A model generated the notes under the pieces. The model worked only from the letters and a program-made list of their open reading frames with translations, did no database searches and was not told the origin of the DNA. From IMG/VR virus record IMGVR_UViG_3300026521_000463, positions 1 to 64,000 of that record: DNA of 64,000 bases. One strand, written 5' to 3'. This document shows, in pieces, positions 1 through 64,000 of this stretch. Each line of letters starts with the position of its first letter. Within the stretch, counting starts at the first letter, position 1. The translations under genes were made by a program, and so were the position numbers. This DNA is from a virus.

Positions 1-542
1 TTTGAAGTGAAAAATTCTAAATTTTTCTTATAAAAAATGTTTATATTACTTTTCAGCATATTTTTAGTGTGCTTCAATTTAGAGTCATCTGTTTCAGAAT
101 AATTTGCCAAAAGTTGCAAATCTTTGAATTGTTTATAATAATTTTGAAGTGCTTCAAGTATTTTTATTTCTTCAAGCAAATCTATATCCATAATTGTTAC
201 GGGACTAAAAGTTGCTTTTAAATGAGGCCCCAATTCTTCTGTAATTTCATTTAAAAGTATTTTTGGATTTGAAGAATCTGTTATTTGAACCTTTGCTATA
301 GATTGATATTTCAAATGACCTTTAACCACATCTAAATCTTTTGAAGTCCTAAATGATATAAAATGCTTCCCATCATACCAACTGTCAAAAACCACAGGAA
401 TAACCCCATGTGTGAAAGCATAATCTAGAAAATGTGTAGTTCTTTTTAAAATATCTTTATTCTTTTCCGTTTGTTTAAACAATTTTTTATATTTATTTTT
501 GACCTTTATTTTAAAATCATAAATTAAATCTAATAGTTTCAT
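1..542 (-). CDS. hypothetical protein (runs off window edge)
   Basis: ATG at 542 with RBS; frame MKLLDLIYDFKIKV... stays open to position 1; not in ORF track. Confidence 0.7.
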   Translation of the reverse strand, partial: MKLLDLIYDFKIKVKNKYKKLFKQTEKNKDILKRTTHFLDYAFTHGVIPVVFDSWYDGKHFISFRTSKDLDVVKGHLKYQSIAKVQITDSSNPKILLNEITEELGPHLKATFSPVTIMDIDLLEEIKILEALQNYYKQFKDLQLLANYSETDDSKLKHTKNMLKSNINIFYKKNLEFFTS

Positions 543-544
543 TT

Positions 545-1168
545 TTATTCCTCATTTGCTAATTCTTTATTTTGAATACATCTATAAAATTCATTATCAA
601 TAAAATCTTTTAATTCAAAAACTTTTTTGTTTTTAGTGTTTCTGATTTTATTTCCTTCAACTCTATAAATTTCATTATCAATAATACAAGCATCACTATC
701 AAAAATTATATTTCCGTTTTTATCTTTGAAACTTGTAGGTATTAAAATTTTATCAATTTTATCTCCTTCTAAAATTTCATCTGGACATTCTTCGCAACTG
801 TATGTAGTATGATATTCTTCCCACTCAAAAATCATTTTGTTTTTAATATCAATAATACCATCATAGATGAAAAATCCTTTTTTATGATATTCATTAAAAT
901 TAAAAATTACAAATTCTCCGAATTTTAGTTCTTTAACATTAAAATCTTTCACTAAAATAAAATTATCATCAAAAATTGAAGTAGGTTTAAAATCCCATCT
1001 ATCAAATTTCTTAAAAATCTCATTTTTTGCCAATAATGTTTTTTCAACCTTATCTAATTCTAAAAGATTTGTTTTTAAAGAATTATTAACATAATGATAT
1101 TTACCTAAATAATTATCTTTTACTTCAAAAAATGATAATGTTTTTCCTCTATAATTTATATATTTCAT
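545..1168 (-). CDS. hypothetical protein with YopX-like C-terminal motif
   Basis: TSFKDKNGNIIFDSD resembles YopX GLKDKNGKEIYEGD; directly behind promoter cassette. Confidence 0.5.
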   Translation of the reverse strand: MKYINYRGKTLSFFEVKDNYLGKYHYVNNSLKTNLLELDKVEKTLLAKNEIFKKFDRWDFKPTSIFDDNFILVKDFNVKELKFGEFVIFNFNEYHKKGFFIYDGIIDIKNKMIFEWEEYHTTYSCEECPDEILEGDKIDKILIPTSFKDKNGNIIFDSDACIIDNEIYRVEGNKIRNTKNKKVFELKDFIDNEFYRCIQNKELANEE

Positions 1169-1224
1169 GTGAATCCTTTTTGTTTTTATATTATAATTAT
1201 AACAAAAAAGAAATTAAAAGTCAA
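1166..1224 (-). promoter_or_regulatory. class I (early-type) sigma70 promoter + RBS cassette
   Basis: TTGACT-N17-TATAAT, TATAAT repeat, AAAAGGATTCACATG. Confidence 0.9.
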
Positions 1225-1267
1225 GTGTTTTCATAATTTTATAAAAGAATAAAATCAAGAAAAAGAA

Positions 1268-1846
1268 TTATAATAATTCTGTAATTTCTTGATATAAGTT
1301 TTCAATATCATTAGATGATAATGAAGTATATTTTGTGAATGAATTTCCTTCTGTGTCATCAAAAACAACAGGACAATTAACAATAGGTATAATTGATTTA
1401 CCTGAATAACTTACTGCTTCTTGAACTTTTGCTCCATTACCGATAACAAGATTAACATTTTCACCTATTCTGTAAAATTTTTTAGGATTAAACTCTTTAA
1501 CTGCTTTTTTATATTCTCTTTTTAAAGCACTTACTATTTTTTTCATTTTACTTGTAGCATCTGAAACATCAAAAAGAATATAAACTTCATCATACATCTT
1601 TACGGCACCAAATACATATCTATCACACCAGCAATTTACAGCATAAACTTCATATCCAGAACTTGTAGTTTCATCAACTACTTCTCCGCCTTCTCCTGCT
1701 TCATCAAGTTTTGAGATAACTTTATCTGCCACACCATCTATTACTTTTTTAACTGCTTCAAATGCTGCATCAGCATCTTGTTTTTCTAAAACTACACTTG
1801 AAACCTTGAATGCTTCATTTATGTTTTCTAAAATATCTTTTAACAT
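1268..1846 (-). CDS. hypothetical protein
   Basis: 192-aa ORF with RBS; acidic N-terminus MLKDILENINE. Confidence 0.7.
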   Translation of the reverse strand: MLKDILENINEAFKVSSVVLEKQDADAAFEAVKKVIDGVADKVISKLDEAGEGGEVVDETTSSGYEVYAVNCWCDRYVFGAVKMYDEVYILFDVSDATSKMKKIVSALKREYKKAVKEFNPKKFYRIGENVNLVIGNGAKVQEAVSYSGKSIIPIVNCPVVFDDTEGNSFTKYTSLSSNDIENLYQEITELL

Positions 1847-1856
1847 TTTTGTCCCC

Positions 1857-2348
1857 TTACTTTTTTGATTTTATTTCTTTTAAAACTGCTTTAAGACTGC
1901 TTTCATTATAAGGAATTTCTCCGAAAATATATTGTAAGTCATTGAAGTGTTCTACCTCATCCCCCATCATATCTTCAAAAAATTCTTCTAACTCAACTGC
2001 TTTATTTTCTTTTGCAAGTAAAACCATTTCTTTATAATCTTTTCTTGCTTGTTCTTCTAACCCTTGAATGAATTTAACACATTCAACTAAATCTTTAGGT
2101 GTGTATTTAGTTACACCTGTGTCAAAATCAACCAATTCTAAATCATTCAAAAACCCGTGATTGCCAGCATAAGCAACCAATTCAGTAAAATGTTTATATT
2201 CCTCACTTGAATGTTCTAATAATTCTTTTACAACATTCGCAACATCTTTACCTTTAAGTTTATTAGCAATAACAACATAACCTGCTGCTGCACTAATTTC
2301 ATCTCTGATAAATTTATTGAATTTTTCAATTAAAAATTCTTTATCCAT
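1857..2348 (-). CDS. ferritin-like (bacterioferritin/Dps-like) di-iron protein
   Basis: E..A..Y, EEYKH, E...Y, DEVEH di-iron ligand pattern in a 163-aa helical protein. Confidence 0.85.
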   Translation of the reverse strand: MDKEFLIEKFNKFIRDEISAAAGYVVIANKLKGKDVANVVKELLEHSSEEYKHFTELVAYAGNHGFLNDLELVDFDTGVTKYTPKDLVECVKFIQGLEEQARKDYKEMVLLAKENKAVELEEFFEDMMGDEVEHFNDLQYIFGEIPYNESSLKAVLKEIKSKK

Positions 2349-2357
2349 AATTGTCCT

Positions 2358-2858
2358 TTATTTTTTACATTTCAGATTATAAAATATATCGTTATGTGTA
2401 ATACCTAATTTTTTGTATAATATATTATCTTCTTCCATAACATAATTAGAACATTTTGGTATTTTTTCATAACTTTTTATTTTAAGTGAATTTATATGTC
2501 TGTCATAGTATTTAACATAAAATTCATCTTTATAACTTGTAACCTCACAAGGAATTTCTGTTTTAACACTTTTTACTGTATCTAAATTAAAATTTAAGTA
2601 TAAAGAACTTATTACAATAAACACCATTGAAAATCTTGTTATTCTGCTAAGGTCTTCAGAAAATAAAACTATTGATGCCACTAATAAAATTATAGAAAGT
2701 GTAATCCCTAAAACAATATCAGACACAAAAATTGCAAAAAACCAAACTATTATAAAAAATGTTAAAAGTCCTTTTTCAGAATCTGTCATTCTTTTCTGCT
2801 CGTCATTGAAAAAATAATTTTTTATTTTTTCTAATTTAATTTTTAATTTATTTTTCAT
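2358..2858 (-). CDS. membrane protein
   Basis: three hydrophobic segments; start at 2858 preferred over 2891 (RBS GGAG, less overlap with Ham1 gene). Confidence 0.6.
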   Translation of the reverse strand: MKNKLKIKLEKIKNYFFNDEQKRMTDSEKGLLTFFIIVWFFAIFVSDIVLGITLSIILLVASIVLFSEDLSRITRFSMVFIVISSLYLNFNLDTVKSVKTEIPCEVTSYKDEFYVKYYDRHINSLKIKSYEKIPKCSNYVMEEDNILYKKLGITHNDIFYNLKCKK

Positions 2859-3408
2859 TTTGATATTCTCCTTCCCATTTTGGTATATCACTTATTTTTA
2901 TTTTTTTGAATTTTTTATTCTTTTTAATTGCTAATAATGCTTTGTGTCTTGCTGAAAAGTCATCTTTTCTTCCTTCTTCATCTAATTTTGCTAAATTTTG
3001 TGAAAATGTTATATAAAAGTATGGGTCAAATCCATATCCTCTTATTTTTCCATCAACTTTATATGGGTTTCCAATTGTTCCTTCATATGTTCCTCTATAT
3101 AAAGTGATATATTCTCCGTCATTATAAGCAAAAGTAACAACCCATTTTGCTCTCTTTCCTAGGTATTTGGGTAAATTGTCAATCATCCATTTAATTTCAA
3201 CCAATTCTTCCCATTTTCTTTTATTTTTAATTTCAAGAATTGTGTCTTCAATTACAAATCCTTTTCCTGCTTCAAGTGCTTTATATATTGCTACTTCTTC
3301 ACTTGTTCCTTTTACTTCTCTTAAATCTTTACCTTTTATAATTTTTGCTTCAGGCAAAACTCTTTTTATTTCTTTAATTTTAAATTCATTTGAAGTTGTA
3401 AAAATCAT
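2848..3408 (-). CDS. Ham1/RdgB-family non-canonical purine NTP pyrophosphatase
   Basis: TSNxxKxxE, EDT, GYGFDPYF, SAR(SHR)xKAL motifs. Confidence 0.9.
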   Translation of the reverse strand: MIFTTSNEFKIKEIKRVLPEAKIIKGKDLREVKGTSEEVAIYKALEAGKGFVIEDTILEIKNKRKWEELVEIKWMIDNLPKYLGKRAKWVVTFAYNDGEYITLYRGTYEGTIGNPYKVDGKIRGYGFDPYFYITFSQNLAKLDEEGRKDDFSARHKALLAIKKNKKFKKIKISDIPKWEGEYQNEK

Positions 3409-3431
3409 GTGTATCCTTTTTGTTTAATTTT

Positions 3432-3956
3432 CTAGATATTATATAATTGAAAATTACTGTTAACCTGAGTATCATCTATAACAATTTGCCCGTATTTTTC
3501 AACTTCAAAAATATATTTAATCGTGCTAACACTTGTTCTCGAAGTTGCTGAAATATACTCATCATAGATTTTTTCCATTTTAGTGATTTTTAAACCGTTT
3601 TCATACACTTCTTCTAAATTATGGTAAAATACACTTGACAATTCTTCTTCTAATTTTGGAACTATTGTTATAGGAACCTCAACTTCAATCTTAAAAAATG
3701 GATATAAAATACCCTCATCAATACTTCTTTTATATTCTTTATAAAATTTTTCGTAATCTTTGAATTGAGTTTTTGAAATTACTTTCTCAATTCTGTTTTT
3801 AACTCTTTTACTATCTCTATTATCATAATATAAATTTTCATCTGCTTCTGCTATAAGTGAAAACAAGTCGTATGAAACATACCCTCCTAAAAAACTCATA
3901 ACCATTTGTTTAGTAATTTTATTGTATTCAATTTCTTTTAATGTTTTAAATTTCAT
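3432..3956 (-). CDS. hypothetical protein
   Basis: ORF starts at cassette ATG. Confidence 0.75.
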   Translation of the reverse strand: MKFKTLKEIEYNKITKQMVMSFLGGYVSYDLFSLIAEADENLYYDNRDSKRVKNRIEKVISKTQFKDYEKFYKEYKRSIDEGILYPFFKIEVEVPITIVPKLEEELSSVFYHNLEEVYENGLKITKMEKIYDEYISATSRTSVSTIKYIFEVEKYGQIVIDDTQVNSNFQLYNI

Positions 3957-4011
3957 GTGAATCCTTTTTGTTTCTTTTTATAATTATAACAAAAAAGGAG
4001 GAAGAAGTCAA
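3954..4011 (-). promoter_or_regulatory. class I promoter + RBS cassette
   Basis: TTGACT-N17-TATAAT ... AAAAGGATTCACATG. Confidence 0.9.
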
Positions 4012-4031
4012 GTGTTTTTAAAATTTTTATA

Positions 4032-4976
4032 TTAAAATAAAGAATTTTTTTCTTGATTTAAATTTGTATAATTATAATTTTTATGAGCATAAATCTTTTC
4101 TTGAACTATTTTTCTGCTTATATCATTTTTTCCTTTCTGATATATTATTTCATAATCTTTATGCTCAAGATTGTATTCCGAGATGATACATTTATTTTTT
4201 GAAATAAAGTCATTAAAAAGATTAAAATTAAAATCGGAATTGTATCCACTTGTATTTTGATATGGAGGGTCCAAATAAATTATTGAGTTTTTTTCAAAAT
4301 TTTTAAAATCAAGATAACTTTTATTATGGAATTCTATTTTTTTATTTTTTATATGTGGTAAAGTTTTTGCTAATAAATTTATGTTATTGATATGAGCAAC
4401 TAAATTTCTTCTTGGTGGCATAAAAGGTTTTAATACTTCATAAAGTTTTAATTTTTTCTTTTGCACTTCATTATCATTTTTTGGCATCCCCATTTCTATA
4501 ATTTCATTTAGATTGACATCCCCGTAAAACTTTTTAATATTCTCAATATGTTTCTCGTCATTATGAATTATAACATAATGAAGACTTCTTTTAATGTCTT
4601 CAATTTCTTTACTATAAATATATCCACTCCCGTCATTTCCAAAACTGTAACATCTTTCAAAAAATATCTTATCTATTTTATCTTTAGGTTTATCATTTCT
4701 TCCATAAAAAGGTTTATAGAATCTCTCAAAAAATTCTTCTTCACTTGTATTTTTTAAAAACATTACAAAATCAAATAAATTTTTATCTAATTCATTATAA
4801 ATAACTTTTTTAACATTTGGGTTTTGAGCAATTGAAAAAGATACACTACCTCCTCCTCCAAATAAATCATAAAGGATAATATCTTTAGGTTGAACCTTTT
4901 CAAAAATTTCATTTAAGTTTTTTATAAGTTTTCTTTTGCTTCCTTTATATGGTATTCCTACTGCTTTAATTTTCAT
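4032..4976 (-). CDS. D12-class (Dam-like) N6-adenine DNA methyltransferase, copy 1
   Basis: PYKGSK, DLFGGGGSV (motif I), YNELD, YLDPPY (motif IV). Confidence 0.92.
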   Translation of the reverse strand: MKIKAVGIPYKGSKRKLIKNLNEIFEKVQPKDIILYDLFGGGGSVSFSIAQNPNVKKVIYNELDKNLFDFVMFLKNTSEEEFFERFYKPFYGRNDKPKDKIDKIFFERCYSFGNDGSGYIYSKEIEDIKRSLHYVIIHNDEKHIENIKKFYGDVNLNEIIEMGMPKNDNEVQKKKLKLYEVLKPFMPPRRNLVAHINNINLLAKTLPHIKNKKIEFHNKSYLDFKNFEKNSIIYLDPPYQNTSGYNSDFNFNLFNDFISKNKCIISEYNLEHKDYEIIYQKGKNDISRKIVQEKIYAHKNYNYTNLNQEKNSLF

Positions 4977-5178
4977 TTACAATCCTATAAACTTTTTTAT
5001 TATAATGTATTTCATTCTTAACACATTTGCCGTTCGTTGTATTATATTCACAACACTTGACTTTGAACTTGTCAGGTAAAGCAAGTGATATTAAACCATA
5101 AAAAGCAAGTGTAAGAATAAAAACCAATAAAACATTTAAAATAAAATTTACCTGTTTATCATATCTACTTTGGAACAT
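4966..5178 (-). CDS. small membrane protein
   Basis: single hydrophobic helix then Cys-containing tail. Confidence 0.6.
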   Translation of the reverse strand: MFQSRYDKQVNFILNVLLVFILTLAFYGLISLALPDKFKVKCCEYNTTNGKCVKNEIHYNKKVYRIVNEN

Positions 5179-5179
5179 T

Positions 5180-5575
5180 TTAATCCTCGCAGTAACTTAT
5201 TGATATTACAAAATCTTCAACTTCAAAATAATGATAACCATATTCTTTGCTATATTTTTTAAAATCCAAATCATTAGATATAATTATTTCATTGTTATCT
5301 ACTTTAATGATAATTTTTGTTAAGTCATCGTCAATTTCAATATCTTGAATATAATCATCTTTAATGTCTGGATATAAAGGTTTATCATTTAATGTATAAA
5401 AATTTACATAGCAATTTTGCTTTAATAATTTATACATTTTATTCATCCATTTTTCTTTAAATGGATTATTTAAGTTATGTAATGCTTTTTTATACTCTTC
5501 TTTTGCTTGCAAATATTTTTTATACTCAACTTCTTTTTCTTTTAATTCATTTTTTAATAATTCTAATTTACTCAT
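5180..5575 (-). CDS. hypothetical protein
   Basis: ORF with RBS, tightly packed. Confidence 0.65.
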   Translation of the reverse strand: MSKLELLKNELKEKEVEYKKYLQAKEEYKKALHNLNNPFKEKWMNKMYKLLKQNCYVNFYTLNDKPLYPDIKDDYIQDIEIDDDLTKIIIKVDNNEIIISNDLDFKKYSKEYGYHYFEVEDFVISISYCED

Positions 5576-5576
5576 T

Positions 5577-5855
5577 TTAATCCTTTAATTTTATACTATT
5601 TATTCTTTCTACAATAAAATCAATAATTGTATTTTTATATTTTTTGATAACAATTATATCAAGTAAAAAATAAATTGCTAAAATAATACCTACAGGAAAA
5701 AGAGCAGCAAACAAAAAAGCAGTAACCAATACCACCAAAAGAGTATCAGAATTAAAATCTGACGGATAATCATTTAACGATTCTTGATATCTAATATCAA
5801 CTATTAAAAGAAATGTTAAAACAAAAAACAAAATAAACCATATTATAAAAAACAT
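5577..5855 (-). CDS. membrane protein
   Basis: hydrophobic segments; start at MFFIIW behind AGGAGA RBS. Confidence 0.6.
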   Translation of the reverse strand: MFFIIWFILFFVLTFLLIVDIRYQESLNDYPSDFNSDTLLVVLVTAFLFAALFPVGIILAIYFLLDIIVIKKYKNTIIDFIVERINSIKLKD

Positions 5856-5865
5856 TTTCTCTCCT

Positions 5866-6531
5866 TTATTTTTTAGGAGCAAGTTTTCTAAATTCACTTG
5901 CTAACTCATTATATCTAAATACTTTTTTAAAAGTTGAAATTATATCATCCCATTCTTTATTGTATTTATAAATCATTTTTATTTTTTTGTAGTCGTCATT
6001 TAATTGACTTACAAATTTATCCATTTCAAAATCTTCTTTGTATTTTGCTAAAGCAATTCCAAACTTCAAAATTCTAATACAATGAAATAAAGATTTATAA
6101 CTTTTTCTCAATTCAATTTCAGAATTGAATTTTGGATATTCTATTGTATATTTCTTTTTTGCTTTTACAAGACTATTATTATATTTTTTTGAAAATGATT
6201 TTCTCAATTTTGATAAATCAAATTTAAAATACGAAGGGTTATAATTCACTATTCCGTCTGAAAAATATAATGCCATTGCCATCTCTTCGTGTTCCCATAA
6301 TAGTTCTTCAAATGTTCTTTTACTTATAACAATAACATCTTTTTTATAAGTGTTACCATTATAAACATTTTCAAAAGTATAATTTTCATTTATTTCTTTA
6401 AAACTATCTACGATAACTACAAAGTCTATATCCGATTTTTCGTCCATTGTTTTCCATAACAACGAACCCCATTCATAACAACCAACTAATCTATCATAAT
6501 TATTCTTTTTCAAAAATTCATAAAAATTCAT
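5866..6531 (-). CDS. DNA Pol-beta superfamily nucleotidyltransferase
   Basis: WGSLLW...SDIDFVVI (GS + DxD) and helical C-terminal domain; start probably MNFYE. Confidence 0.8.
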   Translation of the reverse strand: MNFYEFLKKNNYDRLVGCYEWGSLLWKTMDEKSDIDFVVIVDSFKEINENYTFENVYNGNTYKKDVIVISKRTFEELLWEHEEMAMALYFSDGIVNYNPSYFKFDLSKLRKSFSKKYNNSLVKAKKKYTIEYPKFNSEIELRKSYKSLFHCIRILKFGIALAKYKEDFEMDKFVSQLNDDYKKIKMIYKYNKEWDDIISTFKKVFRYNELASEFRKLAPKK

Positions 6532-6700
6532 AATAACCTCGCTTTTTTGCTTCATCTCTGATTGCTCTTGCTCCAGATTTTAGCAAAACATCATTATGGT
6601 CTATATATTTTTTGTAAAATGTTTTTAATTGAAGTTTCAAAAAATTATCACTCCAATAACTTGGGGGATATTCTATTTTATCATAATTCTTATCTTTCAT
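6518..6700 (-). CDS. hypothetical protein
   Basis: 60-aa ORF with RBS. Confidence 0.55.
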   Translation of the reverse strand: MKDKNYDKIEYPPSYWSDNFLKLQLKTFYKKYIDHNDVLLKSGARAIRDEAKKRGYYEFL

Positions 6701-6701
6701 T

Positions 6702-7289
6702 TTAATCCCTTAAAAAATTATGAAGTCTTAACATTGGTGGATTATAAAGATTGTCTCTATCATAAGCATCTAATTGAATTAAATCTTTTTCAATGTCTTT
6801 AAGTGTTAAAGGATGTAACGATATGTATCTAACTTCACTTTGCCAAGACATACAACTTCTCTCAAAAGTTTTAAAAGAAAATATAAATACTAATTCGTCT
6901 CTTTTAATATCCATAAATGCTGTTCTTCCGTCAGGAACTAATTTATCTGTAATAATGAAAATATACTTAAAAAATATAACCTTTTTAATTGTTTTTTTAT
7001 TTTTAGAATAAATATCATTAAAAAAATCTTCAAAGTCATTTTTTAAAAAAGTAATAAATTCATTTTCATTATCAAAAAACATTCTTATTTCTCTTTTTGT
7101 GAAGAGTTTAAATGCATTATTTTTTAAACCTTTTCTTATTCTCTTAGCATAACTTTTTAGGTTGAAATTTTTCTTTTCAATTTCATCTAACACCAAATCA
7201 AAAACTACTCTGTCAAATTCCCCGTCAAGCAATTTATAAATCAACCTGTGTGAAGTTGATTGCTTTAATTCTCTTAAACTTATTTTCAT
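6702..7289 (-). CDS. hypothetical protein
   Basis: starts at AAGGAATTCACATG RBS variant. Confidence 0.7.
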   Translation of the reverse strand: MKISLRELKQSTSHRLIYKLLDGEFDRVVFDLVLDEIEKKNFNLKSYAKRIRKGLKNNAFKLFTKREIRMFFDNENEFITFLKNDFEDFFNDIYSKNKKTIKKVIFFKYIFIITDKLVPDGRTAFMDIKRDELVFIFSFKTFERSCMSWQSEVRYISLHPLTLKDIEKDLIQLDAYDRDNLYNPPMLRLHNFLRD

Positions 7290-7298
7290 GTGAATTCC

Positions 7299-7466
7299 TT
7301 ATATTTTTACAAAAATTTTGATGTCATTTTTAAATTTTTCAATAAATGCAGGGCAACATTCCGCATTTGATTTATCACATTCAGAACAATCACAACCTTT
7401 ACATTTAACTATAAAATCTTTAAAATTATCTTTTTCTTCAAATTTAATTTCTTTAAAATTTTTCAT
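7299..7466 (-). CDS. small Cys-rich protein (55 aa)
   Basis: hand translation MKNFKEIK...KCKGCDCSECDKSNAECCPAF...; begins at cassette ATG; below ORF-track cutoff. Confidence 0.7.
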   Translation of the reverse strand: MKNFKEIKFEEKDNFKDFIVKCKGCDCSECDKSNAECCPAFIEKFKNDIKIFVKI

Positions 7467-7528
7467 GTGAATCCTTTTTGTTTTATTTCTTACATTATAA
7501 TTATAACAAAAAAGAAAAAGAAAGTCAA
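7464..7528 (-). promoter_or_regulatory. class I promoter + RBS cassette
   Basis: TTGACT-N17-TATAAT ... GGATTCACATG. Confidence 0.9.
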
Positions 7529-8529
7529 GAACAAAATTCTTTTTTAAGTAATTTCATAAACATTTTTTCTAATTCATTCCAATTTGCTTTTTTAGGTAAA
7601 TTTTCTTTTGCCACTTCTTGAAGTTTTTCAAAATTTGCGAACTCAACTTCCATTCTTTCTTCTAATTCTTCAAGTGTAAATTCTAAATTTCTGATTTTTT
7701 TAAGTTCCTCAGCATTTTCTAATGGGAATTTTAATTCTTTTTTAACAATTAAATCTCTACCTTCTTCTAAAAGTCTAAATAAATGAAGGAAAAATTTAGC
7801 ATCAAATCCTACTGTTTTCCATTGCTCTGCTCTATGACTTGAAGTGGCGATTTTTTCTTTCATCATTTTGTTTGCTTTTTTGATAAATAAATTTCTCGGA
7901 AATGTTAAATTACTTACAACGATTCCATCTTTCTTAAATAAATGTTTAAAAGGTGCGAACTCATTGTGATGTTGAATTTCTCCTACTGTCATAACTCCGT
8001 CGTGATTTTCAAGGAATTTTTCAAGTGTTTCTTGTAAAGCAATTAAATCTTTGTAATTTACTGCTTTGTTTTTACCTTTTTTCATTTGACTTTTAGCATA
8101 TCCCATAAATGAATGAAATACTCTTTGATTGATAAATAACTCGCTGTTATTTTGAAATTCCTCAAATTCAGGTGTATTGAATACAACTGCTTCAGGATTT
8201 GTGTGAGAAAATAGCAATTCCACAATGTTTGGATTTACATCCCCTGCTAATTTTAAAAATTTTTTTAACTCATAAACTTTACAATCTAATGCTTCCTTTG
8301 TATTTTTACCACTCTCATCTTTCACAACATCTGACAAATCAACTTCTTCAACATTTTTGAAACCTAAGTGAAATTCAGGATTTGCTAAGAATACACCTAA
8401 AAAGTCTGTATCTGATTCAGGTGTATTTGTCCCGTATAATTGACTACCACTCTTTGTTAAAAATAATAATCTACCAAAAGGTTTAATTCTTTCTTCAACC
8501 ATTTCTAAAATTTCTTTGTTTGTTCTCAT
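7525..8529 (-). CDS. nucleotidyltransferase, RlaP/T4 NrdC.11-like
   Basis: SGSQLYGTNTPESDTDFLGVF, NPNIVELLF, GYAKSQ, HLFRLL. Confidence 0.85.
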   Translation of the reverse strand: MRTNKEILEMVEERIKPFGRLLFLTKSGSQLYGTNTPESDTDFLGVFLANPEFHLGFKNVEEVDLSDVVKDESGKNTKEALDCKVYELKKFLKLAGDVNPNIVELLFSHTNPEAVVFNTPEFEEFQNNSELFINQRVFHSFMGYAKSQMKKGKNKAVNYKDLIALQETLEKFLENHDGVMTVGEIQHHNEFAPFKHLFKKDGIVVSNLTFPRNLFIKKANKMMKEKIATSSHRAEQWKTVGFDAKFFLHLFRLLEEGRDLIVKKELKFPLENAEELKKIRNLEFTLEELEERMEVEFANFEKLQEVAKENLPKKANWNELEKMFMKLLKKEFCS

Positions 8530-8588
8530 GTGTTTCCTTTTATTTCTTTTTACATTATAATTATAACTAAAAATTTTTTAGTTGTCAA
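8527..8588 (-). promoter_or_regulatory. class I promoter + RBS cassette
   Basis: TTGACA-N17-TATAAT ... AAAGGAAACACATG. Confidence 0.85.
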
Positions 8589-8772
8589 GTGTATAAATAC
8601 ATTTTCTTAAATTTTCTTTCAAAACTCTTCTTCTACTTCTTTTTGCTTTTTGAATTCTTTTTCTTCTATTTTTTCTTGCTTTATTATTTCTCCATTTATA
8701 AATCAAATCATCATTATAAATTTCTATTTTAATCTCAGGTCTCATTATTATCCTTTGGAAATTATTTTTCAA
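8578..8772 (-). CDS. small, very basic protein
   Basis: Arg/Lys-rich RKNRRKRIQKAKRSRRR. Confidence 0.55.
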   Translation of the reverse strand: MKNNFQRIIMRPEIKIEIYNDDLIYKWRNNKARKNRRKRIQKAKRSRRRVLKENLRKCIYTLDN

Positions 8773-9046
8773 AAGTTTTTAAAAACTCTTCAAATAAAAA
8801 TGTTCCTTTTAAAGGACTCTCATCTAAAACTAAATGGTGCTTATGTTCTGGAATAACATCGTATTCACTTGCATAATTAAATTCTTCAATTTCACCTACT
8901 CTATATGCTTTATCACCTTCATAGCATACATCTTCATTTTCAAAAATACATAAAAATTTATTGTCTCCATTTGGTATTTTTATAAATGAAGCATATTCTC
9001 CATATCCTAATGCTGCATTTGATTGTATTATCATTAAATCTTTCAT
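8762..9046 (-). CDS. hypothetical protein
   Basis: starts at cassette ATG. Confidence 0.75.
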   Translation of the reverse strand: MKDLMIIQSNAALGYGEYASFIKIPNGDNKFLCIFENEDVCYEGDKAYRVGEIEEFNYASEYDVIPEHKHHLVLDESPLKGTFLFEEFLKTFEK

Positions 9047-9106
9047 GTGAATCCTTTTTGTTATATTTTATATTATAATTATAACAAAAAAGGAAAAGAA
9101 AGTCAA
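9044..9106 (-). promoter_or_regulatory. class I promoter + RBS cassette
   Basis: TTGACT-N17-TATAAT ... GGATTCACATG. Confidence 0.9.
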
Positions 9107-9114
9107 TCATTTTA

Positions 9115-9447
9115 TTAACTTCTTTTCCATTTTTTTAATTTTTCAATAAGATAAATAACACTATCAGCAGTGCCCCTATCATTTATGAAAGGTAAAGTTC
9201 TTAGCAAAATGTCTATAACTTCATTACTTTCCATTTCAAAAATTTCAGAAAGTAATCTCTCTTTAAGATTGTATTTTATATTAAGTTTTGCTAATGAAGT
9301 GTAATCTATTGAAATTTCAGGATTATTCGCGATAGACATTTGAAGAGTTTCGGACTTCATTTTCCCTTCAATAATTTTAATTCCGTTGTAACCTATCTTT
9401 TCTGTAAATTCAATTTTCATTTTTTCTTCTTTGAATTTCATTAGCAA
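9115..9447 (-). CDS. hypothetical protein
   Basis: ORF track; true start may be the downstream MKIEF. Confidence 0.55.
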   Translation of the reverse strand: MLMKFKEEKMKIEFTEKIGYNGIKIIEGKMKSETLQMSIANNPEISIDYTSLAKLNIKYNLKERLLSEIFEMESNEVIDILLRTLPFINDRGTADSVIYLIEKLKKWKRS

Positions 9448-9640
9448 TCATAACTTGAAGTCTAAACAAAACTTCATCTGGCATATTTTCAATTACCTTT
9501 TTATCTATATCTTCATAAATACCCACTAATGTTTTTGAAACCAAATCCATACCTTGAAGATGAGGTGTAGTTATTGCAAATGCTGTTTCGTTACCAATTT
9601 TAATTGTTTCAAATCCATAATTTATTTTTAAATCTTTCAA
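9410..9640 (-). CDS. hypothetical protein
   Basis: ORF with RBS, overlapping start/stop. Confidence 0.6.
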   Translation of the reverse strand: MKDLKINYGFETIKIGNETAFAITTPHLQGMDLVSKTLVGIYEDIDKKVIENMPDEVLFRLQVMIANEIQRRKNEN

Positions 9641-9963
9641 TCTTTTCTCCTTATTAAATGACGATATTTTTCTTTTAATCTACTAAAATCTTTCTCTTGC
9701 TTTAATACAGGAATTTTTAATCCTCTTTTTTTGAACTCGCTAAATGCTTGGCATTCAAGAGCAGATATTGAATGCAAGATATATTTTGACTTGATATAAT
9801 TCAATCTACATCCGCCATCTTTTAAAGATTGTTTGACTCTCAACCAAATATGCTTGAAAAGAAATATCATTTCATATCTTTTATAAATATCTTCTTCTGC
9901 TATTATTTTATCTCTAAAATCTTTTAAATCCATTTTTAAATCTAATAAAACTCCGTAATTCAT
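9637..9963 (-). CDS. hypothetical protein, paralogue of 22172..22630
   Basis: shared EMxF..K...RVK.S, IS.LE, P..K.EKDF..L. Confidence 0.7.
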   Translation of the reverse strand: MNYGVLLDLKMDLKDFRDKIIAEEDIYKRYEMIFLFKHIWLRVKQSLKDGGCRLNYIKSKYILHSISALECQAFSEFKKRGLKIPVLKQEKDFSRLKEKYRHLIRRKD

Positions 9964-9973
9964 TTTAAGTCCT

Positions 9974-10492
9974 TTAATTTATAATAATGTATCTTTTTGG
10001 ACTTTTTAATCCCATTTTATACAATACTTTTATATATTCATTTAAGTATTTTATAATTTTATTAGCAATATTTGAAGTCATTTGGTCTAATCTAACATTT
10101 ACATTGCTTTTCTTAGGACAAATAGTATCTATTGTCATAGAATGGATGTTATATTTTTTCATAATATCATTTCTGATATTTTCTTTAAAAAGAACTTCAT
10201 CAAAAACTTTTTTAACTTTTTTAGGTTCTACTATTTTTACACCTTTACCTTGCATAAGCAATTTTAAGATTAAGTTTTCAATATAATACCCATTTATTTT
10301 AAACGGAAAAGTTTCAGCATAATTCTTTGCTTTAATTCTTATTCCAGATTTTTTAAGTGAAACTATCACAAAATTATTACCTATATTTTTTAATCCTACA
10401 GCAAATGTTTTGTCGTTGTTATCAATTATATTAAACATTTCATCAGAAAATTGTTCTTTAAATAATTGAAATTTTAATTTTTTAGTATTCAT
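9974..10492 (-). CDS. hypothetical protein
   Basis: ORF with AGGAGA RBS. Confidence 0.7.
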   Translation of the reverse strand: MNTKKLKFQLFKEQFSDEMFNIIDNNDKTFAVGLKNIGNNFVIVSLKKSGIRIKAKNYAETFPFKINGYYIENLILKLLMQGKGVKIVEPKKVKKVFDEVLFKENIRNDIMKKYNIHSMTIDTICPKKSNVNVRLDQMTSNIANKIIKYLNEYIKVLYKMGLKSPKRYIIIN

Positions 10493-10502
10493 TTTTTCTC
10501 TC

Positions 10503-10586
10503 CTATCTTATTTCTAACCAATCGTGCAACCACATAGCAAATAAATAGGTTGCGATTAACACCCATAAAAGTTGTATATAGCACAT
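10503..10586 (-). CDS. 27-aa hydrophobic peptide
   Basis: MCYIQLLWVLIATYLFAMWLHDWLEIR, AAAGGA RBS, fills the intergenic gap. Confidence 0.5.
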   Translation of the reverse strand: MCYIQLLWVLIATYLFAMWLHDWLEIR

Positions 10587-10595
10587 AAAAATCCT

Positions 10596-11021
10596 TTAAC
10601 CAGCATTGAAACTTGCGACGATTTGACCTAACTCTACATCTTCAAGTGCTATCCCTATTTTTGATATTTTACTATCCAAATAATCCTTACCCATATCTTT
10701 TTCAATAAAATCTTTGACTTCATCTTCATTATAAGCACAATAAACAGCGCTATCGTATGTATCATAACCTGTAATCGTAGTCTCAACTAAAAATAATGAT
10801 TTTATCAAATCACTTTCTTCAAAATTTTTAACTCTTTCATCTAAAAATTTGTCAATATCAGCATAAAATTCGGCAATATATTTATAATCAAGAGTCAATT
10901 CAACTACTTCTTCCTTATTGAGTTTTTTATCAGATAATAATTTATATTCATTATCATCTATTTCATATTTATAGAAGTATTTCATAATTCCTCCTTTAAT
11001 ATGAAATTTTTTCAATTTCAT
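10596..11021 (-). CDS. hypothetical protein
   Basis: ORF track; true start probably MKYFY behind AGGAGG. Confidence 0.65.
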   Translation of the reverse strand: MKLKKFHIKGGIMKYFYKYEIDDNEYKLLSDKKLNKEEVVELTLDYKYIAEFYADIDKFLDERVKNFEESDLIKSLFLVETTITGYDTYDSAVYCAYNEDEVKDFIEKDMGKDYLDSKISKIGIALEDVELGQIVASFNAG

Positions 11022-11271
11022 AAATATCTAATCCGAATGTTTCACTAAATGCTACTCTTATTTCATCTTCAATATCTTTTTTAGAAATAAAAGTCATTGT
11101 TATTGAAGGCATTGCTCCGTTATAAGCATCAAAATAACATTCATATCCTTCAACATAAGATATTAAAACTCCTTGAACCATCATAAGTTCTTTAAATTTT
11201 TTTTCTAATTGATATAAGTTATAATTATCTTCCATTCCTTCGATATTTTCGCTCCATACTCTATATTTCAT
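10996..11271 (-). CDS. hypothetical protein
   Basis: starts at cassette ATG. Confidence 0.75.
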   Translation of the reverse strand: MKYRVWSENIEGMEDNYNLYQLEKKFKELMMVQGVLISYVEGYECYFDAYNGAMPSITMTFISKKDIEDEIRVAFSETFGLDIYEIEKISY

Positions 11272-11336
11272 GTGAATCCTTTCTACTTTATTTCTTTTTA
11301 CATTATAATTATAACAAAAAAGGAAACAGAAGTCAA
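11269..11336 (-). promoter_or_regulatory. class I promoter + RBS cassette
   Basis: TTGACT-N17-TATAAT; 43 bp identical to 14156-14198. Confidence 0.9.
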
Positions 11337-11506
11337 GTGTTTTGACTTATCTCTTTAAATTTTTTATAGAATTCATCTTCACTTCTGACAAATTTCAAGT
11401 TGCCATCCGTATAAATAACAGCATCCACCCACTTGTCATTCACTTGTATTTTACACTTATCTAATAATGTATAAATTTTATTATTACGATAATGCTTGTA
11501 TTTCAT
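11333..11506 (-). CDS. DUF1653-like small protein (57 aa)
   Basis: MKYKHYRNNKIY...AVIY...FVRSEDEF matches the YxHY..Y/VVY/VR..F pattern. Confidence 0.55.
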   Translation of the reverse strand: MKYKHYRNNKIYTLLDKCKIQVNDKWVDAVIYTDGNLKFVRSEDEFYKKFKEISQNT

Positions 11507-11979
11507 TATTCACCTTCTAAAAATTTTGATATCTGATATTCAATAAGTTTTTTTGTGAAGTCATTAAGTATTTCTTCAATATCAACATCTATCTCATCAT
11601 TAACATTCTTATTAAGATTTGTCAATTCATCTAAATTTCTTTTAAACTTATCTTTCAAATCTTCAATGTTTTCATCAGTCGCAACACCATTTTCTAACTT
11701 TCTTTCAATGTCTAAAATTTTATTAAATTCTTTTTTCATTTTTTCAATATCAAATGGTATTTTAACGACTCTCTTCTTGACTTCTCTATTAAGCATCTCA
11801 TTGATATATCTTTCAAACATATCTTTATCAGCACCTGGTATTTTTAAACCATTTAAACCTGAATCATAAGGCAAATTCAATTCAATAGGTATTTCAACTT
11901 TTGAATTAAGTAACACTTTAATTTCTAGATAAGTGCTTAAACTTCTTATATCTTTATCTATTTTTGAAACTAATTCCAT
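11506..11979 (-). CDS. hypothetical protein
   Basis: ORF with AGGAG RBS. Confidence 0.7.
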   Translation of the reverse strand: MELVSKIDKDIRSLSTYLEIKVLLNSKVEIPIELNLPYDSGLNGLKIPGADKDMFERYINEMLNREVKKRVVKIPFDIEKMKKEFNKILDIERKLENGVATDENIEDLKDKFKRNLDELTNLNKNVNDEIDVDIEEILNDFTKKLIEYQISKFLEGE

Positions 11980-11998
11980 TTTTTTCTCCTTTTAATTT

Positions 11999-12208
11999 TT
12001 ATGAAAATATAAATGTGTCAATAGGGAATAACAAAAAAGCACCTATAACCTGAACGATAATCAAGTGAATGTATTCCTGATATTTTGACGGGCAACAATC
12101 ATATTTTACAAGAAAATACAATGGTGCCATCATTATAAAAGCACTTAAAATCCATCTTAGAAGATAGATAAAAAATGTAACACTAAAATACATACTAAAA
12201 TAATCCAT
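11999..12208 (-). CDS. small two-helix membrane protein
   Basis: two hydrophobic segments. Confidence 0.6.
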   Translation of the reverse strand: MDYFSMYFSVTFFIYLLRWILSAFIMMAPLYFLVKYDCCPSKYQEYIHLIIVQVIGAFLLFPIDTFIFS

Positions 12209-13169
12209 TTTCTTTCCTTGAAATTTTATTTAATTCTTTTATCAAATCTTTATGAGCATAAATTTTTTCAGTTGCGACACCACCTATATTCCTTTTTATT
12301 TTTTCAAAAATCATTTTATAATCTTTATGCTCGAGATTATATTCAGAAACATAACATTTATAGGTTGATAAAAATTCATTTAATTCTTCAAAATTGAATT
12401 CAACATTATAACCACTTGTATTTTGATAAGGTGGGTCTAAATAAATAAAAGCATTATCTTCAAAATCCTTGAAATCAAGATAACTTTTATTATGAAATTC
12501 TATCTTTTCATTTTTAATAAAAGGTAAAACTTTATATAAAAGGTTCGTATTGTTAGCGTGCTGCAACATACATCTTTTAGATGGTATATAAGGTTCTACT
12601 ATTCCTTGTAATTTTATTTTTTTGAGTTGAAACTCTTCCATATTTTTAGGAATGCCCATTTCTAAAATATCATACATTTCTGGAATAACTTTTATTTCCT
12701 CCTGAAATTTATCAATTATTTTCTTATCATTGTCTCTAATTATTAAATGATAATACTCTTTCATTTTTTCATTATGTTTTCCGTAGATATAACTATCTCC
12801 CCCATTTCCAAAACTGTAACATTTTTCAAAAAATATCTTTTCGTATTTATCTTTGAACTCATAATCTCTTCTGAAGAAAGGTTTCATAAATCTTTCATAA
12901 AATTCTTCTTGACTTATATTCTTTAAAAACATTATGAAGTCAAACAAATCTTTGTCTAATTCATTATAAATAACTTTTTTAACATTCGGATGCTGTGCAA
13001 GTGAAAAAGAAACACTTCCTCCGCCACCGAATAAGTCATAAACAATAACATCCTGTCCAACCAAATCCTTATGATTTTCTAAAACTTTATTTAAGTGTGG
13101 TATAAGTTGTCTTTTACTCCCTTTATAAGGGACACCTACTGCTTTAACTTTATATTTTAAATCTTTCAT
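12195..13169 (-). CDS. D12-class N6-adenine DNA methyltransferase, copy 2
   Basis: PYKGSK, DLFGGGGSV, YLDPPY; clear paralogue of 4032..4976. Confidence 0.92.
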   Translation of the reverse strand: MKDLKYKVKAVGVPYKGSKRQLIPHLNKVLENHKDLVGQDVIVYDLFGGGGSVSFSLAQHPNVKKVIYNELDKDLFDFIMFLKNISQEEFYERFMKPFFRRDYEFKDKYEKIFFEKCYSFGNGGDSYIYGKHNEKMKEYYHLIIRDNDKKIIDKFQEEIKVIPEMYDILEMGIPKNMEEFQLKKIKLQGIVEPYIPSKRCMLQHANNTNLLYKVLPFIKNEKIEFHNKSYLDFKDFEDNAFIYLDPPYQNTSGYNVEFNFEELNEFLSTYKCYVSEYNLEHKDYKMIFEKIKRNIGGVATEKIYAHKDLIKELNKISRKENGLF

Positions 13170-13170
13170 T

Positions 13171-13461
13171 TTAATCCTTTATACTGCACTTACAAGGAGG
13201 AAATAAATAGTGTCTATATCCGTCTGTAAAATAAAAATATCCATCTACAAATTTTGAATTAGATTTATTTATTTCAATATAGTAGTTTCTATCAAAACAC
13301 TTAAAAGTTTTACCTTTTTGAAAATCATTTAAAATTTTTTTATCTGAATTTGAAAAAATAAGAATAAGCATTGTTATTATTACTAAAAATGCAGCAACAA
13401 TTGATAAGGTTTCTTTATCCATTTTGAATTCATTTTTCCTATTTAAAAAGTCGTATTTCAT
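13171..13461 (-). CDS. membrane-anchored hypothetical protein
   Basis: one TM helix. Confidence 0.6.
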   Translation of the reverse strand: MKYDFLNRKNEFKMDKETLSIVAAFLVIITMLILIFSNSDKKILNDFQKGKTFKCFDRNYYIEINKSNSKFVDGYFYFTDGYRHYLFPPCKCSIKD

Positions 13462-13652
13462 CTTATTCCTTCTAATTTGTTATTTATTTCATTTAAAAGT
13501 CGTGTTTGTTTTTCCATAACTTCCATTTTTAATTTTTCAATCTGAGCATTCATTTCAATTTTTTGCTTTCTTGTTTTATAGTCAAGGTAAGCACTAAAAA
13601 ATAAATAAGTGAATAACATTATTATAAAAATATACCCTGTATAACATTTCAT
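13458..13652 (-). CDS. small membrane-anchored coiled-coil protein
   Basis: N-terminal TM helix plus coiled tail. Confidence 0.6.
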   Translation of the reverse strand: MKCYTGYIFIIMLFTYLFFSAYLDYKTRKQKIEMNAQIEKLKMEVMEKQTRLLNEINNKLEGIR

Positions 13653-13662
13653 AATTTTCCCT

Positions 13663-14136
13663 TTAATGATTTAATAATTCTCTTCCATATTTTTCTTTAA
13701 ATAGTCTTTTGATTTCGTCTCTATCTGTAATACCATTTAATTCCATATCTGTCATAAAACATTGCTCTTCTTCACAATTTTGACAAATTTTTACTTGCAC
13801 TCCATTTTCTTCCCATTCATCATAAATAGGTGAATGATTGCATCCACAAAAAGAACAAGTTTCATAAGTTTCATATTCTTCATTTTCAACTTCATCTTTA
13901 TAAACTAATTCTCCGTTTTTAAGAGTTACATCATTTTCAAAATATCTTTCATCTAAACCGTGTTCTTCAATAATTTCATTAAAACATTCTTCACACATAA
14001 GAGTTATTTCATTGAATTTATATTCATCTAAATTATCTAAAACACTAAACCCTTTAATCGACATCGCATAAACTATTTTACTATTTTTATTCCCACAAAA
14101 ATCACATTTTTTGTTTTGTGTTTTTAATTCTTTCAT
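13663..14136 (-). CDS. double zinc-finger protein
   Basis: CDFC...CEEC and CSFC...CQNC. Confidence 0.7.
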   Translation of the reverse strand: MKELKTQNKKCDFCGNKNSKIVYAMSIKGFSVLDNLDEYKFNEITLMCEECFNEIIEEHGLDERYFENDVTLKNGELVYKDEVENEEYETYETCSFCGCNHSPIYDEWEENGVQVKICQNCEEEQCFMTDMELNGITDRDEIKRLFKEKYGRELLNH

Positions 14137-14196
14137 GTGAATCCTTTTTGTTTTATTTTACATTATAATTATAACAAAAAAGGAAACAGAAGTCAA
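14134..14196 (-). promoter_or_regulatory. class I promoter + RBS cassette
   Basis: TTGACT-N17-TATAAT ... GGATTCACATG. Confidence 0.9.
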
Positions 14197-14203
14197 GTAA
14201 ATT

Positions 14204-14614
14204 TTACTTAAATTTCCAAAATCTTTGTAGAATTGAAGTGATAATTTTGGATTGATTATAAGATATTTTAGGCAAGTTACTTACATTAAACCATTCTAAG
14301 CAATAAATTTCTCTATTTGGAAAATATGAATAGTCAATATCTTTATCATTAAAATTGACAAAAAATAATCCTACATCTTTTTTCTTATTTTTCTGTAAAA
14401 TGAAGTCTTCTAACTCATTTTTATTTAATTTGATATTTATCTCTTCCTCAACTTCACGAATGGCACATTCTTCAATCGTTTCATTATCTTCAATCTTACC
14501 TTTAATGAAATCATAAACTTCAAAATGCTTATTCGTTTTTGCAAGTAGAATTTTGACTTCATTATTTTTAAAATCTATTTTATAAGGTATAATTCCATAA
14601 CTTTTTTCTTTCAT
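14204..14614 (-). CDS. Nudix hydrolase (Ap4A hydrolase-like)
   Basis: Nudix box KGKIEDNETIEECAIREVEEE; SYGIIPY N-terminus. Confidence 0.9.
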   Translation of the reverse strand: MKEKSYGIIPYKIDFKNNEVKILLAKTNKHFEVYDFIKGKIEDNETIEECAIREVEEEINIKLNKNELEDFILQKNKKKDVGLFFVNFNDKDIDYSYFPNREIYCLEWFNVSNLPKISYNQSKIITSILQRFWKFK

Positions 14615-14623
14615 AATTGCCCT

Positions 14624-14809
14624 TTATTTTAAAATGACAACTACTGCTCCGACTATACCTAATAATTGTGGTAATGTTAAAGAACCAATCATAACAGGAC
14701 CTATAATAAGAGTTATAATAAACCCTATAAAATATCCAAGTCCAAAACCAATCATAACTGAAATTATCGCAATTGTCATAAGTAATAATCCTAATTTTAA
14801 AATATCCAT
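14624..14809 (-). CDS. small membrane protein
   Basis: almost wholly hydrophobic 61 aa, AGGAG RBS. Confidence 0.65.
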   Translation of the reverse strand: MDILKLGLLLMTIAIISVMIGFGLGYFIGFIITLIIGPVMIGSLTLPQLLGIVGAVVVILK

Positions 14810-14818
14810 TTTATCTCC

Positions 14819-15253
14819 TTAATTTTTAATTCTTTCTATGCTATCTTTACATTTAATAACACTATATTTGCCACCATCTGAACTGTATCCGCCTACTAAA
14901 ACTAATGAACCCCCTGCTGAAGATGAACTCTCAATTCTAATTTTTTTAGGTTCAAGATATAAAACTTCAACATTTCCATTTTGATATGCTTTAAAAGTTA
15001 TTTCATTTATTAAACCATTATAGCACACTTCACCTTTAGCAACAACAGTATTTTCTCCAAAATCTAAATGATTTTCTTGTCTTTCAAAAATAGAAATTTT
15101 ATTTTTGTTAGCAAATTCATTTAAAAGTCTATTTTCCTGTTTTAATACATCCGGATTTTCGTTTGCTTTATCTGCCCCCATAACAATAAAAAACGGCGAT
15201 AAAATAGCAAATAAAATAAATAACCCTGTAAGTTCTCCTCTAAATTTTTCCAT
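14819..15253 (-). CDS. membrane-anchored or exported protein
   Basis: N-terminal hydrophobic helix; cassette ATG. Confidence 0.7.
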   Translation of the reverse strand: MEKFRGELTGLFILFAILSPFFIVMGADKANENPDVLKQENRLLNEFANKNKISIFERQENHLDFGENTVVAKGEVCYNGLINEITFKAYQNGNVEVLYLEPKKIRIESSSSAGGSLVLVGGYSSDGGKYSVIKCKDSIERIKN

Positions 15254-15330
15254 GTGAATCCTTTTTGTTATATTTGAATTTTTATTTCTTTTTACATTAT
15301 AATTATAACAAAATAATTTTTAAAAGTCAA
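15251..15330 (-). promoter_or_regulatory. class I promoter + RBS cassette
   Basis: TTGACT-N17-TATAAT ... GGATTCACATG. Confidence 0.88.
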
Positions 15331-15336
15331 GAAGAT

Positions 15337-15630
15337 TTATTTATAATCTTCAATAAATCTTTTAAAATTAAAATTTGTTTTATAATCAGATGAAATATAT
15401 TTTAAAGAATTTATTTTATACTTTTTAAAAAAATTATCTAATCCTGTTTTTATAATTATATATTGAAAAGACATTTCTTTTCTTGGTGCTGCTTCATCAA
15501 TTACAATTCTTACAATTTTACCTTTTAGGTTTTGCTTTTTTGTGGGATGAGGAAAATAAACCTCGTCACCTAATTTGAAGTTAGCAAACTCGCCAACCAA
15601 TCTTTTAGATTGCGACCATTCATAAAACAT
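15337..15630 (-). CDS. hypothetical protein
   Basis: ORF with AGGAG RBS. Confidence 0.65.
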   Translation of the reverse strand: MFYEWSQSKRLVGEFANFKLGDEVYFPHPTKKQNLKGKIVRIVIDEAAPRKEMSFQYIIIKTGLDNFFKKYKINSLKYISSDYKTNFNFKRFIEDYK

Positions 15631-15648
15631 TTTTTCTCCTTAACTATT

Positions 15649-16290
15649 TTACTCATCTGAAATAAATGTAATCATTTTTCTTTCTAACATTTCATCTAAG
15701 AAATAATCTACAGATTCAATTAAGTCTTTTTTAATTTTATATTTATACCCGTATTTTAAAACTTTATTATGATTAAACAAAATTGTAAATTCAGAATGAT
15801 TTATCTTCGCAACCACATACTCATCTGTAAAAATTAAACTTATATGCTTTATCTGGTCTTTTTTAAGTTTTAAAACTTCAACCTTTTCTTCTTTAACAAA
15901 CATTTTTTCAAGTGTGAAATGATTTCTATAAATAAACCCTAAATAGTTATCGTCATAATTCTCGTCCATTAAATGATAAGTAGGAATTGCCCAAATCATA
16001 GGAAAAGTCATTTCATCCATATGAATTGTTTTTTCTTCGTTATTAAGGTCAATTATAATACCATTATCACGGAGTTCTTTTAAATTGAACTCCGTGTATC
16101 CTTCATCTGTAATCTTTAAAATATGTCTATAACTATATTCTAAATTGTCATAAAGAGTTTTGTATAAATCTTCAAAATTCTCAAAAACAAGTATTGAAGA
16201 ATGTTTTATAAGTTCTTTGGGCATTGACTTTACTATATCAACTAATTCCCCATCACTATTGAATTTTACAACTTTTTTTGCCATTTTCAT
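15649..16290 (-). CDS. hypothetical protein
   Basis: ORF track. Confidence 0.7.
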   Translation of the reverse strand: MKMAKKVVKFNSDGELVDIVKSMPKELIKHSSILVFENFEDLYKTLYDNLEYSYRHILKITDEGYTEFNLKELRDNGIIIDLNNEEKTIHMDEMTFPMIWAIPTYHLMDENYDDNYLGFIYRNHFTLEKMFVKEEKVEVLKLKKDQIKHISLIFTDEYVVAKINHSEFTILFNHNKVLKYGYKYKIKKDLIESVDYFLDEMLERKMITFISDE

Positions 16291-16293
16291 TCC

Positions 16294-17439
16294 TTACCAT
16301 CTACAACTTTCTTCAAGCAATTCTGCTTTATACTCCATATCCGTTTCATCATTTGTCATTTTTACTTCTTTATTGCTTTTAACCCTTTCAGGTGTTTTTA
16401 AAGGTTGTGTAACTTGAAATAATTCAACCCAATCAATAAGTTTGCTTTTATTCCAAACATTTTGACAATAAGCATATAACATCTCAGGATTTGTAATAAT
16501 TTCATCATCTTGTAAAACAATCAGCATTTGATAAACAAGTTCTTTTAAAAGGTTGAACGACTTCACAACTTTTGGATTGTAGTCTAATCCTATCTTTTTA
16601 AGTAAATCTCTTGTATCTTTCGCTCCTAAAAATTCTTGAAGTTTTTTATCTTCAATAATGCTAAATACTTCTTTATAAAGTTTTAAAGTTTCTTCTGTAA
16701 TTTTTAAGTTTAGTCCAGCAAATACTTTATTTGTTTTTACTGCTAATTCTTCACTTGCTAAAATTAAGTTGTCAATACTTACATCTTCAACTTTTTTACT
16801 TCTTAAATTTTTTGCTAAAATAATACTATTGAAATCACTCATTACAAGTCTAAAATCTAAAGCATCGTTTATGAAACCAACGATTGACGGCACAACTTCT
16901 GTCTTGATATTGTCAATAACTTTGTGTCTTTTTGGCAATAAACTTAAATTAAAATCTAATGCTGCTAACTGCTCAGGAACATCAAGTTTTGCCACAAGTT
17001 TATAAACATTTACAATTTCATTACTTGCAGGTTCTTCTAATTCATTCATTCTTTGCTCTAATAATTCAAGAATTTTCTTACCTATTTTTTCAGCACCTAA
17101 ACCACTTAACATAGACATCTCAATAAAGTTGATAACATTTTCCACATTTAATTTTGTTTTACCCGTAACTGTCAATTCAACATTTGAAATTTCTTTAGGA
17201 AATTCAGGTAATTTCACTTGAATACTTTTTCTATTAAGTTTTTTAATTGCTTCCTGTAATTTAGCAGTGTTTAATTTTTTGAAACCGAATAAAGAACTTA
17301 AATCATTTTTATCAAAATATCTTAAATCTGATAAATCAGTAACTTCTTCATTTTGTAAATTTTGGATAATTTCTTTGACTTTTTCTTCTTTAACTTTTAT
17401 ACCAGCACTTTCTAATAATTTTAATAATTCATTTTTCAT
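16294..17439 (-). CDS. protein with N-terminal SAM-like domain
   Basis: LQNEEVTDLSDLRYFDKNDLSSLFGFKKLNTAKLQEAIKKL fits the SAM consensus. Confidence 0.55.
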   Translation of the reverse strand: MKNELLKLLESAGIKVKEEKVKEIIQNLQNEEVTDLSDLRYFDKNDLSSLFGFKKLNTAKLQEAIKKLNRKSIQVKLPEFPKEISNVELTVTGKTKLNVENVINFIEMSMLSGLGAEKIGKKILELLEQRMNELEEPASNEIVNVYKLVAKLDVPEQLAALDFNLSLLPKRHKVIDNIKTEVVPSIVGFINDALDFRLVMSDFNSIILAKNLRSKKVEDVSIDNLILASEELAVKTNKVFAGLNLKITEETLKLYKEVFSIIEDKKLQEFLGAKDTRDLLKKIGLDYNPKVVKSFNLLKELVYQMLIVLQDDEIITNPEMLYAYCQNVWNKSKLIDWVELFQVTQPLKTPERVKSNKEVKMTNDETDMEYKAELLEESCRW

Positions 17440-17476
17440 AATTTCTCCTTGATTTTTAAGTAAATTTATTTTTAAA

Positions 17477-17707
17477 TTAAAATGAAAAGATAACTATATA
17501 ACTACCAAATACCATTAAAAACAATATAAAATAAAAAATATCCTGAGAAAGATATGATTTATTTTTTATATCATTTTTTAATTCTTTTCTTGAAAATTTT
17601 AAAAACTCTTCAAGAAGTGAAAAAGTCAATGCAAAAGCATGCAAAACTAATGGCACGATTATAAAAATTACAATAAGTAAATGGATTATAAAAAATAATA
17701 ATCCCAT
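17477..17707 (-). CDS. small two-helix membrane protein
   Basis: two hydrophobic segments. Confidence 0.6.
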   Translation of the reverse strand: MGLLFFIIHLLIVIFIIVPLVLHAFALTFSLLEEFLKFSRKELKNDIKNKSYLSQDIFYFILFLMVFGSYIVIFSF

Positions 17708-18528
17708 TACTCATCCTCACTTCTGAATTCTTCTTCATTGATATACTTATCAAATAATTCTGATTTATAATCTTCAAGTAATTCACTCCAAGTTCTTATT
17801 CTGCTTCTTTCAACCACACCACTTGCTGTTTCTTTCATATAAAGTTCTTTTTTACAAAATGTCCCATACTTAAACCATTCAGGACTCTCTCCAAAACTTT
17901 TGTCTGTTTTTTCATAAGTCAATGCAATTTGCTCATTTGCTGTTTTACCTTGTAGTTCTTTATGACTACAATATGCTTGAGCAAAACCTGTTTTGGCATT
18001 TCTAAAAACATCGTGATTTCTCCACTTGAAATTATCAAAAACTTCTTTAAGTGATTCAACACCATAAACTCTGGCATCAAAAAATGCTTCAAATCTTTTA
18101 CTTATAAGTGTATCCAGATATTTCAAATCCCATCCGTAATCTTTATAATGAATAGTTTCAATTTCCCAAAAAGCATTAAATTCTTTTGTGGCAAATGCCG
18201 ACAATAGACTTGCCATTTTTTGAGTTCTACCAGCAAAAGGATGTGTTTGTTTTTCATTTTCAGGTTTTGGAAAATAAAGCGTAATTTCATCAGAACCTGT
18301 GAAACCTAGATTGGCATTAAATTTATCTACTAATGCCACCATTGTATTAACCATAACTTTACCTAAAATTTCATCGTAAGGTTTTCTCAATTTTTTAGTG
18401 AATTTACTAAATTTATGACCATCAAGTCTAACAATAATGTGATTCCAGGGTGCTATAACTGTTTCAAAACTTTTTTCAATCTGTTTAAATTCATAATTTC
18501 TATTTATAATGTTTTCTTTCATTTTCAC
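17707..18528 (-). CDS. tRNA(His) guanylyltransferase Thg1-like 3'-5' polymerase
   Basis: IVRLDGHKFSKFT, GSDEITL, F.GR.QK..S, FDARV, WR..D. Confidence 0.93.
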   Translation of the reverse strand: MKMKENIINRNYEFKQIEKSFETVIAPWNHIIVRLDGHKFSKFTKKLRKPYDEILGKVMVNTMVALVDKFNANLGFTGSDEITLYFPKPENEKQTHPFAGRTQKMASLLSAFATKEFNAFWEIETIHYKDYGWDLKYLDTLISKRFEAFFDARVYGVESLKEVFDNFKWRNHDVFRNAKTGFAQAYCSHKELQGKTANEQIALTYEKTDKSFGESPEWFKYGTFCKKELYMKETASGVVERSRIRTWSELLEDYKSELFDKYINEEEFRSEDE

Positions 18529-18531
18529 TCC

Positions 18532-18912
18532 TTATGCTTTATACAATTCAATCAATTTTTGTAAAAATAATAATCTATGATAACAATACCATTTGCTATT
18601 GATATATGCTAATTCACTTCTAATTGCTTCCTCTTCAAACATTTCATCTTTAAAATTAACTTCATATTTATAGTCAATTGTTTTTAATAAATAATCTACT
18701 GCTTTTTCATTTTTAACAAGTGCTTTTTTGAACTCATCAAAATTGAAATTATCATTTTCAAAATAAAAATCATTAAACATCTTATATAATAAGTATCTAT
18801 AATAATCTGTCTTTGGATTTGTAAAACCATAATTCTTTTCTTTAAAATATCGTTTTACAATTTTTTCTCTTAAAAGTTGTAACTCTTTTTTCTTGTTTTT
18901 AACTTTTTTCAT
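18532..18912 (-). CDS. hypothetical protein
   Basis: ORF with RBS. Confidence 0.65.
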   Translation of the reverse strand: MKKVKNKKKELQLLREKIVKRYFKEKNYGFTNPKTDYYRYLLYKMFNDFYFENDNFNFDEFKKALVKNEKAVDYLLKTIDYKYEVNFKDEMFEEEAIRSELAYINSKWYCYHRLLFLQKLIELYKA

Positions 18913-18932
18913 TTCAATTCCTTCATGTGATT

Positions 18933-19133
18933 TTAGTGTAACGAATGTCTTAGATGTAATTTATGTGTTCTATGAATTTTTTTATTTTTTTCAACTTTTT
19001 CTGTCTTAGTATTCTTGTTTTTATCTTTCTCTTTTTGATAGACAGGATAAAAAATTACACTCATTGCTGAAACTAAAAACAATACTATAATCATATCTTC
19101 AAGTTTAAACTCTTGTTTTTTGTTATTTACCAT
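18933..19133 (-). CDS. small membrane-anchored protein
   Basis: FKLEDMIIVLFLVSAMSVIFYP hydrophobic helix (pilin-N-terminus-like). Confidence 0.6.
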   Translation of the reverse strand: MVNNKKQEFKLEDMIIVLFLVSAMSVIFYPVYQKEKDKNKNTKTEKVEKNKKIHRTHKLHLRHSLH

Positions 19134-19196
19134 CTTTGTTCCTTTTTGTTTTATTTCTTACATTATAATTATAACAAAAAAGGAAAAAGAAGTCAA
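19131..19196 (-). promoter_or_regulatory. class I promoter cassette
   Basis: TTGACT-N17-TATAAT ... AAAAAGGAACAAAGATG. Confidence 0.88.
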
Positions 19197-19206
19197 TAGT
19201 TTTTTA

Positions 19207-20178
19207 TTATTTTATATAACTTTTAACTCTTTTGAAGTATAAATCTTTATCATACTTTTTCCATTTTACAAACTCATATCTATCTAAAATACTTTTAAGT
19301 CTATCTGGGTCTGATTTTCTCATTGAACTATAAGACCAATTTCTTTTTTCAAGTGTATTTCTTGTATAAATGAAACCATTTTCAAACTTCGCTTCAAGTC
19401 CTATAAACATTTCTGGAAATCTTGGATAAAACTCATTAAAATCTTTTATAGTGTTACCTTTTTCATCAAATGCTTTAAATGTAAAATCTCTATTTGTCCT
19501 ATAACCTTTTTTCTGAGATATAAAACCTTTAACGACTTCACCTTTATCTTTGTCATAAAATTTCACTAATTCAACTTCTCCAGGATTATAAGAACTATCA
19601 AACAAAAATTCTGTGTAAAATCTACTTATTTTTTCTTCAGAAATAGATTCATTTAACTCTTTACTAATATCTTTTGCACTTGAAACGATTTTAAAAAATA
19701 AATAATCTAAATCATTGTCATAGTTTCCAAATAGTCTAACTTTTTTACCTTTTTTATCCTTTAAAAATCCTAAAAAATAATACTCGGCACCACACTTAAA
19801 TTGATATTTTCTTCCTCTTTTTTCATAAGTTATATCTTTAAGACTCATTTTACTCTCAACCATAGAACCATATTTTCTAATCCATTTTTCATAATCTTCT
19901 TTTGAGTAAAGTTTTCTATCTTGTCCGATTATCCATTCACCTTTAAGTTTTAATCCTTCTATTTCAGCATTATAAGTTCTTAGAAGATATAATAAAGTGA
20001 ATACATTACAACCACTTATCTTTTGCTTCAATTTTTCACTATAATAAGTTATATCTGAATTTGAGTTATAACTCTCAGGTAAAATTTCCCAATCGTCAGA
20101 TAAAGCAGGTGTTATCTTTTTCTTTCTACTTGTAAATTCCTTAAAAAGTTTTGGATTTATTTGACAATACATTTTCAC
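19207..20178 (-). CDS. hypothetical protein
   Basis: 323-aa ORF. Confidence 0.75.
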   Translation of the reverse strand: MKMYCQINPKLFKEFTSRKKKITPALSDDWEILPESYNSNSDITYYSEKLKQKISGCNVFTLLYLLRTYNAEIEGLKLKGEWIIGQDRKLYSKEDYEKWIRKYGSMVESKMSLKDITYEKRGRKYQFKCGAEYYFLGFLKDKKGKKVRLFGNYDNDLDYLFFKIVSSAKDISKELNESISEEKISRFYTEFLFDSSYNPGEVELVKFYDKDKGEVVKGFISQKKGYRTNRDFTFKAFDEKGNTIKDFNEFYPRFPEMFIGLEAKFENGFIYTRNTLEKRNWSYSSMRKSDPDRLKSILDRYEFVKWKKYDKDLYFKRVKSYIK

Positions 20179-20180
20179 TC

Positions 20181-20324
20181 CTATTTATATAATCTTTTTT
20201 CTATCTTTTTACCTAATTTAACTTTTGATTTGTTACCAAAATAGATTAACTCATTCATTTTGTTTGTTAGCATATCGTAATAATTACTTGCTCTTGTAAC
20301 TTTTAAAATTTCTAATTTATTCAT
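20181..20324 (-). CDS. small hypothetical protein (47 aa)
   Basis: hand translation MNKLEILKVTRAS...; fills gap. Confidence 0.45.
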   Translation of the reverse strand: MNKLEILKVTRASNYYDMLTNKMNELIYFGNKSKVKLGKKIEKRLYK

Positions 20325-20335
20325 TTTTAAACTCA

Positions 20336-20797
20336 TTAGCACTCCTTAACTATTTTTAGGAAATCCTTTTCAATATCTTCTTGGATGTCTTTAATAACAT
20401 CTCCATCAATGTAGTCATATAAAGTGCTTGCTAATTTTTCAACTAATTCAACTTTATCTTTGCCAATTTTTTCAACTTCTTTATCATATTCTAATTGATA
20501 AATTCTTCTATAATGACTTCTCGCTTCATCATATCTTTTTAAATCATCATTATATCCTGCTTCATCAAATCTTTCATCTACTTTATATAAATCTATAAGT
20601 TGCCTTGTTTTGAGGTCATAACCTTTATATTTACTTTTCATAACTTCATTATCTGCTGTTATAAAATTCGGAAAATCACACTTGATAAATGTATGATTTT
20701 CTTTTGAAGGTCTCACTCTTTCAAACTCTCCGATTCTGCTCACTACAATCTTATCAATAAAATCTAAAATCATTTTTGCTCCTTTTATATCATCCAA
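20336..20797 (-). CDS. hypothetical protein
   Basis: ORF track; true start probably MILDF behind AGGAG. Confidence 0.65.
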   Translation of the reverse strand: MDDIKGAKMILDFIDKIVVSRIGEFERVRPSKENHTFIKCDFPNFITADNEVMKSKYKGYDLKTRQLIDLYKVDERFDEAGYNDDLKRYDEARSHYRRIYQLEYDKEVEKIGKDKVELVEKLASTLYDYIDGDVIKDIQEDIEKDFLKIVKEC

Positions 20798-20937
20798 CTT
20801 GTATTAACAATCTCATCTGTTTTTGAGTTGTCTTTTTTAAACTTTTTTCTATCTTCATCTGTAATTTTCATATCTTTCGGTAACTTGATACCTGCTGATT
20901 TTGTTAAAAGTTTTCCTATAAGTTCTAATAATTTCAT
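20785..20937 (-). CDS. small hypothetical protein (50 aa)
   Basis: hand translation MKLLELIGKLLTKSAG...; RBS AGGCGG. Confidence 0.45.
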   Translation of the reverse strand: MKLLELIGKLLTKSAGIKLPKDMKITDEDRKKFKKDNSKTDEIVNTSWMI

Positions 20938-20946
20938 ATTTCCGCC

Positions 20947-21180
20947 TTAAATTTTAAAACATTTTGTTATTTTTAATGAAGGAACGCCATAGCAATATTC
21001 TATAAAACATTCTTTATTATAATGTTCTTTAATTATATTTTTTGCTTTCGTAATCTCTTCTTCAATTTGTTTGTCTGTCATTTTTGTATAAACGGAAAAA
21101 TTATATTTTTCCTCAAAATACTTTTTGAACTCTTCAATATATTCCTCAGGTGTTTCAGGTAAATTTGTGCTTATATTCAT
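20947..21180 (-). CDS. hypothetical protein
   Basis: ORF with RBS. Confidence 0.6.
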   Translation of the reverse strand: MNISTNLPETPEEYIEEFKKYFEEKYNFSVYTKMTDKQIEEEITKAKNIIKEHYNKECFIEYCYGVPSLKITKCFKI

Positions 21181-21207
21181 TTTATCCCTTTTATTGTCTT
21201 TTATGAC

Positions 21208-21438
21208 TTAAAAGACTTTTGTTAAAAGCATCATAAACATTGAAACCATATTAAACATATAAGTTTCATTACAAAAAGTCGGATTTGTATATTGTCTATA
21301 AAGTTTTTCAACTTCACTTTTTCTAATTTTAATGTTCGCAACTCTTTCTGATTGTTCTATTTCAGCATCTCTTAAAAATGTTTTTGAATTTACTTTTTTT
21401 AAATTAAGTTTTGTTTCTGAGTTATATAAAAATTTCAT
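21208..21438 (-). CDS. hypothetical protein
   Basis: starts at AAGGAAATCACATG. Confidence 0.65.
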   Translation of the reverse strand: MKFLYNSETKLNLKKVNSKTFLRDAEIEQSERVANIKIRKSEVEKLYRQYTNPTFCNETYMFNMVSMFMMLLTKVF

Positions 21439-21466
21439 GTGATTTCCTTTTATTTTAATTTTGAAA

Positions 21467-22045
21467 TTAAAGTGCTGTTCTAAGCACTTTATTTGTTTTT
21501 TTAAGTGTTTCTCTCAATTCTTTAACATCTAAAATAACTTCATTTTCTTTTAGATAGTTGAATAAAACTTCAATAACACTATCAACCATTTTATCATCTC
21601 TATAAGATAATTTTTCTTTTAATTTAGGTAACATTGAAGTTGTTACTCTAACAGGTTTATAAGTTGTTATTCTTTTTTCAAATCCATCTGTTCCCCAAGC
21701 AATTTCTGATAAGTATTCTACTGCTATATTCAAGTCATAACAATTTTTTTCAACTAATAAGTCAGCGAATGCGACAAAACCTGTCATTCTCGCTCCGATA
21801 TATTTTAATAACTCTCTGTTATCAACATTATAAGGATTATTTATTAACTCTCTAACTTGCCATTGAGGTCCTTCAAGACCATTTTTGTCATCTAATACAA
21901 CTTTTCCCATAAGTTGCCAACCTTTGTTTCTGCTATTTTCCCAAAAACCATCACTAAATTGTCCGAATAATTCATAATCTAAAATACTTTTTACTCTTTT
22001 GTCGTCAGTATGAATTGTAGTTTTTTGTTTTTCAAATCTTCTCAT
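21467..22045 (-). CDS. hypothetical protein
   Basis: start corrected from 22120 to cassette ATG (MRRFEKQK); GQFSDGFWENSR core. Confidence 0.75.
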   Translation of the reverse strand: MRRFEKQKTTIHTDDKRVKSILDYELFGQFSDGFWENSRNKGWQLMGKVVLDDKNGLEGPQWQVRELINNPYNVDNRELLKYIGARMTGFVAFADLLVEKNCYDLNIAVEYLSEIAWGTDGFEKRITTYKPVRVTTSMLPKLKEKLSYRDDKMVDSVIEVLFNYLKENEVILDVKELRETLKKTNKVLRTAL

Positions 22046-22110
22046 GTGAATCCTTTTTGTTTTATTTCTTTTTACATTATAATTATAACAATAAAATTTT
22101 AAAAAGTCAA
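22043..22110 (-). promoter_or_regulatory. class I promoter + RBS cassette
   Basis: TTGACT-N17-TATAAT ... GGATTCACATG. Confidence 0.9.
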
Positions 22111-22171
22111 GTAAATTCAAAAAATTTTTTAAAATTTACCTGAAATTTAAACTTAAATTAACCTTAAACTT

Positions 22172-22630
22172 TTATAGACATTTTAAGAAATTTTTAAGTT
22201 TAGTTCTGTCTTCAATTGAAATGTTTAGAAAATTTCTAATGTATTCGTCAATGTGTTTTTCAAGTTTTAACAGGTTTTCAATTTCATTAAAATACTTTTT
22301 ATGCTTTTTGAATAATACTTCAAAATCTTTTTCAACTTTATAAAATGGTCTTTTAATTTTATTTCTTCTTAAATAGTTGATTATTTTGCTTTCAAGTGAT
22401 GAAATATCTCTATGAAGATAATCTAAAACCTTACAGGTATCAAAATTTTGCTTTTGATATGAAACTTTTACTCTTCTAAGAAGTGTTTTGATAATAAATA
22501 ACATTTCAAGTGCTTTTATTTTATTTTTAACATCTTTGCTCTTTTCAAGATTTTTTATTTTTTGGATAGAAAGATTATATTCTATCGCTTTTAACTTGCT
22601 GAGCAATTTATAATTTACTTTGAAGTCCAT
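22172..22630 (-). CDS. hypothetical protein, paralogue of 9637..9963
   Basis: shared motifs; AGGAG RBS. Confidence 0.7.
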   Translation of the reverse strand: MDFKVNYKLLSKLKAIEYNLSIQKIKNLEKSKDVKNKIKALEMLFIIKTLLRRVKVSYQKQNFDTCKVLDYLHRDISSLESKIINYLRRNKIKRPFYKVEKDFEVLFKKHKKYFNEIENLLKLEKHIDEYIRNFLNISIEDRTKLKNFLKCL

Positions 22631-22732
22631 CTTTTCTCCTTTAACCCACTGGGTAAGAAATATATTCTTTTTGATTATAATTATACAAAAAAATTCTTTA
22701 GAAATCTTTTCTTAAAAACATATCTTATCTGC

Positions 22733-22969
22733 CTAGATTGATTTTATTTCAATTTTAAACATTTTGATAAAATCTCTAAAAGATTTCTTCTTAAATTCTT
22801 CTGTTCCGATAAAACCTTTTTTGAGATAATGATTGAATGTTTCTTTAACCAATAATTTTTTTGCAATTCTTTTTGCTTTATTGAGATTTTTTGCTCTTAT
22901 TGTAATTGACACATCTTCAACCAAATCATAAAAACGATGAGATTTGTCCCAAGTGATTGTAAAAGTCAT
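22733..22969 (-). CDS. hypothetical protein
   Basis: ORF track. Confidence 0.6.
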   Translation of the reverse strand: MTFTITWDKSHRFYDLVEDVSITIRAKNLNKAKRIAKKLLVKETFNHYLKKGFIGTEEFKKKSFRDFIKMFKIEIKSI

Positions 22970-22971
22970 TT

Positions 22972-23253
22972 TTACTTCTTTGGATTTTTAACTATAATGC
23001 TAAAATCACAACCTGCGCCACCTAAACCAGCATATTCAATATCAAATGCATGAAAAACTTCATCAAATAATTCATTCATTGCTTTCTCGTCAAGAGTAAT
23101 TTTTTGAGGTTCTATTTCAATCCATTCATTTTTACCATCCGTTTGGATTTTATTGAATATATGATAATAGTTTAAAAACTTTTGAATTGCTTCAAATCCA
23201 TTAAATAACCCATAATCTTTTAAGTATAATGTCTCGTGTATAATTGCTTTCAT
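22972..23253 (-). CDS. hypothetical protein
   Basis: starts at AAGGATTTCACATG. Confidence 0.65.
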   Translation of the reverse strand: MKAIIHETLYLKDYGLFNGFEAIQKFLNYYHIFNKIQTDGKNEWIEIEPQKITLDEKAMNELFDEVFHAFDIEYAGLGGAGCDFSIIVKNPKK

Positions 23254-23296
23254 GTGAAATCCTTTTTATTTTTTATAATTCAAAAAGAGTTATTTG

Positions 23297-23506
23297 TTAA
23301 GATAACTCTTTAAATTCAACGATTTTGTTATCTTCAATTATCGCTCTATAAACTCTATTGTGGTCTATTAAAAAAGCAGTATTGTCGTCAGGTCTTACAA
23401 AAACTGTTTCTTTTGAAGTCATTCCACTTGATAAAGTATATCCCCTATCGATGTAATTTTTCATCATATCTTTTTTAATGTCCATTTCATTTATATTTTT
23501 TGTCAT
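23297..23506 (-). CDS. hypothetical protein
   Basis: behind class I promoter, AGGAG RBS. Confidence 0.65.
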   Translation of the reverse strand: MTKNINEMDIKKDMMKNYIDRGYTLSSGMTSKETVFVRPDDNTAFLIDHNRVYRAIIEDNKIVEFKELS

Positions 23507-23563
23507 TTTCGTCTCCTTTTTATTTTATATTATAATTATAACAAAAGAAAAAAGATTTGTCAA
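23504..23563 (-). promoter_or_regulatory. class I promoter
   Basis: TTGACA-N17-TATAATTATAAT. Confidence 0.85.
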
Positions 23564-23599
23564 GAAGTTTTGTAAATTTTTTTGTAGATTTTTAATGAT

Positions 23600-23800
23600 T
23601 TATCTGTAGATTTTTATTCCGTAGTAGTGTTTTGAAGTAGTATTTATCTCACTTCCTATAAATTTACCACTTCCAACAGATTGTGGAGTGAAGTGAAAAC
23701 AAGTTTTAGCAGTTGAACCTTCAAGGAGAAGTCTTGAATTATCACAATAAAGTCTTTCTGAAGCAGACAAAAAAGTAAAAAGAAATAAAATTAAAACCAC
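23600..23800 (-). CDS. small exported protein
   Basis: signal-peptide-like N-terminus, Cys pair. Confidence 0.5.
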   Translation of the reverse strand: MVLILFLFTFLSASERLYCDNSRLLLEGSTAKTCFHFTPQSVGSGKFIGSEINTTSKHYYGIKIYR

Positions 23801-24318
23801 GATGAATTCCCATTATCTGAATCATCAGAGCCAGAAGTATCTTTTTTTCTTATTAAAATGTATATATTACTTTTTTCTTTTATCATTTTCTTATTTTCAA
23901 CTGCTTCCAATTGAATTATGAAACCTCTATTTTGTCCTGTGTTACCATCCGATTTTATTTCAATATCAAGTGTCGCACCTGTATCACCTGATTTTATAGT
24001 AATGTTTTTATCTAACTTTGTATAGTCAATTCCGTCTTCAGCAGATAAAGAAAATGTTTTACAATTTATAGTAATATCATCTGGCAACTTTTTTGAGATG
24101 TTTATGTCTATTGTTATATTTGTATCTTCGTCAGGGGTGTCCGTTTTGACTTGACTTGCAATGATTGAAGAACGGTCAGTAGAAATGAAGTATGAAGTCA
24201 TCGTGCCTGGTATTTCAAGATTCCCTTTATCATCAAGGTTGAGGGTGGTATAACCATCATACTCAACCCTGTATCCAAACAATAAAGTAAAATGAAGTAT
24301 AAGATATAAAAATTTCAT
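23791..24318 (-). CDS. exported Calx-beta-domain protein
   Basis: signal peptide; SAEDGIDY...ITIKSGDTGATLDIEIKSD...FIIQL matches Calx-beta. Confidence 0.7.
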   Translation of the reverse strand: MKFLYLILHFTLLFGYRVEYDGYTTLNLDDKGNLEIPGTMTSYFISTDRSSIIASQVKTDTPDEDTNITIDINISKKLPDDITINCKTFSLSAEDGIDYTKLDKNITIKSGDTGATLDIEIKSDGNTGQNRGFIIQLEAVENKKMIKEKSNIYILIRKKDTSGSDDSDNGNSSWF

Positions 24319-24320
24319 TT

Positions 24321-24776
24321 TTACTCCTTTGTCAAATAATGTTCTTTATAGTAATTAACAATTTTTGAAAAAATTGCCATATTAGGTGTATATCTATCAT
24401 TTTGTAATATAGAACAATTTTTAATAAATTCCTCCATTTTACAATTTGATTTTTCTATACACTTGATATAAGTTATTGCCATTGCTACAGCAGCACTTCT
24501 GCTCTCTCCTGCATCACAATGGATTATAAGATTATCTTTTTTTGAAAATTCTATAATTTTTTTAATAGTTATATCATCAATATCATCTTGGAAATATATT
24601 TTTATATAACTATTAAATTTTTTATAATCTTCATCTGTAATTAAATCATCGTCTGAAATTGAAATAAGATTATATTTAGATGTATCTTTACCAAAAATAA
24701 GTAAAGACATAACTTCAAATTTTGAAATTATTGCTATTATATATTCATTAGATGAAGTATTAAAAAGTTTTAGCAT
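24321..24776 (-). CDS. protein-tyrosine/dual-specificity phosphatase-like protein
   Basis: IHCDAGESRSAA (CX5R), PN motif. Confidence 0.88.
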   Translation of the reverse strand: MLKLFNTSSNEYIIAIISKFEVMSLLIFGKDTSKYNLISISDDDLITDEDYKKFNSYIKIYFQDDIDDITIKKIIEFSKKDNLIIHCDAGESRSAAVAMAITYIKCIEKSNCKMEEFIKNCSILQNDRYTPNMAIFSKIVNYYKEHYLTKE

Positions 24777-24802
24777 TTTTTATCCTTAGGTTTTATAGTT
24801 AT

Positions 24803-25381
24803 TTAACCCTTCCCTATTTTATACTTCTTTTTTTCATTTATACAAATAATCCCATCAATAGGAATATCTATATCAACTTTATAATAAGTATTTTTCCCTT
24901 TTAAGTTGTAATCACTTTTGATTTTTATTTGTGGATAAGTGTCATTCTCTATTCCTAATTCTTTTAATAAATTATCAAAAATTACCTTTGCCCCGTCTAT
25001 TGAATTGTCGTCAATGGTATTATCAGGTTTAGGTGTTCCTGCAAGCATATAATCCATCATAGCATTCATCAATTCTATTGAAACTAAAATTTCTACTTTT
25101 TTTATTTTTAGAGCATAATAGCAATTATATTTATGAATTTTTTCATCAATTCTATAATAATTTATATCTCCTGCTCCACACATATTTTTAAAAATATCAT
25201 ATAATCTTCTAATGATATTATGAGGTGTTAAAAGTGTTTTCTCTTTTTTTGCTTTCAAATCATCTTCTTCAACTACTTCTAAAAGTGCATTTATTTCCTC
25301 ATCTGAAAGGATTCTTTTAGATAAATCTTTTGGTATAGTGTAATCTGTCTCGTCAAAATGCTCATTAAAATAATCTACCAT
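24803..25381 (-). CDS. FliM/FliY-like protein (CheY-binding peptide + CheC-like segment)
   Basis: ILSDEEINALLEVVEED resembles FliM ILSQEEIDALLEVV; NAMMDYMLAG resembles the D.MLGG motif. Confidence 0.6.
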   Translation of the reverse strand: MVDYFNEHFDETDYTIPKDLSKRILSDEEINALLEVVEEDDLKAKKEKTLLTPHNIIRRLYDIFKNMCGAGDINYYRIDEKIHKYNCYYALKIKKVEILVSIELMNAMMDYMLAGTPKPDNTIDDNSIDGAKVIFDNLLKELGIENDTYPQIKIKSDYNLKGKNTYYKVDIDIPIDGIICINEKKKYKIGKG

Positions 25382-25698
25382 TTTATACCTTTAATTAAGT
25401 TTTCTCTAAACTTATATTTTATTTCATCTTTTCTTCTGTGATGTTTATTTTTGCCTTCAAGTTTTTGAACTTTTATCATTCTATTATATTCAATTTTTGA
25501 TTGCCCTATATTAAGTAACTTCCAAACTTCGTATCTCGTCATTACAGATTTTTTCAAGTTTCTTCTATAACTCCTAAAAGAGTGTAAATCATCAAAAAAT
25601 GATGATTTAGAAATCCTTAGAACTGATAAATTTCTCCACTCTTTAAAATTCCATTCTAGAAAACTCATTTTATTTCTCGTCATAAATTGAAGTGTCAA
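25375..25698 (-). CDS. basic hypothetical protein
   Basis: ORF track. Confidence 0.55.
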   Translation of the reverse strand: MTLQFMTRNKMSFLEWNFKEWRNLSVLRISKSSFFDDLHSFRSYRRNLKKSVMTRYEVWKLLNIGQSKIEYNRMIKVQKLEGKNKHHRRKDEIKYKFRENLIKGIKW

Positions 25699-26368
25699 TC
25701 ACATCTTCAACTTTTATTTCTTCATCTGTGTGATAGAATTCCCATTCAATTCTTTCATTTTCAAGTAATTCAAAATAAACAGAATTGAAGTCATCTTTGC
25801 AGCAATGTATGCTGTTATGTGATAAACCTCTGCTAAAATCGTGATAAACTTTTATTTTATCAATTAAAATATGCTTTTTGATAACTTCAAGGATATTAAC
25901 ACTTGCCTTGGTATCTCCGCTTATTAAAAAGTTACCAAAAAATGAATATAACCCATAACAATTAAAAGGACCGTGATTGACTCCAATAGCAGTCATTCTC
26001 AACTCTGTTTCATTCATTGTCTTAAACTCAACCATCTCAACAGGAACATTCTGCCCATTCACATAAATTGAATTAAATTTACCTTTAAAAATATCTTTTA
26101 ATTCTTCAATAACTTTACTTCCAGAGATTACAATTGTTTTTAAACCTCTAACAAAATATCTGAAATAGATAAGTCTTTCAAGGTCTGAGATGTGGTCTAA
26201 ATGGGTATGACTTATGAAAATATAATCTATATCTTCATCTTTAACCTTTTGAAAAATGCCGTGCCCGCAATCAAATAAGATAGTTTCACGACCTTCAATT
26301 AAAAAAGCACTTGACACTTCACTAAAAGCACCACCATTTCCTAATTTTGTTATTTTAGTTTTCATCAT
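25670..26368 (-). CDS. metallo-beta-lactamase-fold hydrolase (RNase Z-like)
   Basis: LGNGGAF, FDCG, SHTHLDH, H, SGDT motifs. Confidence 0.88.
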   Translation of the reverse strand: MMKTKITKLGNGGAFSEVSSAFLIEGRETILFDCGHGIFQKVKDEDIDYIFISHTHLDHISDLERLIYFRYFVRGLKTIVISGSKVIEELKDIFKGKFNSIYVNGQNVPVEMVEFKTMNETELRMTAIGVNHGPFNCYGLYSFFGNFLISGDTKASVNILEVIKKHILIDKIKVYHDFSRGLSHNSIHCCKDDFNSVYFELLENERIEWEFYHTDEEIKVEDVIDTSIYDEK

Positions 26369-26594
26369 TCTCTTCTTTATAGTTGTATTCTTTAAGATTT
26401 ACAAAAAGTAGTGTTTTGTCACTGAAATCCACTTGTCCTGCATCAATGTCTTCAATTGTTTTTTCTTTTGTATTTACTTTGCTGATAATACAAAATACCT
26501 TTATCCCAAAATTAACTTGTGTCTGAGGTTTTGCTACAATAATTTCATTAACTTCTGGTCTATCTAAAACTATACCTAAATCTTTTAATACCAT
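26355..26594 (-). CDS. hypothetical protein
   Basis: ORF with AGGAG RBS. Confidence 0.6.
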   Translation of the reverse strand: MVLKDLGIVLDRPEVNEIIVAKPQTQVNFGIKVFCIISKVNTKEKTIEDIDAGQVDFSDKTLLFVNLKEYNYKEENDEN

Positions 26595-26605
26595 TTTAAC
26601 TCCTT

Positions 26606-28438
26606 TTAAGAAACAAGTTCTAAAAGTAATCCCATCTCTGGGTTTCTTAAATCTAAGATTCTTGTTTCTTCATCTTTCTCAATTTCTTCAAGTTCTAAAT
26701 CGTTGATATATAAGTAAGAGTTAAGTTGTCTTCTTAACATATCTTCAATTCCTGACGGGTCTCTGTCTGAAACTTGCCCTGCTTTGTTACTTGCTAAGAA
26801 ATAAAATGTATCATTATCAATAACCCCAATAGTTTCTTCTCTATCTTTAGGTTTAATATATGTCTCGAATATAATTTGACTTTTTTCTAACATTCTATTT
26901 TCAGCAACATATTCAGCATCACCTATGAAAAATTTATAATTTAATTCAGGGTGTGTTCCCGTGAATAGGTTTACCTTAACATTATACAGGTTTTTTGTAT
27001 TGAATTTTAACAATTCAGTTGCTCCATTTGGTCTTGGAGCATCTGTAATATCACCTGAATAAACCACACTATCACTTGCCCAATCTCTATTCCATCCAAT
27101 TTTAGCAACACTATTTGTAGCACTTAAATCTAAATCCACTCTATTTCTATGCGATTCTTCATCAAGGTCAAGGTTATACCAATGAATACCAACCACAGGA
27201 TTATTTACGATTTTAACTTTACTTCCAAAAGGAAAATTACCTACGAACTTTTTACCACTCTCAGGAAATGCTACTTTGATATTATCTTCAAGTCCTATTA
27301 TTTTGATATTGCTTTCTTTTAGTTTTTTATTTAACTTTTTAGAAAGTCTTTTAATAATAACTTTTCTAACCATTTCAAGATATTTATTGCTTACTTTTTT
27401 GTCATAAGTGTCTATAAATGTTTTGCCATTTCTCACTTGATATTGGATTAAATCACCTTTATCTGTTAAAAGTCTTGTATTTACTGCTCTATAAAGTTTT
27501 AAAATATAACTAATGTCCATATCTTTGATAATTGACTTGATTTCATTTTTTGAAAATTCTTTAGATGTAACCATTAAGTAATCTGCTGTTTTTACAGGTT
27601 TATGATGTTTTTTAGACATTCTTGAAATTTTGTTTATAATACTTCTATTATTTGGATTTTTCATCATTACAAAAATTTCTTTATATCTATTGAAAATCTC
27701 AGCAAAAGGTTTATATCCATATAATTCAATGTGATTTTTTAGGTCTTCTGTCAAGTCATATCTCGCAACTAACTCTTGGAATGCTCTATTTTTAACAAAT
27801 GGGATATGATATCTGTTAGCAATCATTCTAAAAAAATCTTCACCTTTTGCAGGAACTTTTGCTATATCTAATACAGAAATTTTTAAGTCTTTATTTCCTA
27901 TATTCCATTTTTGGATAGTATTATATTTTTCTTTAATACTTCCTTCAAGTTTTTCAGATAAAATTTCAGAAATTTCATATACTAAATCACTATCTAATGC
28001 GATATTTTGAGTAATAACTTGGAATAATTTTTCAAAAAATTCATCCTCACTCATCACATCAATTGTTTTAACTTCATATCCATCTAAGAATTCTACTACA
28101 CTCTCATCAAAATCTGTAGGTCTTGCACCTGTTAAGTAGTGAAAAATTTGATAAAAAATTCTTGTCCCTTCAACTTCACTTCTAATAACTTCATCCCATC
28201 TTTTGAAGAATGTTTCTCCTAATTCATTGTTTGAAATGTTATACATTGAAACTACATCAACTGCCGTATTTAAGCATTTGTTACTCATTTCTGAAAAATC
28301 AAAATAAACACCTTTAGCAAATAAATCCATAGCATATCTATTTAGTGTTCTTTCTTCTAAGTCATTTGTTCCACTATCTTTAACAACACTATTAAATAAT
28401 CTCATCGCCACTTTTTGTTTTAATAAGCAATTTTTCAT
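26606..28438 (-). CDS. large protein with C-terminal TerD-like domain
   Basis: VDLDLSA...IGW...YSGDITDAP..GATE. Confidence 0.65.
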   Translation of the reverse strand: MKNCLLKQKVAMRLFNSVVKDSGTNDLEERTLNRYAMDLFAKGVYFDFSEMSNKCLNTAVDVVSMYNISNNELGETFFKRWDEVIRSEVEGTRIFYQIFHYLTGARPTDFDESVVEFLDGYEVKTIDVMSEDEFFEKLFQVITQNIALDSDLVYEISEILSEKLEGSIKEKYNTIQKWNIGNKDLKISVLDIAKVPAKGEDFFRMIANRYHIPFVKNRAFQELVARYDLTEDLKNHIELYGYKPFAEIFNRYKEIFVMMKNPNNRSIINKISRMSKKHHKPVKTADYLMVTSKEFSKNEIKSIIKDMDISYILKLYRAVNTRLLTDKGDLIQYQVRNGKTFIDTYDKKVSNKYLEMVRKVIIKRLSKKLNKKLKESNIKIIGLEDNIKVAFPESGKKFVGNFPFGSKVKIVNNPVVGIHWYNLDLDEESHRNRVDLDLSATNSVAKIGWNRDWASDSVVYSGDITDAPRPNGATELLKFNTKNLYNVKVNLFTGTHPELNYKFFIGDAEYVAENRMLEKSQIIFETYIKPKDREETIGVIDNDTFYFLASNKAGQVSDRDPSGIEDMLRRQLNSYLYINDLELEEIEKDEETRILDLRNPEMGLLLELVS

Positions 28439-28505
28439 TCATTCTCCTTTTATTTATCATGTGATTTACATTTATAATTATAATAAAAAATTTTGAAAAA
28501 GTCAA
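28436..28505 (-). promoter_or_regulatory. class I promoter
   Basis: TTGACT...TATAATTATAAA; orphan ATCACATG at 28458-28465. Confidence 0.8.
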
Positions 28506-28513
28506 GGACTTTT

Positions 28514-28921
28514 TCATTTTTTCTTAAAAAAGTTTATAAGTTTTGAAGGTATTGCTTTAAAAGCATTATTTTTAGGTTTATCTTCAACACTTTTATCTTC
28601 ACTTACCTCAACTTTTTCTACTTTTTCTTTTGGTATTTCATAAAGTGCAACTTCTTTAATTGAATTTACTTTATTTTTAGTTGATTTGTCATCAAAAAAT
28701 CTCACATTAAACTTTTTAGTTACTTCATTCCATTCCTTATGAAGTTTTAAAATGTCTATATTTTCGTCTAACTCTTTCCATTTAATGCTTGAAAAAACGA
28801 ATTTTTGAGGTTCAATTTTTTGGAGTTTTTCTTTAAGATTATTTTTTTCAATATAATCTAATAATACACTTTCCTTGATGATTTTCTTTTTTTCTAACCA
28901 TCTTGTGAAAATTACTTCCAT
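28514..28921 (-). CDS. hypothetical protein
   Basis: ORF with RBS, upstream TTAAATA. Confidence 0.65.
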   Translation of the reverse strand: MEVIFTRWLEKKKIIKESVLLDYIEKNNLKEKLQKIEPQKFVFSSIKWKELDENIDILKLHKEWNEVTKKFNVRFFDDKSTKNKVNSIKEVALYEIPKEKVEKVEVSEDKSVEDKPKNNAFKAIPSKLINFFKKK

Positions 28922-29002
28922 AATTATCCTTTTTATTTTATTTAAACAATTTTTATGAATAATTATAAATCATATCCAAAAAACCTCAAAAATTCTTATA
29001 AA

Positions 29003-29027
29003 TGCTAAGGTCAAAAAAACCTTAGCA
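29003..29027 (-). terminator. putative terminator hairpin
   Basis: TGCTAAGGT-N7-ACCTTAGCA stem at the stop of 29022 ORF; weak U tail. Confidence 0.45.
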
Positions 29028-29573
29028 GTCAAAAAATTCAACAGTTACTTCTGTTTCACTTTTATATAATTCGCCTCTATAATTTTCATATTGAGTTGAA
29101 CTGCTAACATAAGCATTTCCTTCTTTTTTGAAAACTTCACTCTCTTCAACCTTAAATTTGCTATCATCAATAAAAAATGTTTCTTTAACAGTTCTTCTTG
29201 CAATTGTTTTTAAGTTGTCATCTGGACTTTTTAACTCTGTAATTGATTCAAAACTCGTTTCATTTGTTACAGGATGCTCATATCTTTTTGAAGTTTCAAC
29301 ACTTAAATACTCTTTTTCTAAATTGAAAAATTTCTCTTCTGCTAAGTCAAATCTTTCTCTCATACTTGTAAAAGCATCTATTTCAATATCATCTTTTTCA
29401 TTTACTTCTTTTTTAACATCTTCTTCTACTTCTGTAATATCTTGTAAGTTGATATCTACTCCAAATATTCTTGAAAAAACATCACTTAAAACATCTAACC
29501 CTTCAATTTCATTACTTTTCATTATCATTCTCCTTATTTTCTTCATCCAAACTTTCTTTAAAGTCTGCTTCAT
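29022..29573 (-). CDS. acidic hypothetical protein
   Basis: ORF track; real start probably near 29522-29528. Confidence 0.65.
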   Translation of the reverse strand: MKQTLKKVWMKKIRRMIMKSNEIEGLDVLSDVFSRIFGVDINLQDITEVEEDVKKEVNEKDDIEIDAFTSMRERFDLAEEKFFNLEKEYLSVETSKRYEHPVTNETSFESITELKSPDDNLKTIARRTVKETFFIDDSKFKVEESEVFKKEGNAYVSSSTQYENYRGELYKSETEVTVEFFDC

Positions 29574-29844
29574 TATTGATACCTAAAACTACTTCATCAG
29601 GAATCAATACATATTTTTCACTATTAAGGATTATAGGTGTCCCTGCTCCTTTTTGAATAGTGATAATATCATCTTCACAATACTCTAAACCTTTTGCAAC
29701 TCTAATTATCTTAACATTTTCAGTAAATGAGACAGTTTTTGTAGTTGCCAAAATAATACCTGATTCAGATTTAACTTCATCTTCTTTTTCTGCTTCACGA
29801 AGGCAAAGTAACATTTTATTTTTTGGTATAAAATTAGGTTTCAT
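29512..29844 (-). CDS. GroES/gp31-like co-chaperonin
   Basis: P....L...E..SESGIILA mobile loop; KYVLIPDEVVLG. Confidence 0.8.
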   Translation of the reverse strand: MKPNFIPKNKMLLCLREAEKEDEVKSESGIILATTKTVSFTENVKIIRVAKGLEYCEDDIITIQKGAGTPIILNSEKYVLIPDEVVLGINNEADFKESLDEENKENDNEK

Positions 29845-29865
29845 TTATCTCCTTTTTAATTTTTT

Positions 29866-29903
29866 TATTTATAATTATACTATTTTTAGAAAAGAAAATT
29901 AAC
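29866..29903 (-). promoter_or_regulatory. class II promoter (GTTAATT-N17-TATAAT)
   Basis: same -10 as class I, -35 replaced by TTAATT. Confidence 0.65.
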
Positions 29904-29910
29904 TAATCTC

Positions 29911-30894
29911 TTAAAAAATATATTCTATTTCATAAACACTATCATCTTCACCTAATAGTGGTAATTCAAATCCTCTTCCCATATCACTCCAAAGATAAAA
30001 TAAATTTTTATCTCCTCTTTTTTTGTTTCTTTTTTCTAATTCATCTAATCCAATAAGTGAGACATACATTTTTGTATTAAAATTCTTATTGAAAAATTTT
30101 CTTCTGCTTTTTATAGACATATTTGTTCTATCAACCACAAAATCTTTTCTTGCTTTTAGTAATTTCCCTTTTTTAACTTCAAAAAGTTTATCTATCTCTT
30201 TATGGTCTTCTTTAGATAACTTTTTCCAAATCTCATTATAATCCGTTTCATTGAATTTATCTTTTCCGTATTCAAGTAAAATATCATCTCTACTTAACAC
30301 ATGAAGTCCGTTGAGATTTTCTTTTATATAAGTTGATTTACCACAACCTGGTAACCCTATAAATAAATGGATTGTAGGTTTATTAGGGTCTTTTTTAGGC
30401 ATTTCAATCTTTTCTAATTCAACTTTTACATCCCTTCCTTCTTGGTCTTCAAAACATATATTTCCTGCAGTGTCATATTTTCTGAACTCATATAAATTTT
30501 TTAAAAGTTTAAGATTATGTTTAAAGTATTGTCTTATTTGTCTTTCACTTTTTTGCCATAATGCTCCGTGATAATTTATAGTATAAAGGATATCTATATC
30601 CTCAACACTCAAATAACCTTTATCACCCATTAAGTAATCAATTGCTATTAAAGTTGAAAAATGCTCGTGTCCTGTATATAATACTCTTCCATTTTCATTT
30701 ATAAATTTTGAAACAGGTTTTCCTAAGTCGTGTAATAAAGCAACTTTTTTCATAAATTCACTTTTTGCTTGACTAAAAACCATACAAGTATGACTCCAAG
30801 TGTCATCCTCAAGATGATATGTCTCACTTGGCACAATTGTATTTTTTAAAACATTCATATAATCTTTTTTAACTTTTAAAAATAATTCTTTCAT
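29911..30894 (-). CDS. HD-domain + polynucleotide-kinase-like (AAA_33) fusion
   Basis: YHLE, HT, LLHDLGK, GHE; GLPGCGKST, SRDD, DRTN....R. Confidence 0.88.
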   Translation of the reverse strand: MKELFLKVKKDYMNVLKNTIVPSETYHLEDDTWSHTCMVFSQAKSEFMKKVALLHDLGKPVSKFINENGRVLYTGHEHFSTLIAIDYLMGDKGYLSVEDIDILYTINYHGALWQKSERQIRQYFKHNLKLLKNLYEFRKYDTAGNICFEDQEGRDVKVELEKIEMPKKDPNKPTIHLFIGLPGCGKSTYIKENLNGLHVLSRDDILLEYGKDKFNETDYNEIWKKLSKEDHKEIDKLFEVKKGKLLKARKDFVVDRTNMSIKSRRKFFNKNFNTKMYVSLIGLDELEKRNKKRGDKNLFYLWSDMGRGFELPLLGEDDSVYEIEYIF

Positions 30895-30953
30895 GTGGAT
30901 CCTTTTTTGTTTATTTTTTATATTATTATAACTTAAAAATTTTTATTTGTCAA
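30892..30953 (-). promoter_or_regulatory. class I promoter + RBS cassette
   Basis: TTGACA-N17-TATAAT ... AAGGATCCACATG. Confidence 0.85.
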
Positions 30954-31377
30954 GTGAATTAACAATCCATTCACTTGCTTTTATAATACCTTCAATTTCA
31001 GAACTTGCTTCACATTCAAATAAAACATCTGTATCATTTAGAATTTTAGAAGTAGAATATACTAAAAAGTCTTTAATAACATAAACATCAAATTCTGTCA
31101 ATTCTTTATTAAAACAATCTGTTAAAATGTTATAACCATTTCTAAATGCCACCCCTTTACACTTGAAAGCAAATTCAAAAATACTCATCTCTTTATAAAA
31201 ATCTTGCTTAGTATTGTAATAATCTTCTGACAAATGTTTATTAAATTCTGTCTTATGTAATTCATTAGGAGTGCAATGAAACTTACAAATCATTCCACCA
31301 TCATCTTCAATCGTAATATATTCAATAAACTCTTCATTTATGTCCATAATTTTACTAAATAATTTTTTACTAATCAT
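30943..31377 (-). CDS. hypothetical protein
   Basis: cassette ATG. Confidence 0.7.
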   Translation of the reverse strand: MISKKLFSKIMDINEEFIEYITIEDDGGMICKFHCTPNELHKTEFNKHLSEDYYNTKQDFYKEMSIFEFAFKCKGVAFRNGYNILTDCFNKELTEFDVYVIKDFLVYSTSKILNDTDVLFECEASSEIEGIIKASEWIVNSLDK

Positions 31378-31432
31378 GTGAATCCTTTTTGTTTTATATT
31401 ATAATTATAACAAAAATGATGAAAAAAGTCAA
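31375..31432 (-). promoter_or_regulatory. class I promoter + RBS cassette
   Basis: TTGACT-N17-TATAAT ... GGATTCACATG. Confidence 0.9.
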
Positions 31433-31439
31433 TAGTTTT

Positions 31440-32582
31440 TTAGACTTTTTTCAAAATAAAACAAGATTCATATCTCTCAATCGATTGATTAGAATCCCTT
31501 CTCGTTTCAATACTTTTAGGTAAAATCTTTATTTCTCTAATGAACTCAAATTTTTCTTTTGCTATTTCAAGTAAATCTTGACCTATCATTTTACCATCTA
31601 TCTGTCTTGAAATTACAAATGAATATATACCACCTTTATTAAGTGCATTAAATGAATTTTCAACTGTTTTTCTCCAATACTTATCTAACCATTCTTCATA
31701 AGTCGGATAAAGATTTATACTTTGTAAATCCCCGTTATAAGATTCTAAATCAAAATAAGGAGGGCAAAAGAAAACAATATCATAATCATTATCTATAACT
31801 TCATCCATTCTTTCAGATGGAATACAAAATGTTTTAAGTTCTGGCAACTCATCAAACATACTCTCAGGTTTATGTAATTCAATACAATTTTTTAAAACAT
31901 TTTCTTGGACATCTATTATATGATATTTATTGACTTTATCTTTTAAAGGTGATTTGTCAATTGCTATCACAGGAGAACACCAACTTGCTGTGGGAATTAA
32001 AACATTTACTTTTTCCTTATTAACCATTCTATATACTTCATCTAAAAGAGTGTAATAAGTATTAGGTGAAAAAATTGAAGGCAACATTATAACTGTTTTT
32101 AAAGTAGTTGAAAAAGGTTTATATTCTCCTTTAATACTTTTTGAAAAAACAGATGGCATTGTGATAGACCTCATATTTTTACCTGTTTCAAGCGATGCTT
32201 TATATTTATCAAAAATTGTAGGATTATTTTTTGATGAACTTTTTAAAATATCTACGAGATTTATATTTCTTAAAGTGCTAGGTGAATTAGGTTTAATAGT
32301 TACCATATCATCTTTAATTTCAAGTTTTTCAATAGGTTTAAATTCTTTATAAGTAAAATAAGTATTATAAAATTTTCTTAAAGTTTCTTTATCATTTAAA
32401 AAATTGTAAAACCATTCATAAAAAGCATTCAAATCATTTTTAAAATATACCTTTCTGACATCATTGTCATCTAATCTTTCCCATAATTTTGCTAAATTTG
32501 GAGTTTTTTTGAAGTCGTCAAGTGATAAAGGAGTGATATCCTTAAAAAGAATATCTATAAAATCATCAAATGAATGAATCAT
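31440..32582 (-). CDS. amino-type DNA methyltransferase-like protein
   Basis: FFCPPYFDLESY..Q S...Y..Y..W; degenerate motif I LIPTASW. Confidence 0.75.
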   Translation of the reverse strand: MIHSFDDFIDILFKDITPLSLDDFKKTPNLAKLWERLDDNDVRKVYFKNDLNAFYEWFYNFLNDKETLRKFYNTYFTYKEFKPIEKLEIKDDMVTIKPNSPSTLRNINLVDILKSSSKNNPTIFDKYKASLETGKNMRSITMPSVFSKSIKGEYKPFSTTLKTVIMLPSIFSPNTYYTLLDEVYRMVNKEKVNVLIPTASWCSPVIAIDKSPLKDKVNKYHIIDVQENVLKNCIELHKPESMFDELPELKTFCIPSERMDEVIDNDYDIVFFCPPYFDLESYNGDLQSINLYPTYEEWLDKYWRKTVENSFNALNKGGIYSFVISRQIDGKMIGQDLLEIAKEKFEFIREIKILPKSIETRRDSNQSIERYESCFILKKV

Positions 32583-32890
32583 TTTTCTACCTTTATGTTT
32601 TTGTAGTTATTTGCTTTTAAATATATTTCCATTTTTTGAGGATAATGTTTTTGTAATTCATACATCATAAAATCTTTTTGAGGTGTAAATAATATAAATA
32701 CACCACCTATAAATAATGCTATAAAAAGTTTTTTTCTTGCTTTAAATGCTTCTTTCAAATCTCCATTTTGATAAAAAATATAATCATATAATTCAAAAAT
32801 GATAAATCCTCCAACTAAAAAAACAGCAAAGAAAACGACCACAACTGAAATATCTAAAACACCAGCAAACCATAATAAAAATTCAAACAT
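32579..32890 (-). CDS. membrane protein
   Basis: two TM segments. Confidence 0.65.
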   Translation of the reverse strand: MFEFLLWFAGVLDISVVVVFFAVFLVGGFIIFELYDYIFYQNGDLKEAFKARKKLFIALFIGGVFILFTPQKDFMMYELQKHYPQKMEIYLKANNYKNIKVEK

Positions 32891-33211
32891 TTATTCTCCT
32901 TTTAATCTTTCAATAATAGCATCGTATCTTTGCAGATTATCACTTTTACCAATTTTTGCTGTCCTTCTTAAACATTTTACAAAAATAATCATATATTTTG
33001 TATCTAACTTTCCTTTAATCTCTAAGTCATTATCAAAAATTTTTTCAACTCTGTTTTTGAATGTTTTAAAAGTTGAACCTTCAAAATATACAGGATAGGA
33101 TTTATAAAACATTTCCAAAACTTTATCAAAACCACCTAATGTTTGTGATAACATACCTTTAACCATAAACAAGAAATTTTCTTGTCCTTCTGTTAAATTA
33201 TTTCTTTTCAT
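32891..33211 (-). CDS. hypothetical protein
   Basis: ORF with RBS. Confidence 0.65.
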   Translation of the reverse strand: MKRNNLTEGQENFLFMVKGMLSQTLGGFDKVLEMFYKSYPVYFEGSTFKTFKNRVEKIFDNDLEIKGKLDTKYMIIFVKCLRRTAKIGKSDNLQRYDAIIERLKGE

Positions 33212-33621
33212 TTTTGTTCCTTTAAATTCGCAAAAATATCTTTAAGCATTGAACTTGCTTTTTTCATATCAATATCTTGTCTTCCTTTTAACTCTTTCAT
33301 ACACTCTCCAAAATTTTTACCACTTGAAACCAAATCGTGCAGAATAGTCGTCAATTCGGCATCTGATAATTGTTTAGGTAAAATATCATCTGCTAATTTC
33401 TTTAGAAAATTTAATTCATTTTCAGCATCTACCCCATTTTTGATTGAGTCTTCAACTTGTTTGATAGACTTTTTTAATCCGTCAATAATAAATAAATCTG
33501 GATTTGGGTCCTTTGGGTTTTTATCTTTTGCTAATTTTTCTATCGTGTCAATTAACATCATAATATAATTTTTATTTTCTTTATCTTTCATTCTCATAAT
33601 TTTTAATTCTTTAAAAGTCAT
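33208..33621 (-). CDS. GatB/YqeY-domain protein
   Basis: KKSIKQ...E...L...LPKQLS..EL...FGECMKELKG. Confidence 0.8.
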   Translation of the reverse strand: MTFKELKIMRMKDKENKNYIMMLIDTIEKLAKDKNPKDPNPDLFIIDGLKKSIKQVEDSIKNGVDAENELNFLKKLADDILPKQLSDAELTTILHDLVSSGKNFGECMKELKGRQDIDMKKASSMLKDIFANLKEQK

Positions 33622-33634
33622 TTTCTTCTCCTTT

Positions 33635-33883
33635 TTAATATGGGTGAATTTTATTTAAAACTTCTTGAAGTTCTTCAACCATTTTATTAACTTTTGATTT
33701 CACTTGATATTCATCTTCAAATTCTTGAGCATCAAATAAATTGTGATTATACATTTTTACATCAATAGTTTTATATTTAATCTCATTTAATAAGTTACCA
33801 ACTGCCACACCTATCAAAAACAATTCTTGATGATTTAATTTCAACTTGATATTATTCATCTCATCTTTAACTTTTATTTTCAT
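33635..33883 (-). CDS. hypothetical protein
   Basis: ORF with AGGAG RBS. Confidence 0.6.
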   Translation of the reverse strand: MKIKVKDEMNNIKLKLNHQELFLIGVAVGNLLNEIKYKTIDVKMYNHNLFDAQEFEDEYQVKSKVNKMVEELQEVLNKIHPY

Positions 33884-33929
33884 CTCTTCTCCTTTGTCAA
33901 TTTCATTTTACATCTAACGATTTTCATAC

Positions 33930-33957
33930 CATAATGTAAAGCAGAATTTACATTATG
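33930..33957. repeat. perfect 11-6-11 inverted repeat
   Basis: CATAATGTAAA-GCAGAA-TTTACATTATG. Confidence 0.85.
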
Positions 33958-34027
33958 AAGTATGCCATATAAGAAGTATTATATTCAATACAATTAAAAG
34001 GAATAAAAAAGTATTCATTTTCTTCCT

Positions 34028-35380
34028 TTAATTTAATTCTTTAGCACTTTCTTCAATTTCAAAACATTCATTTAAAGTATTTGAAGTGTCTTTATCTTCT
34101 CTAACTTCCACAAATCTCGGATGTAAAACACTAAATGTTCCATTTGAATTTTCGCTTATTCCAGAACATTTAATAGTAACAATTTTTCCGATTAAATTAT
34201 CTCTATTTTCTGTTAAATAGTCCATAATTGCTTCAGGAATGCCACCAGCAGTTGTTTTTAATTTTCCGTCTGCCGTTTCACATACAACTCTATTAACAAA
34301 ATTTTCATATTTTGTTCCTGCATTTCCGTTTAGTAAATCTGTAATAACAAGGTCTAATTCAATTTCTAACTTGAATTTCATTTGACTATTAGGTTTCCCA
34401 TCTTCCCAAATACTATCTGTATCTTTTAAGATTATACCTTCTTCGCCATTATCTTTTGCTTCTAAATAACTATTCATAATTTCTTCATAAGTTGAAACTT
34501 CTTTATATTCAACTAATCCAATTTTAGAGTTGTTCTTGTGAAATTCAATTAAATCTTTTCTTCTTTCATATAAAGGTTTTTCATATCTACCTTCTTGCCA
34601 TTTGTCAAGTGGTATAATATCCCAAGCAACCATATGAATTTTGTTAAGTGCTTCATTAGGTGTAATACCATAATTTTTTATAAAGTTTTCTACATCTTTT
34701 TGTTTTGAACCTTTTTCAATAAGTTGCTTTAATGAATTTACTAACCCATTGGCAATATATCTGTTAAAACCTTCAACTAAAATCTCACCTGTTACCACAA
34801 GATTTTTTGCTTCAATACCCTCGAATGCTTTTTCAAGAAATAATTTTTTACCACTTCTCGCAAGAGTTTCAACTCTACCATTCTCATCAAAAATTAAATT
34901 GCAAAATAAACCATCATATTTTATTTCTGAATATAATTTTTTACCTATCATTTTTTGAAGTTTTTTCTTATTGAAACTTATTGCTCCCATATAATTTATT
35001 GTAGGGATTAAATTTTTATAAACTTTATTTATAAGTTTAGTATTTATACCAACCTTCATATCTTTTGCTAAAATTTTATCAAGAACAATAGCATCTCTTT
35101 CATTTAATTTGCTTCTTAAAATAGTTACCATATCAATTGCTGCATTACCTGTAACTTCTCTATTTTTTAGTTGGTCTAAATAGTCAAATACTGCTTCAAG
35201 TTGAAACTCCCCTGAAAATGTTTTTCCTTTTGGATACTTTTTAATGTTAAAAGTATAAAACGGATTGTAAGCATAAAATAATACTTTTCTAAATAATTCA
35301 TTATCATTTTCTTTTAAAATAACTTGTTTTTGATTTGTGCTATTTTCATTTTTTAATTTTTCTAAAATTGATAATATCAT
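34028..35380 (-). CDS. 30: ATP-dependent DNA ligase (T4 gp30-like)
   Basis: SEIKYDG (motif I), TGEIL, WDII, EEGIILK, KFK, HPRF..VR.DK. Confidence 0.95.
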   Translation of the reverse strand: MILSILEKLKNENSTNQKQVILKENDNELFRKVLFYAYNPFYTFNIKKYPKGKTFSGEFQLEAVFDYLDQLKNREVTGNAAIDMVTILRSKLNERDAIVLDKILAKDMKVGINTKLINKVYKNLIPTINYMGAISFNKKKLQKMIGKKLYSEIKYDGLFCNLIFDENGRVETLARSGKKLFLEKAFEGIEAKNLVVTGEILVEGFNRYIANGLVNSLKQLIEKGSKQKDVENFIKNYGITPNEALNKIHMVAWDIIPLDKWQEGRYEKPLYERRKDLIEFHKNNSKIGLVEYKEVSTYEEIMNSYLEAKDNGEEGIILKDTDSIWEDGKPNSQMKFKLEIELDLVITDLLNGNAGTKYENFVNRVVCETADGKLKTTAGGIPEAIMDYLTENRDNLIGKIVTIKCSGISENSNGTFSVLHPRFVEVREDKDTSNTLNECFEIEESAKELN

Positions 35381-35514
35381 TTTAACTCCTCTAAAATTTT
35401 TTTAAGTCTTTTTCTTTCCATATAAATATACACTTGCTCATTAAAATTTGTAGTAGTGTTTAAATCTACTTTTAACTTTTTCAGCATCAATCTAATTTTT
35501 TGTTTTTCCGTCAT
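35377..35514 (-). CDS. small hypothetical protein (45 aa)
   Basis: MTEKQKIRLMLKKLK...; cassette ATG; stop overlaps ligase ATG. Confidence 0.65.
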   Translation of the reverse strand: MTEKQKIRLMLKKLKVDLNTTTNFNEQVYIYMERKRLKKILEELK

Positions 35515-35574
35515 GCGAATCCTTTTTATTTCTTTTTACATTATAATTATAACATATAAAAAATAAAAAGTCAA
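35512..35574 (-). promoter_or_regulatory. class I promoter + RBS cassette
   Basis: TTGACT-N17-TATAAT ... GGATTCGCATG. Confidence 0.88.
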
Positions 35575-35592
35575 GTAAATTTTAACTTTTTG

Positions 35593-35793
35593 TTAAAAAT
35601 TTACCTGAATGAATTTATAGTCATATCCTGAATTATCTTTTTTATTGACACTATAAATCTTTTCTTCATCGTCGTCAATAATTTCAAAATCATAACCTTT
35701 TTGATATAACTCTTTAGCAGTTTCAATAGCATCTTCTAAAATATCAAATTCTTCCTTGAATTGTGCTATATCATTTCTATATATTAAAATCAA
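35593..35793 (-). CDS. hypothetical protein
   Basis: TTG start with AGGAGG RBS. Confidence 0.55.
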   Translation of the reverse strand: MILIYRNDIAQFKEEFDILEDAIETAKELYQKGYDFEIIDDDEEKIYSVNKKDNSGYDYKFIQVNF

Positions 35794-35794
35794 T

Positions 35795-36319
35795 TTATCC
35801 TCCTATAAAATTTTCTAATAATTGAATGACTTCTTCTTCATTATCGCAAATATAATAATTGTCTAATTCATTCATTATTTTTTCTCTAATCAAATCATCT
35901 AATTTTTTTGCTTCTTCTTCATTTTGAAGTCTTCCGTGTGGATTAAATTCACAATTTCTTCTTAAAAAAATATCAACTGTCATAAAATCATCGTGTTTAT
36001 GAAGTAAATAATCTTTAAGTTTTTCGTCATTTGTATAAACACTTCCTAACAAAAATGGACTATCAGTAATTATGATATATTCATCTTCTTTAAAACCTTT
36101 ATCTTTATAATACTTATCAACTCTCCAAATTCTATGATATTGACTTGCTGATATAAAAAATTGGTCTTGTAGTTTTTTGAGTGATTCCTCATAAACTAAA
36201 TCTTTGGCATATTCAGTTACCAATTCAATCTGTTTATTAAGTTTTTTGAAGTGATTAAACACTCCTGCTGCCGTAGTTGATTTTCTACAACCAGGTCCTC
36301 CATATAAATTTACTATCAT
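35795..36319 (-). CDS. NadR/Ttd14-type P-loop ATPase/kinase (AAA_28)
   Basis: NLYGGPGCRKST, EYAK, ITDSP, GRLQ. Confidence 0.8.
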   Translation of the reverse strand: MIVNLYGGPGCRKSTTAAGVFNHFKKLNKQIELVTEYAKDLVYEESLKKLQDQFFISASQYHRIWRVDKYYKDKGFKEDEYIIITDSPFLLGSVYTNDEKLKDYLLHKHDDFMTVDIFLRRNCEFNPHGRLQNEEEAKKLDDLIREKIMNELDNYYICDNEEEVIQLLENFIGG

Positions 36320-36338
36320 TTTTATTCCTTTGATGATT

Positions 36339-36749
36339 TTATTTTATCAATTCAACTAAACAATTCTTTCCATATTTTTGAATTGTTTCCTTTACAGATT
36401 TAACATTTATTTCATTTTTAAGATTTTTAAACCTTGTAGGTTTATCAATTGATTCTAATTCTAATCTTGCTGCTTTTTTGATATTATGTGGCAATTCAAC
36501 TTCAACATAAAATGAACCTTTGACTCTTAAAGTAAAATTCATTTCAGTTAAGTAATTAGGTAACACTTTTTCAACTTGTAAATTTGGATAAACTTGTTTT
36601 AGTGAAGCAACATAATTTTCCTTAACTTTTTTAAGAGCAATATCAATCCTGCTTTGGAAATTAGAAATTGTATTGTCAAGCATTTGTAAAAAATCTTTTG
36701 AATCTATTTTTTTTGATTCATCAAGATTGTAGGTCATTTTTAATTTCAT
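36339..36749 (-). CDS. hypothetical protein
   Basis: ORF with RBS. Confidence 0.65.
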   Translation of the reverse strand: MKLKMTYNLDESKKIDSKDFLQMLDNTISNFQSRIDIALKKVKENYVASLKQVYPNLQVEKVLPNYLTEMNFTLRVKGSFYVEVELPHNIKKAARLELESIDKPTRFKNLKNEINVKSVKETIQKYGKNCLVELIK

Positions 36750-36758
36750 AATTGTTCC

Positions 36759-36911
36759 TTATTCTTTTTTCTCAAATCGGGGTTGAAATGAAGTTAAGAA
36801 ATTTTCAATATTCTTAACTCCTTCTTTAACATCTTTCAATTCATAAGCAACTTTTTTAGCAATTTCTTCAACTATTGCTTTTAAAAGTTCCTCATTGTTT
36901 TTATATTCCAT
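36759..36911 (-). CDS. small hypothetical protein (50 aa)
   Basis: hand translation MEYKNNEELLKAIVEE...; TAATG overlap with upstream gene. Confidence 0.5.
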   Translation of the reverse strand: MEYKNNEELLKAIVEEIAKKVAYELKDVKEGVKNIENFLTSFQPRFEKKE

Positions 36912-37108
36912 TAACTATCCACATTTTTTGTAAATTCTGCTTCAATGTTATTAAAAGCAGTATCTCTTTTATCAGTATCATCATAAACTTCCGTAGATGT
37001 TTGCCCGTTTGAGAAAGTGAATTTTATTTTATCGTCATCTAATTTCTCATATTTTGAGATAAGTGTCATCGGATAAAGTTTGTCATTTGTTCTTACATAA
37101 ATTATCAT
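36911..37108 (-). CDS. small beta-rich protein
   Basis: RBS; resembles one repeat unit of 46678..47487. Confidence 0.6.
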   Translation of the reverse strand: MIIYVRTNDKLYPMTLISKYEKLDDDKIKFTFSNGQTSTEVYDDTDKRDTAFNNIEAEFTKNVDS

Positions 37109-37150
37109 TATAATCCTTTTGTTTTTATTTAATTAAGATTCCGACCAAAA

Positions 37151-37681
37151 TTAAAATTTCTGAGGTGTATAGTCGTGTAATTCCACACTAAAATTTATAT
37201 GATTTGGTAAATTGACAATTCTGTTATGTGTGTGCCCGTGGAAAATTAAATCATATTCATTTTCCTTTAATCTAGAAATATAATCATATAAATCTTTTTT
37301 ATATTCTTTTTTTAATTCAAGAGGATAATGAGAAAATAAAATTTTTTTATCCCCAAGTGTCAGAATCATATTATCTAAAACTTTATCAAATCCAATATCT
37401 AAATAAAATTGATTTGATTCTTTATCGTGATTTCCTCTTATAAGAATTTTTTTACCATTTAATCTATCCATAATTGCCTTATAAGCATCTTTTTTTGTTT
37501 TATATCTTTTATCCCAACCAATGGCAAAATCACCTAAATGAACCACAAAATCATCTTTTTTAACAACTTCATTCCATTTTTTTATAATGTATTCATTCAT
37601 TTCATCTGAATTATTAAAAGGTCTATCACAATAATTGATGATATTATTATGATAAAAATGTGTGTCTGAAATTAAAAACAT
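37151..37681 (-). CDS. calcineurin-like metallophosphoesterase
   Basis: SDTH, LGDF, RGNHD, SHYP, HGHTH. Confidence 0.92.
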   Translation of the reverse strand: MFLISDTHFYHNNIINYCDRPFNNSDEMNEYIIKKWNEVVKKDDFVVHLGDFAIGWDKRYKTKKDAYKAIMDRLNGKKILIRGNHDKESNQFYLDIGFDKVLDNMILTLGDKKILFSHYPLELKKEYKKDLYDYISRLKENEYDLIFHGHTHNRIVNLPNHINFSVELHDYTPQKF

Positions 37682-37938
37682 TACATACCTTTTATAATTT
37701 TGTGGTGTGTCCCATCAGTCATAGCATTATCAATGATAAACTTAACAACATCAAGAGCAGTATCAAATTCTTTATCAGGTGTATGGTAATTCCAAGTAGT
37801 GTGATTTGAATATCTGAATTTAACAATATATCTACCTTTTTGATTTCTTAAATCATTTTTTCTTGAAATTTTGATATAACATCTTAGACCATCTGGTGTG
37901 ATAAATTCAGTATATCCTTTTTTACAATTTTCAATCAT
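37681..37938 (-). CDS. hypothetical protein
   Basis: AGGAG RBS, class II promoter. Confidence 0.65.
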   Translation of the reverse strand: MIENCKKGYTEFITPDGLRCYIKISRKNDLRNQKGRYIVKFRYSNHTTWNYHTPDKEFDTALDVVKFIIDNAMTDGTHHKIIKGM

Positions 37939-37959
37939 TCTTTTCTCCTTATTTTTTTA

Positions 37960-37991
37960 TAATTATAATTTATTTTTAATAAAAAATTAAC
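37960..37991 (-). promoter_or_regulatory. class II promoter
   Basis: GTTAATT-N17-TATAATTATA. Confidence 0.65.
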
Positions 37992-38846
37992 TTATTCTGG
38001 GCATTGAAATTTAAACATTTCTTTCCATTTTACTTGCGGGTCAATCGCATTGCCATCGTCGTCATAATAACAAGTTACAATCCCTGTCTCAGGGTCAAGA
38101 TTGGCATATTTTTGATTGTATCTTTTTTCTGTAAATAAACCAAGACTATCGTTATGAATTATTATTTTTGCTATAAATTTTTTTGATGATTTAATAGTAA
38201 ATTCAAAATCTTCATTATATTTATCCACAAAAACTTTATAAAAAGGATAATCTGGTAGAGTTGGCAAAACCTCTTCGACAGGTGGTGGCGGAGGAAGGGG
38301 TGGTAACGATGGGTCTGGCGGTGGTGCCGGATTTGGGTCAGGAATAATACCTAATAAAATTAAGATATCATCTTCGACTCCTTTTGCTTCAGGTAAAAAT
38401 TTGTTATAAAAAGCATCAATATCTTTAATTTTTATTTTTGAAATAAAATCAATAGTTACTTCTTTTTCAATAAAACCTGTAGGCGGGACATATTGGGAAT
38501 AATCTTTATCATAAATCATAGGAAATTCACTCAATGGAGGAAATTTTGCTTCTTTTTCAATTATAGGGTCGCCATCAACTTTCCCACCTATCTCACCTAT
38601 TTTAGTATCGTTAAATTTTAATCCTTCAATATCAAGATTAGCATTATATTCGTGTGAAATTTCTTCAAAAAATTCATCCATACCTTCTTCAAAAACAGTT
38701 TTACAATAATCAGTAAATGATTTGAAGTCGCAACCTGTTAAAATGTTTTTACCATTAGGAGATTGTATATAGTCATTATCAATCCATTTATGATAAGCAA
38801 CTTTTAAAGGAGTTTTAAAGTATTGATTTAAGACCATTTTATCCAT
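37992..38846 (-). CDS. hypothetical protein with proline-rich insert
   Basis: PDPNPAPPPDPSLPPLPPPPP. Confidence 0.7.
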   Translation of the reverse strand: MDKMVLNQYFKTPLKVAYHKWIDNDYIQSPNGKNILTGCDFKSFTDYCKTVFEEGMDEFFEEISHEYNANLDIEGLKFNDTKIGEIGGKVDGDPIIEKEAKFPPLSEFPMIYDKDYSQYVPPTGFIEKEVTIDFISKIKIKDIDAFYNKFLPEAKGVEDDILILLGIIPDPNPAPPPDPSLPPLPPPPPVEEVLPTLPDYPFYKVFVDKYNEDFEFTIKSSKKFIAKIIIHNDSLGLFTEKRYNQKYANLDPETGIVTCYYDDDGNAIDPQVKWKEMFKFQCPE

Positions 38847-39592
38847 TTATTGCCCTCCCCTAAAAATATCTTATCCTTTTCAATTTTTAAGTAATTATCA
38901 TCCATCTTAAAATTTCCTGAATTTATATAAATACTCTTGGGAAATTTTTTGTAGTCAAATTTATGTGTATGCCCTAAAATAACCACATCATTTTCTGAAT
39001 GTTTTAAAAATTCTTTAATAATATCATCTTCTGAATCACTAAATTTATCATAAAGAGTATTAAACATTTTTTCAGATTTTTTCACTTGCATAAAAGGTTT
39101 TAATAAAATGCTTATTTTAGAACTCAACCAAGCAAAAAATTTATATATCAATCCTTCAGATTTTTCTAATGTTTCAAAACTTGTTTCTTCGGAACAATTG
39201 TTCCCATGTGTGATAAAACATTTTGCTTTGCCATTTTCAATAATTACTTCTCTAAGATTATTACCTATAAGTCTCAATCCAAAATCGTGATTTCCTAAAA
39301 TTAACAAAACATTATCGTGAGATATCAACTCATCTAAACCTTCATAAAAATCTATGATTTTTTGAATTTTTTTGATGTTTTCTTCAGGTGTTACCGTGAA
39401 GTCGTCATATTTCCATATTTCAAGTGTATCTCCATTTAAAATAATTACATTTTCATCTTTTAATTTATTTAGATATTTTATTATTTTTTTATTTGTATCT
39501 TCATTTGAAAAACCGATATGTAAATCTGAAAAAACATATATTGTTTTTGATGTGTTTATTACTTTTTGTTTATCCTGCATTAACATTCGCAC
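38828..39592 (-). CDS. calcineurin-like metallophosphoesterase (LpxH-like)
   Basis: SDLHIG, LNGD, LGNHD, THG, GHTH, NSG. Confidence 0.88.
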   Translation of the reverse strand: MRMLMQDKQKVINTSKTIYVFSDLHIGFSNEDTNKKIIKYLNKLKDENVIILNGDTLEIWKYDDFTVTPEENIKKIQKIIDFYEGLDELISHDNVLLILGNHDFGLRLIGNNLREVIIENGKAKCFITHGNNCSEETSFETLEKSEGLIYKFFAWLSSKISILLKPFMQVKKSEKMFNTLYDKFSDSEDDIIKEFLKHSENDVVILGHTHKFDYKKFPKSIYINSGNFKMDDNYLKIEKDKIFLGEGNKWIKWS

Positions 39593-39860
39593 TTCCTTTC
39601 GCTAATGCCCCACCACAATCTATAGGGTCGCCTATTCTCGCTAAAGGTTTACCTTCAGCAAACACACTACCACTTCCTGCTGCTATTGCTCTGCCGTGTG
39701 GTGGCGAAGGACAAGACCCTGAATGAGGTTCTAATGTATCTCCTTGTCTTGCGACAGGTTTTCCATTCACAAAAACACTACCTGCTCCAGCATTTATATT
39801 CGTTGTAGGAAAACATCCGTGTCCTGCACCAGCGTCACCTAATCTTGAAACAGGAGGCAT
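39570..39860 (-). CDS. PAAR spike-tip protein (T4 gp5.4-like)
   Basis: PVSRLGD, PVARQGD, PLARIGD repeats; His/Cys metal ligands. Confidence 0.95.
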   Translation of the reverse strand: MPPVSRLGDAGAGHGCFPTTNINAGAGSVFVNGKPVARQGDTLEPHSGSCPSPPHGRAIAAGSGSVFAEGKPLARIGDPIDCGGALAKGSANVNAG

Positions 39861-40220
39861 TTATACCTCCACGAACCCAATGTGCTCAAACACATTGATT
39901 TTTTCAACTTTTTTATCATATTCAATCTCTTTACTAACTCTTTTACTGAATGAATATACAGGTGTAAGGTCGTGTCTTTTTAATTCTCTTTCTAAAATAG
40001 ACATAAAAAATGGCGCTCCGCCAATAAGCACTTTATCTACTCCATAAGTTATTGCCATAACTGATAAGTATTCTGCTCTTTTTATCATATCTTCAATTGT
40101 AGGTATTTCATCAAATGTTAGCATTGATTTAATTGTTTCTTTTTCTTGAGGTTCAAACACACCTGCTTCAATTTGTGATTGAGTAGCATTGTGCTGTGTA
40201 AGATTTAAAATGTTTTCCAT
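39861..40220 (-). CDS. Csx20/Csx15-like protein, putative cyclic oligoadenylate ring nuclease
   Basis: ILNLTQH.AT..Q...GV; VLIGG; L.PVYS.S.RVS.E; K..VFEH..F. Confidence 0.5.
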   Translation of the reverse strand: MENILNLTQHNATQSQIEAGVFEPQEKETIKSMLTFDEIPTIEDMIKRAEYLSVMAITYGVDKVLIGGAPFFMSILERELKRHDLTPVYSFSKRVSKEIEYDKKVEKINVFEHIGFVEV

Positions 40221-40229
40221 AAAAACTCC

Positions 40230-40679
40230 TTATATATTAAATTTGATAATACTATCAACTGTATCTGAATGTAAAATAAATCCTGGCATTTTTTCAAAAT
40301 CTTTGATTTGTTTTCTGCATTTATAAACAATTCTTTTTATTCTTTTAATTGTATCTTCTTTATATTCATTATAAGTAACAACAGCATCAAAATAAACAAA
40401 TCCGTTTTCATCAATTTCTTCTATTTGAATTGAATATATATTATCTACTTCATTTAATAAAACTTTTTCAAATCTTCTTTTTGCTTCAATTATAACTGAT
40501 TTTGAAATCATATCTTTTTCAATAGCAAATGGATAAATACTATATGCTCCACTCATATAAGTTGAATATACATCGCTAAATCCACCTTTTCTGAAAGGTT
40601 CAACTATTTTATCCGTAAAAACTTTTTCAGTCATTTTATCAAGTTTTAAAAGTGTTTTTATAATTTCAATTTTATTCAT
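40230..40679 (-). CDS. hypothetical protein
   Basis: cassette ATG. Confidence 0.7.
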   Translation of the reverse strand: MNKIEIIKTLLKLDKMTEKVFTDKIVEPFRKGGFSDVYSTYMSGAYSIYPFAIEKDMISKSVIIEAKRRFEKVLLNEVDNIYSIQIEEIDENGFVYFDAVVTYNEYKEDTIKRIKRIVYKCRKQIKDFEKMPGFILHSDTVDSIIKFNI

Positions 40680-40738
40680 GTGAATTCCTTTTTATGATTT
40701 TATATTATAATTATATCATTTTAAAATAAAAAAGTCAA
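40677..40738 (-). promoter_or_regulatory. class I promoter + RBS cassette
   Basis: TTGACT-N17-TATAAT ... AAGGAATTCACATG. Confidence 0.88.
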
Positions 40739-40739
40739 G

Positions 40740-41057
40740 TTATCCTAACTGTTTTTCGTTTTGTTTTTCGTGTGCTGCTATCAATTTTTCATCTATCTCT
40801 TTTAATTCTTCAAGTGTAACTTCTTCATCAAATAATTCTTTCATTAAAATCTTAACATCCTCATTATCTGGACATAAATCACCAAGTTCTAATAATATCA
40901 TTTTACAAACCTTTACATTCATAATTGTTTCCATTTCAAATTCATCTGCTTCAAGAAACTCAATTTTTTCTTTAAGTCCAAAATGTAAAGTTTTTAATGC
41001 TTCAGTAACAGTTAAAACTTTTATTTTTATTATTTTATTTGATAATTCTATTTTCAT
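40740..41057 (-). CDS. hypothetical protein
   Basis: start corrected from 41099 to cassette ATG (MKIELSNK). Confidence 0.7.
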   Translation of the reverse strand: MKIELSNKIIKIKVLTVTEALKTLHFGLKEKIEFLEADEFEMETIMNVKVCKMILLELGDLCPDNEDVKILMKELFDEEVTLEELKEIDEKLIAAHEKQNEKQLG

Positions 41058-41116
41058 GTGATTCCTTTTCATTTTATTTATAATATAATTATAACACAAA
41101 AAAGGATAAAAGTCAA
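41055..41116 (-). promoter_or_regulatory. class I promoter + RBS cassette
   Basis: TTGACT-N17-TATAAT ... AAGGAATCACATG. Confidence 0.88.
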
Positions 41117-41122
41117 GAGATT

Positions 41123-41380
41123 CTAGATTGAATCTAATGAAATTCCTAATTCTTGTTCTAATTCATACTTTTTAATTATTTGCCATAAAGTATCTTTCAT
41201 TTTTAAAAAGTCATAATTTTTTACTAATGGCGCATTAACTTCAATACCTTCAACAATTTTATTTTCTGTTTCTTCAAGAGATTTTATATTTTGATGAAAA
41301 TAATCAATTTGTAAAAAATCTTTAATAAAAGCACCTTCAGATTCATTTTCAGAACAAACTAAATAATCTAATTTTAACAT
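41123..41380 (-). CDS. hypothetical protein
   Basis: ORF with RBS. Confidence 0.6.
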   Translation of the reverse strand: MLKLDYLVCSENESEGAFIKDFLQIDYFHQNIKSLEETENKIVEGIEVNAPLVKNYDFLKMKDTLWQIIKKYELEQELGISLDSI

Positions 41381-41854
41381 TTATTTATCCTTAAAATAAT
41401 TACAAATTTCAGATTTTAATTTTTTGAAATCTTTATCACTCAATTTTATAGTCTTACTTTTTTTATCAAAATTTTTAGGTTTTGAAACTATTGCGGATGT
41501 TACATATCCATTACTTTTTGTAATAACAACATTTTCAAAAAATACATTGTAACCTATATTAAAAAGATATTCAGTGTTACCAAATAATTTTGCTTCAAGT
41601 AATCCAAGGTATTTATCTTCAATTTTACAATCACTTAAATCAATTGTGAATACTGACATTTCGCTCTCAGTAAATCCTAAATTATCTTGGACATTTTGTA
41701 AAAATCTTTTATTGACAAGAAAAGCAGTAAATGTTTCTTTATCACTTTCTTTATTTGTAACAATTTGTAACACTTCATAACCCCTACGGATATATGAAGC
41801 AATGTGATTTGCTAACTCTCTTGATGTTTTTGCTTGTATATCATAGATTAACAT
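41381..41854 (-). CDS. hypothetical protein
   Basis: ORF with RBS. Confidence 0.65.
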   Translation of the reverse strand: MLIYDIQAKTSRELANHIASYIRRGYEVLQIVTNKESDKETFTAFLVNKRFLQNVQDNLGFTESEMSVFTIDLSDCKIEDKYLGLLEAKLFGNTEYLFNIGYNVFFENVVITKSNGYVTSAIVSKPKNFDKKSKTIKLSDKDFKKLKSEICNYFKDK

Positions 41855-41855
41855 T

Positions 41856-44372
41856 TTAATCCTTTTTTAATTTGTTAAAAAATTTCATTATAAATGGACT
41901 CAATTTATATGACTTTCCGTATCTTTTATAACCTATCAATCTTAAAAATTTCTTAAATCTATCATTTTTTAGTTCTTTTTCAGAATATTTATCTTTCAAT
42001 TGTATTGACTTAAATTGACTAAGCAATTCTAAGTTGTGAATATAACTTTTATTTAAGTTATTTGCTAAACTATATGAAATAAGATTTTTTATATTATCGT
42101 TTAAGAACATTTTAAGGTAATTGAACTTCATAAGAATTTTTTTATCTCTTTTACTTATATTTAATAATTCAATTATTTCATCTTTATCAAGTTCTACAAA
42201 AATTTTATTGATAGAATTATAAAATTCATTATAATCCGTTTCAAGTTTTAAGTCAAATTCAAAAGTTGATAAATCTTTTAACACTTCAATTTTTTCTTTG
42301 AATTCTTTTTCTTCTTCTTGTTTCAGTGTTTCTCTAATCTGTTTTAAATCATATTTTTTAGTCAATGTATCTATTTCAATAGTTTCATTTTCAAACTGTT
42401 CTTTTAATAAAATCTTAAAAGTTAAAAGTGGATTGGTATTAAATAAATTTTCCATATAAATTTTTTTAAGAGTCCATTTACCAAACTTGCTAAGTTTTAA
42501 ATTAGCATAAGAATCAAATTCAACGAATAAGGAATTTTTTACAAGATATTTATCAAGTTTTTTAACAATATCACTTTCTAATTCTTCGTAGTCAATAATT
42601 CTATTATATCGTTTATTTTTAAGGTAAAAATGAATGTTTTTTGCTTGTCTATTTCTTTTTACTTGCTGTAATGAATTTATAACACTTCCTGTCCCATCTG
42701 AAAAATGAAAATGATGAAATGAATGATTTAATATATTTATTCCTACGGTTATTGTAGGTGTATATATTAACAAATCCCATTCTTCGTGCTTTTCTTTTTT
42801 AAAAAATTCACTATAATCCTCATCTGTTTCACTTGTAATGCAAACGACTTTAAAATCGTTTTCAAAAATTTTTTTAATGACCTTAGCATAACTTTTATTT
42901 GTAGTTGATAAAGTAACTTTTCCATTTTTGTTTTTTAAGGTTGATTCAATAGTATAAATAAACTCATCTAATTCCCTATAAACATAAAGATTTGTCTTAT
43001 CTCTATAAAGATTTTCGTAGTATTCAATCTTTTTTCTTTTAACAAATTCAACCTCTATTCCTGTTAAAAAAGCATCCATAATCAATAAAGGTTTTTTGAA
43101 ATTTTGTAAGATATAAAAAAATTTAAGATTATTATAGTTACCATAATCGCCTAAATTAGATTGACTATGCTCAACAAGAGATAAAAATTCATCAACTATA
43201 AAAAAGTCAAATTGCTTTAAATCATATTTATACAATGATTCAAATTGACAAATTAAACTATCTCCCTCAAAATACTTATCTTGATTGTATAATTTAAAAT
43301 GAGGAAATTTTTCCTTATATTCTCTTGCAAGTGTTACTCTGTTTGTAATGATTAAACATTTTTTATCTTTTTCTAAATGTTTTATGAAATTTGTCTTACC
43401 TGTCCCCATTGCTGATTTTACAAAAATAACTTTATCATCTTCTAATTCTATTTTACCAAAAGTATCTTCAATTTTATCTATATCAATATATCTTTGATTA
43501 AATACTTTTTTATTTTGAATAGGTGCGAATATCTTATCTTGAAATTCATTTAAAATTCTTTTTTGATTGTATTCTTTAAATTCTTTTGTATTTTTTATCA
43601 AATCAAAAATTGAAAATGATTTTGCTTTGTTAAAATGATGGCAAAATTGAGGTGAATTTTTATAAATAAAATATCCACCTTTTGTTTTTTCTTTTGGGTG
43701 CTGTAAATTTATCAAGTCCTCTTTTTCAGATTTTATATTAAAACCTAAATTTTCATAAGTTCTTAGACATAATGATAATAAACTATTATCAAAATTTGAA
43801 ACATCAATTTTACTTTCTTCATAATAAAAGTCTAAAACATTGCCACCCTTAAAGGTTATGATTTCATTTTCTTTAAAAGTTGGTGCTTGAACTGAACTTA
43901 TTCTTATTGATGAATAATCAACCTTACAATAATCATTTATTAACTGATTTATATAATCTAATGCCTTCGTTCTGCTAATAAAATTATTATTTCCTATAAA
44001 TTCTATAACACCTTTCATATTGAAGTTATCAACACCATTATAACTTCTACTTTCCCACAGTGAAAAATTAAAATTATTTTTTTGTAAGATTTCAATGATA
44101 TAATCACGATTAAAAGCATTTTTAATTTCATCAAAATCTACAATTATAAAACTAAATTCTTTACATAAAAATTTTTCCATTTCATAATTGTTTCTTTTTG
44201 AAATTGTTCCATTTTCTGAAAATTTAAAACATCCGTTTAATAACCAAAATTCTGAATTAACTTTATAAAAATATTCTAAAGGAATATCCTTAGTATAAAA
44301 TAAAAATTCATTATCTTCGTTACCTAACGGGTGCTTACCTATTCCTTCAGACTTGAAGAATGATAATAACAT
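41856..44372 (-). CDS. SF2 helicase, replication-origin-binding (UL9-like) type, with N-terminal primase-like region
   Basis: KSAMGTGKT, TNRVTL, IVDEF, MDA, TPTITVGIN, QQVKRNR; N-terminal IVDFDE. Confidence 0.75.
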   Translation of the reverse strand: MLLSFFKSEGIGKHPLGNEDNEFLFYTKDIPLEYFYKVNSEFWLLNGCFKFSENGTISKRNNYEMEKFLCKEFSFIIVDFDEIKNAFNRDYIIEILQKNNFNFSLWESRSYNGVDNFNMKGVIEFIGNNNFISRTKALDYINQLINDYCKVDYSSIRISSVQAPTFKENEIITFKGGNVLDFYYEESKIDVSNFDNSLLSLCLRTYENLGFNIKSEKEDLINLQHPKEKTKGGYFIYKNSPQFCHHFNKAKSFSIFDLIKNTKEFKEYNQKRILNEFQDKIFAPIQNKKVFNQRYIDIDKIEDTFGKIELEDDKVIFVKSAMGTGKTNFIKHLEKDKKCLIITNRVTLAREYKEKFPHFKLYNQDKYFEGDSLICQFESLYKYDLKQFDFFIVDEFLSLVEHSQSNLGDYGNYNNLKFFYILQNFKKPLLIMDAFLTGIEVEFVKRKKIEYYENLYRDKTNLYVYRELDEFIYTIESTLKNKNGKVTLSTTNKSYAKVIKKIFENDFKVVCITSETDEDYSEFFKKEKHEEWDLLIYTPTITVGINILNHSFHHFHFSDGTGSVINSLQQVKRNRQAKNIHFYLKNKRYNRIIDYEELESDIVKKLDKYLVKNSLFVEFDSYANLKLSKFGKWTLKKIYMENLFNTNPLLTFKILLKEQFENETIEIDTLTKKYDLKQIRETLKQEEEKEFKEKIEVLKDLSTFEFDLKLETDYNEFYNSINKIFVELDKDEIIELLNISKRDKKILMKFNYLKMFLNDNIKNLISYSLANNLNKSYIHNLELLSQFKSIQLKDKYSEKELKNDRFKKFLRLIGYKRYGKSYKLSPFIMKFFNKLKKD

Positions 44373-44381
44373 TTTTTCTCC

Positions 44382-45131
44382 TTAAAATATATCCAACTCC
44401 ATTTCAGGAGTATCAGCATTCCCATCACATATATTATGCTCAAAATAAGGACACCAATTACAAAAAGTATCTTTTTTAGGAAATGACGACGACATTTCAA
44501 TCATTTCAATAATTTTTTTGACTTCATTTTGAATTTTTTCTTTTTCAGATTTGTCAAATTCAAATGAAATACTTTTATTATGCTCGATAAAATCAAAATA
44601 AAGTTTTGCTTTTTCGGCAGGAAATAGTGATAATGCGACAAGATAGTAGATATATAACTGAATTTTATCTTGATTCTCATTGAATTTTCCTGACTTGTGG
44701 TCTATGATATATACTATCTTTTCATCTTCGTCATAAAACATCAAATCTATAAACCCTATAATATCAGAATCATAGTTATAATCTTTAACTTCTAATGTAT
44801 CAATATCAAGTCCGAATCCTTTTTCAATATATAAATTTTCTTTTGTTTTATAGTATTGAATGTTATCATTTTTTAAGATTTTTTTAAGTTGTTTAAACAA
44901 CTTAGATTTTTCTTCATCATTATAAACCTTAAATTCAAAATCAGCAATTTTTTTGATTTCATCTTTCAAATAAAGTTCTATTCCTTTATGTAAAAACGAA
45001 CCTTTTTCTAAACTCTTATTCATTACAAACGGAGTTTTGATTTTATCTATATATTGAAGTTTGAACCTATAAGGACAATTCTTATAAGTGTTTATTTTTG
45101 AATAACTATAAGGTGAAAATTTTAAATTCAT
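44382..45131 (-). CDS. Cas4/RecB-like PD-(D/E)XK exonuclease
   Basis: SYS....CP, G..H, E, GFID, IDHKSG, Q..Y, CNWC....C Fe-S staple. Confidence 0.88.
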   Translation of the reverse strand: MNLKFSPYSYSKINTYKNCPYRFKLQYIDKIKTPFVMNKSLEKGSFLHKGIELYLKDEIKKIADFEFKVYNDEEKSKLFKQLKKILKNDNIQYYKTKENLYIEKGFGLDIDTLEVKDYNYDSDIIGFIDLMFYDEDEKIVYIIDHKSGKFNENQDKIQLYIYYLVALSLFPAEKAKLYFDFIEHNKSISFEFDKSEKEKIQNEVKKIIEMIEMSSSFPKKDTFCNWCPYFEHNICDGNADTPEMELDIF

Positions 45132-45134
45132 TTT

Positions 45135-45437
45135 TTATTCACCTAAAAGTTTATTTGCTAAATTTTGGACATTGTCATCTTCTTCAAATCTTCTCGCGAA
45201 TAATTCTGCTTCACTATCAATAGGTTTTAATTGTTCTTTTATTTTTTGTTTAATCATTGATAACGCTTTATTAAAATTTTTAACCGTAATACCTTCATCT
45301 TTCAATTCATCTTTAATTGCTTTAATATCCATTTTTAAGTCTTTGATTTCATTTTCAAGACTTAACACCCTAATTGCTCCACTTATTGCTTTTTGAATAT
45401 CTTCTTCTTCCGTTGAAACTATTTTTTCTTCAATCAT
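45135..45437 (-). CDS. T4 DsbA/GapR-like dsDNA-binding protein
   Basis: helical; EIKDLK.DIK.IK.E.K.EG...K.FNK pattern. Confidence 0.65.
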   Translation of the reverse strand: MIEEKIVSTEEEDIQKAISGAIRVLSLENEIKDLKMDIKAIKDELKDEGITVKNFNKALSMIKQKIKEQLKPIDSEAELFARRFEEDDNVQNLANKLLGE

Positions 45438-45470
45438 TATTATCTCCTTAGATTTAATTTATAAATAACA

Positions 45471-45505
45471 TTATAATTATATTATAATACCATTCATAAA
45501 TTAAC
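45471..45505 (-). promoter_or_regulatory. class II promoter
   Basis: GTTAATT-N17-TATAATTATAA. Confidence 0.65.
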
Positions 45506-45533
45506 TCTATTAAATAAATTTAAAAGGACACTT

Positions 45534-46025
45534 ATGTCTTATGGTAACATTTATCTAAAATTAAAAAACCAATACAAACATTTAACATCTACTTCAAAAG
45601 TAAAAAATCATCATACTACAACCAAAAAAACAAAAAGAGGTCATCTTTATGGCGATTTTGTTCCTGTAAATGAAGACAAATTTATTATAGTTAAAAACAA
45701 ACAAAATGGCGGAAAAATAAAATATCGCTCTTCTTGGGAAAAGAAATTCCTTGAATGGTGCGATGCTAATCCCAATGTTACTAAAATAATATCTGAAGGT
45801 ATAAAAATACCTTATTATTTTGATGGAAAAGAGAGAAATTATTATCCTGATTTTGTTATAAATTTTAAAAATGAAGTTTTACTTCTTGAAATAAAACCAG
45901 CAAGTCAAGTTGATGACCCTATAAACATTGCTAAATTTGAAGCAGCAAAAAAATTTGCTGAATCAAGAAAAATAAAGTTTTTAATTCTTACAGAAAATGA
46001 ATTAAAAAATCTTATTAAATCATAG
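45534..46025 (+). CDS. 4: head completion nuclease (T4 gp4/TnsA-like)
   Basis: YRSSWE..F..WCD.NP, SE...IPY, YYPDF, LEIKP, KF.ILTE. Confidence 0.88.
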   Translation: MSYGNIYLKLKNQYKHLTSTSKVKNHHTTTKKTKRGHLYGDFVPVNEDKFIIVKNKQNGGKIKYRSSWEKKFLEWCDANPNVTKIISEGIKIPYYFDGKERNYYPDFVINFKNEVLLLEIKPASQVDDPINIAKFEAAKKFAESRKIKFLILTENELKNLIKS

Positions 46026-46214
46026 CATTGCTAAATTACCTTCAACCATAACATCCATTGTTTGAGTTGAACTTTGAGCATCATTTAACGATGTTAAATT
46101 AGGTGTTCTTTGTTTTCCATTTTCAGTCGTTTTTGCTATATTTAATCCACATTTCGGGCATACCATAGCATTGCCCATATCCTTCATAACAGATTTACAT
46201 CTTGGACATATCAT
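46020..46214 (-). CDS. zinc-ribbon protein
   Basis: CPRC...CPKCG. Confidence 0.7.
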   Translation of the reverse strand: MICPRCKSVMKDMGNAMVCPKCGLNIAKTTENGKQRTPNLTSLNDAQSSTQTMDVMVEGNLAML

Positions 46215-46453
46215 CCTAACTCCTTTATAAAGTTTTTAACTTTGTCTTTAAATTCATTTTTTTTGACACTTGAAACAGTATCAATTGAAAAACCTATAAT
46301 TTCATTTTCATAAGTTTTTAATTTACAATCATAAACTTCTTCAAAATGTTCCGAAATTTTTTCAGCAATTTCAAACATTTTTTCTTCATTTTCATTAAAA
46401 CCTATAAAAATTTCTGCTATATTCATTCTTTCTAATATATTTTTTAAAGACAT
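46211..46453 (-). CDS. hypothetical protein
   Basis: ORF with RBS. Confidence 0.6.
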   Translation of the reverse strand: MSLKNILERMNIAEIFIGFNENEEKMFEIAEKISEHFEEVYDCKLKTYENEIIGFSIDTVSSVKKNEFKDKVKNFIKELG

Positions 46454-46486
46454 TTTATTCCTTTTTAAATGGTAACTACTTCATAA

Positions 46487-46666
46487 TTAAGCAAAAGTGC
46501 CTAATTCAAACTTTTTACCTTGTCTAAGATTATCAACCTTTTCATTTTTTATTTTTTTATTTTTAAAGTCAATCTCAGCACCAACATTAAAACCACAAGC
46601 AGGACAGGTCATTATGTTACCATTAGGAAACATTTCTGTCTTACATTTAGGACATTTTAAATTCAT
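46487..46666 (-). CDS. zinc-ribbon protein (59 aa), paralogue of 46020..46214
   Basis: hand translation MNLKCPKCKTEMFPNGNIMTCPACGFNV...; AAGG RBS. Confidence 0.7.
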   Translation of the reverse strand: MNLKCPKCKTEMFPNGNIMTCPACGFNVGAEIDFKNKKIKNEKVDNLRQGKKFELGTFA

Positions 46667-46677
46667 TTTAAACCTTT

Positions 46678-47487
46678 TTAATTATTTAAAACAATTGCAT
46701 CCTTGCTTGAATTATTTTCATTTAATTTCTTAACTATATCTTTAATTGTCGTTTGAGAACATTCACATTTTACAAATTCAGTTGAAATGACTTTTTTGCC
46801 ACCTAAATTTTTTGTTATATTACTTGTAAAATTAAAATAAACAGTATTGTCATCATTTATTTTAATGTTATAAACATTATCAAGATTTATAAATCTGTTC
46901 CCTACTTTTACCCATCTACCATCACTTGTCAATTTAGTAACAAATTCATACAATTCTTTTGAATCCTTAAAATTTTCAATTTCATAACTTGGTCTAACAT
47001 TTTCAACATTTTCTTTATTAGACTCAGTATTTTTAAAATTTAAAATTACACTCAACCTATCAAAATCATATACTATATTATTGATATTCTCAGAATTGTA
47101 GAAATTATTATCTCTTTCTATCCACATTTTTTCTCCTTTTAAGTATTCAATTATTCTTTCATTTTGTCCAGAAACTTTGATATTATAGTTTAAAAATTTA
47201 CTATAAATTCTTTTTTTAGATAAACTTGTCATAAAACAATAATCACCTTTATCTTCATAAAAAGTAATTTTAATAATCTTTTTAAGATTTACATATAATT
47301 TATCGTCAATTTTAAAAAATTGCGATAACTCGTCCTCACTAAAATTATCAAATTGTTTCTGAATATAAATATCTTCGCCCCTAATGTTTATCATTACATC
47401 AAGAGTTGCAGACCACTTATCCCCAAAATGTGTTATCTTGAGAATTTTATCTTTGTTATAAAACTCATTATCCGTCGCTAATTTCAT
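46678..47487 (-). CDS. internally repeated hypothetical protein
   Basis: four units with (D/N)..(F/L)(Y/I/V)N...I..I. Confidence 0.7.
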   Translation of the reverse strand: MKLATDNEFYNKDKILKITHFGDKWSATLDVMINIRGEDIYIQKQFDNFSEDELSQFFKIDDKLYVNLKKIIKITFYEDKGDYCFMTSLSKKRIYSKFLNYNIKVSGQNERIIEYLKGEKMWIERDNNFYNSENINNIVYDFDRLSVILNFKNTESNKENVENVRPSYEIENFKDSKELYEFVTKLTSDGRWVKVGNRFINLDNVYNIKINDDNTVYFNFTSNITKNLGGKKVISTEFVKCECSQTTIKDIVKKLNENNSSKDAIVLNN

Positions 47488-47557
47488 TTAATCTCTCCTT
47501 ATTTTTACTCGTTATTATTTAAAATAATCTGTTATAAGTTTTGATTAAATGAACTAT

Positions 47558-47589
47558 ATAATTATAACAGAATTATTTTAAATTGTCAA
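47558..47589 (-). promoter_or_regulatory. class I promoter
   Basis: TTGACA-N17-TATAAT. Confidence 0.8.
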
Positions 47590-47595
47590 TAGTTT

Positions 47596-49050
47596 TTATT
47601 CAAAATCTCCGAAATCAAAATCATCTTCAGAAGTGTCGTCAAATTTCAAATCTCCCGTTGAATCTTCAGGGACACCAAAACTTGCATTTAATTGACTTGT
47701 CAAATCTGGTAAATTATTGTTATCTATTTCATTGACTCTTTGATTTATTTGTTTTATTCCTGCTTGCTCGTCAATAACACCTTTAAAAGTCATTCTTGAA
47801 AAATCAACTTCTAATAAAACTTTTTCAAGTTTTCCTGTATATCTATTTTTATCTGCTTTTAAAATTATTTGTTTTTGCTGTCTTAACTCTTCATTTGAAA
47901 GCATACTCGCTGCGAAATCTGCTGTAGCAATTACACCGATTGATTCTGAAATGTTTTCCATACCTGCTTCTGTATTGTTATAAGAACTCCTATTCATTTG
48001 AGAACTTGAAATTATTATAATATCATTTTGCTTAGCAAATCCGTGTAACTCTTCAGCAATACTTTTAAAATAAGTGTATGAACCTTGACTTAACTTTGCT
48101 CTCGTTGATTTCATTAAGTTAAGATAATCTATAACAATGTAATCTAACTTGATATTATGCTCATTTTCAATTTCATCTTTTAAAAATTGTAAATCAAAAA
48201 CACTAAACCCTCCCGCGGGATATTCTTTAACAAAAAATTTACCTACATAATCTTTAACCTTGTCATATTTTGATTTATAAACATCCCAAGACATATTATC
48301 AAACTCGTGCAATTGAGTATAAAGAAGATTAGCATCAAACCTTTTTAAAATCTCTGCTTCTTCCATTTCAAGTGAGATATATAAACCATTTTTCTTTTGT
48401 AATGACATACCTGCTGAAACAGCAATTTTTAGCGCAGTTTTCCCTCCGTGAGATGGAGCAAGAAAGAGATTTAATGTTTTGCTCCTAAAACCACCACCTA
48501 ATAAATCGTCAAGAACATTTATTCCCGTTGAAATTTTTCTAAACTCCTCTTGGTATTTTTTGAATCTATTTTCTAAATCATTATGAAATTCTAAACCTAA
48601 ATCTGTGTCAAAATTATAATTTAGTGCCTTTTCAAATTTTACTATTATATCATTTTCAATATCATCTTTTTGTTTTAACTCATCCACACTTTCTAAAATA
48701 GCATCCATCAATGATATTTTTTTGAGATGTCTTTGAGTGAATTGTATTAAAAAATCAAAATTTTTTATATCTTGTTCGTTTTTTAATTCAGTTTTAATGT
48801 AGTTGAATACATTTTGTTTTAAATTTTTATCTAACCCACTCTCCATCATAAAAAGTGCTAATTCTTTGATTGACGGGGATTTTTCAAAATTTTTATGAAA
48901 CTTTTTAATATATTGGTATATTGTCTTAGTTTCTACTTTTTTAAAATTATTTTCTTCTAATTTTGAAAATACTCTAGCAAAATAAGCAGGGTTTTTCAAT
49001 AAATGAAAAATAATAATTTTTTCCCCATCGAGATTGTTTAATTCATTCAT
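47596..49050 (-). CDS. 41: replicative DnaB-like helicase (T4 gp41)
   Basis: APSHGGKT, YISLEM, VKEYP, IDYLNL, AEEL, SQMNR, SESIG...TAD, KNRY. Confidence 0.95.
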   Translation of the reverse strand: MNELNNLDGEKIIIFHLLKNPAYFARVFSKLEENNFKKVETKTIYQYIKKFHKNFEKSPSIKELALFMMESGLDKNLKQNVFNYIKTELKNEQDIKNFDFLIQFTQRHLKKISLMDAILESVDELKQKDDIENDIIVKFEKALNYNFDTDLGLEFHNDLENRFKKYQEEFRKISTGINVLDDLLGGGFRSKTLNLFLAPSHGGKTALKIAVSAGMSLQKKNGLYISLEMEEAEILKRFDANLLYTQLHEFDNMSWDVYKSKYDKVKDYVGKFFVKEYPAGGFSVFDLQFLKDEIENEHNIKLDYIVIDYLNLMKSTRAKLSQGSYTYFKSIAEELHGFAKQNDIIIISSSQMNRSSYNNTEAGMENISESIGVIATADFAASMLSNEELRQQKQIILKADKNRYTGKLEKVLLEVDFSRMTFKGVIDEQAGIKQINQRVNEIDNNNLPDLTSQLNASFGVPEDSTGDLKFDDTSEDDFDFGDFE

Positions 49051-49087
49051 ATTGTTTCTCCTTTAAATATATTAAAAATGATTATTT

Positions 49088-49121
49088 TATAATTATATTA
49101 TAAATGAAATATAAAATTAAC
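49088..49121 (-). promoter_or_regulatory. class II promoter
   Basis: GTTAATT-N17-TATAATTATA upstream of helicase. Confidence 0.65.
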
Positions 49122-49134
49122 CTAAGGAATTTAT

Positions 49135-50154
49135 ATGTGTGTAATAATTGCCAAAAAAATAAAAAATATAAATAATGAATTAGAATGGAATCTTTTTAAA
49201 TTTAGAGACAGGGCATACGACCCAAAATATGTTCTTAAATCATTTATTTATAAAAATGTAGAAGTTTTATATCTTAAAGATAAAAAATCAAAATGGATTG
49301 AAGGAATAAATTCATTTGGAATCACACTTGTATCAGCAGCACTTGATAATCATTCTGATGCTTCAATAGGCGGAGATAATACTTCAACCTTATTCAAAAA
49401 TTATCTGAAAACTGCTAATGAAAGAAATAGTATCATCCTAAAAAGAGCACTAAGACAAACTTCTATAGAAGATGCTCTTGAAGTTCTTGTAGATTCAAAA
49501 TTTATAGGTAATACTTTTTTAACGGACGGAAAAAAACTTTTCAGTATTGAAATTTCAATTCCACAAAAAAAATTATTAAATTACAGAAATTCATCTGAAG
49601 ATTTAGCAAAATTAAAATGGTCTGATTTTAAAGCAAAAATTATGCAAAATCTTGATGAAACTGATTTTAAGGTTTCAGTTAAAGAAGCATCAACTGAAAG
49701 ATTACTTGTTAAAACAAACCATTCAATCCAAATGAAAAATTTAGGATATCGTCCAGAACACAAGGGTTATAAATCAAGTGTTAAAAGAAGAGAAATTGTT
49801 AAGAATTTTATGAAAAATATAAAAACAGATTCAATTGAAAACATTATGTATCTTTTAACAAATCTTGATGACCCAAAACATTCTAAAAACCCTGAATTAA
49901 GACCATTAAGAACAAAAGAAAAAACTTCATTATCAAATAAAGAAAAAGAAAGACATAACATCACTGATTATTATACAACTGATATTTTTGGGTTTTCGCC
50001 TTCTAAAAGAACAATGTATCTTTTACCTATACATTCAAAAACTGAAAAAGGCAATTTTGATAATAAAGAAACTTCGTGTCATTTTGTTACATTAAGCAGA
50101 AGTTTTCTTAAAGAAAACTTATGCGAAATTCTTTATACAGATTTCAACGATTAA
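49135..50154 (+). CDS. N-terminal-nucleophile (Cys) hydrolase, NRDE/C45-like
   Basis: MCVIIA start, K.RDR, W.EGIN..GI, KTNH, S..RR. Confidence 0.65.
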   Translation: MCVIIAKKIKNINNELEWNLFKFRDRAYDPKYVLKSFIYKNVEVLYLKDKKSKWIEGINSFGITLVSAALDNHSDASIGGDNTSTLFKNYLKTANERNSIILKRALRQTSIEDALEVLVDSKFIGNTFLTDGKKLFSIEISIPQKKLLNYRNSSEDLAKLKWSDFKAKIMQNLDETDFKVSVKEASTERLLVKTNHSIQMKNLGYRPEHKGYKSSVKRREIVKNFMKNIKTDSIENIMYLLTNLDDPKHSKNPELRPLRTKEKTSLSNKEKERHNITDYYTTDIFGFSPSKRTMYLLPIHSKTEKGNFDNKETSCHFVTLSRSFLKENLCEILYTDFND

Positions 50155-50569
50155 ATTCGTTGTAATTCTCTTGAATTTCTTTTAAAGTTGAATTTTTAAG
50201 ATATTTTAAGTATTTGTATGCCATTTCATCATTTATCTTAAAATACCACTTTACAGCATCAAGATAAACTGACTTTTTAATTTTAGGTTTTGAAGGATAT
50301 CTTATAAACCCAACCCTCCCGAATAACATTTGTAGCAACTCAATAGATTTTTCTTGTGGTATGTTCATCACATTAAATTGATTTAATGTTTCTATAAATT
50401 TTGCTTCTGAACTTAAATGCTGTAAAAGCATATATTCACTTACTTTCTTAAACTCTTCTTTAGATAATTTTCCGTTAAAAAGTTTTTTATGATAATCAAA
50501 CATACCTAATTTTTTCTCTTTCTTAACTTCCTCTTCTTTTTTAGGTTCTTCGTCAAAAAATAATCCCAT
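50144..50569 (-). CDS. 62: clamp loader small subunit (T4 gp62)
   Basis: YMLLQHLS...N...; V..YF.IN...A..YL..L pattern, near gp44. Confidence 0.75.
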   Translation of the reverse strand: MGLFFDEEPKKEEEVKKEKKLGMFDYHKKLFNGKLSKEEFKKVSEYMLLQHLSSEAKFIETLNQFNVMNIPQEKSIELLQMLFGRVGFIRYPSKPKIKKSVYLDAVKWYFKINDEMAYKYLKYLKNSTLKEIQENYNEFNR

Positions 50570-50578
50570 TTGTTCTCC

Positions 50579-51118
50579 TTAAAATAGACTTCCGTCTTCT
50601 ATAATTATATTTTTAAAAATTTTTTCGTCTAATTTCCATTTCATAAATTTCATTAAATAATCTATCTTATCATATATTATTTTTTGAAAAGTGTTTAATT
50701 TTTTATTTTTTAACAAAAAATAAACTGTATAAAAACTTATTTTTCCTTCCTGAAACAATTGAAACACCTCATCTACTTCAATTTTTAAATTATTTTCCAT
50801 CAAAAATTCTATATCTGCTTGAATATATTTTAATGGGTTTTTCATAACATCTTTAAATTTATAGTATTCACTTCTATCCTTTAAATTGTTATGACAATAA
50901 TTAAGAAAAGTTTCAAAATTGCTTGCTGAATACTTATAAGTTACAAAAATAGCAAGCAATGCTATAAATTTTTTTTCATAATTTTTAAAAGGCAATAAAT
51001 AACTACTATAATGCTCAATTGTTTTCTTTGTATATTTTACACTTTTTAATCTTTTATTTATTTTTGAACCTTCATAAATTCTTCTTAGTAATAGATATAA
51101 TTCTAAATCTTCATTCAT
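50579..51118 (-). CDS. 59: helicase loader (T4 gp59-like)
   Basis: FQLFQEGKISFYT resembles gp59 FKLLQSNIISFET; follows gp33 as in T4. Confidence 0.6.
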   Translation of the reverse strand: MNEDLELYLLLRRIYEGSKINKRLKSVKYTKKTIEHYSSYLLPFKNYEKKFIALLAIFVTYKYSASNFETFLNYCHNNLKDRSEYYKFKDVMKNPLKYIQADIEFLMENNLKIEVDEVFQLFQEGKISFYTVYFLLKNKKLNTFQKIIYDKIDYLMKFMKWKLDEKIFKNIIIEDGSLF

Positions 51119-51126
51119 TTTAACTC

Positions 51127-51402
51127 CTAAAAGAATCCTAATCCACTCAATTTATTATCTTTTTGAATTTTTTTACTCATTGCTAAATTTTTAATGACTT
51201 CACTTGCTTCTATATAATCTTCAATATCTTCAACTCTGAAATCATTTTTTTCACAAAATCCTAAAATACCATCAATTATATCAAGTTGTGGATTTTTATT
51301 GAGGAATGAAACTATATTATTTTCTAAAATAGATATAATTTCATCCTTATTTTCGGCAGTCGGGATAATATAAGGAATGTCTTTTAATTTTATAGTTTTC
51401 AT
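51127..51402 (-). CDS. 33: late transcription co-activator (T4 gp33)
   Basis: LE..V.......IIDGILGFCEKND..VE. Confidence 0.7.
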   Translation of the reverse strand: MKTIKLKDIPYIIPTAENKDEIISILENNIVSFLNKNPQLDIIDGILGFCEKNDFRVEDIEDYIEASEVIKNLAMSKKIQKDNKLSGLGFF

Positions 51403-51409
51403 TTTAACC

Positions 51410-52369
51410 TCAATATACTGACATCAATTTTAATAAAAATGCCATTAAAGTAATTTCTTTATTTTTTGCAATTTTATCCATCTCTTGATATCTCGCTAAT
51501 TCCCCGACAATTCCAGGTTGTTTTTGTGCTGGTAAAAATTCATCCATTTTTTTCCAAAACCAAGTATAAAAATTTGAGGGATTATTAAGTAACATAACCA
51601 TACCTCTTGTAGCACTATAATTTTTTTCTTTAACTTTTTCCATTAAATCTGTAAAAATATCATCCACATCTAAGTTTTGAAGTTTTAATTTTCCATTTAT
51701 AACATTATCTTGTAATGATATTGTCATATTTCTCATAGAAGGATAATGTTTTTTAACAATTTCACCTATATCTTTTTTATCGTATTCAACCCCTTCAATT
51801 TCACAAATATCCATAAGTCTTTTATACATTTTTTTTGCTATTTCATTTTTGTGTTCTTGAAAAATAATATCAAAATCAAAAACTATAAATCTGCTCAATA
51901 AAGGTTCAATAAATCTGTCTTTATAATTTCCTGTAAGAAAAAATCTAACATTTCCTGCATATTGCTCAATCACACCTCTTAAAATATCTTGTGCCCCTGC
52001 ACTTCCTTGACTTGAAGTCGTTAAGTTATCTGCTTCATCTAGAACCAATAACTTTCTTTTACCTTGTGCTGACATCGTGCTTGCAAAACTTACAATTTCA
52101 TTTCTAATAGTTGAAACAGAATTATCTTGTGAAGCATTTATCCATTTCACATCTGAATCCAACTCGTGAATTAAAGCATTAAGCATACTCCCTTTACCTG
52201 TTCCTGGGGTGCTACTAACAAACATTATATTTGGAATGTTACCTTTATCAACATATTCTTGAAATTTTTCCATAAGGTAATCTGGTAAAATAACATCTTT
52301 TAATCTTTGAGGTCTATATTTTTCAACCCATAAGTCGTTAAATTTTTCATTATACACTAAATCTGGCAT
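51410..52369 (-). CDS. 44: clamp loader large subunit (T4 gp44)
   Basis: LWVEKYRP, PGTGK, INAS, LDEAD, PLLSR. Confidence 0.95.
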   Translation of the reverse strand: MPDLVYNEKFNDLWVEKYRPQRLKDVILPDYLMEKFQEYVDKGNIPNIMFVSSTPGTGKGSMLNALIHELDSDVKWINASQDNSVSTIRNEIVSFASTMSAQGKRKLLVLDEADNLTTSSQGSAGAQDILRGVIEQYAGNVRFFLTGNYKDRFIEPLLSRFIVFDFDIIFQEHKNEIAKKMYKRLMDICEIEGVEYDKKDIGEIVKKHYPSMRNMTISLQDNVINGKLKLQNLDVDDIFTDLMEKVKEKNYSATRGMVMLLNNPSNFYTWFWKKMDEFLPAQKQPGIVGELARYQEMDKIAKNKEITLMAFLLKLMSVY

Positions 52370-52394
52370 TTTTTCTCCTTTGTTTTGATTGATT

Positions 52395-52454
52395 CATGCA
52401 AATCCTTTTTATGATTTATAATATAATTATAACATAAAAAGGAATAAAAGTCAA
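52395..52454 (-). promoter_or_regulatory. class I promoter + RBS cassette
   Basis: TTGACT-N17-TATAAT ... AAGGATTTGCATG; opens only a 15-codon ORF. Confidence 0.85.
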
Positions 52455-52463
52455 GTAAATTGA

Positions 52464-53465
52464 CTAATAATTTATCTTTTGGTATTTTAGATTTTTGATA
52501 ACATTTTGTCTAATATCCGTTTGAATTGTAGTTTTAGATGGGTCATTTTCTTTTTCATTTGTTCCTACACCACTCCAACCTCTATATCCAGGATTAACAT
52601 TAAATGAATCACTTTTATAAGATATATATCTGCATTCATCAATTGTATCATCTGCATCAATTGAAGCAAATTCATTTTTTGATTCAATAAGTGTCATAAC
52701 ATTGTCATCTCCAGAATTAGCGAAATAAATCGATAAAGTTCCTTTTCCGTCAATTAGGTCAAACGACTGCGATGACTTTATATTTGAATTAAATGAAATT
52801 TTATATTCTACATTTGAAGAATTATAATCACTTATATTATCATTGTAATCTAAGGCAAATGCTTTATACTTTTTTAATACACCTTCATTGACATTTTTAG
52901 GAAGTTGTATTGAAAACTTATCAGGACGAATAGCGAAATTGTCCGTGCTGTATTCAATATAATGTTCTGTGTCTTTTTTTAATGTTACATTATAACATTT
53001 TCTGAATGGCGGATATTTTATCAAAACATAATATAAACCTTCATCAAGATTGTCTGTAATTTCCTCAACTTCTTTGAAACCTGTTAAAATTGTAGGACAC
53101 TCAACCTCATTTGATATAAATTCAATTTTATCTTTATCATATTCAAATTTCACTTTTACATTTTTATAAGATTTATCAATCTTAAATGGTAAAAGCGGGG
53201 TATAAGATTTCACTTCGGAAATATTCTTGTCATTTGAAACAAGAACTATTTTTATATTATGGATGTTAAGACATTTTCTTTCAATTTTTAACCAAAATTC
53301 TTTGCCATCAATTTTTGTAGATATACTCGATGCCGAATCTATATTGAATGCATTTAAACATTGATTTGAATCATCTGCTAATGCTTTATCTTTGTCGCTT
53401 GTTTTAAGGCAAGCACCATTTAACCCCAATATAATCAAGGGTATTAAAAATAATAATTTTTTCAT
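52464..53465 (-). CDS. exported protein
   Basis: signal peptide MKKLLFLIPLIILG; several Cys; STDNFAIRPDKF. Confidence 0.7.
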   Translation of the reverse strand: MKKLLFLIPLIILGLNGACLKTSDKDKALADDSNQCLNAFNIDSASSISTKIDGKEFWLKIERKCLNIHNIKIVLVSNDKNISEVKSYTPLLPFKIDKSYKNVKVKFEYDKDKIEFISNEVECPTILTGFKEVEEITDNLDEGLYYVLIKYPPFRKCYNVTLKKDTEHYIEYSTDNFAIRPDKFSIQLPKNVNEGVLKKYKAFALDYNDNISDYNSSNVEYKISFNSNIKSSQSFDLIDGKGTLSIYFANSGDDNVMTLIESKNEFASIDADDTIDECRYISYKSDSFNVNPGYRGWSGVGTNEKENDPSKTTIQTDIRQNVIKNLKYQKINY

Positions 53466-53506
53466 AATTTTATCCTTTCAAGGTGTTCGTATAATTATTT
53501 AACATT

Positions 53507-55192
53507 TTAATTTTTTACGATTACACTATACCCTTTATTTTCAATTGTATAGATTTTATTGAAAATATCTTTATTTTTAATGTCTTTATTATGTGTTATT
53601 AAAATTATTTCTTTTTCAGTAAAATTTTTATGAAGCAATTCTAAAATTTCATCAACACCATCTTCGTCTAAACTTCCGTTTATAAATTCATCAAGAAATA
53701 ATATATTAAATGAAATTTTGCTTTTTATTTCACTCAATTTTAAAAAGGCAAATAAAATAGCAATAATTACTCTCATTTTTTGCCCGTTACTTAACGAATT
53801 AAAACTATAATCCTTATTTCTGTAAATTATTCTTTCTTTAAAGAACTTGTCTAATATAAAATTATAGGACATACCTAATTTCTCTAAATATAAATTTATA
53901 TGATAATTCAAAATAGGTATTTGCTCGTCAATTAACTCACCTTTAAGATTATCTTCACTCAATAAAATTTCAAGTTCTTTTAAATCATTTAATTTTTGAG
54001 ATAATTCAATATATTCATCTTTAAGTTTTTTTAATATATCTTTTTTCTCATCGATTAACGATGTATTCACTTCAATTTCTTTAAGATTTTTTATTCCGTT
54101 TATTTTATTTTTTAAGTCAATTATCTTTTTTTCTGCTTCAACCTGTTTGAATTGTTCCATTTTTAAATCGGATAATTTTTGTTTTTCAGTTTCAATTTCT
54201 TTTTGGATAACTTCAAGATTTTTTTCAAAAAATGAGATATTTTCTTTCATTTTTTTGGCAGTTTCAACCTCGTCTTGATAATCAAAATCAAATTTTGCCA
54301 TAATTTCATTTCCACACTTATCACAGACTATTTTTTCATTTTCTGCTTTTTTAAATGCCTTTATATTTATGATATGTTTTTGAATATCATTTTTAAGTCC
54401 TTTTAATTGATTTTCAATTGTTTTTTTCTCAAATAAAAGTTCTTCAAGAGTTGTTTTATCAATCTCAATTTTTTTATCAAGTAATTTTCCAAGATTTTTT
54501 ATTTCATTCTCATAATTAGAAATCAATTCTTGTTTTTTATCAATAATTTCCTGTTTTTGTTTTTTTGCTTTTTCATATTCATTTTGTAAAGTCGTAATAT
54601 CGCTTTTTAAGGTTGAAGTTTTAAAATCATTTTCTTTAATTGACTCTTGAATATATTTTTTATAATTTTTAACTTTTTCTTTTAATTCATTAAAAATTGA
54701 AGTATCTAAAAGAATTTGAAAAACTTGTTCTTTTTCTTTAGGAGATAGTTCCATAAAATTTTTACTATTTGTAACATTTGCACCTAAATATAATAATTGA
54801 TTGAAAATCAATTCATCAAACCCAATCATTTCCTCAAATTTTTTCTGATAATCTTTAGACTTAGCATCCAAATCTAAGATTTTACCATTTACATATATCT
54901 CAAAAATGTTAGGTTTCATTCCTCTCTTGATAAAATATAAATCATCGTTTATCATAAATTCAAGTGTTACTAATAACTTTTTACCAGCAGTATCATTTAT
55001 CATTTCTGCTAATTTAACTTTATTAAGAGATTTACCAAACAGAGCAAAATAAATTGCAGCACCAATAGTTGATTTTCCTTGCCCGTTTTTTCCTGATAAT
55101 AAAGTCAAACCCGTTTCAGAAAATTCAATTGATTGTTCCTTTGAATAGGACATAAAATTTTGTAGTGTCAATTTTTTAAAATGAATTTTCAT
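53507..55192 (-). CDS. 46: recombination endonuclease subunit, Rad50/SbcC-like (T4 gp46)
   Basis: NFMS, GKNGQGKST, CDKC hook, LSNGQ, LDE, ITH. Confidence 0.95.
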   Translation of the reverse strand: MKIHFKKLTLQNFMSYSKEQSIEFSETGLTLLSGKNGQGKSTIGAAIYFALFGKSLNKVKLAEMINDTAGKKLLVTLEFMINDDLYFIKRGMKPNIFEIYVNGKILDLDAKSKDYQKKFEEMIGFDELIFNQLLYLGANVTNSKNFMELSPKEKEQVFQILLDTSIFNELKEKVKNYKKYIQESIKENDFKTSTLKSDITTLQNEYEKAKKQKQEIIDKKQELISNYENEIKNLGKLLDKKIEIDKTTLEELLFEKKTIENQLKGLKNDIQKHIINIKAFKKAENEKIVCDKCGNEIMAKFDFDYQDEVETAKKMKENISFFEKNLEVIQKEIETEKQKLSDLKMEQFKQVEAEKKIIDLKNKINGIKNLKEIEVNTSLIDEKKDILKKLKDEYIELSQKLNDLKELEILLSEDNLKGELIDEQIPILNYHINLYLEKLGMSYNFILDKFFKERIIYRNKDYSFNSLSNGQKMRVIIAILFAFLKLSEIKSKISFNILFLDEFINGSLDEDGVDEILELLHKNFTEKEIILITHNKDIKNKDIFNKIYTIENKGYSVIVKN

Positions 55193-55209
55193 TTTTACTC
55201 CTATTATTT

Positions 55210-55491
55210 TTATTTCTCTTTTTTATCTTCTTTATCGTCCTGAGTTGAATCTTTTTCTGAATCATTATTTTCATCTTTAATAAGTTTATATTCAATAATT
55301 TCAGTTAAAGGAAATGAAGTTCTGTTCCCGTGGTCATCAAAAACCCAAAAAGTGTTATCATCGTCATCAATTGAATCTAATTTATACCACTTTGTGTCTA
55401 TTAAAACTTTTACAGGTTTTTCATCAATAAGTAATTGCTTTAATGTTTTCAAATCATTACTATTTATTTCTTCTAAAATTTCTCTAAGCAT
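55210..55491 (-). CDS. hypothetical protein
   Basis: between gp47 and gp46; MLREILEEIN. Confidence 0.65.
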   Translation of the reverse strand: MLREILEEINSNDLKTLKQLLIDEKPVKVLIDTKWYKLDSIDDDDNTFWVFDDHGNRTSFPLTEIIEYKLIKDENNDSEKDSTQDDKEDKKEK

Positions 55492-55493
55492 TT

Positions 55494-56540
55494 TTATCCT
55501 TCTTCGTTAAATTTTAACACCTCATTTAAGATGCCATTAAGTTTAGGGTCCAATCTCTTTTTAATATATTCAATACCTTTAACTTGAATATCTTCATCAA
55601 GAATTTCCTCTTCTTTTGGGTCATATTTTATATCTATCAACTCGCTTAATTCTGCATTGTTAAAAACTTCAAAATCAAGATTTTTTTGCTTTAAATCATA
55701 TAATATCTCATTATATTTATTATCTTTAGCAGAATTGATATAGACATTAAAAATGTTTTTTTGAAGTATTTCTAAAACATTTTCATTTAATTTATCAAAA
55801 TATATATCTTCACCTAAACCACTTATTACCCAAGGTTTTTTGTTTCTGTCGTCATATTTTAATTTTAAATGCATAGGTGAAATTTCATTTTTTATAAATT
55901 CAATACCTTTATCAGTATCAAGAATATAAAATCCTTTGATTTCACCGTAATCACCCCATTCAAGTTGATAAGGTGTTCCGATATACATAACATTATCCTT
56001 TAATGATTTATTATGATAATGTCCACTGAATACCATTTTTGCTTTTGAAAATGTTTTTATATCTATCTCTCCGGCAATATATTTATCAATATCTTTGAAC
56101 TCAAAATGACCTAAAACAAATTCATTATAATCTTTTGGGATATCTTTTTTACTATCTATTATCCAAGGAACAAGTGTCATATCTTCTAAATCAGTTACTT
56201 CACTTATATTGATAAATTTATCATAAAATTTTTCTAAATGTTTCACTAAACTTACATCACTTCTGTTTCTGAAATATAAATCGTGATTTCCTTGGATATT
56301 ATAAAAAGTGATATTAAATTCTTTCAATAATTCTATAAATTCATTTATAAAATCATTAAAAAAATTTATATCTATAATAGTTCTATTATCAAAAAGGTCT
56401 CCCATTGAGATACATATTTCAATGTCTTCATCTTTCATTTTTTTAAACATTTCACGGAAAAATTCAATTTGATTCTTAAAAATTTTTTTGTTAAAATTCT
56501 TTTTTCCGAAATGTGGGTCACCTACTAAAACACATCTCAA
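55494..56540 (-). CDS. 47: recombination endonuclease subunit, Mre11/SbcD-like (T4 gp47)
   Basis: GDPHFG, GDLFD, GNHD, GHFE, SGHYH, YIGTPY; TTG start. Confidence 0.95.
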   Translation of the reverse strand: MRCVLVGDPHFGKKNFNKKIFKNQIEFFREMFKKMKDEDIEICISMGDLFDNRTIIDINFFNDFINEFIELLKEFNITFYNIQGNHDLYFRNRSDVSLVKHLEKFYDKFINISEVTDLEDMTLVPWIIDSKKDIPKDYNEFVLGHFEFKDIDKYIAGEIDIKTFSKAKMVFSGHYHNKSLKDNVMYIGTPYQLEWGDYGEIKGFYILDTDKGIEFIKNEISPMHLKLKYDDRNKKPWVISGLGEDIYFDKLNENVLEILQKNIFNVYINSAKDNKYNEILYDLKQKNLDFEVFNNAELSELIDIKYDPKEEEILDEDIQVKGIEYIKKRLDPKLNGILNEVLKFNEEG

Positions 56541-56563
56541 TTTAACTCCTTGATATAATTTTT

Positions 56564-56596
56564 TATAATTATACCAAAAAGTAAAATTTTTTTAAC
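56564..56596 (-). promoter_or_regulatory. class II-like promoter
   Basis: GTTAAA-N17-TATAATTATA upstream of gp47. Confidence 0.55.
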
Positions 56597-56693
56597 TAAA
56601 ATTCTTTAATACCGTATAATATAAAATAATCTATCTCGTTATTTTGTTTTTTCTCGTTCTTAAATAACCTAATTAAAAATTCCATTTAAACCC

Positions 56694-56921
56694 TTATTTT
56701 TGTAATTCAGAAATAGTTTTACTTACAATTGTTTCTAATGTATTTTTAGCAACTCTTCTTGCTGTTTGTCTTGGACACCCTTGTCCTATCAAGTCAAAAA
56801 CGAACTGTGGTCTGAAATAATTTTTTACATCTTCGATGTTCCCATTCCCATTTAACATTTTAACTACTTCATTTCTAATTGCATCTACTAAATTGATTCT
56901 TAAAGTTTCATTTACTACCAT
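56694..56921 (-). CDS. hypothetical protein
   Basis: start corrected from 56960 to AAGGAAATCACATG (MVVNETLR). Confidence 0.65.
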   Translation of the reverse strand: MVVNETLRINLVDAIRNEVVKMLNGNGNIEDVKNYFRPQFVFDLIGQGCPRQTARRVAKNTLETIVSKTISELQK

Positions 56922-57003
56922 GTGATTTCCTTTTTTGTTTATTATATTTTGTAACTTCATCTTGTTACATTATAATTATAACAAAAAAGATTTTAATTGT
57001 CAA
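56919..57003 (-). promoter_or_regulatory. class I promoter + RBS cassette
   Basis: TTGACA-N17-TATAATTATAAT. Confidence 0.85.
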
Positions 57004-57030
57004 GTATTTTTTTATAAAATCTCCAAAAAA

Positions 57031-57318
57031 TTAAAAAATTTCAGGAGATTCTATAAAATTTGAATCTTTTAGAATAGAACCTATTTTATCAGGGTCTAAA
57101 TCTAACTTTTGAATTAAAGAAAGAGTTTTCTCAAGATTTGTTACTCCTTCTAAAAAATTGATATCTGATAATTTTTCAATAATTTCAATAAGTTTTTCGC
57201 TATCAATTTTACCTTTATCAATTTCAAGAAAAGTTGAAAAAGATAAAATATCTTTTACATCATTTTCTAAACTAAGGTAAAATTTTTTATCAAATATCAT
57301 TTTAGTTTTAACTGACAA
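57031..57318 (-). CDS. hypothetical protein
   Basis: ORF track. Confidence 0.55.
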   Translation of the reverse strand: MSVKTKMIFDKKFYLSLENDVKDILSFSTFLEIDKGKIDSEKLIEIIEKLSDINFLEGVTNLEKTLSLIQKLDLDPDKIGSILKDSNFIESPEIF

Positions 57319-57787
57319 AGTTACCTCTTAAAATTTTTTCAATCTTATGCTTTTTCATAAGTTCTACATCATTTTGAGATAATCTTTCTTTATCTAATTC
57401 TTTGTCAAATTCAATTTTTACGATTTGTCTAAAAACTTCTTTACCACCAACTTCTTTAACGAATTTTTTTAATTCTTTAATTTTTTCAGGATTGTCATTG
57501 ATATATCTAAGTGCTTCCTCTCTTGAAGTTCTTCCTCTTTGTCCTACAGGACTTTCTCCAAGGTATTGTTCTTTAATTTTTTGAGTTAAAGATTCAGTTT
57601 TAACATCAATACTTTTAGGGTCTTTTTTAGGACCTTTACCATTTTCCCACCATTTATTGATAGCATCAAAAAATTCAGATTTTTGCTCATCTGTCAAATC
57701 GGCAGGTGATTCAGCATTGAATTTTTTTAACATATCAGCAAAAAATTTTCTATAATCTTTTTGTAATTGACTTAATTCTTGTGCCAT
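57308..57787 (-). CDS. hypothetical protein (possible virion protein)
   Basis: RBS plus upstream TTAAATA; LGES/KTES sites. Confidence 0.65.
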   Translation of the reverse strand: MAQELSQLQKDYRKFFADMLKKFNAESPADLTDEQKSEFFDAINKWWENGKGPKKDPKSIDVKTESLTQKIKEQYLGESPVGQRGRTSREEALRYINDNPEKIKELKKFVKEVGGKEVFRQIVKIEFDKELDKERLSQNDVELMKKHKIEKILRGNFVS

Positions 57788-57815
57788 TATATTCCTTTTT
57801 ATATTATTTAAAAAT

Positions 57816-58637
57816 TTAATTATGATAAATAATTTTTATTGATTTAATACAATAACTACCATCTCCAGGATTTGAAAAAGTCAATACCATTTCATCTTCA
57901 ATTTCATTATCAAATGACATAACAAATCCGAAACTATTATTGTATAATGACATTCTATCTGAGTAAATAATTTTATCATTTAAAGTAATAGTATCTGTTT
58001 CAGCATCTTTTGAAATTGAATCAAGTGTTACTATAAAAATATCCATTTTTGAAAAGTTATCATTTTTAGGAATTGTTACAGATGACTCTTCATCAAATCG
58101 TAAAACCCCCATTAAATCTATTTCATTATACAATAAATCTATTTCTTCATTTTCAGGAAAATCATAAACTTCATATTTTGGATAAAATCTATGTTTAAAC
58201 AAAACCATTGCTTCATCTTCAACACCTTCTCCGTTGCCATTTAGAGTAGTATCTAAATATAAAGTGGGGGTAGTCTCAAAAAATGAGGCATATAAACAAG
58301 TTCCCGCACCAGTGTATCCATTGACATAATAATTTTCCCATTTAGGATGTGGTAAATCCAAAATACAAAATTCATTTTTTCCTATAACATCATACCCTTC
58401 GTTGGCACCGTGATTTATCGTATATCTTTTAATATCGCCTTCATCGGATGAAATAATATAATCTTCAGAATCAGGTGACCCGGCAACACCCCAAAGTAAA
58501 AAATGCAATCCTTTATCTTTACATTCAGGTATTGATATTGTTTGTTTATCTAAAAAAAGAAGCATATTATTTTCATCTTTAGAATTCCATTCAATGCTAT
58601 GAATTTCTGATGATGAAGACTTTATCAATTCTGCCAT
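57816..58637 (-). CDS. acidic beta-rich hypothetical protein
   Basis: ORF with RBS. Confidence 0.7.
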   Translation of the reverse strand: MAELIKSSSSEIHSIEWNSKDENNMLLFLDKQTISIPECKDKGLHFLLWGVAGSPDSEDYIISSDEGDIKRYTINHGANEGYDVIGKNEFCILDLPHPKWENYYVNGYTGAGTCLYASFFETTPTLYLDTTLNGNGEGVEDEAMVLFKHRFYPKYEVYDFPENEEIDLLYNEIDLMGVLRFDEESSVTIPKNDNFSKMDIFIVTLDSISKDAETDTITLNDKIIYSDRMSLYNNSFGFVMSFDNEIEDEMVLTFSNPGDGSYCIKSIKIIYHN

Positions 58638-58646
58638 TTTATTCCT

Positions 58647-59234
58647 TTAAAATTCACTTGTATTTTTTTCTTGTGCTTTTTTTCTTTTTGTTTGAGCAAT
58701 CATTTGAAGTATTTCATCAAGATTTTCCTCATCATAATCTTCAATTTCTTCATTTTTTTCAACTTCGCTTTTAGTATGTAATGCTTTAAGTGTCATTTCA
58801 ATGCTATCCATATCAATTTTTTCTTGAATTTTCATAAGCATATCTTCTGTTCTTTCAAATAAGATTCTCGTTGATTGGTAAAGTTGTAACATCTCACCTG
58901 TTTCAAGTTTATCTATCATTCTATCGTCAAATAATTTATCTTCTAATTTTGATAAATAATCTTCAAGAACATTTAGTTTTGCGCTTAACTTTTTAGCAAG
59001 TTGAATCAATTGAAGTGAAACTCCTAATCCTGATAATTTAACTCTTTTAATAAAATCCTTATCAGGAATTTTACCTTTAAAAAGTAGTTCTTCAACAATC
59101 GCATCATCTTCCTTAGTAAGAAGATTTAACGATTTAAAAGTATCTTGGGTTTCATATTTTTCTTCTTCAAAATTACTTAACTCATCGAAAAAGTTTTCTT
59201 CGATGACTTCTGCTTTAATAACATCATTAGACAT
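58647..59234 (-). CDS. acidic helical hypothetical protein
   Basis: ORF with RBS and upstream TTAAATA. Confidence 0.7.
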   Translation of the reverse strand: MSNDVIKAEVIEENFFDELSNFEEEKYETQDTFKSLNLLTKEDDAIVEELLFKGKIPDKDFIKRVKLSGLGVSLQLIQLAKKLSAKLNVLEDYLSKLEDKLFDDRMIDKLETGEMLQLYQSTRILFERTEDMLMKIQEKIDMDSIEMTLKALHTKSEVEKNEEIEDYDEENLDEILQMIAQTKRKKAQEKNTSEF

Positions 59235-59269
59235 TTTTACCCTTTACTCGTTTTAAAAGTATTTAAAAG

Positions 59270-60667
59270 TTAAGCAGGTAAAATGTTTTTAAGTTCTTCA
59301 AGTTCCTCATTCCAAATATCAAAAATATCTTTATTTTTTAAATCATCATATTGTTTTTGAAGTTTATCTCTTTGAGATAACAATTCATTTATCTTTTCTT
59401 CTGTTAAATTTAATAAATTCATTTGTAGATGTTTTTCAGCAAATTTTATACCTAATTCATTACATTTTTTTAAGATGTTTTCTTTTTTATTTTTATTTAT
59501 AACTATATTATCATCAATTATATTTTGGATAAATTTTATTCTGTCATTTAAAAAGTCAATTTCTTCTTGCCATTTATTAAGTTGATAATCTTTTCTTTTG
59601 TGATAAACTTCAACTCTTTTATTTATAAATGCTTCAAGCAACTCAATTTCATCTTGAAATTCAACTATCTTATTATTTTCATCTATGCAAGTAAAGTTTT
59701 CAGTAACTTTTTTGACTAATTTTAATTCTTTATAAATCTTTTCATCATTTCCTGAATTATACCAATCCATAAGTTTTTTACTACGGATTTCAAATCTAAA
59801 CTCGTCTTTATCACTTAAATCTCTATATGATTGAATAATTTTTCTGTCTTGTAACTTATCAAGTTCTTTAATATAACCTTTTAAAGTGTATCCTATAGGA
59901 ACTTCTGTGATAACTATTTTATTTTTTTCAACTTCAAATTTCCCAAAAATACTAAAAGACCCTTTTGTCATTTCACTTGAAATTGTCCCATTAAAACCAT
60001 TATAACCTGGTAAAATACCATTAGGTAAATTTTTATTTTTGATATAATTTTGTAAAACTTCAATAATTTTTTTGGGTTTTCTTGGTAAGATTTTTTGTGA
60101 AAATCCTAATGATATACCTTCAGAACCATTTACTAAAATTAAAGGAATTACAGGCATATAATACTTGTATTCAACCTTTTCGCCTTCAAAATAATTTTCT
60201 TCTAATACAGGCGAATCTTCACTTCTAAAAACTTTTTTAGCATATTCAGATAAATGACTATAAATATATCTGCTTGCTGCTGGTGCTGGTATAAATCTTG
60301 TCCCAAAACTTCCTTCAGGATGTAAAAGATTTATATTGTTACTCCCTACAAAATTTTGGGCAGTATTCACTAAAACACCTTCAAGAGATTTTTCTCCGTG
60401 AATATAATTTGTGAAGTCAGCAATGTTACTAACTATTCTTGCCACCTTTACTTCTTTTGTGATATTTTTTTCTAAAAATGTATAAAGAACTTTTCTTTGT
60501 GATAACTTCATTCCATCAATATAACTTGCTATTTTTCTAACATTGTCGTAAGAAGCAAATGAAATGTATTCATTTTCTAAAAAGTCTTTAATTGACTTTT
60601 TAGTTTTATCTGTTATACTTGAAGTTTCGTTTTCTGTCATTGCTTCGATTGTTTCTAAAATACTCAT
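59270..60667 (-). CDS. 52: DNA topoisomerase II medium subunit (T4 gp52, GyrA/ParC-like)
   Basis: DG.K.SQRK, Y.HGE.SL, GSFG.R, AASRY (catalytic Tyr), LVNG..GI..G. Confidence 0.95.
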   Translation of the reverse strand: MSILETIEAMTENETSSITDKTKKSIKDFLENEYISFASYDNVRKIASYIDGMKLSQRKVLYTFLEKNITKEVKVARIVSNIADFTNYIHGEKSLEGVLVNTAQNFVGSNNINLLHPEGSFGTRFIPAPAASRYIYSHLSEYAKKVFRSEDSPVLEENYFEGEKVEYKYYMPVIPLILVNGSEGISLGFSQKILPRKPKKIIEVLQNYIKNKNLPNGILPGYNGFNGTISSEMTKGSFSIFGKFEVEKNKIVITEVPIGYTLKGYIKELDKLQDRKIIQSYRDLSDKDEFRFEIRSKKLMDWYNSGNDEKIYKELKLVKKVTENFTCIDENNKIVEFQDEIELLEAFINKRVEVYHKRKDYQLNKWQEEIDFLNDRIKFIQNIIDDNIVINKNKKENILKKCNELGIKFAEKHLQMNLLNLTEEKINELLSQRDKLQKQYDDLKNKDIFDIWNEELEELKNILPA

Positions 60668-60675
60668 TTTAACTC

Positions 60676-61758
60676 CTAAACTTTATTTATATCTAAACTA
60701 TAATTTTTAAGTAATTCTTTTCTTTTATCACTTTTTTCTTTACTTAACCAATCATCTAAGTCTTTATCATTTTCAACCTTAAATGATATTAACATATTTT
60801 CAAAACCTTCTTTTTCAATAACTTGCCCTAATAATTCAGGTGTATATTCTCCTAAACCTTTCATATATTTTAACTCACCTTTTGAAGTGTCAATCTCATC
60901 ATCAAGTGAAAAATAATAATTTTGAATTTTTTTATTTTTTTGGATTATTATAATAGGTGTTATAAATCTTTTAACTTTTGACAAGTATTCAGGTAAAAAC
61001 TTATAGAAAAATCCTAACAATAAACCAAATATATGATGTCCGTCAGCATCAGCATCTGAAGCAATAATTATTTCTTGATAATTTTCATTTGAAATAATTT
61101 TAAATAACTCACTTAACTCTACATTTTTGTTTAATGCTGAAACATTTACTTCCCAAGCATTTAATGGAACACCTTTTAATTCATAATAACCATTTTCTTT
61201 TCTTCCTAATGAAGGTATCAATCCACCAACTGCTGATGCTCCTTCTCCAATAATCAATCTTTTCTTAAATTGAGTTGCAGGAAGATATTTTTCACTTTTT
61301 ATTTTTTTAGTCGTTTTAGCAAGTTTTTTTAACTCAGCATTCTCTTTTGCTTGTTCTTTAAGTGTAAAATATTCTGTAATACTTAACATTAAATCTTCAT
61401 CTTTGAGTAATTCTCTAACAATTTTATCCCATTTAACACCTTCAAAAACTTTATCCCAAGTTGATTTAGCATTACTTATCTCAATCTTTTCTTGACTTGT
61501 AAATTCAAGTGCAGGGACAAATCTAGCAATAACCATCAATTTTATTTTATTTTTTATATCCGCAGGTTTAATTGTTTTAAATTTTTTAACTAATTTTTCT
61601 CTAATTGGCGGAATAATTTTATCTAAAATATAATTCACTTGCGACCCACCATTTCTCGGGTTTATACCATTTATTATAGACAATTGTGAAAAATCATCTG
61701 TATCATTTGCTTTTATAATAATTTCAAAATTATCTTTTTTTATGTTACCATATTTCAT
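60676..61758 (-). CDS. DNA topoisomerase II large-subunit fragment (transducer + TOPRIM, no GHKL ATPase)
   Basis: S.INGI...GG, F.SQ.K, EGASA, LKG..LN, DADADG.HI, KGLG. Confidence 0.9.
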   Translation of the reverse strand: MKYGNIKKDNFEIIIKANDTDDFSQLSIINGINPRNGGSQVNYILDKIIPPIREKLVKKFKTIKPADIKNKIKLMVIARFVPALEFTSQEKIEISNAKSTWDKVFEGVKWDKIVRELLKDEDLMLSITEYFTLKEQAKENAELKKLAKTTKKIKSEKYLPATQFKKRLIIGEGASAVGGLIPSLGRKENGYYELKGVPLNAWEVNVSALNKNVELSELFKIISNENYQEIIIASDADADGHHIFGLLLGFFYKFLPEYLSKVKRFITPIIIIQKNKKIQNYYFSLDDEIDTSKGELKYMKGLGEYTPELLGQVIEKEGFENMLISFKVENDKDLDDWLSKEKSDKRKELLKNYSLDINKV

Positions 61759-61767
61759 TTATACTCC

Positions 61768-61989
61768 TTATATTGGTAAAACAAGATTTTTATCTTCAAT
61801 TTCATTTAACAATTCTATTACATTTTGTTTCTTTTTAGTGTATAACATTTTACCTAAACATCCAAAACAAAAATGCTGGTCTTCGATTTCAGCATATGTT
61901 AAATTATCACCTGTCCCATCATTATAAAAATAATTAGGTTCTTGTAAAATTACTCCACATTTATCACATTTTTTGACTTCACAAATCAT
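61768..61989 (-). CDS. small zinc-finger protein
   Basis: CDKCG...HFCFGC. Confidence 0.7.
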   Translation of the reverse strand: MICEVKKCDKCGVILQEPNYFYNDGTGDNLTYAEIEDQHFCFGCLGKMLYTKKKQNVIELLNEIEDKNLVLPI

Positions 61990-62036
61990 AGGTTCTCCTT
62001 TTTATAATTACTTTTATAATTATACTAAAAAATTCA

Positions 62037-63713
62037 TTAAAATAAACTTCTGGAAATTGTTTTGTAATTTTTAAATTCATAAATTTTATATTTATCAGGA
62101 ATTGCTTCAAAAACCAAAATATCATTATTTCTCAGCACTTCATCTATTTCTTTTTTTGTCATAAGCGAAGGAACCAAATCATAACAATTCATTTTATTTT
62201 CTAATGCATAAATAGCAGTATAAATATCAATATCATTTTCTGTAAAGTTGATAAGAGTATCATAATTATCTTTTAGTTTATCTAACTCACTTTTTAAAAA
62301 GTCTTTTGATGCTTTACCAACGACAACTAATCCTTTTTTAAATTCTCTTATATTAAACCATACATAATTATTTTTTTTGCTTAACTTTTTATTCTTTTTA
62401 ATGTTTGTATTACTTTTTGAATCAATTATTCTTCCTCCTAAAATTTTAGCAAGGTCAGAAGTATAATTTTTTCTTGAAGATATTTTTCCTAAAATTTTAT
62501 AATTATAATCAATTTTTTTACAATTACAATTTCCGAATGAATTATTTTTAAAAGGTTTATAATCTACCTCGTGGTGCCATCTATTAAATTTGTATTTTAG
62601 TTTAGTGTATTCAGGATAAGTTTTCCAAAGCATATAAGATTTAGGAAGGGTTCCCTCTTGAAAATAAAACTCATCACTATTACCACCACTTAACACCTGA
62701 GTTGTCATTTTATCACCTATAAACATATTCCATTGAATAGTTGAATACCCATTTGTAAGAACATCAAGTGATAAGATTGTATCTTCATTATAACGACCTC
62801 TCCACCTAAAAGGTATATTATTGCGAATAAGCAACATTGAATAAATTCTTGTATTTTTTACATAAGGTTTATTCTTATTTTTAAACATTACGAAGGTTTC
62901 ATAATTTAAACCACTTATTGCTATATTATCATAATTTTCCATAAACATTTCAGGGAGTGCAAAAATAGATTCATCAATCAAAAAACCTTTATTGTCAGTA
63001 TAAAAGTGGAAATTACGGATATTATCATCTAAAACCCAATGAAATTCATAACCTTCTTTAATTGAAGTTTCCCAAGCAAAATTCCTTGCTGGACCCGGAC
63101 CAGTGGATTTTTCAAGACCATAGTCATCTAATTTCTCATAATCTTCTTTATATTTATTATCAAGAATAATAAGTTCTTCAGGTTTAAAATTTTGAAGATA
63201 TTTATCATATTCTTGTTCTTCGACTACAATGCGGAATTTAACATTCATTGCTGCTAATTTTTTTGCTGTTATACAATTATCCCATCGTCCTTTTGACACG
63301 ATAAATATAGGATATTTTTGCTTAACTTCAAATGAAACTACCTCATCTATATTTTGAATTTCAAGATTTGGATAATAACATAAATAAGTTTTTCTGTTAC
63401 CTGTGAATGGTATTTTAATTTTTTTAAATTTATCTTTATATTTTAAAAAATGTTCTGTGTCTTTAAATTCTAAATCAATCATTTGTTTATAACTTTTTTT
63501 GACACCCCATTTATAGGTCGGAAAATTTATTTTATTAAAAACTTCATCATTATATATTTCTGTAAAAGAATTTTTTGTTTTTAATAAAGATATTTTTTCT
63601 TCATCAACTTTATAATTATAATCATTTTTTAACGGAAAATCTTTTTTAAAAATTTCATCTAATTCATTTTTTACTTCTAAGTTTTTATCATTAACATAAA
63701 CACGGACAACCAT
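62037..63713 (-). CDS. TET-associated (TAGT/GREB1-like) glycosyltransferase with N- and C-terminal extensions
   Basis: YPIFIVSKGR, VVEEQE, GPGPARN, HWVLDDNI, NTRIYS, WRGRYNED, GGN. Confidence 0.85.
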   Translation of the reverse strand: MVVRVYVNDKNLEVKNELDEIFKKDFPLKNDYNYKVDEEKISLLKTKNSFTEIYNDEVFNKINFPTYKWGVKKSYKQMIDLEFKDTEHFLKYKDKFKKIKIPFTGNRKTYLCYYPNLEIQNIDEVVSFEVKQKYPIFIVSKGRWDNCITAKKLAAMNVKFRIVVEEQEYDKYLQNFKPEELIILDNKYKEDYEKLDDYGLEKSTGPGPARNFAWETSIKEGYEFHWVLDDNIRNFHFYTDNKGFLIDESIFALPEMFMENYDNIAISGLNYETFVMFKNKNKPYVKNTRIYSMLLIRNNIPFRWRGRYNEDTILSLDVLTNGYSTIQWNMFIGDKMTTQVLSGGNSDEFYFQEGTLPKSYMLWKTYPEYTKLKYKFNRWHHEVDYKPFKNNSFGNCNCKKIDYNYKILGKISSRKNYTSDLAKILGGRIIDSKSNTNIKKNKKLSKKNNYVWFNIREFKKGLVVVGKASKDFLKSELDKLKDNYDTLINFTENDIDIYTAIYALENKMNCYDLVPSLMTKKEIDEVLRNNDILVFEAIPDKYKIYEFKNYKTISRSLF

Positions 63714-63715
63714 CT

Positions 63716-63949
63716 TTACTCCTCAATAAATTCATCAACATCAATATGATTATTTTCAAAAATAACTTCTCCGTTTAAAAGCAACATTTCTATATTATCA
63801 TCAGGCAACACTTCAACCCATAATTTATCGTCGTCAGAAGTCAGTACTGAACCGTCAAATGAAGTTATTTTATCTATATTTACATTTTTTACTAATTCAT
63901 GTGATAAAAATTCGTCAAGTGATTTAAATTGTTTTTTAATAAATTTCAT
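63716..63949 (-). CDS. hypothetical protein
   Basis: RBS; TATAATTATA -10 upstream at window end. Confidence 0.65.
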   Translation of the reverse strand: MKFIKKQFKSLDEFLSHELVKNVNIDKITSFDGSVLTSDDDKLWVEVLPDDNIEMLLLNGEVIFENNHIDVDEFIEE

Positions 63950-64000
63950 TTTTATTCCTTTATGTTTTATAATATAATTATATCAAAAAAGAAAATAAAA

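Follow-up and report, generated by a model that had tools for sequence, protein, structure and literature searches.

A phage protein joining a FliM-type N-terminal peptide to a predicted CheC-like domain: a candidate decoy for phosphorylated CheY in an uncultured vent phage

Why would a virus carry what looks like a part of the bacterial flagellar switch? An earlier note on a viral contig, written from the DNA alone, had singled out one open reading frame (ORF) as a FliM-like mimic and a candidate decoy for phosphorylated CheY (CheY-P), and the questions raised by this locus are how much of a switch protein the virus encodes and which process of the infected cell it would address. The gene itself is as the note described it. 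According to the ORF list and the translation, it occupies positions 24803..25381 of the minus strand, stop codon included, and encodes a protein of 192 aa, P0001 hereafter, in which a FliM peptide precedes a predicted CheC-like fold. The positions are those of the window, the stretch of DNA analysed here, which covers the initial 64 kb of an IMG/VR viral contig 93 kb long with an estimated completeness of 42%.

The gene and its phage

The GC content is approximately 25% across the whole window, and the minus strand holds nearly all of the genes. Among them are T4-type replication and repair genes, encoding a gp41-like helicase, gp46/47-like SbcCD, topoisomerase II subunits, DNA ligase and a glucosyltransferase. 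Identity in these core replication and repair proteins is just 32-42% with the closest phages in culture, namely Vibrio phage Va1 and Campylobacter T4-like phages belonging to the CP220/CP21 and NCTC12673 groups, and the DNA of the window is present in hydrothermal-vent metagenomes from several studies. The source is an uncultured T4-like vent phage. Its host probably belongs to the Campylobacterota, judging from the peptide described below, the habitat, the GC content and the distant phage relatives. When 401 Campylobacterota genomes were searched for DNA matches that might represent CRISPR spacers, only short AT-rich chance matches were obtained, and a tRNA search of the phage DNA returned none. 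The T4-like replication genes, the GC content of 25%, the vent metagenomes and the Campylobacter T4-like relatives make up a setting that fits the reading of P0001 as a CheY-P decoy.

The P0001 ATG is preceded by an AAGG 8 nt upstream, and the start of the gene is overlapped by the stop of an upstream ORF of 107 aa (25375..25698, minus strand), which has no assigned function and no match in Pfam or PHROG. It is possible that the two are translationally coupled; L122, a related phage contig, has the same overlapping pair at 9709-10005 and 9992-10570. Homologues of P0001 are restricted to related vent phage contigs.

The stretch directly downstream (23600-24776, minus strand) encodes a 151-aa protein resembling CX5R dual-specificity phosphatases (PF00782; 9e-7, slightly below the cut-off), a protein of 175 aa that has a signal peptide and a Calx-beta domain (7e-6), and an ORF of 66 aa, and the L122 homologue is trailed by the same trio with an additional 121-aa exported protein inserted. 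Two genes upstream is a 232-aa hydrolase of the metallo-beta-lactamase fold (25670-26368, minus strand; PF00753, 2e-9; PHROG 392), which is missing at the syntenic position in L122. Two other genes on the minus strand are both conserved and syntenic in L122, one for a 610-aa protein with no family match (26606-28438) and one for a 327-aa protein with an HD domain and a P-loop kinase (29911-30894; PHROG 6931, 6e-57; polynucleotide-kinase-like). Positions 25256-25580, which cover the 5′ end of the gene, peptide codons included, and the upstream ORF, are matched with full identity by a 325-nt contig of a biofilm metatranscriptome library; this shows presence in an RNA library only, not transcription.

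The FliM-type peptide and its conservation

P0001 begins with a leader of 23 residues (25313..25381, minus strand) that is predicted to be disordered (pLDDT <50) and is not kept in relatives. The peptide follows at residues 24-40, ILSDEEINALLEVVEED, and with the conserved acidic tail DLK it forms a segment of residues 24-43 (25253..25312, minus strand), which we assign as a mimic of the FliM N-terminus from its identity to FliM, the hhalign comparison and its conservation in the family. A Lys-rich, flexible linker (residues 44-49; 25235..25252, minus strand; pLDDT <50 for residues 34-47) connects it to the domain, and both the length and the sequence of this linker differ among relatives. The sequences quoted in the earlier note are all present in P0001, with the peptide at residues 24-40 instead of ~23-39; residues 98-115 read ILVSIELMNAMMDYMLAG and residues 128-142 read IDGAKVIFDNLLKEL.

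The EIDAL motif at the N-terminus of FliM is the established docking site of CheY (PMC6946799; PMC7355467), and phosphorylation of CheY increases its affinity for the FliM N-terminus 20-fold, for which a tether-to-second-site model is described (PMC7355467). The P0001 version of this LSQxEIDALL-type CheY-binding peptide is ILSDEEINALL with an EVVEED extension, and residues 24-40 are identical to residues 4-20 of Campylobacterota FliM at 15 of the 17 positions. The chance expectation for a match of at least 15/17, calculated for all six frames with the window's own amino-acid composition, is ~6e-12.

When one genome per species from 185,579 prokaryotic species was scanned with the pattern [ED]I[ND]ALLEVV, at least 120 loci were obtained. 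At least 83 of the 120 matches listed were residues 1-17, MA[DE]ILSQ[ED]EIDALLEVV, of ORFs of ~355 aa, with three acidic residues next, and the taxa with such ORFs among the matches listed were Campylobacter, Helicobacter, Sulfurospirillum, Arcobacter, Nautiliales and Wolinella. Two of these ~355-aa ORFs were identified as FliM by Pfam (PF02154 at 1e-75, plus PF01052), and the other translated matches listed were internal to unrelated proteins and had no ILS..E context. Among the matches listed, the LLEVV(D/E)3 extension common to P0001 and FliM is found almost only in Campylobacterota FliM, and the LLEVV continuation that the earlier note gave for FliM of this phylum is therefore correct. None of the genome-scan matches listed placed an LLEVV-type peptide in an ORF of FliY size (~280 aa).

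The family of P0001 is small. Only two other clusters were detected when 1.84 billion representative proteins were searched exhaustively with HMMER, and a word-index search detected one. From scans of viral and metagenome contigs we obtained five distinct long forms (176-192 aa), originating from two sister metagenome samples and the present contig and lying in syntenic phage neighbourhoods; their overall identity to P0001 is 43-48%. The segment ALLEVV.EDDLK is invariant in all five long forms and is the most conserved one of the family, so the peptide is conserved throughout these phage homologues. The 'QEE' of FliM is replaced in four of the five (SKDIVNALL, for example), and what is strictly kept is the hydrophobic face I/V-x-A-L-L together with the LLEVV tail. 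Profile-profile alignment (hhalign) of the phage family with 12 FliMs gave 21 columns that cover the peptide segment alone, with 71% identity (P = 1.2e-5). The peptide starts at residue 24 in P0001, whereas it starts at residue ~9-13 in relatives, and no in-frame alternative start is located between residue 1 and the peptide of P0001. A search of the PDB with the 36-residue N-terminal fragment gave spurious matches only (CagY repeats), which were rejected.

Shorter resemblances to the peptide were also seen in other viral proteins. A protein of ~170-190 aa encoded on many low-GC viral contigs (L128-L144, e.g. L129 and L130) has ADINALLEVVEP internally and no ILS..E context; it looks like a chance 9-mer match, and illustrates the specificity of the longer match. 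In a 476-aa viral protein (L177, L184 and L188; GC 52-53%), FSQEEIDALLGEG is internal, ~150 residues into the open frame, and not N-terminal.

The fold of the body and the motifs that it lacks

The remainder of the protein, residues 50-186 (24824..25234, minus strand), is predicted to form an alpha/beta domain of the CheC/CheX/FliY/FliM type. AlphaFold2, run with a four-sequence alignment, gave a pLDDT of ~80 for the body and the topology a-b-b-b-a / a-b-b-b. When this model was compared with the PDB by Foldseek, the top 36 matches all belonged to the CheC-like superfamily (E 3e-6 to 7e-3) and the next had E >0.1; the matches were FliM from C-ring cryo-EM structures, CheX, FliY, the middle domain of H. 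pylori FliM, and CheC. The resemblance to FliM and CheC proposed by the earlier note is thus found at the level of the predicted structure.

The fold prediction was controlled with a natural paralogue. L122 encodes, at 14037-14447 (+), a 136-aa protein of the P0004 type, in which the CheC-like domain stands by itself with no FliM peptide, 3.5 kb from the L122 long form; no such second copy is present in the window's contig, for which the whole record was searched. The paralogue gave the same CheC-like fold with a pLDDT of 80.3 (4 of 5 models near 79-80), indicating that the fold call is independent of the peptide. The idea that the peptide had cued AlphaFold into a FliM-like fold is ruled out by this result, since the peptide-less protein folds in the same way and with higher confidence, and we consider the predicted CheC-like fold of the P0001 body to be a robust call. 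A model from the ESM Atlas (pLDDT 0.44) had a Campylobacterota FliN/FliY cluster as its top neighbour with a TM of 0.35, which was too weak for use. The viral structure library BFVD gave no match at E <= 0.001, a result that does not argue for the absence of the fold from viruses.

The origin of the domain is less clear than its fold. FliM, CheX and FliY tie in structural closeness to the body (Z ties), and P0001 is therefore not assignable to one branch. The domain comprises ~135 aa against ~185 aa for the middle domain of FliM (FliM-M), and its structural alignment with CheX is nearly full-length. The body (residues 50-190) had no match in Pfam, PHROGs or the PDB (phmmer and profile searches) or by tblastn on 50,697 phage records. 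PF02154 did not match any of four phage family members at E <= 10, PF13690 and PF04509 (CheX/CheC) gave no match at E <= 10, and no PHROG matched P0001 at E <= 0.1. Forced alignment of the body by hhalign was not significant either with the middle domains of 12 host FliMs (P = 0.43 local, 0.87 global) or with Campylobacterota CheX (P = 0.27), so that these alignments do not decide between descent from fliM and descent from cheX or fliY. The 'captured, trimmed' FliM of the earlier note is accordingly unproven, for the body has no sequence similarity to FliM and is equally near CheX and FliY.

The SpoA domain is the C-ring anchor of FliM and FliY, and GGXG is the FliG-binding motif of FliM. No match to SpoA/FliN (PF01052) was found in P0001, whose chain ends 6 residues past the last CheC-like strand, and no flagellar genes are found in its neighbourhood; on both points the family scans agree with the earlier note. 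In the three host FliMs scanned, the GGXG motif is located at position 134, and all 12 aligned host FliMs have G134, G135 and G137, whereas a regular-expression scan found the motif in none of the four phage members. The resemblance to the D.(M/L)LGG motif of FliM and FliY that the earlier note had pointed out can be followed in P0001, which has MDYMLAG, but its relatives have MMIDEED or similar and none has GGxG.

These results bear on a second role suggested for the protein, in which the SpoA-less CheC-like domain would dock on FliG or between FliM middle domains and cap or distort the ring, blocking torque, switching or assembly, with the peptide being secondary. We regard this as quite unlikely, because the FliG-binding motif is missing from every phage member, the body has no sequence similarity to the FliM middle domain, and the domain is short for FliM-M and is matched over nearly its full length by CheX, which is not a ring protein. 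The poisoning of the C ring or FliG put forward in the earlier note has no specific support, the GG motif not being conserved.

The active-site consensus of CheC, CheX and FliY is D/S-x3-E-x2-N-x21-P (PMC12887009). This consensus is absent from the four phage members, and in the positive control it was detected in 5 stand-alone CheX and 2 longer CheX-domain ORFs of five Campylobacterota genomes. The genomes in question (G001-G005; L165, L166, L168, L169 and L170), which include vent Nautiliales MAGs, have several CheX-family genes each; their stand-alone CheX proteins (130-157 aa) have the complete D/S-x3-E-x2-N..P, and the FliY of ~284 aa is without it. The equivalent of the active site in the phage family is likely [DE]-x3-[DE]-x2-[K/R/G] (D125, D129 and K132), with the acidic pair kept and the Asn lost, an equivalence based on motif scans, the position of the long helix in the second half and a non-significant alignment and not on residue-level superposition. 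In CheX and CheC, the catalytic Asn positions water. It is therefore very unlikely that P0001 is a recruited CheY-P phosphatase of the Bacillus FliY type, in which the peptide would bring CheY-P to a domain of the CheC family whose active site departs from the canonical one: the consensus is absent in all members and present in host CheX, the expected position of the catalytic Asn is K, R or G, and the Glu of an ELMN motif, which in any case lies on a different helix, is Ala in one member. With no SpoA domain, no GGXG and no catalytic motif, P0001 is no true FliM and, probably, no active phosphatase.

P0001 resembles FliM in the type of its N-terminal CheY-binding peptide and in the predicted middle-domain fold, but differs in having no Pfam FliM match, no GGXG, no C-terminal SpoA/FliN domain and a body that is ~50 residues shorter with no detectable sequence similarity, and in being phage-encoded with no flagellar genes nearby. 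FliY of Bacillus and Thermotoga combines the EIDAL peptide, a CheC-like phosphatase domain and SpoA, of which P0001 is without SpoA and without D/S-x3-E-x2-N; in missing the active sites it is like the inactive FliY of Campylobacterota (PMC6946799). CheX is a stand-alone CheY-P phosphatase of ~150 aa and, unlike P0001, has no FliM-type peptide, whereas P0001 is without the catalytic Asn and the downstream Pro of CheX and has no profile similarity to the Campylobacterota protein.

Possible targets and the recurrence of the peptide

In its layout, P0001 corresponds to a flagellar switch protein (FliM or FliY) without the last third, and we propose that it is a phage protein for host takeover. 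The explanation that we prefer, and to which we give about an even chance, is that P0001 serves as a soluble trap for CheY-P and uncouples chemotaxis from the motor. It would combine a host-matched FliM N-terminal peptide, a short flexible linker and a small domain of the CheC/CheX/FliM fold. The peptide would capture CheY-P in competition with motor-bound FliM, and because SpoA and GGXG are missing, the protein should stay soluble. To our knowledge, the characterised members of the CheC-like fold nearly all contact CheY-P, and the domain may therefore give a second, weaker contact, while the loss of the catalytic Asn of CheX and CheC suggests that captured CheY-P would be held and not hydrolysed. 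The expected outcome would be a motor locked in its default direction and the loss of chemotactic switching in infected Campylobacterota cells.

CheY-P is also, as far as we know, the universal ligand of the FliM N-terminal peptide. Mathews, Tang and Blair reportedly found in 1998 that over-expressed soluble N-terminal fragments of FliM bias E. coli motors counter-clockwise via CheY-P. These fragments would be the laboratory precedent for a decoy, although they are an artificial construct and P0001 is a natural viral gene. The universal ligand of the peptide, the CheY-P-contacting fold and the reported effect of the E. coli fragments together make CheY-P the favoured target. Of the FliM/CheC interpretation, the structural side is supported and the functional side is plausible; the titration of CheY-P, the altered motor bias and the blocking of superinfection that the earlier note had suggested are inferences.

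Another candidate target is FlhG, a MinD-like ATPase that delivers FliM/FliN to nascent C rings by way of the FliM N-terminus; in Campylobacter, it has further roles in controlling the number of flagella and in blocking cell division at the poles. If the peptide hijacked FlhG, new flagellar assembly would be stopped or division disturbed. In polar flagellates, FlhG interacts with FliM/FliN via the FliM N-terminus (PMC12826062), and the target is thus not identifiable from the peptide alone; in addition, C. jejuni has no Min system and controls its division site through FlhG and the C ring (PMC6946799), and the acidic LLEVV extension is conserved in host FliM and phage proteins alike. On the other hand, no C-ring protein was found to make a stable contact with FlhG in C. 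jejuni (PMC6946799), and the CheC-like fold is an interaction fold for CheY-P and FliG with no known link to FlhG. We therefore consider the capture of FlhG unlikely. The decoy and the alternative readings are not mutually exclusive.

Some observations call for caution with the CheY-P decoy. The 'QEE' of FliM is replaced in four of the five long forms, as noted above, and the peptide is internal in P0001 (residue 24), whereas it is at the extreme N-terminus in FliM. The existence of the peptide-less paralogue in a related phage indicates that the domain has a function of its own, which the decoy model leaves unexplained. Complex prediction for a Nautiliales CheY (L123:240-614) and full-length P0001 gave a score of 0.00, which, obtained without controls, speaks neither for nor against binding. 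As for the benefit to the phage, dispersal of infected cells, energy saving, or altered rotation-dependent adsorption by other phages are possibilities.

FliM-like peptides are not confined to the P0001 family. We scanned 2.9 million viral contigs for ILSQxEIDALL and found small ORFs beginning with this peptide, whose bodies are unrelated to P0001 and, as far as checked, to one another. The Campylobacter T4-like phages CP220, CP21, CPt10, NCTC12673, PC14, CP81 and others encode proteins of 121-128 aa that start with MA.ILSQEEIDALL and have an 11-residue core, ILSQEEIDALL, identical to that of Campylobacter FliM. They correspond to PHROG 8774, with 29 GenBank records that are all annotated 'hypothetical'; examples are CPT_0071 of CP220 (GenBank FN667788.1, 65899-66264) and the loci L146:1404-1766 (+), L148:2538-2900 (-), L149:3153-3536 (-), L152:577-960 (-) and L154:1240-1617 (+). 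Like P0001, these small proteins of its distant T4-like relatives carry the host FliM peptide, but they have an unrelated 121-128-aa body and the peptide at the extreme N-terminus without the LLEVV extension, and PHROG 8774 does not match P0001. A Cys-rich protein of 152 aa starting with MRDILSQDEIDALLNG was found on two contigs with a GC content of 51-52% (L147:4460-4915 (+), the same as L151:7990-8445 (-)), and a protein of 168 aa starting with MASILSQSEIDALLDAVDEPE on a 146-kb contig with a GC content of 33% (L150:5728-6231 (-)); the two have no Pfam family, or a PHROG match at the peptide level only. A further scan added a 130-aa protein starting with MSDGSLSQDEIDALLAG (L178, around 7071-7099 (-); GC 36%).

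Of the indirect arguments for the peptide as a functional module in itself, its recurrence on different scaffolds is the strongest. This recurrence also bears on the suggestion that P0001 has no link to chemotaxis, its peptide being a coincidental resemblance or a relic in a protein with an unrelated phage function. The 9-mer [ED]I[ND]ALLEVV does arise by chance in unrelated bacterial and viral proteins. However, such chance matches consist of the 9-mer alone without ILS..E, in contrast to a 17-residue match with the expectation given above; moreover, the P0001 peptide is attached to a fold that is specific to proteins of chemotaxis and the switch, is the best-kept part of the family, and reappears N-terminally on unrelated phage proteins. 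We therefore consider a protein without any link to chemotaxis highly improbable.

A broader reading, to which we give slightly less than an even chance, is that the N-terminal peptide of host FliM has been captured or evolved time and again, by phages infecting flagellated bacteria, on different bodies (at least five unrelated small-protein families, PHROG 8774 included) as a viral strategy of general use for intercepting CheY-P or FlhG, controlling motility or polar organisation. The vent version would go furthest, as a bivalent CheY-P trap with a catalytically inert CheX/FliM-like domain, and would be the first member of the CheC-like fold family from a virus. Such proteins were not described in the literature that we searched for phage together with FliM, CheY or EIDAL, and no phage protein acting on the step from chemotaxis signalling to the motor was found there. 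If the proposal is true, viruses steer bacterial swimming from within the cell through mimicry of a docking peptide of 17 residues, a viral branch of the CheC-like fold exists that is neither catalytic nor part of a ring, and P0001 is a natural, host-matched inhibitor of CheY-P (or FlhG) and a potential research tool. Since C. jejuni phages in culture, such as CP220 and NCTC12673, have the same peptide, the hypothesis is directly testable with existing strains and standard assays. The IMG sample number of the contig encoding the 168-aa protein is close to that of the sample of the P0001 relatives.

Follow-up and report, generated by a model that had tools for sequence, protein, structure and literature searches.

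AcrIII-1/Crn2 (DUF1874) was the first viral ring nuclease, and to our knowledge AcrIII-1 and AcrIII-2 are the only viral ring nucleases that have been characterised. Among the CRISPR-associated proteins, Csx20 and Csx16 cleave cA4 to linear products in a buffer with EDTA (Hoikkala et al. 2025, PMC12409355). Csx20 cuts cA3 only when the enzyme concentration is tenfold higher, and cA6 is cut by neither of the two proteins (PMC12409355). In a survey of 28,114 genomes of phage isolates Csx20 was found in four, Csx16 in two and AcrIII-1 in 36 (PMC12409355). Csx15 is a good sponge for cA4 and a slow nuclease, and it was not observed in phage genomes (PMC13148439). Csx16 and Csx15 are, together with Csx20, predicted to be small Rossmann-derived dimers. 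The preprint of another paper (PMC12730640) deals with 2H phosphodiesterases, which have a different fold.

Homologues of csx20 in Aca14-regulated operons of P. multocida have been proposed to be co-opted counter-defence genes (PMC13551039, 2026). Both phage homologues of Csx20 and the idea of counter-defence are already published (PMC12409355; PMC13551039). Our addition is a large clade of mobile copies, apart from the CRISPR-linked Csx20, with tandem forms and a specific set of residues.

The phage protein described below would do the same job as AcrIII-1/Crn2, i.e. that of a small, dimeric and metal-independent destroyer of cA4 acting early in infection (PMC12409355), but its fold and family are unrelated. 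The first-pass annotation, made from the sequence alone, had placed it in a different family from AcrIII-1, and indeed no Pfam match to DUF1874 is found at E<=1.

The locus and its genome

The window, i.e. the whole stretch of 64,000 nucleotides that was analysed, belongs to a 93-kb virus record of IMG/VR, judged to be about 42% complete. The G+C is about 25%. Among the genes in the window are T4-like replication genes (topoisomerase II, ATP-dependent ligase, an SbcC-like subunit and a DnaB/gp41-like helicase) as well as a glucosyltransferase. The phage is T4-like and probably from a hydrothermal vent: the run that may be its source carries the label hydrothermal vent metagenome, and runs of a second study contain near-identical sequence.

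A blastn search of the region against deposited phages gave nothing related. Among isolates, T4-like phages of Campylobacter and cyanophages have the most similar gp41-like helicases; the identity is at best about 32%, which is too distant for naming a host. There are no tRNA genes in the window.

The features around the gene of interest are the following, all on the minus strand:

40710..40738, minus strand: early-type sigma70 promoter, TTGACT-N14-TGA-TATAAT, with a 17-nt spacer and a TG extension; it heads the operon.
40230..40679, minus strand: first gene of the operon, 149 aa, with a weak match to Mrr_cat, a PD-(D/E)xK nuclease (PF04471, E 6e-4, just below the cut-off).
40226..40231, minus strand: Shine-Dalgarno sequence AAGGAG, 5 nt 5' of the ATG of the Csx20-like gene, as read from the sequence.
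39861..40220, minus strand: Csx20-like gene, 119 aa, ATG start; candidate viral ring nuclease of the Pfam family PF27247, 'MJ1673'.
39570..39860, minus strand: PAAR-repeat protein, 96 aa (PF05488, E 2e-21; phrog_281).
38828..39592, minus strand: calcineurin-like metallophosphoesterase, 254 aa (PF00149, E 1e-12).

The open reading frame of 119 residues at 39861-40220 (-) is as it was first reported, and its translation contains all the motifs quoted for it: ILNLTQHNATQSQIEAGV, DKVLIGG, LTPVYSFSKRVSKE and KINVFEHIGF. Compared with its closest orthologue, which has 82% identity and is found in the nearest relative of the locus (L002), the gene has a dN/dS of 0.17-0.26, indicating that the frame is a gene under purifying selection. 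An identical protein is also encoded on a 198-kb contig.

The order in the operon is promoter, 149-aa protein with the weak Mrr_cat match, Csx20-like protein, PAAR protein and metallophosphoesterase. The genes are tightly packed: the AAGGAG of the Csx20-like gene shares bases with the stop codon of the gene upstream, and its own stop codon directly adjoins the start codon of the following gene, at 39860. A terminator-like hairpin at 40023-40011 was disregarded, as it falls within the coding sequence, where the GC-rich GGAP codons are.

The first-pass annotation had made the Csx20-like gene the second one after a promoter at 40677-40738. This position is correct, with TTGACT-17-TATAAT found at 40738-40710 (-), where 11 of the 12 consensus positions are matched. 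The promoter is one of many. Sites that fit TTGACW-N14-TGN-TATAAT with at most one mismatch occur 20 times in the window, between 1196 and 57003, and all 20 are on the minus strand, while 0.23 would be expected by chance. They resemble the early promoters of T4, which are read by the host sigma70. The 20 sites are a family of early-type host-sigma70 promoters, by which the accessory region is divided into small operons. The spacers of these sites are T-rich and often nearly identical.

When the locus is compared with its nearest relative, L002, the adjacency of the Csx20-like gene and the PAAR gene is conserved. The Mrr_cat-like gene (149 aa) and the phosphoesterase gene (254 aa), on the other hand, are singletons with no counterpart at this place in L002, apparently recent insertions specific to the window phage. 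No PADLOC model matched either of these two genes. The phosphoesterase at 38828-39592 could be another enzyme acting on a nucleotide signal.

The PAAR protein (39570-39860) is like gp5.4 of T4, the tip of the spike, and starts one base past the stop of the Csx20-like gene. It is odd to find a structural gene so tightly behind an early accessory gene. A 278-nt metatranscriptomic contig, from a biofilm sample in a separate study, matches 39693-39970 without any difference. This contig from an RNA library runs from the 3' end of the Csx20-like gene into the beginning of the PAAR gene, with DNA carry-over being possible, and most of the Csx20-like gene has no cover in that run.

Further, searches with Csm1 and Cmr2 models gave no Cas10 in the 93-kb viral record, and there is no CRISPR repeat array within 10 kb of the Csx20-like gene, in agreement with the earlier remark that no cas genes are nearby.

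Relationship to Csx20

The window protein has no significant family in the Pfam copy searched or in PHROGs, and a sequence search of the PDB gives only a chance match to a hemolysin. Its sole match in NCBIfam is Csx20 (NF040559; E 4.2e-9, 36.8 bits), where residues 5-117 align to positions 2-122 of the 124 in the model. The same holds for its relatives, as all 47 that were aligned match Csx20 and no other family. In PADLOC four Csx20-type models match the protein with E-values from 1e-9 to 4e-6; a 'Csx15/20' model matches with E 6e-8. When the window family is aligned by hhalign to a set of true Csx20 proteins, a probability of 97.3% is obtained (E 2e-11, 105 columns). This set consists of 22 proteins from the phylum of a Thermoanaerobacter genome. 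No true Csx20 was found in 201 cyanobacterial genomes.

The layout of Csx20 that the first-pass annotation had given agrees with the consensus of these 22 bona fide proteins. Its suggestion that the phage protein is related to Csx20 is supported by matches to profiles of Csx20 only, by the hhalign result, by the same order of secondary structure elements, by shared structural neighbours and by conserved residues that are candidates for a catalytic role. The window protein is homologous to Csx20. The homology extends over the full length and makes the protein a member of the Csx20/MJ1673 superfamily (PF27247). This Pfam family, named 'MJ1673' in the atlas, appears in the precomputed labels of all homologues, and we did not find it mentioned in the literature. 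M. jannaschii was a control genome and scores above the Csx20 cut-off; MJ1673 presumably is located in the type III locus of this organism.

Being a homologue is not the same as being Csx20 proper, and here the earlier assignment is only partly right: the homology stands but the equivalog status does not, as the score is about half of the cut-off and the protein falls in a separate clade. The cut-off of NF040559 is 70 bits, compared with 36.8 bits for the window protein. True Csx20 in 22 genomes score 138-166 bits, and the range from 50 to 138 is empty. In the tree the 22 Csx20 are separated from 134 family members by a branch with 100% SH-aLRT support.

Profiles made from the two alignments separate the groups in both directions. 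For family members the scores are 79-181 bits with their own profile and 19-24 bits with that of Csx20, while a true Csx20 scores 182 bits on the Csx20 profile and 15.5 on the family profile. Compared with Csx20 (NF040559; PADLOC PDLC01659 and PDLC01384), the window protein is alike in length class, order of elements, invariant residues and predicted dimer. However, Csx20 is type III-associated, while members of the window clade are instead found on phages, plasmids and islands, and within the 93-kb record the window gene itself is neither in nor beside a type III CRISPR-Cas locus. The window protein is thus not a Csx20 in the strict sense, but a member of a sister clade that is carried by mobile elements.

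The copies in Rhodothermus phage RM378 (Rm378p002) and Pasteurella phage Pm86 belong to the same sister clade. They score 133 and 79 bits on the family profile, against 19-21 bits on the Csx20 profile, but share only 39-43% identity with the window protein. Copies of this kind have been put forward in print as co-opted for counter-defence (PMC13551039). The clade of the published csx20-aca14 gene of P. multocida is inferred from the Pm86 copy. In contrast to that gene, the window gene is not accompanied by an RHH (Aca14-type) regulator; instead it is found in a T4-like early operon, beside a PAAR gene. In other respects the window gene is an ordinary example of its clade.

Distribution of the clade

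The profile of the family was searched exhaustively against 1.84 billion representatives of clusters at 50% identity. The search yields 2,491 clusters when the limit is E<=1e-3, of which 788 remain at E<=1e-30, and the atlas clusters are 67-82% viral. At least 186 IMG/VR contigs encode a member. Among deposited phages, only RM378 and Pm86 carry the clade. Since it is missed by the curated Csx20 cut-offs, surveys that are based on isolates and strict models underestimate how common counter-defence by degradation of cOA may be in uncultured phages.

Members are also found on 21 plasmids, 14 of which are conjugative. One copy (L184:5983-6462) is on the 92-kb plasmid NZ_CP040940.1 of Caminibacter pacificus, one of the Campylobacterota of deep-sea vents. 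It adjoins a gene of the PAPS-reductase family and a gene with an LPD29 domain. Genes of these two kinds are typical of the polyvalent conflict proteins of mobile elements.

The surroundings of the gene vary. Across 139 related loci there is no conserved neighbour gene, and no cas genes are present in the annotated recurrent neighbour clusters of these loci. In viral loci the neighbours are genes for helicases, VRR-NUC, AAA_24, YqaJ, ParB, SSB and primase. The immediate partners in viral operons include about 10 matches to DNA methyltransferases, a Lar-like protein and a few HTH regulators.

Among 60 cellular matches many are in Saccharibacteria, Paceibacterota and DPANN archaea. The copies in CPR genomes are located in a variable island of small ORFs, between an RNase Y-ClpP block and a trigger factor-PPase-NusA block (loci L087, L089, L090, L100, L104, L108, L111 and L112), and in the tree they are intermixed with viral copies (11 label changes). 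This occurrence suggests to us a mobile island located in a hotspot of integration. That the gene belongs to the housekeeping set of CPR bacteria was considered and rejected, as the island is variable, the copies mix with viral ones in the tree and none of the 300 other Patescibacteria genomes searched carries the clade. Near the CPR copies there is a TrmB-like HTH gene of about 260 aa, the C-terminal 180 aa of which have no Pfam match; it is present on both sides in L087 and L104, and in two upstream copies in L090.

No match to Cas10 was found in five genomes that carry the clade, three of them small Saccharibacteria genomes. As no type III system was seen in these carriers, the target may be something other than type III CRISPR.

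Fold, conserved residues and possible function

The residues that are invariant in Csx20 have clear counterparts in the window family: H7, Q13, G75-A76, Y93, R98, F116 and H118 of Csx20 correspond to H10, Q16, G68-A69, Y89, R94, F111 and H113. These are retained in 89-100% of the single-domain members. In the viral set Y89 is retained in 83%, and it is mostly Phe that replaces it. The candidate active-site residues (His, Gln, Gly-Ala, Tyr, Arg and His) are therefore conserved, with a catalytic role that is putative.

The AF2 models of the window protein (pLDDT 95) and of Csx20 (pLDDT 92.7) have an identical order of strands and helices. The predicted fold is a five-stranded sheet flanked by helices, in a homodimer. 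Further, the top two viral structural matches, both uncharacterised, are identical for the two models; the TM-scores to these two structures are 0.92 and 0.71 for the window protein and 0.67 and 0.57 for Csx20.

There is no structure of Csx20 in the PDB, and a Foldseek search against the PDB gives no match at E<=1e-3. The best matches to solved structures are racemases (Z 6.8-6.9), which are middling and generic. CARF, SAVED and Crn1 chains align over the full length with Z 4.5-5.9, a range that is called common and is below the racemases. The proteins concerned are Crn1, Csm6, Cam1, Csx1-Crn2, Cap4, Cap5 and CalpL, all with Z-scores within the range of chance arrangements. The window protein as modelled resembles Crn1 (Sso2081) and the CARF/SAVED proteins in its Rossmann-like core, in the conserved loop that follows strand 1 and in the Gly-rich loop that follows a central strand at the dimer axis. 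However, there is no match at the level of sequence, and the window protein is much smaller.

The window protein is predicted to form a homodimer. In a model that includes two AMP the ipSAE is 0.76, whereas the best of three controls gives 0.00. The mark used for ipSAE is reached by 20 of 30 proteins solved as same-chain pairs and by one of 23 solved as single chains, counts that are only a rough guide here, as our model used its own alignment and a small molecule. Between the dimer runs at least 96% of the contacts agree, and the pLDDT of the partner is at least 88. The predicted interface is symmetric and consists of residues 66-78 (the IGGAP loop and the next helix), 36-45, 89, 91 and 114-119. 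The prediction is supported by natural fusions, as 26 of 120 longer relatives are tandem double-domain proteins; natural tandem proteins of the family are listed as P0121-P0140 and P0241-P0249.

The two halves of the tandem proteins are not equivalent. In the 16 proteins that could be split cleanly, His10 is retained in 31% of the N-terminal halves, being mostly replaced by Phe, and Lys107 in 87%. In the C-terminal halves the numbers are 87% for His10 and 50% for Lys107. In single-domain members, by comparison, both residues are retained (94-100%). The asymmetry, although seen in a small sample, would agree with two composite sites that span the dimer; in a covalent pseudo-dimer one of the two may decay.

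Judging from the precomputed Pfam labels, the domain is also fused to C-5 DNA methylase, HTH domains, WYL with PF25583, DUF4116 and pentapeptide repeats; the fusion proteins are P0205, P0173, P0180, P0140 and P0121.

We consider it probable, though far from certain, that the window protein serves the phage against type III CRISPR as a cA4 ring nuclease that is dimeric and needs no metal. The data behind this are the homology, the conserved residues, the topology of the fold, the predicted dimer, the early-type promoter and the distribution over mobile elements. The substrate, the catalysis and the effect in vivo we infer from characterised relatives. The protein would be a small homodimeric CARF-like phosphodiesterase, made early from a promoter that is read by the host sigma70. 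By analogy with Csx20 the dimer would bind, across its two-fold axis, the cA4 made by Cas10 of the host, and would cut it without metal to inactive linear products. The cA4-dependent effectors of the type III system would then never be switched on, so that the outcome would be an anti-CRISPR of the AcrIII-1 type on a different fold. The first-pass annotation had proposed cA4 or cA6 as the second messenger that is degraded. For cA6 there is no support, as characterised Csx20 cleaves cA4 and not cA6 (PMC12409355).

It should be noted that the window family and Csx20 differ in places where the ligand is expected. The loop QGDFGAT of Csx20 is IGGAP in the window family, i.e. three residues shorter, and the C-terminal RFRxY of Csx20, with its nearly invariant Arg, is replaced by GFVEV. 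In addition, Lys107 is invariant in the window family and is its own. These differences indicate that the specificity may not be that of Csx20.

Such ligand-facing loops, with IGGAP, GFVEV and an invariant K107, would suit a counter-defence protein that is not a cA4-specific nuclease, but that degrades or sequesters cA3, cA6, a CBASS oligonucleotide or several of these. We find this unlikely. Csx20 itself cuts cA3 at high concentration and Csx15 behaves like a sponge (PMC12409355, PMC13148439). Against plain binding, His, Arg, Lys and His are strictly conserved in the family, which suggests catalysis, and the sole characterised relatives prefer cA4. The Csx15 paper also argues that sponging would do poorly against cOA in the quantities that type III systems make (PMC13148439). 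With such other ligands, CBASS or some other defence that uses signals could be the target, in place of type III CRISPR or in addition to it; the clade does occur in genomes without a Cas10 match, and SAVED domains of CBASS effectors are among the neighbours of the fold, with Z 5-6.

A related idea, which we regard as rather unlikely, is that the clade is a distinct enzyme family with trans-dimer sites, each formed by His10 of one subunit and Lys107 of the other, and with substrates shifted or broadened to cA3 or to signals of the CBASS type. Such composite sites are hinted at by the asymmetric decay in the natural tandem fusions. If this were true, phages, plasmids and islands would have in this family a general tool against signalling, and among viral ring nucleases it might be the most widespread family in nature.

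The cA4 ring nuclease proposed above, as well as its variants with other ligands, would be a counter-defence protein. A role outside of defence would be in the metabolism of nucleotides or RNA ends: within the replication and repair set of the phage the protein could act, for example, on 2',3'-cyclic phosphate ends or on some other small phosphodiester. Viral copies are indeed found in replication and recombination modules, together with helicases, VRR-NUC, AAA_24, YqaJ, SSB and primase; further, the family has no neighbour that is conserved throughout, and no cas adjacency was seen in the loci examined. Early accessory phage genes are, however, commonly located among replication genes. The patchy spread over phages, plasmids and islands is more what one expects of a conflict gene than of a metabolic gene, and the only detectable relatives are CRISPR-associated ring nucleases, so that we find such a role improbable.

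Finally, a ligand sensor, neither enzyme nor sponge, that signals the cOA level of the host to a phage partner and thereby tunes the infection is brought to mind by relatives fused to HTH (P0173) or to WYL and PF25583 regulator modules (P0180), which recall the CARF domains that occur in Csa3-type regulators, but it is very improbable for a bare domain of 119 aa with no output domain, no conserved partner gene and conserved residues that look catalytic.

For the preferred cA4 ring nuclease, concrete starting points for mutants and constructs come from the residues that are conserved, from the predicted dimer and from the tandem fusions.

True Csx20 and the mobile clade are also found together, in the genome of Thermoanaerobacter sp. 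A7A (G206; L147 and L152). This genome has a true Csx20 (157 bits) as well as a clade member, which is on a separate contig of 1.7 kb with a high stated coverage and scores 36 bits on the Csx20 model and 149 bits on the family profile. The pair may represent a mobile element facing a type III host that bears Csx20.

A true Csx20 domain is further found at the C-terminus of three long frames of 572-605 aa (L164:443-2158(-), L166:1495-3234(-) and L168:64-1878(+)), two of which have a weak N-terminal match to the CARF domain of Csx1. These frames are probably self-limiting Csx1-Csx20 fusions, an architecture that is already known, as the PADLOC model CARF_HEPN_CSX20 exists.
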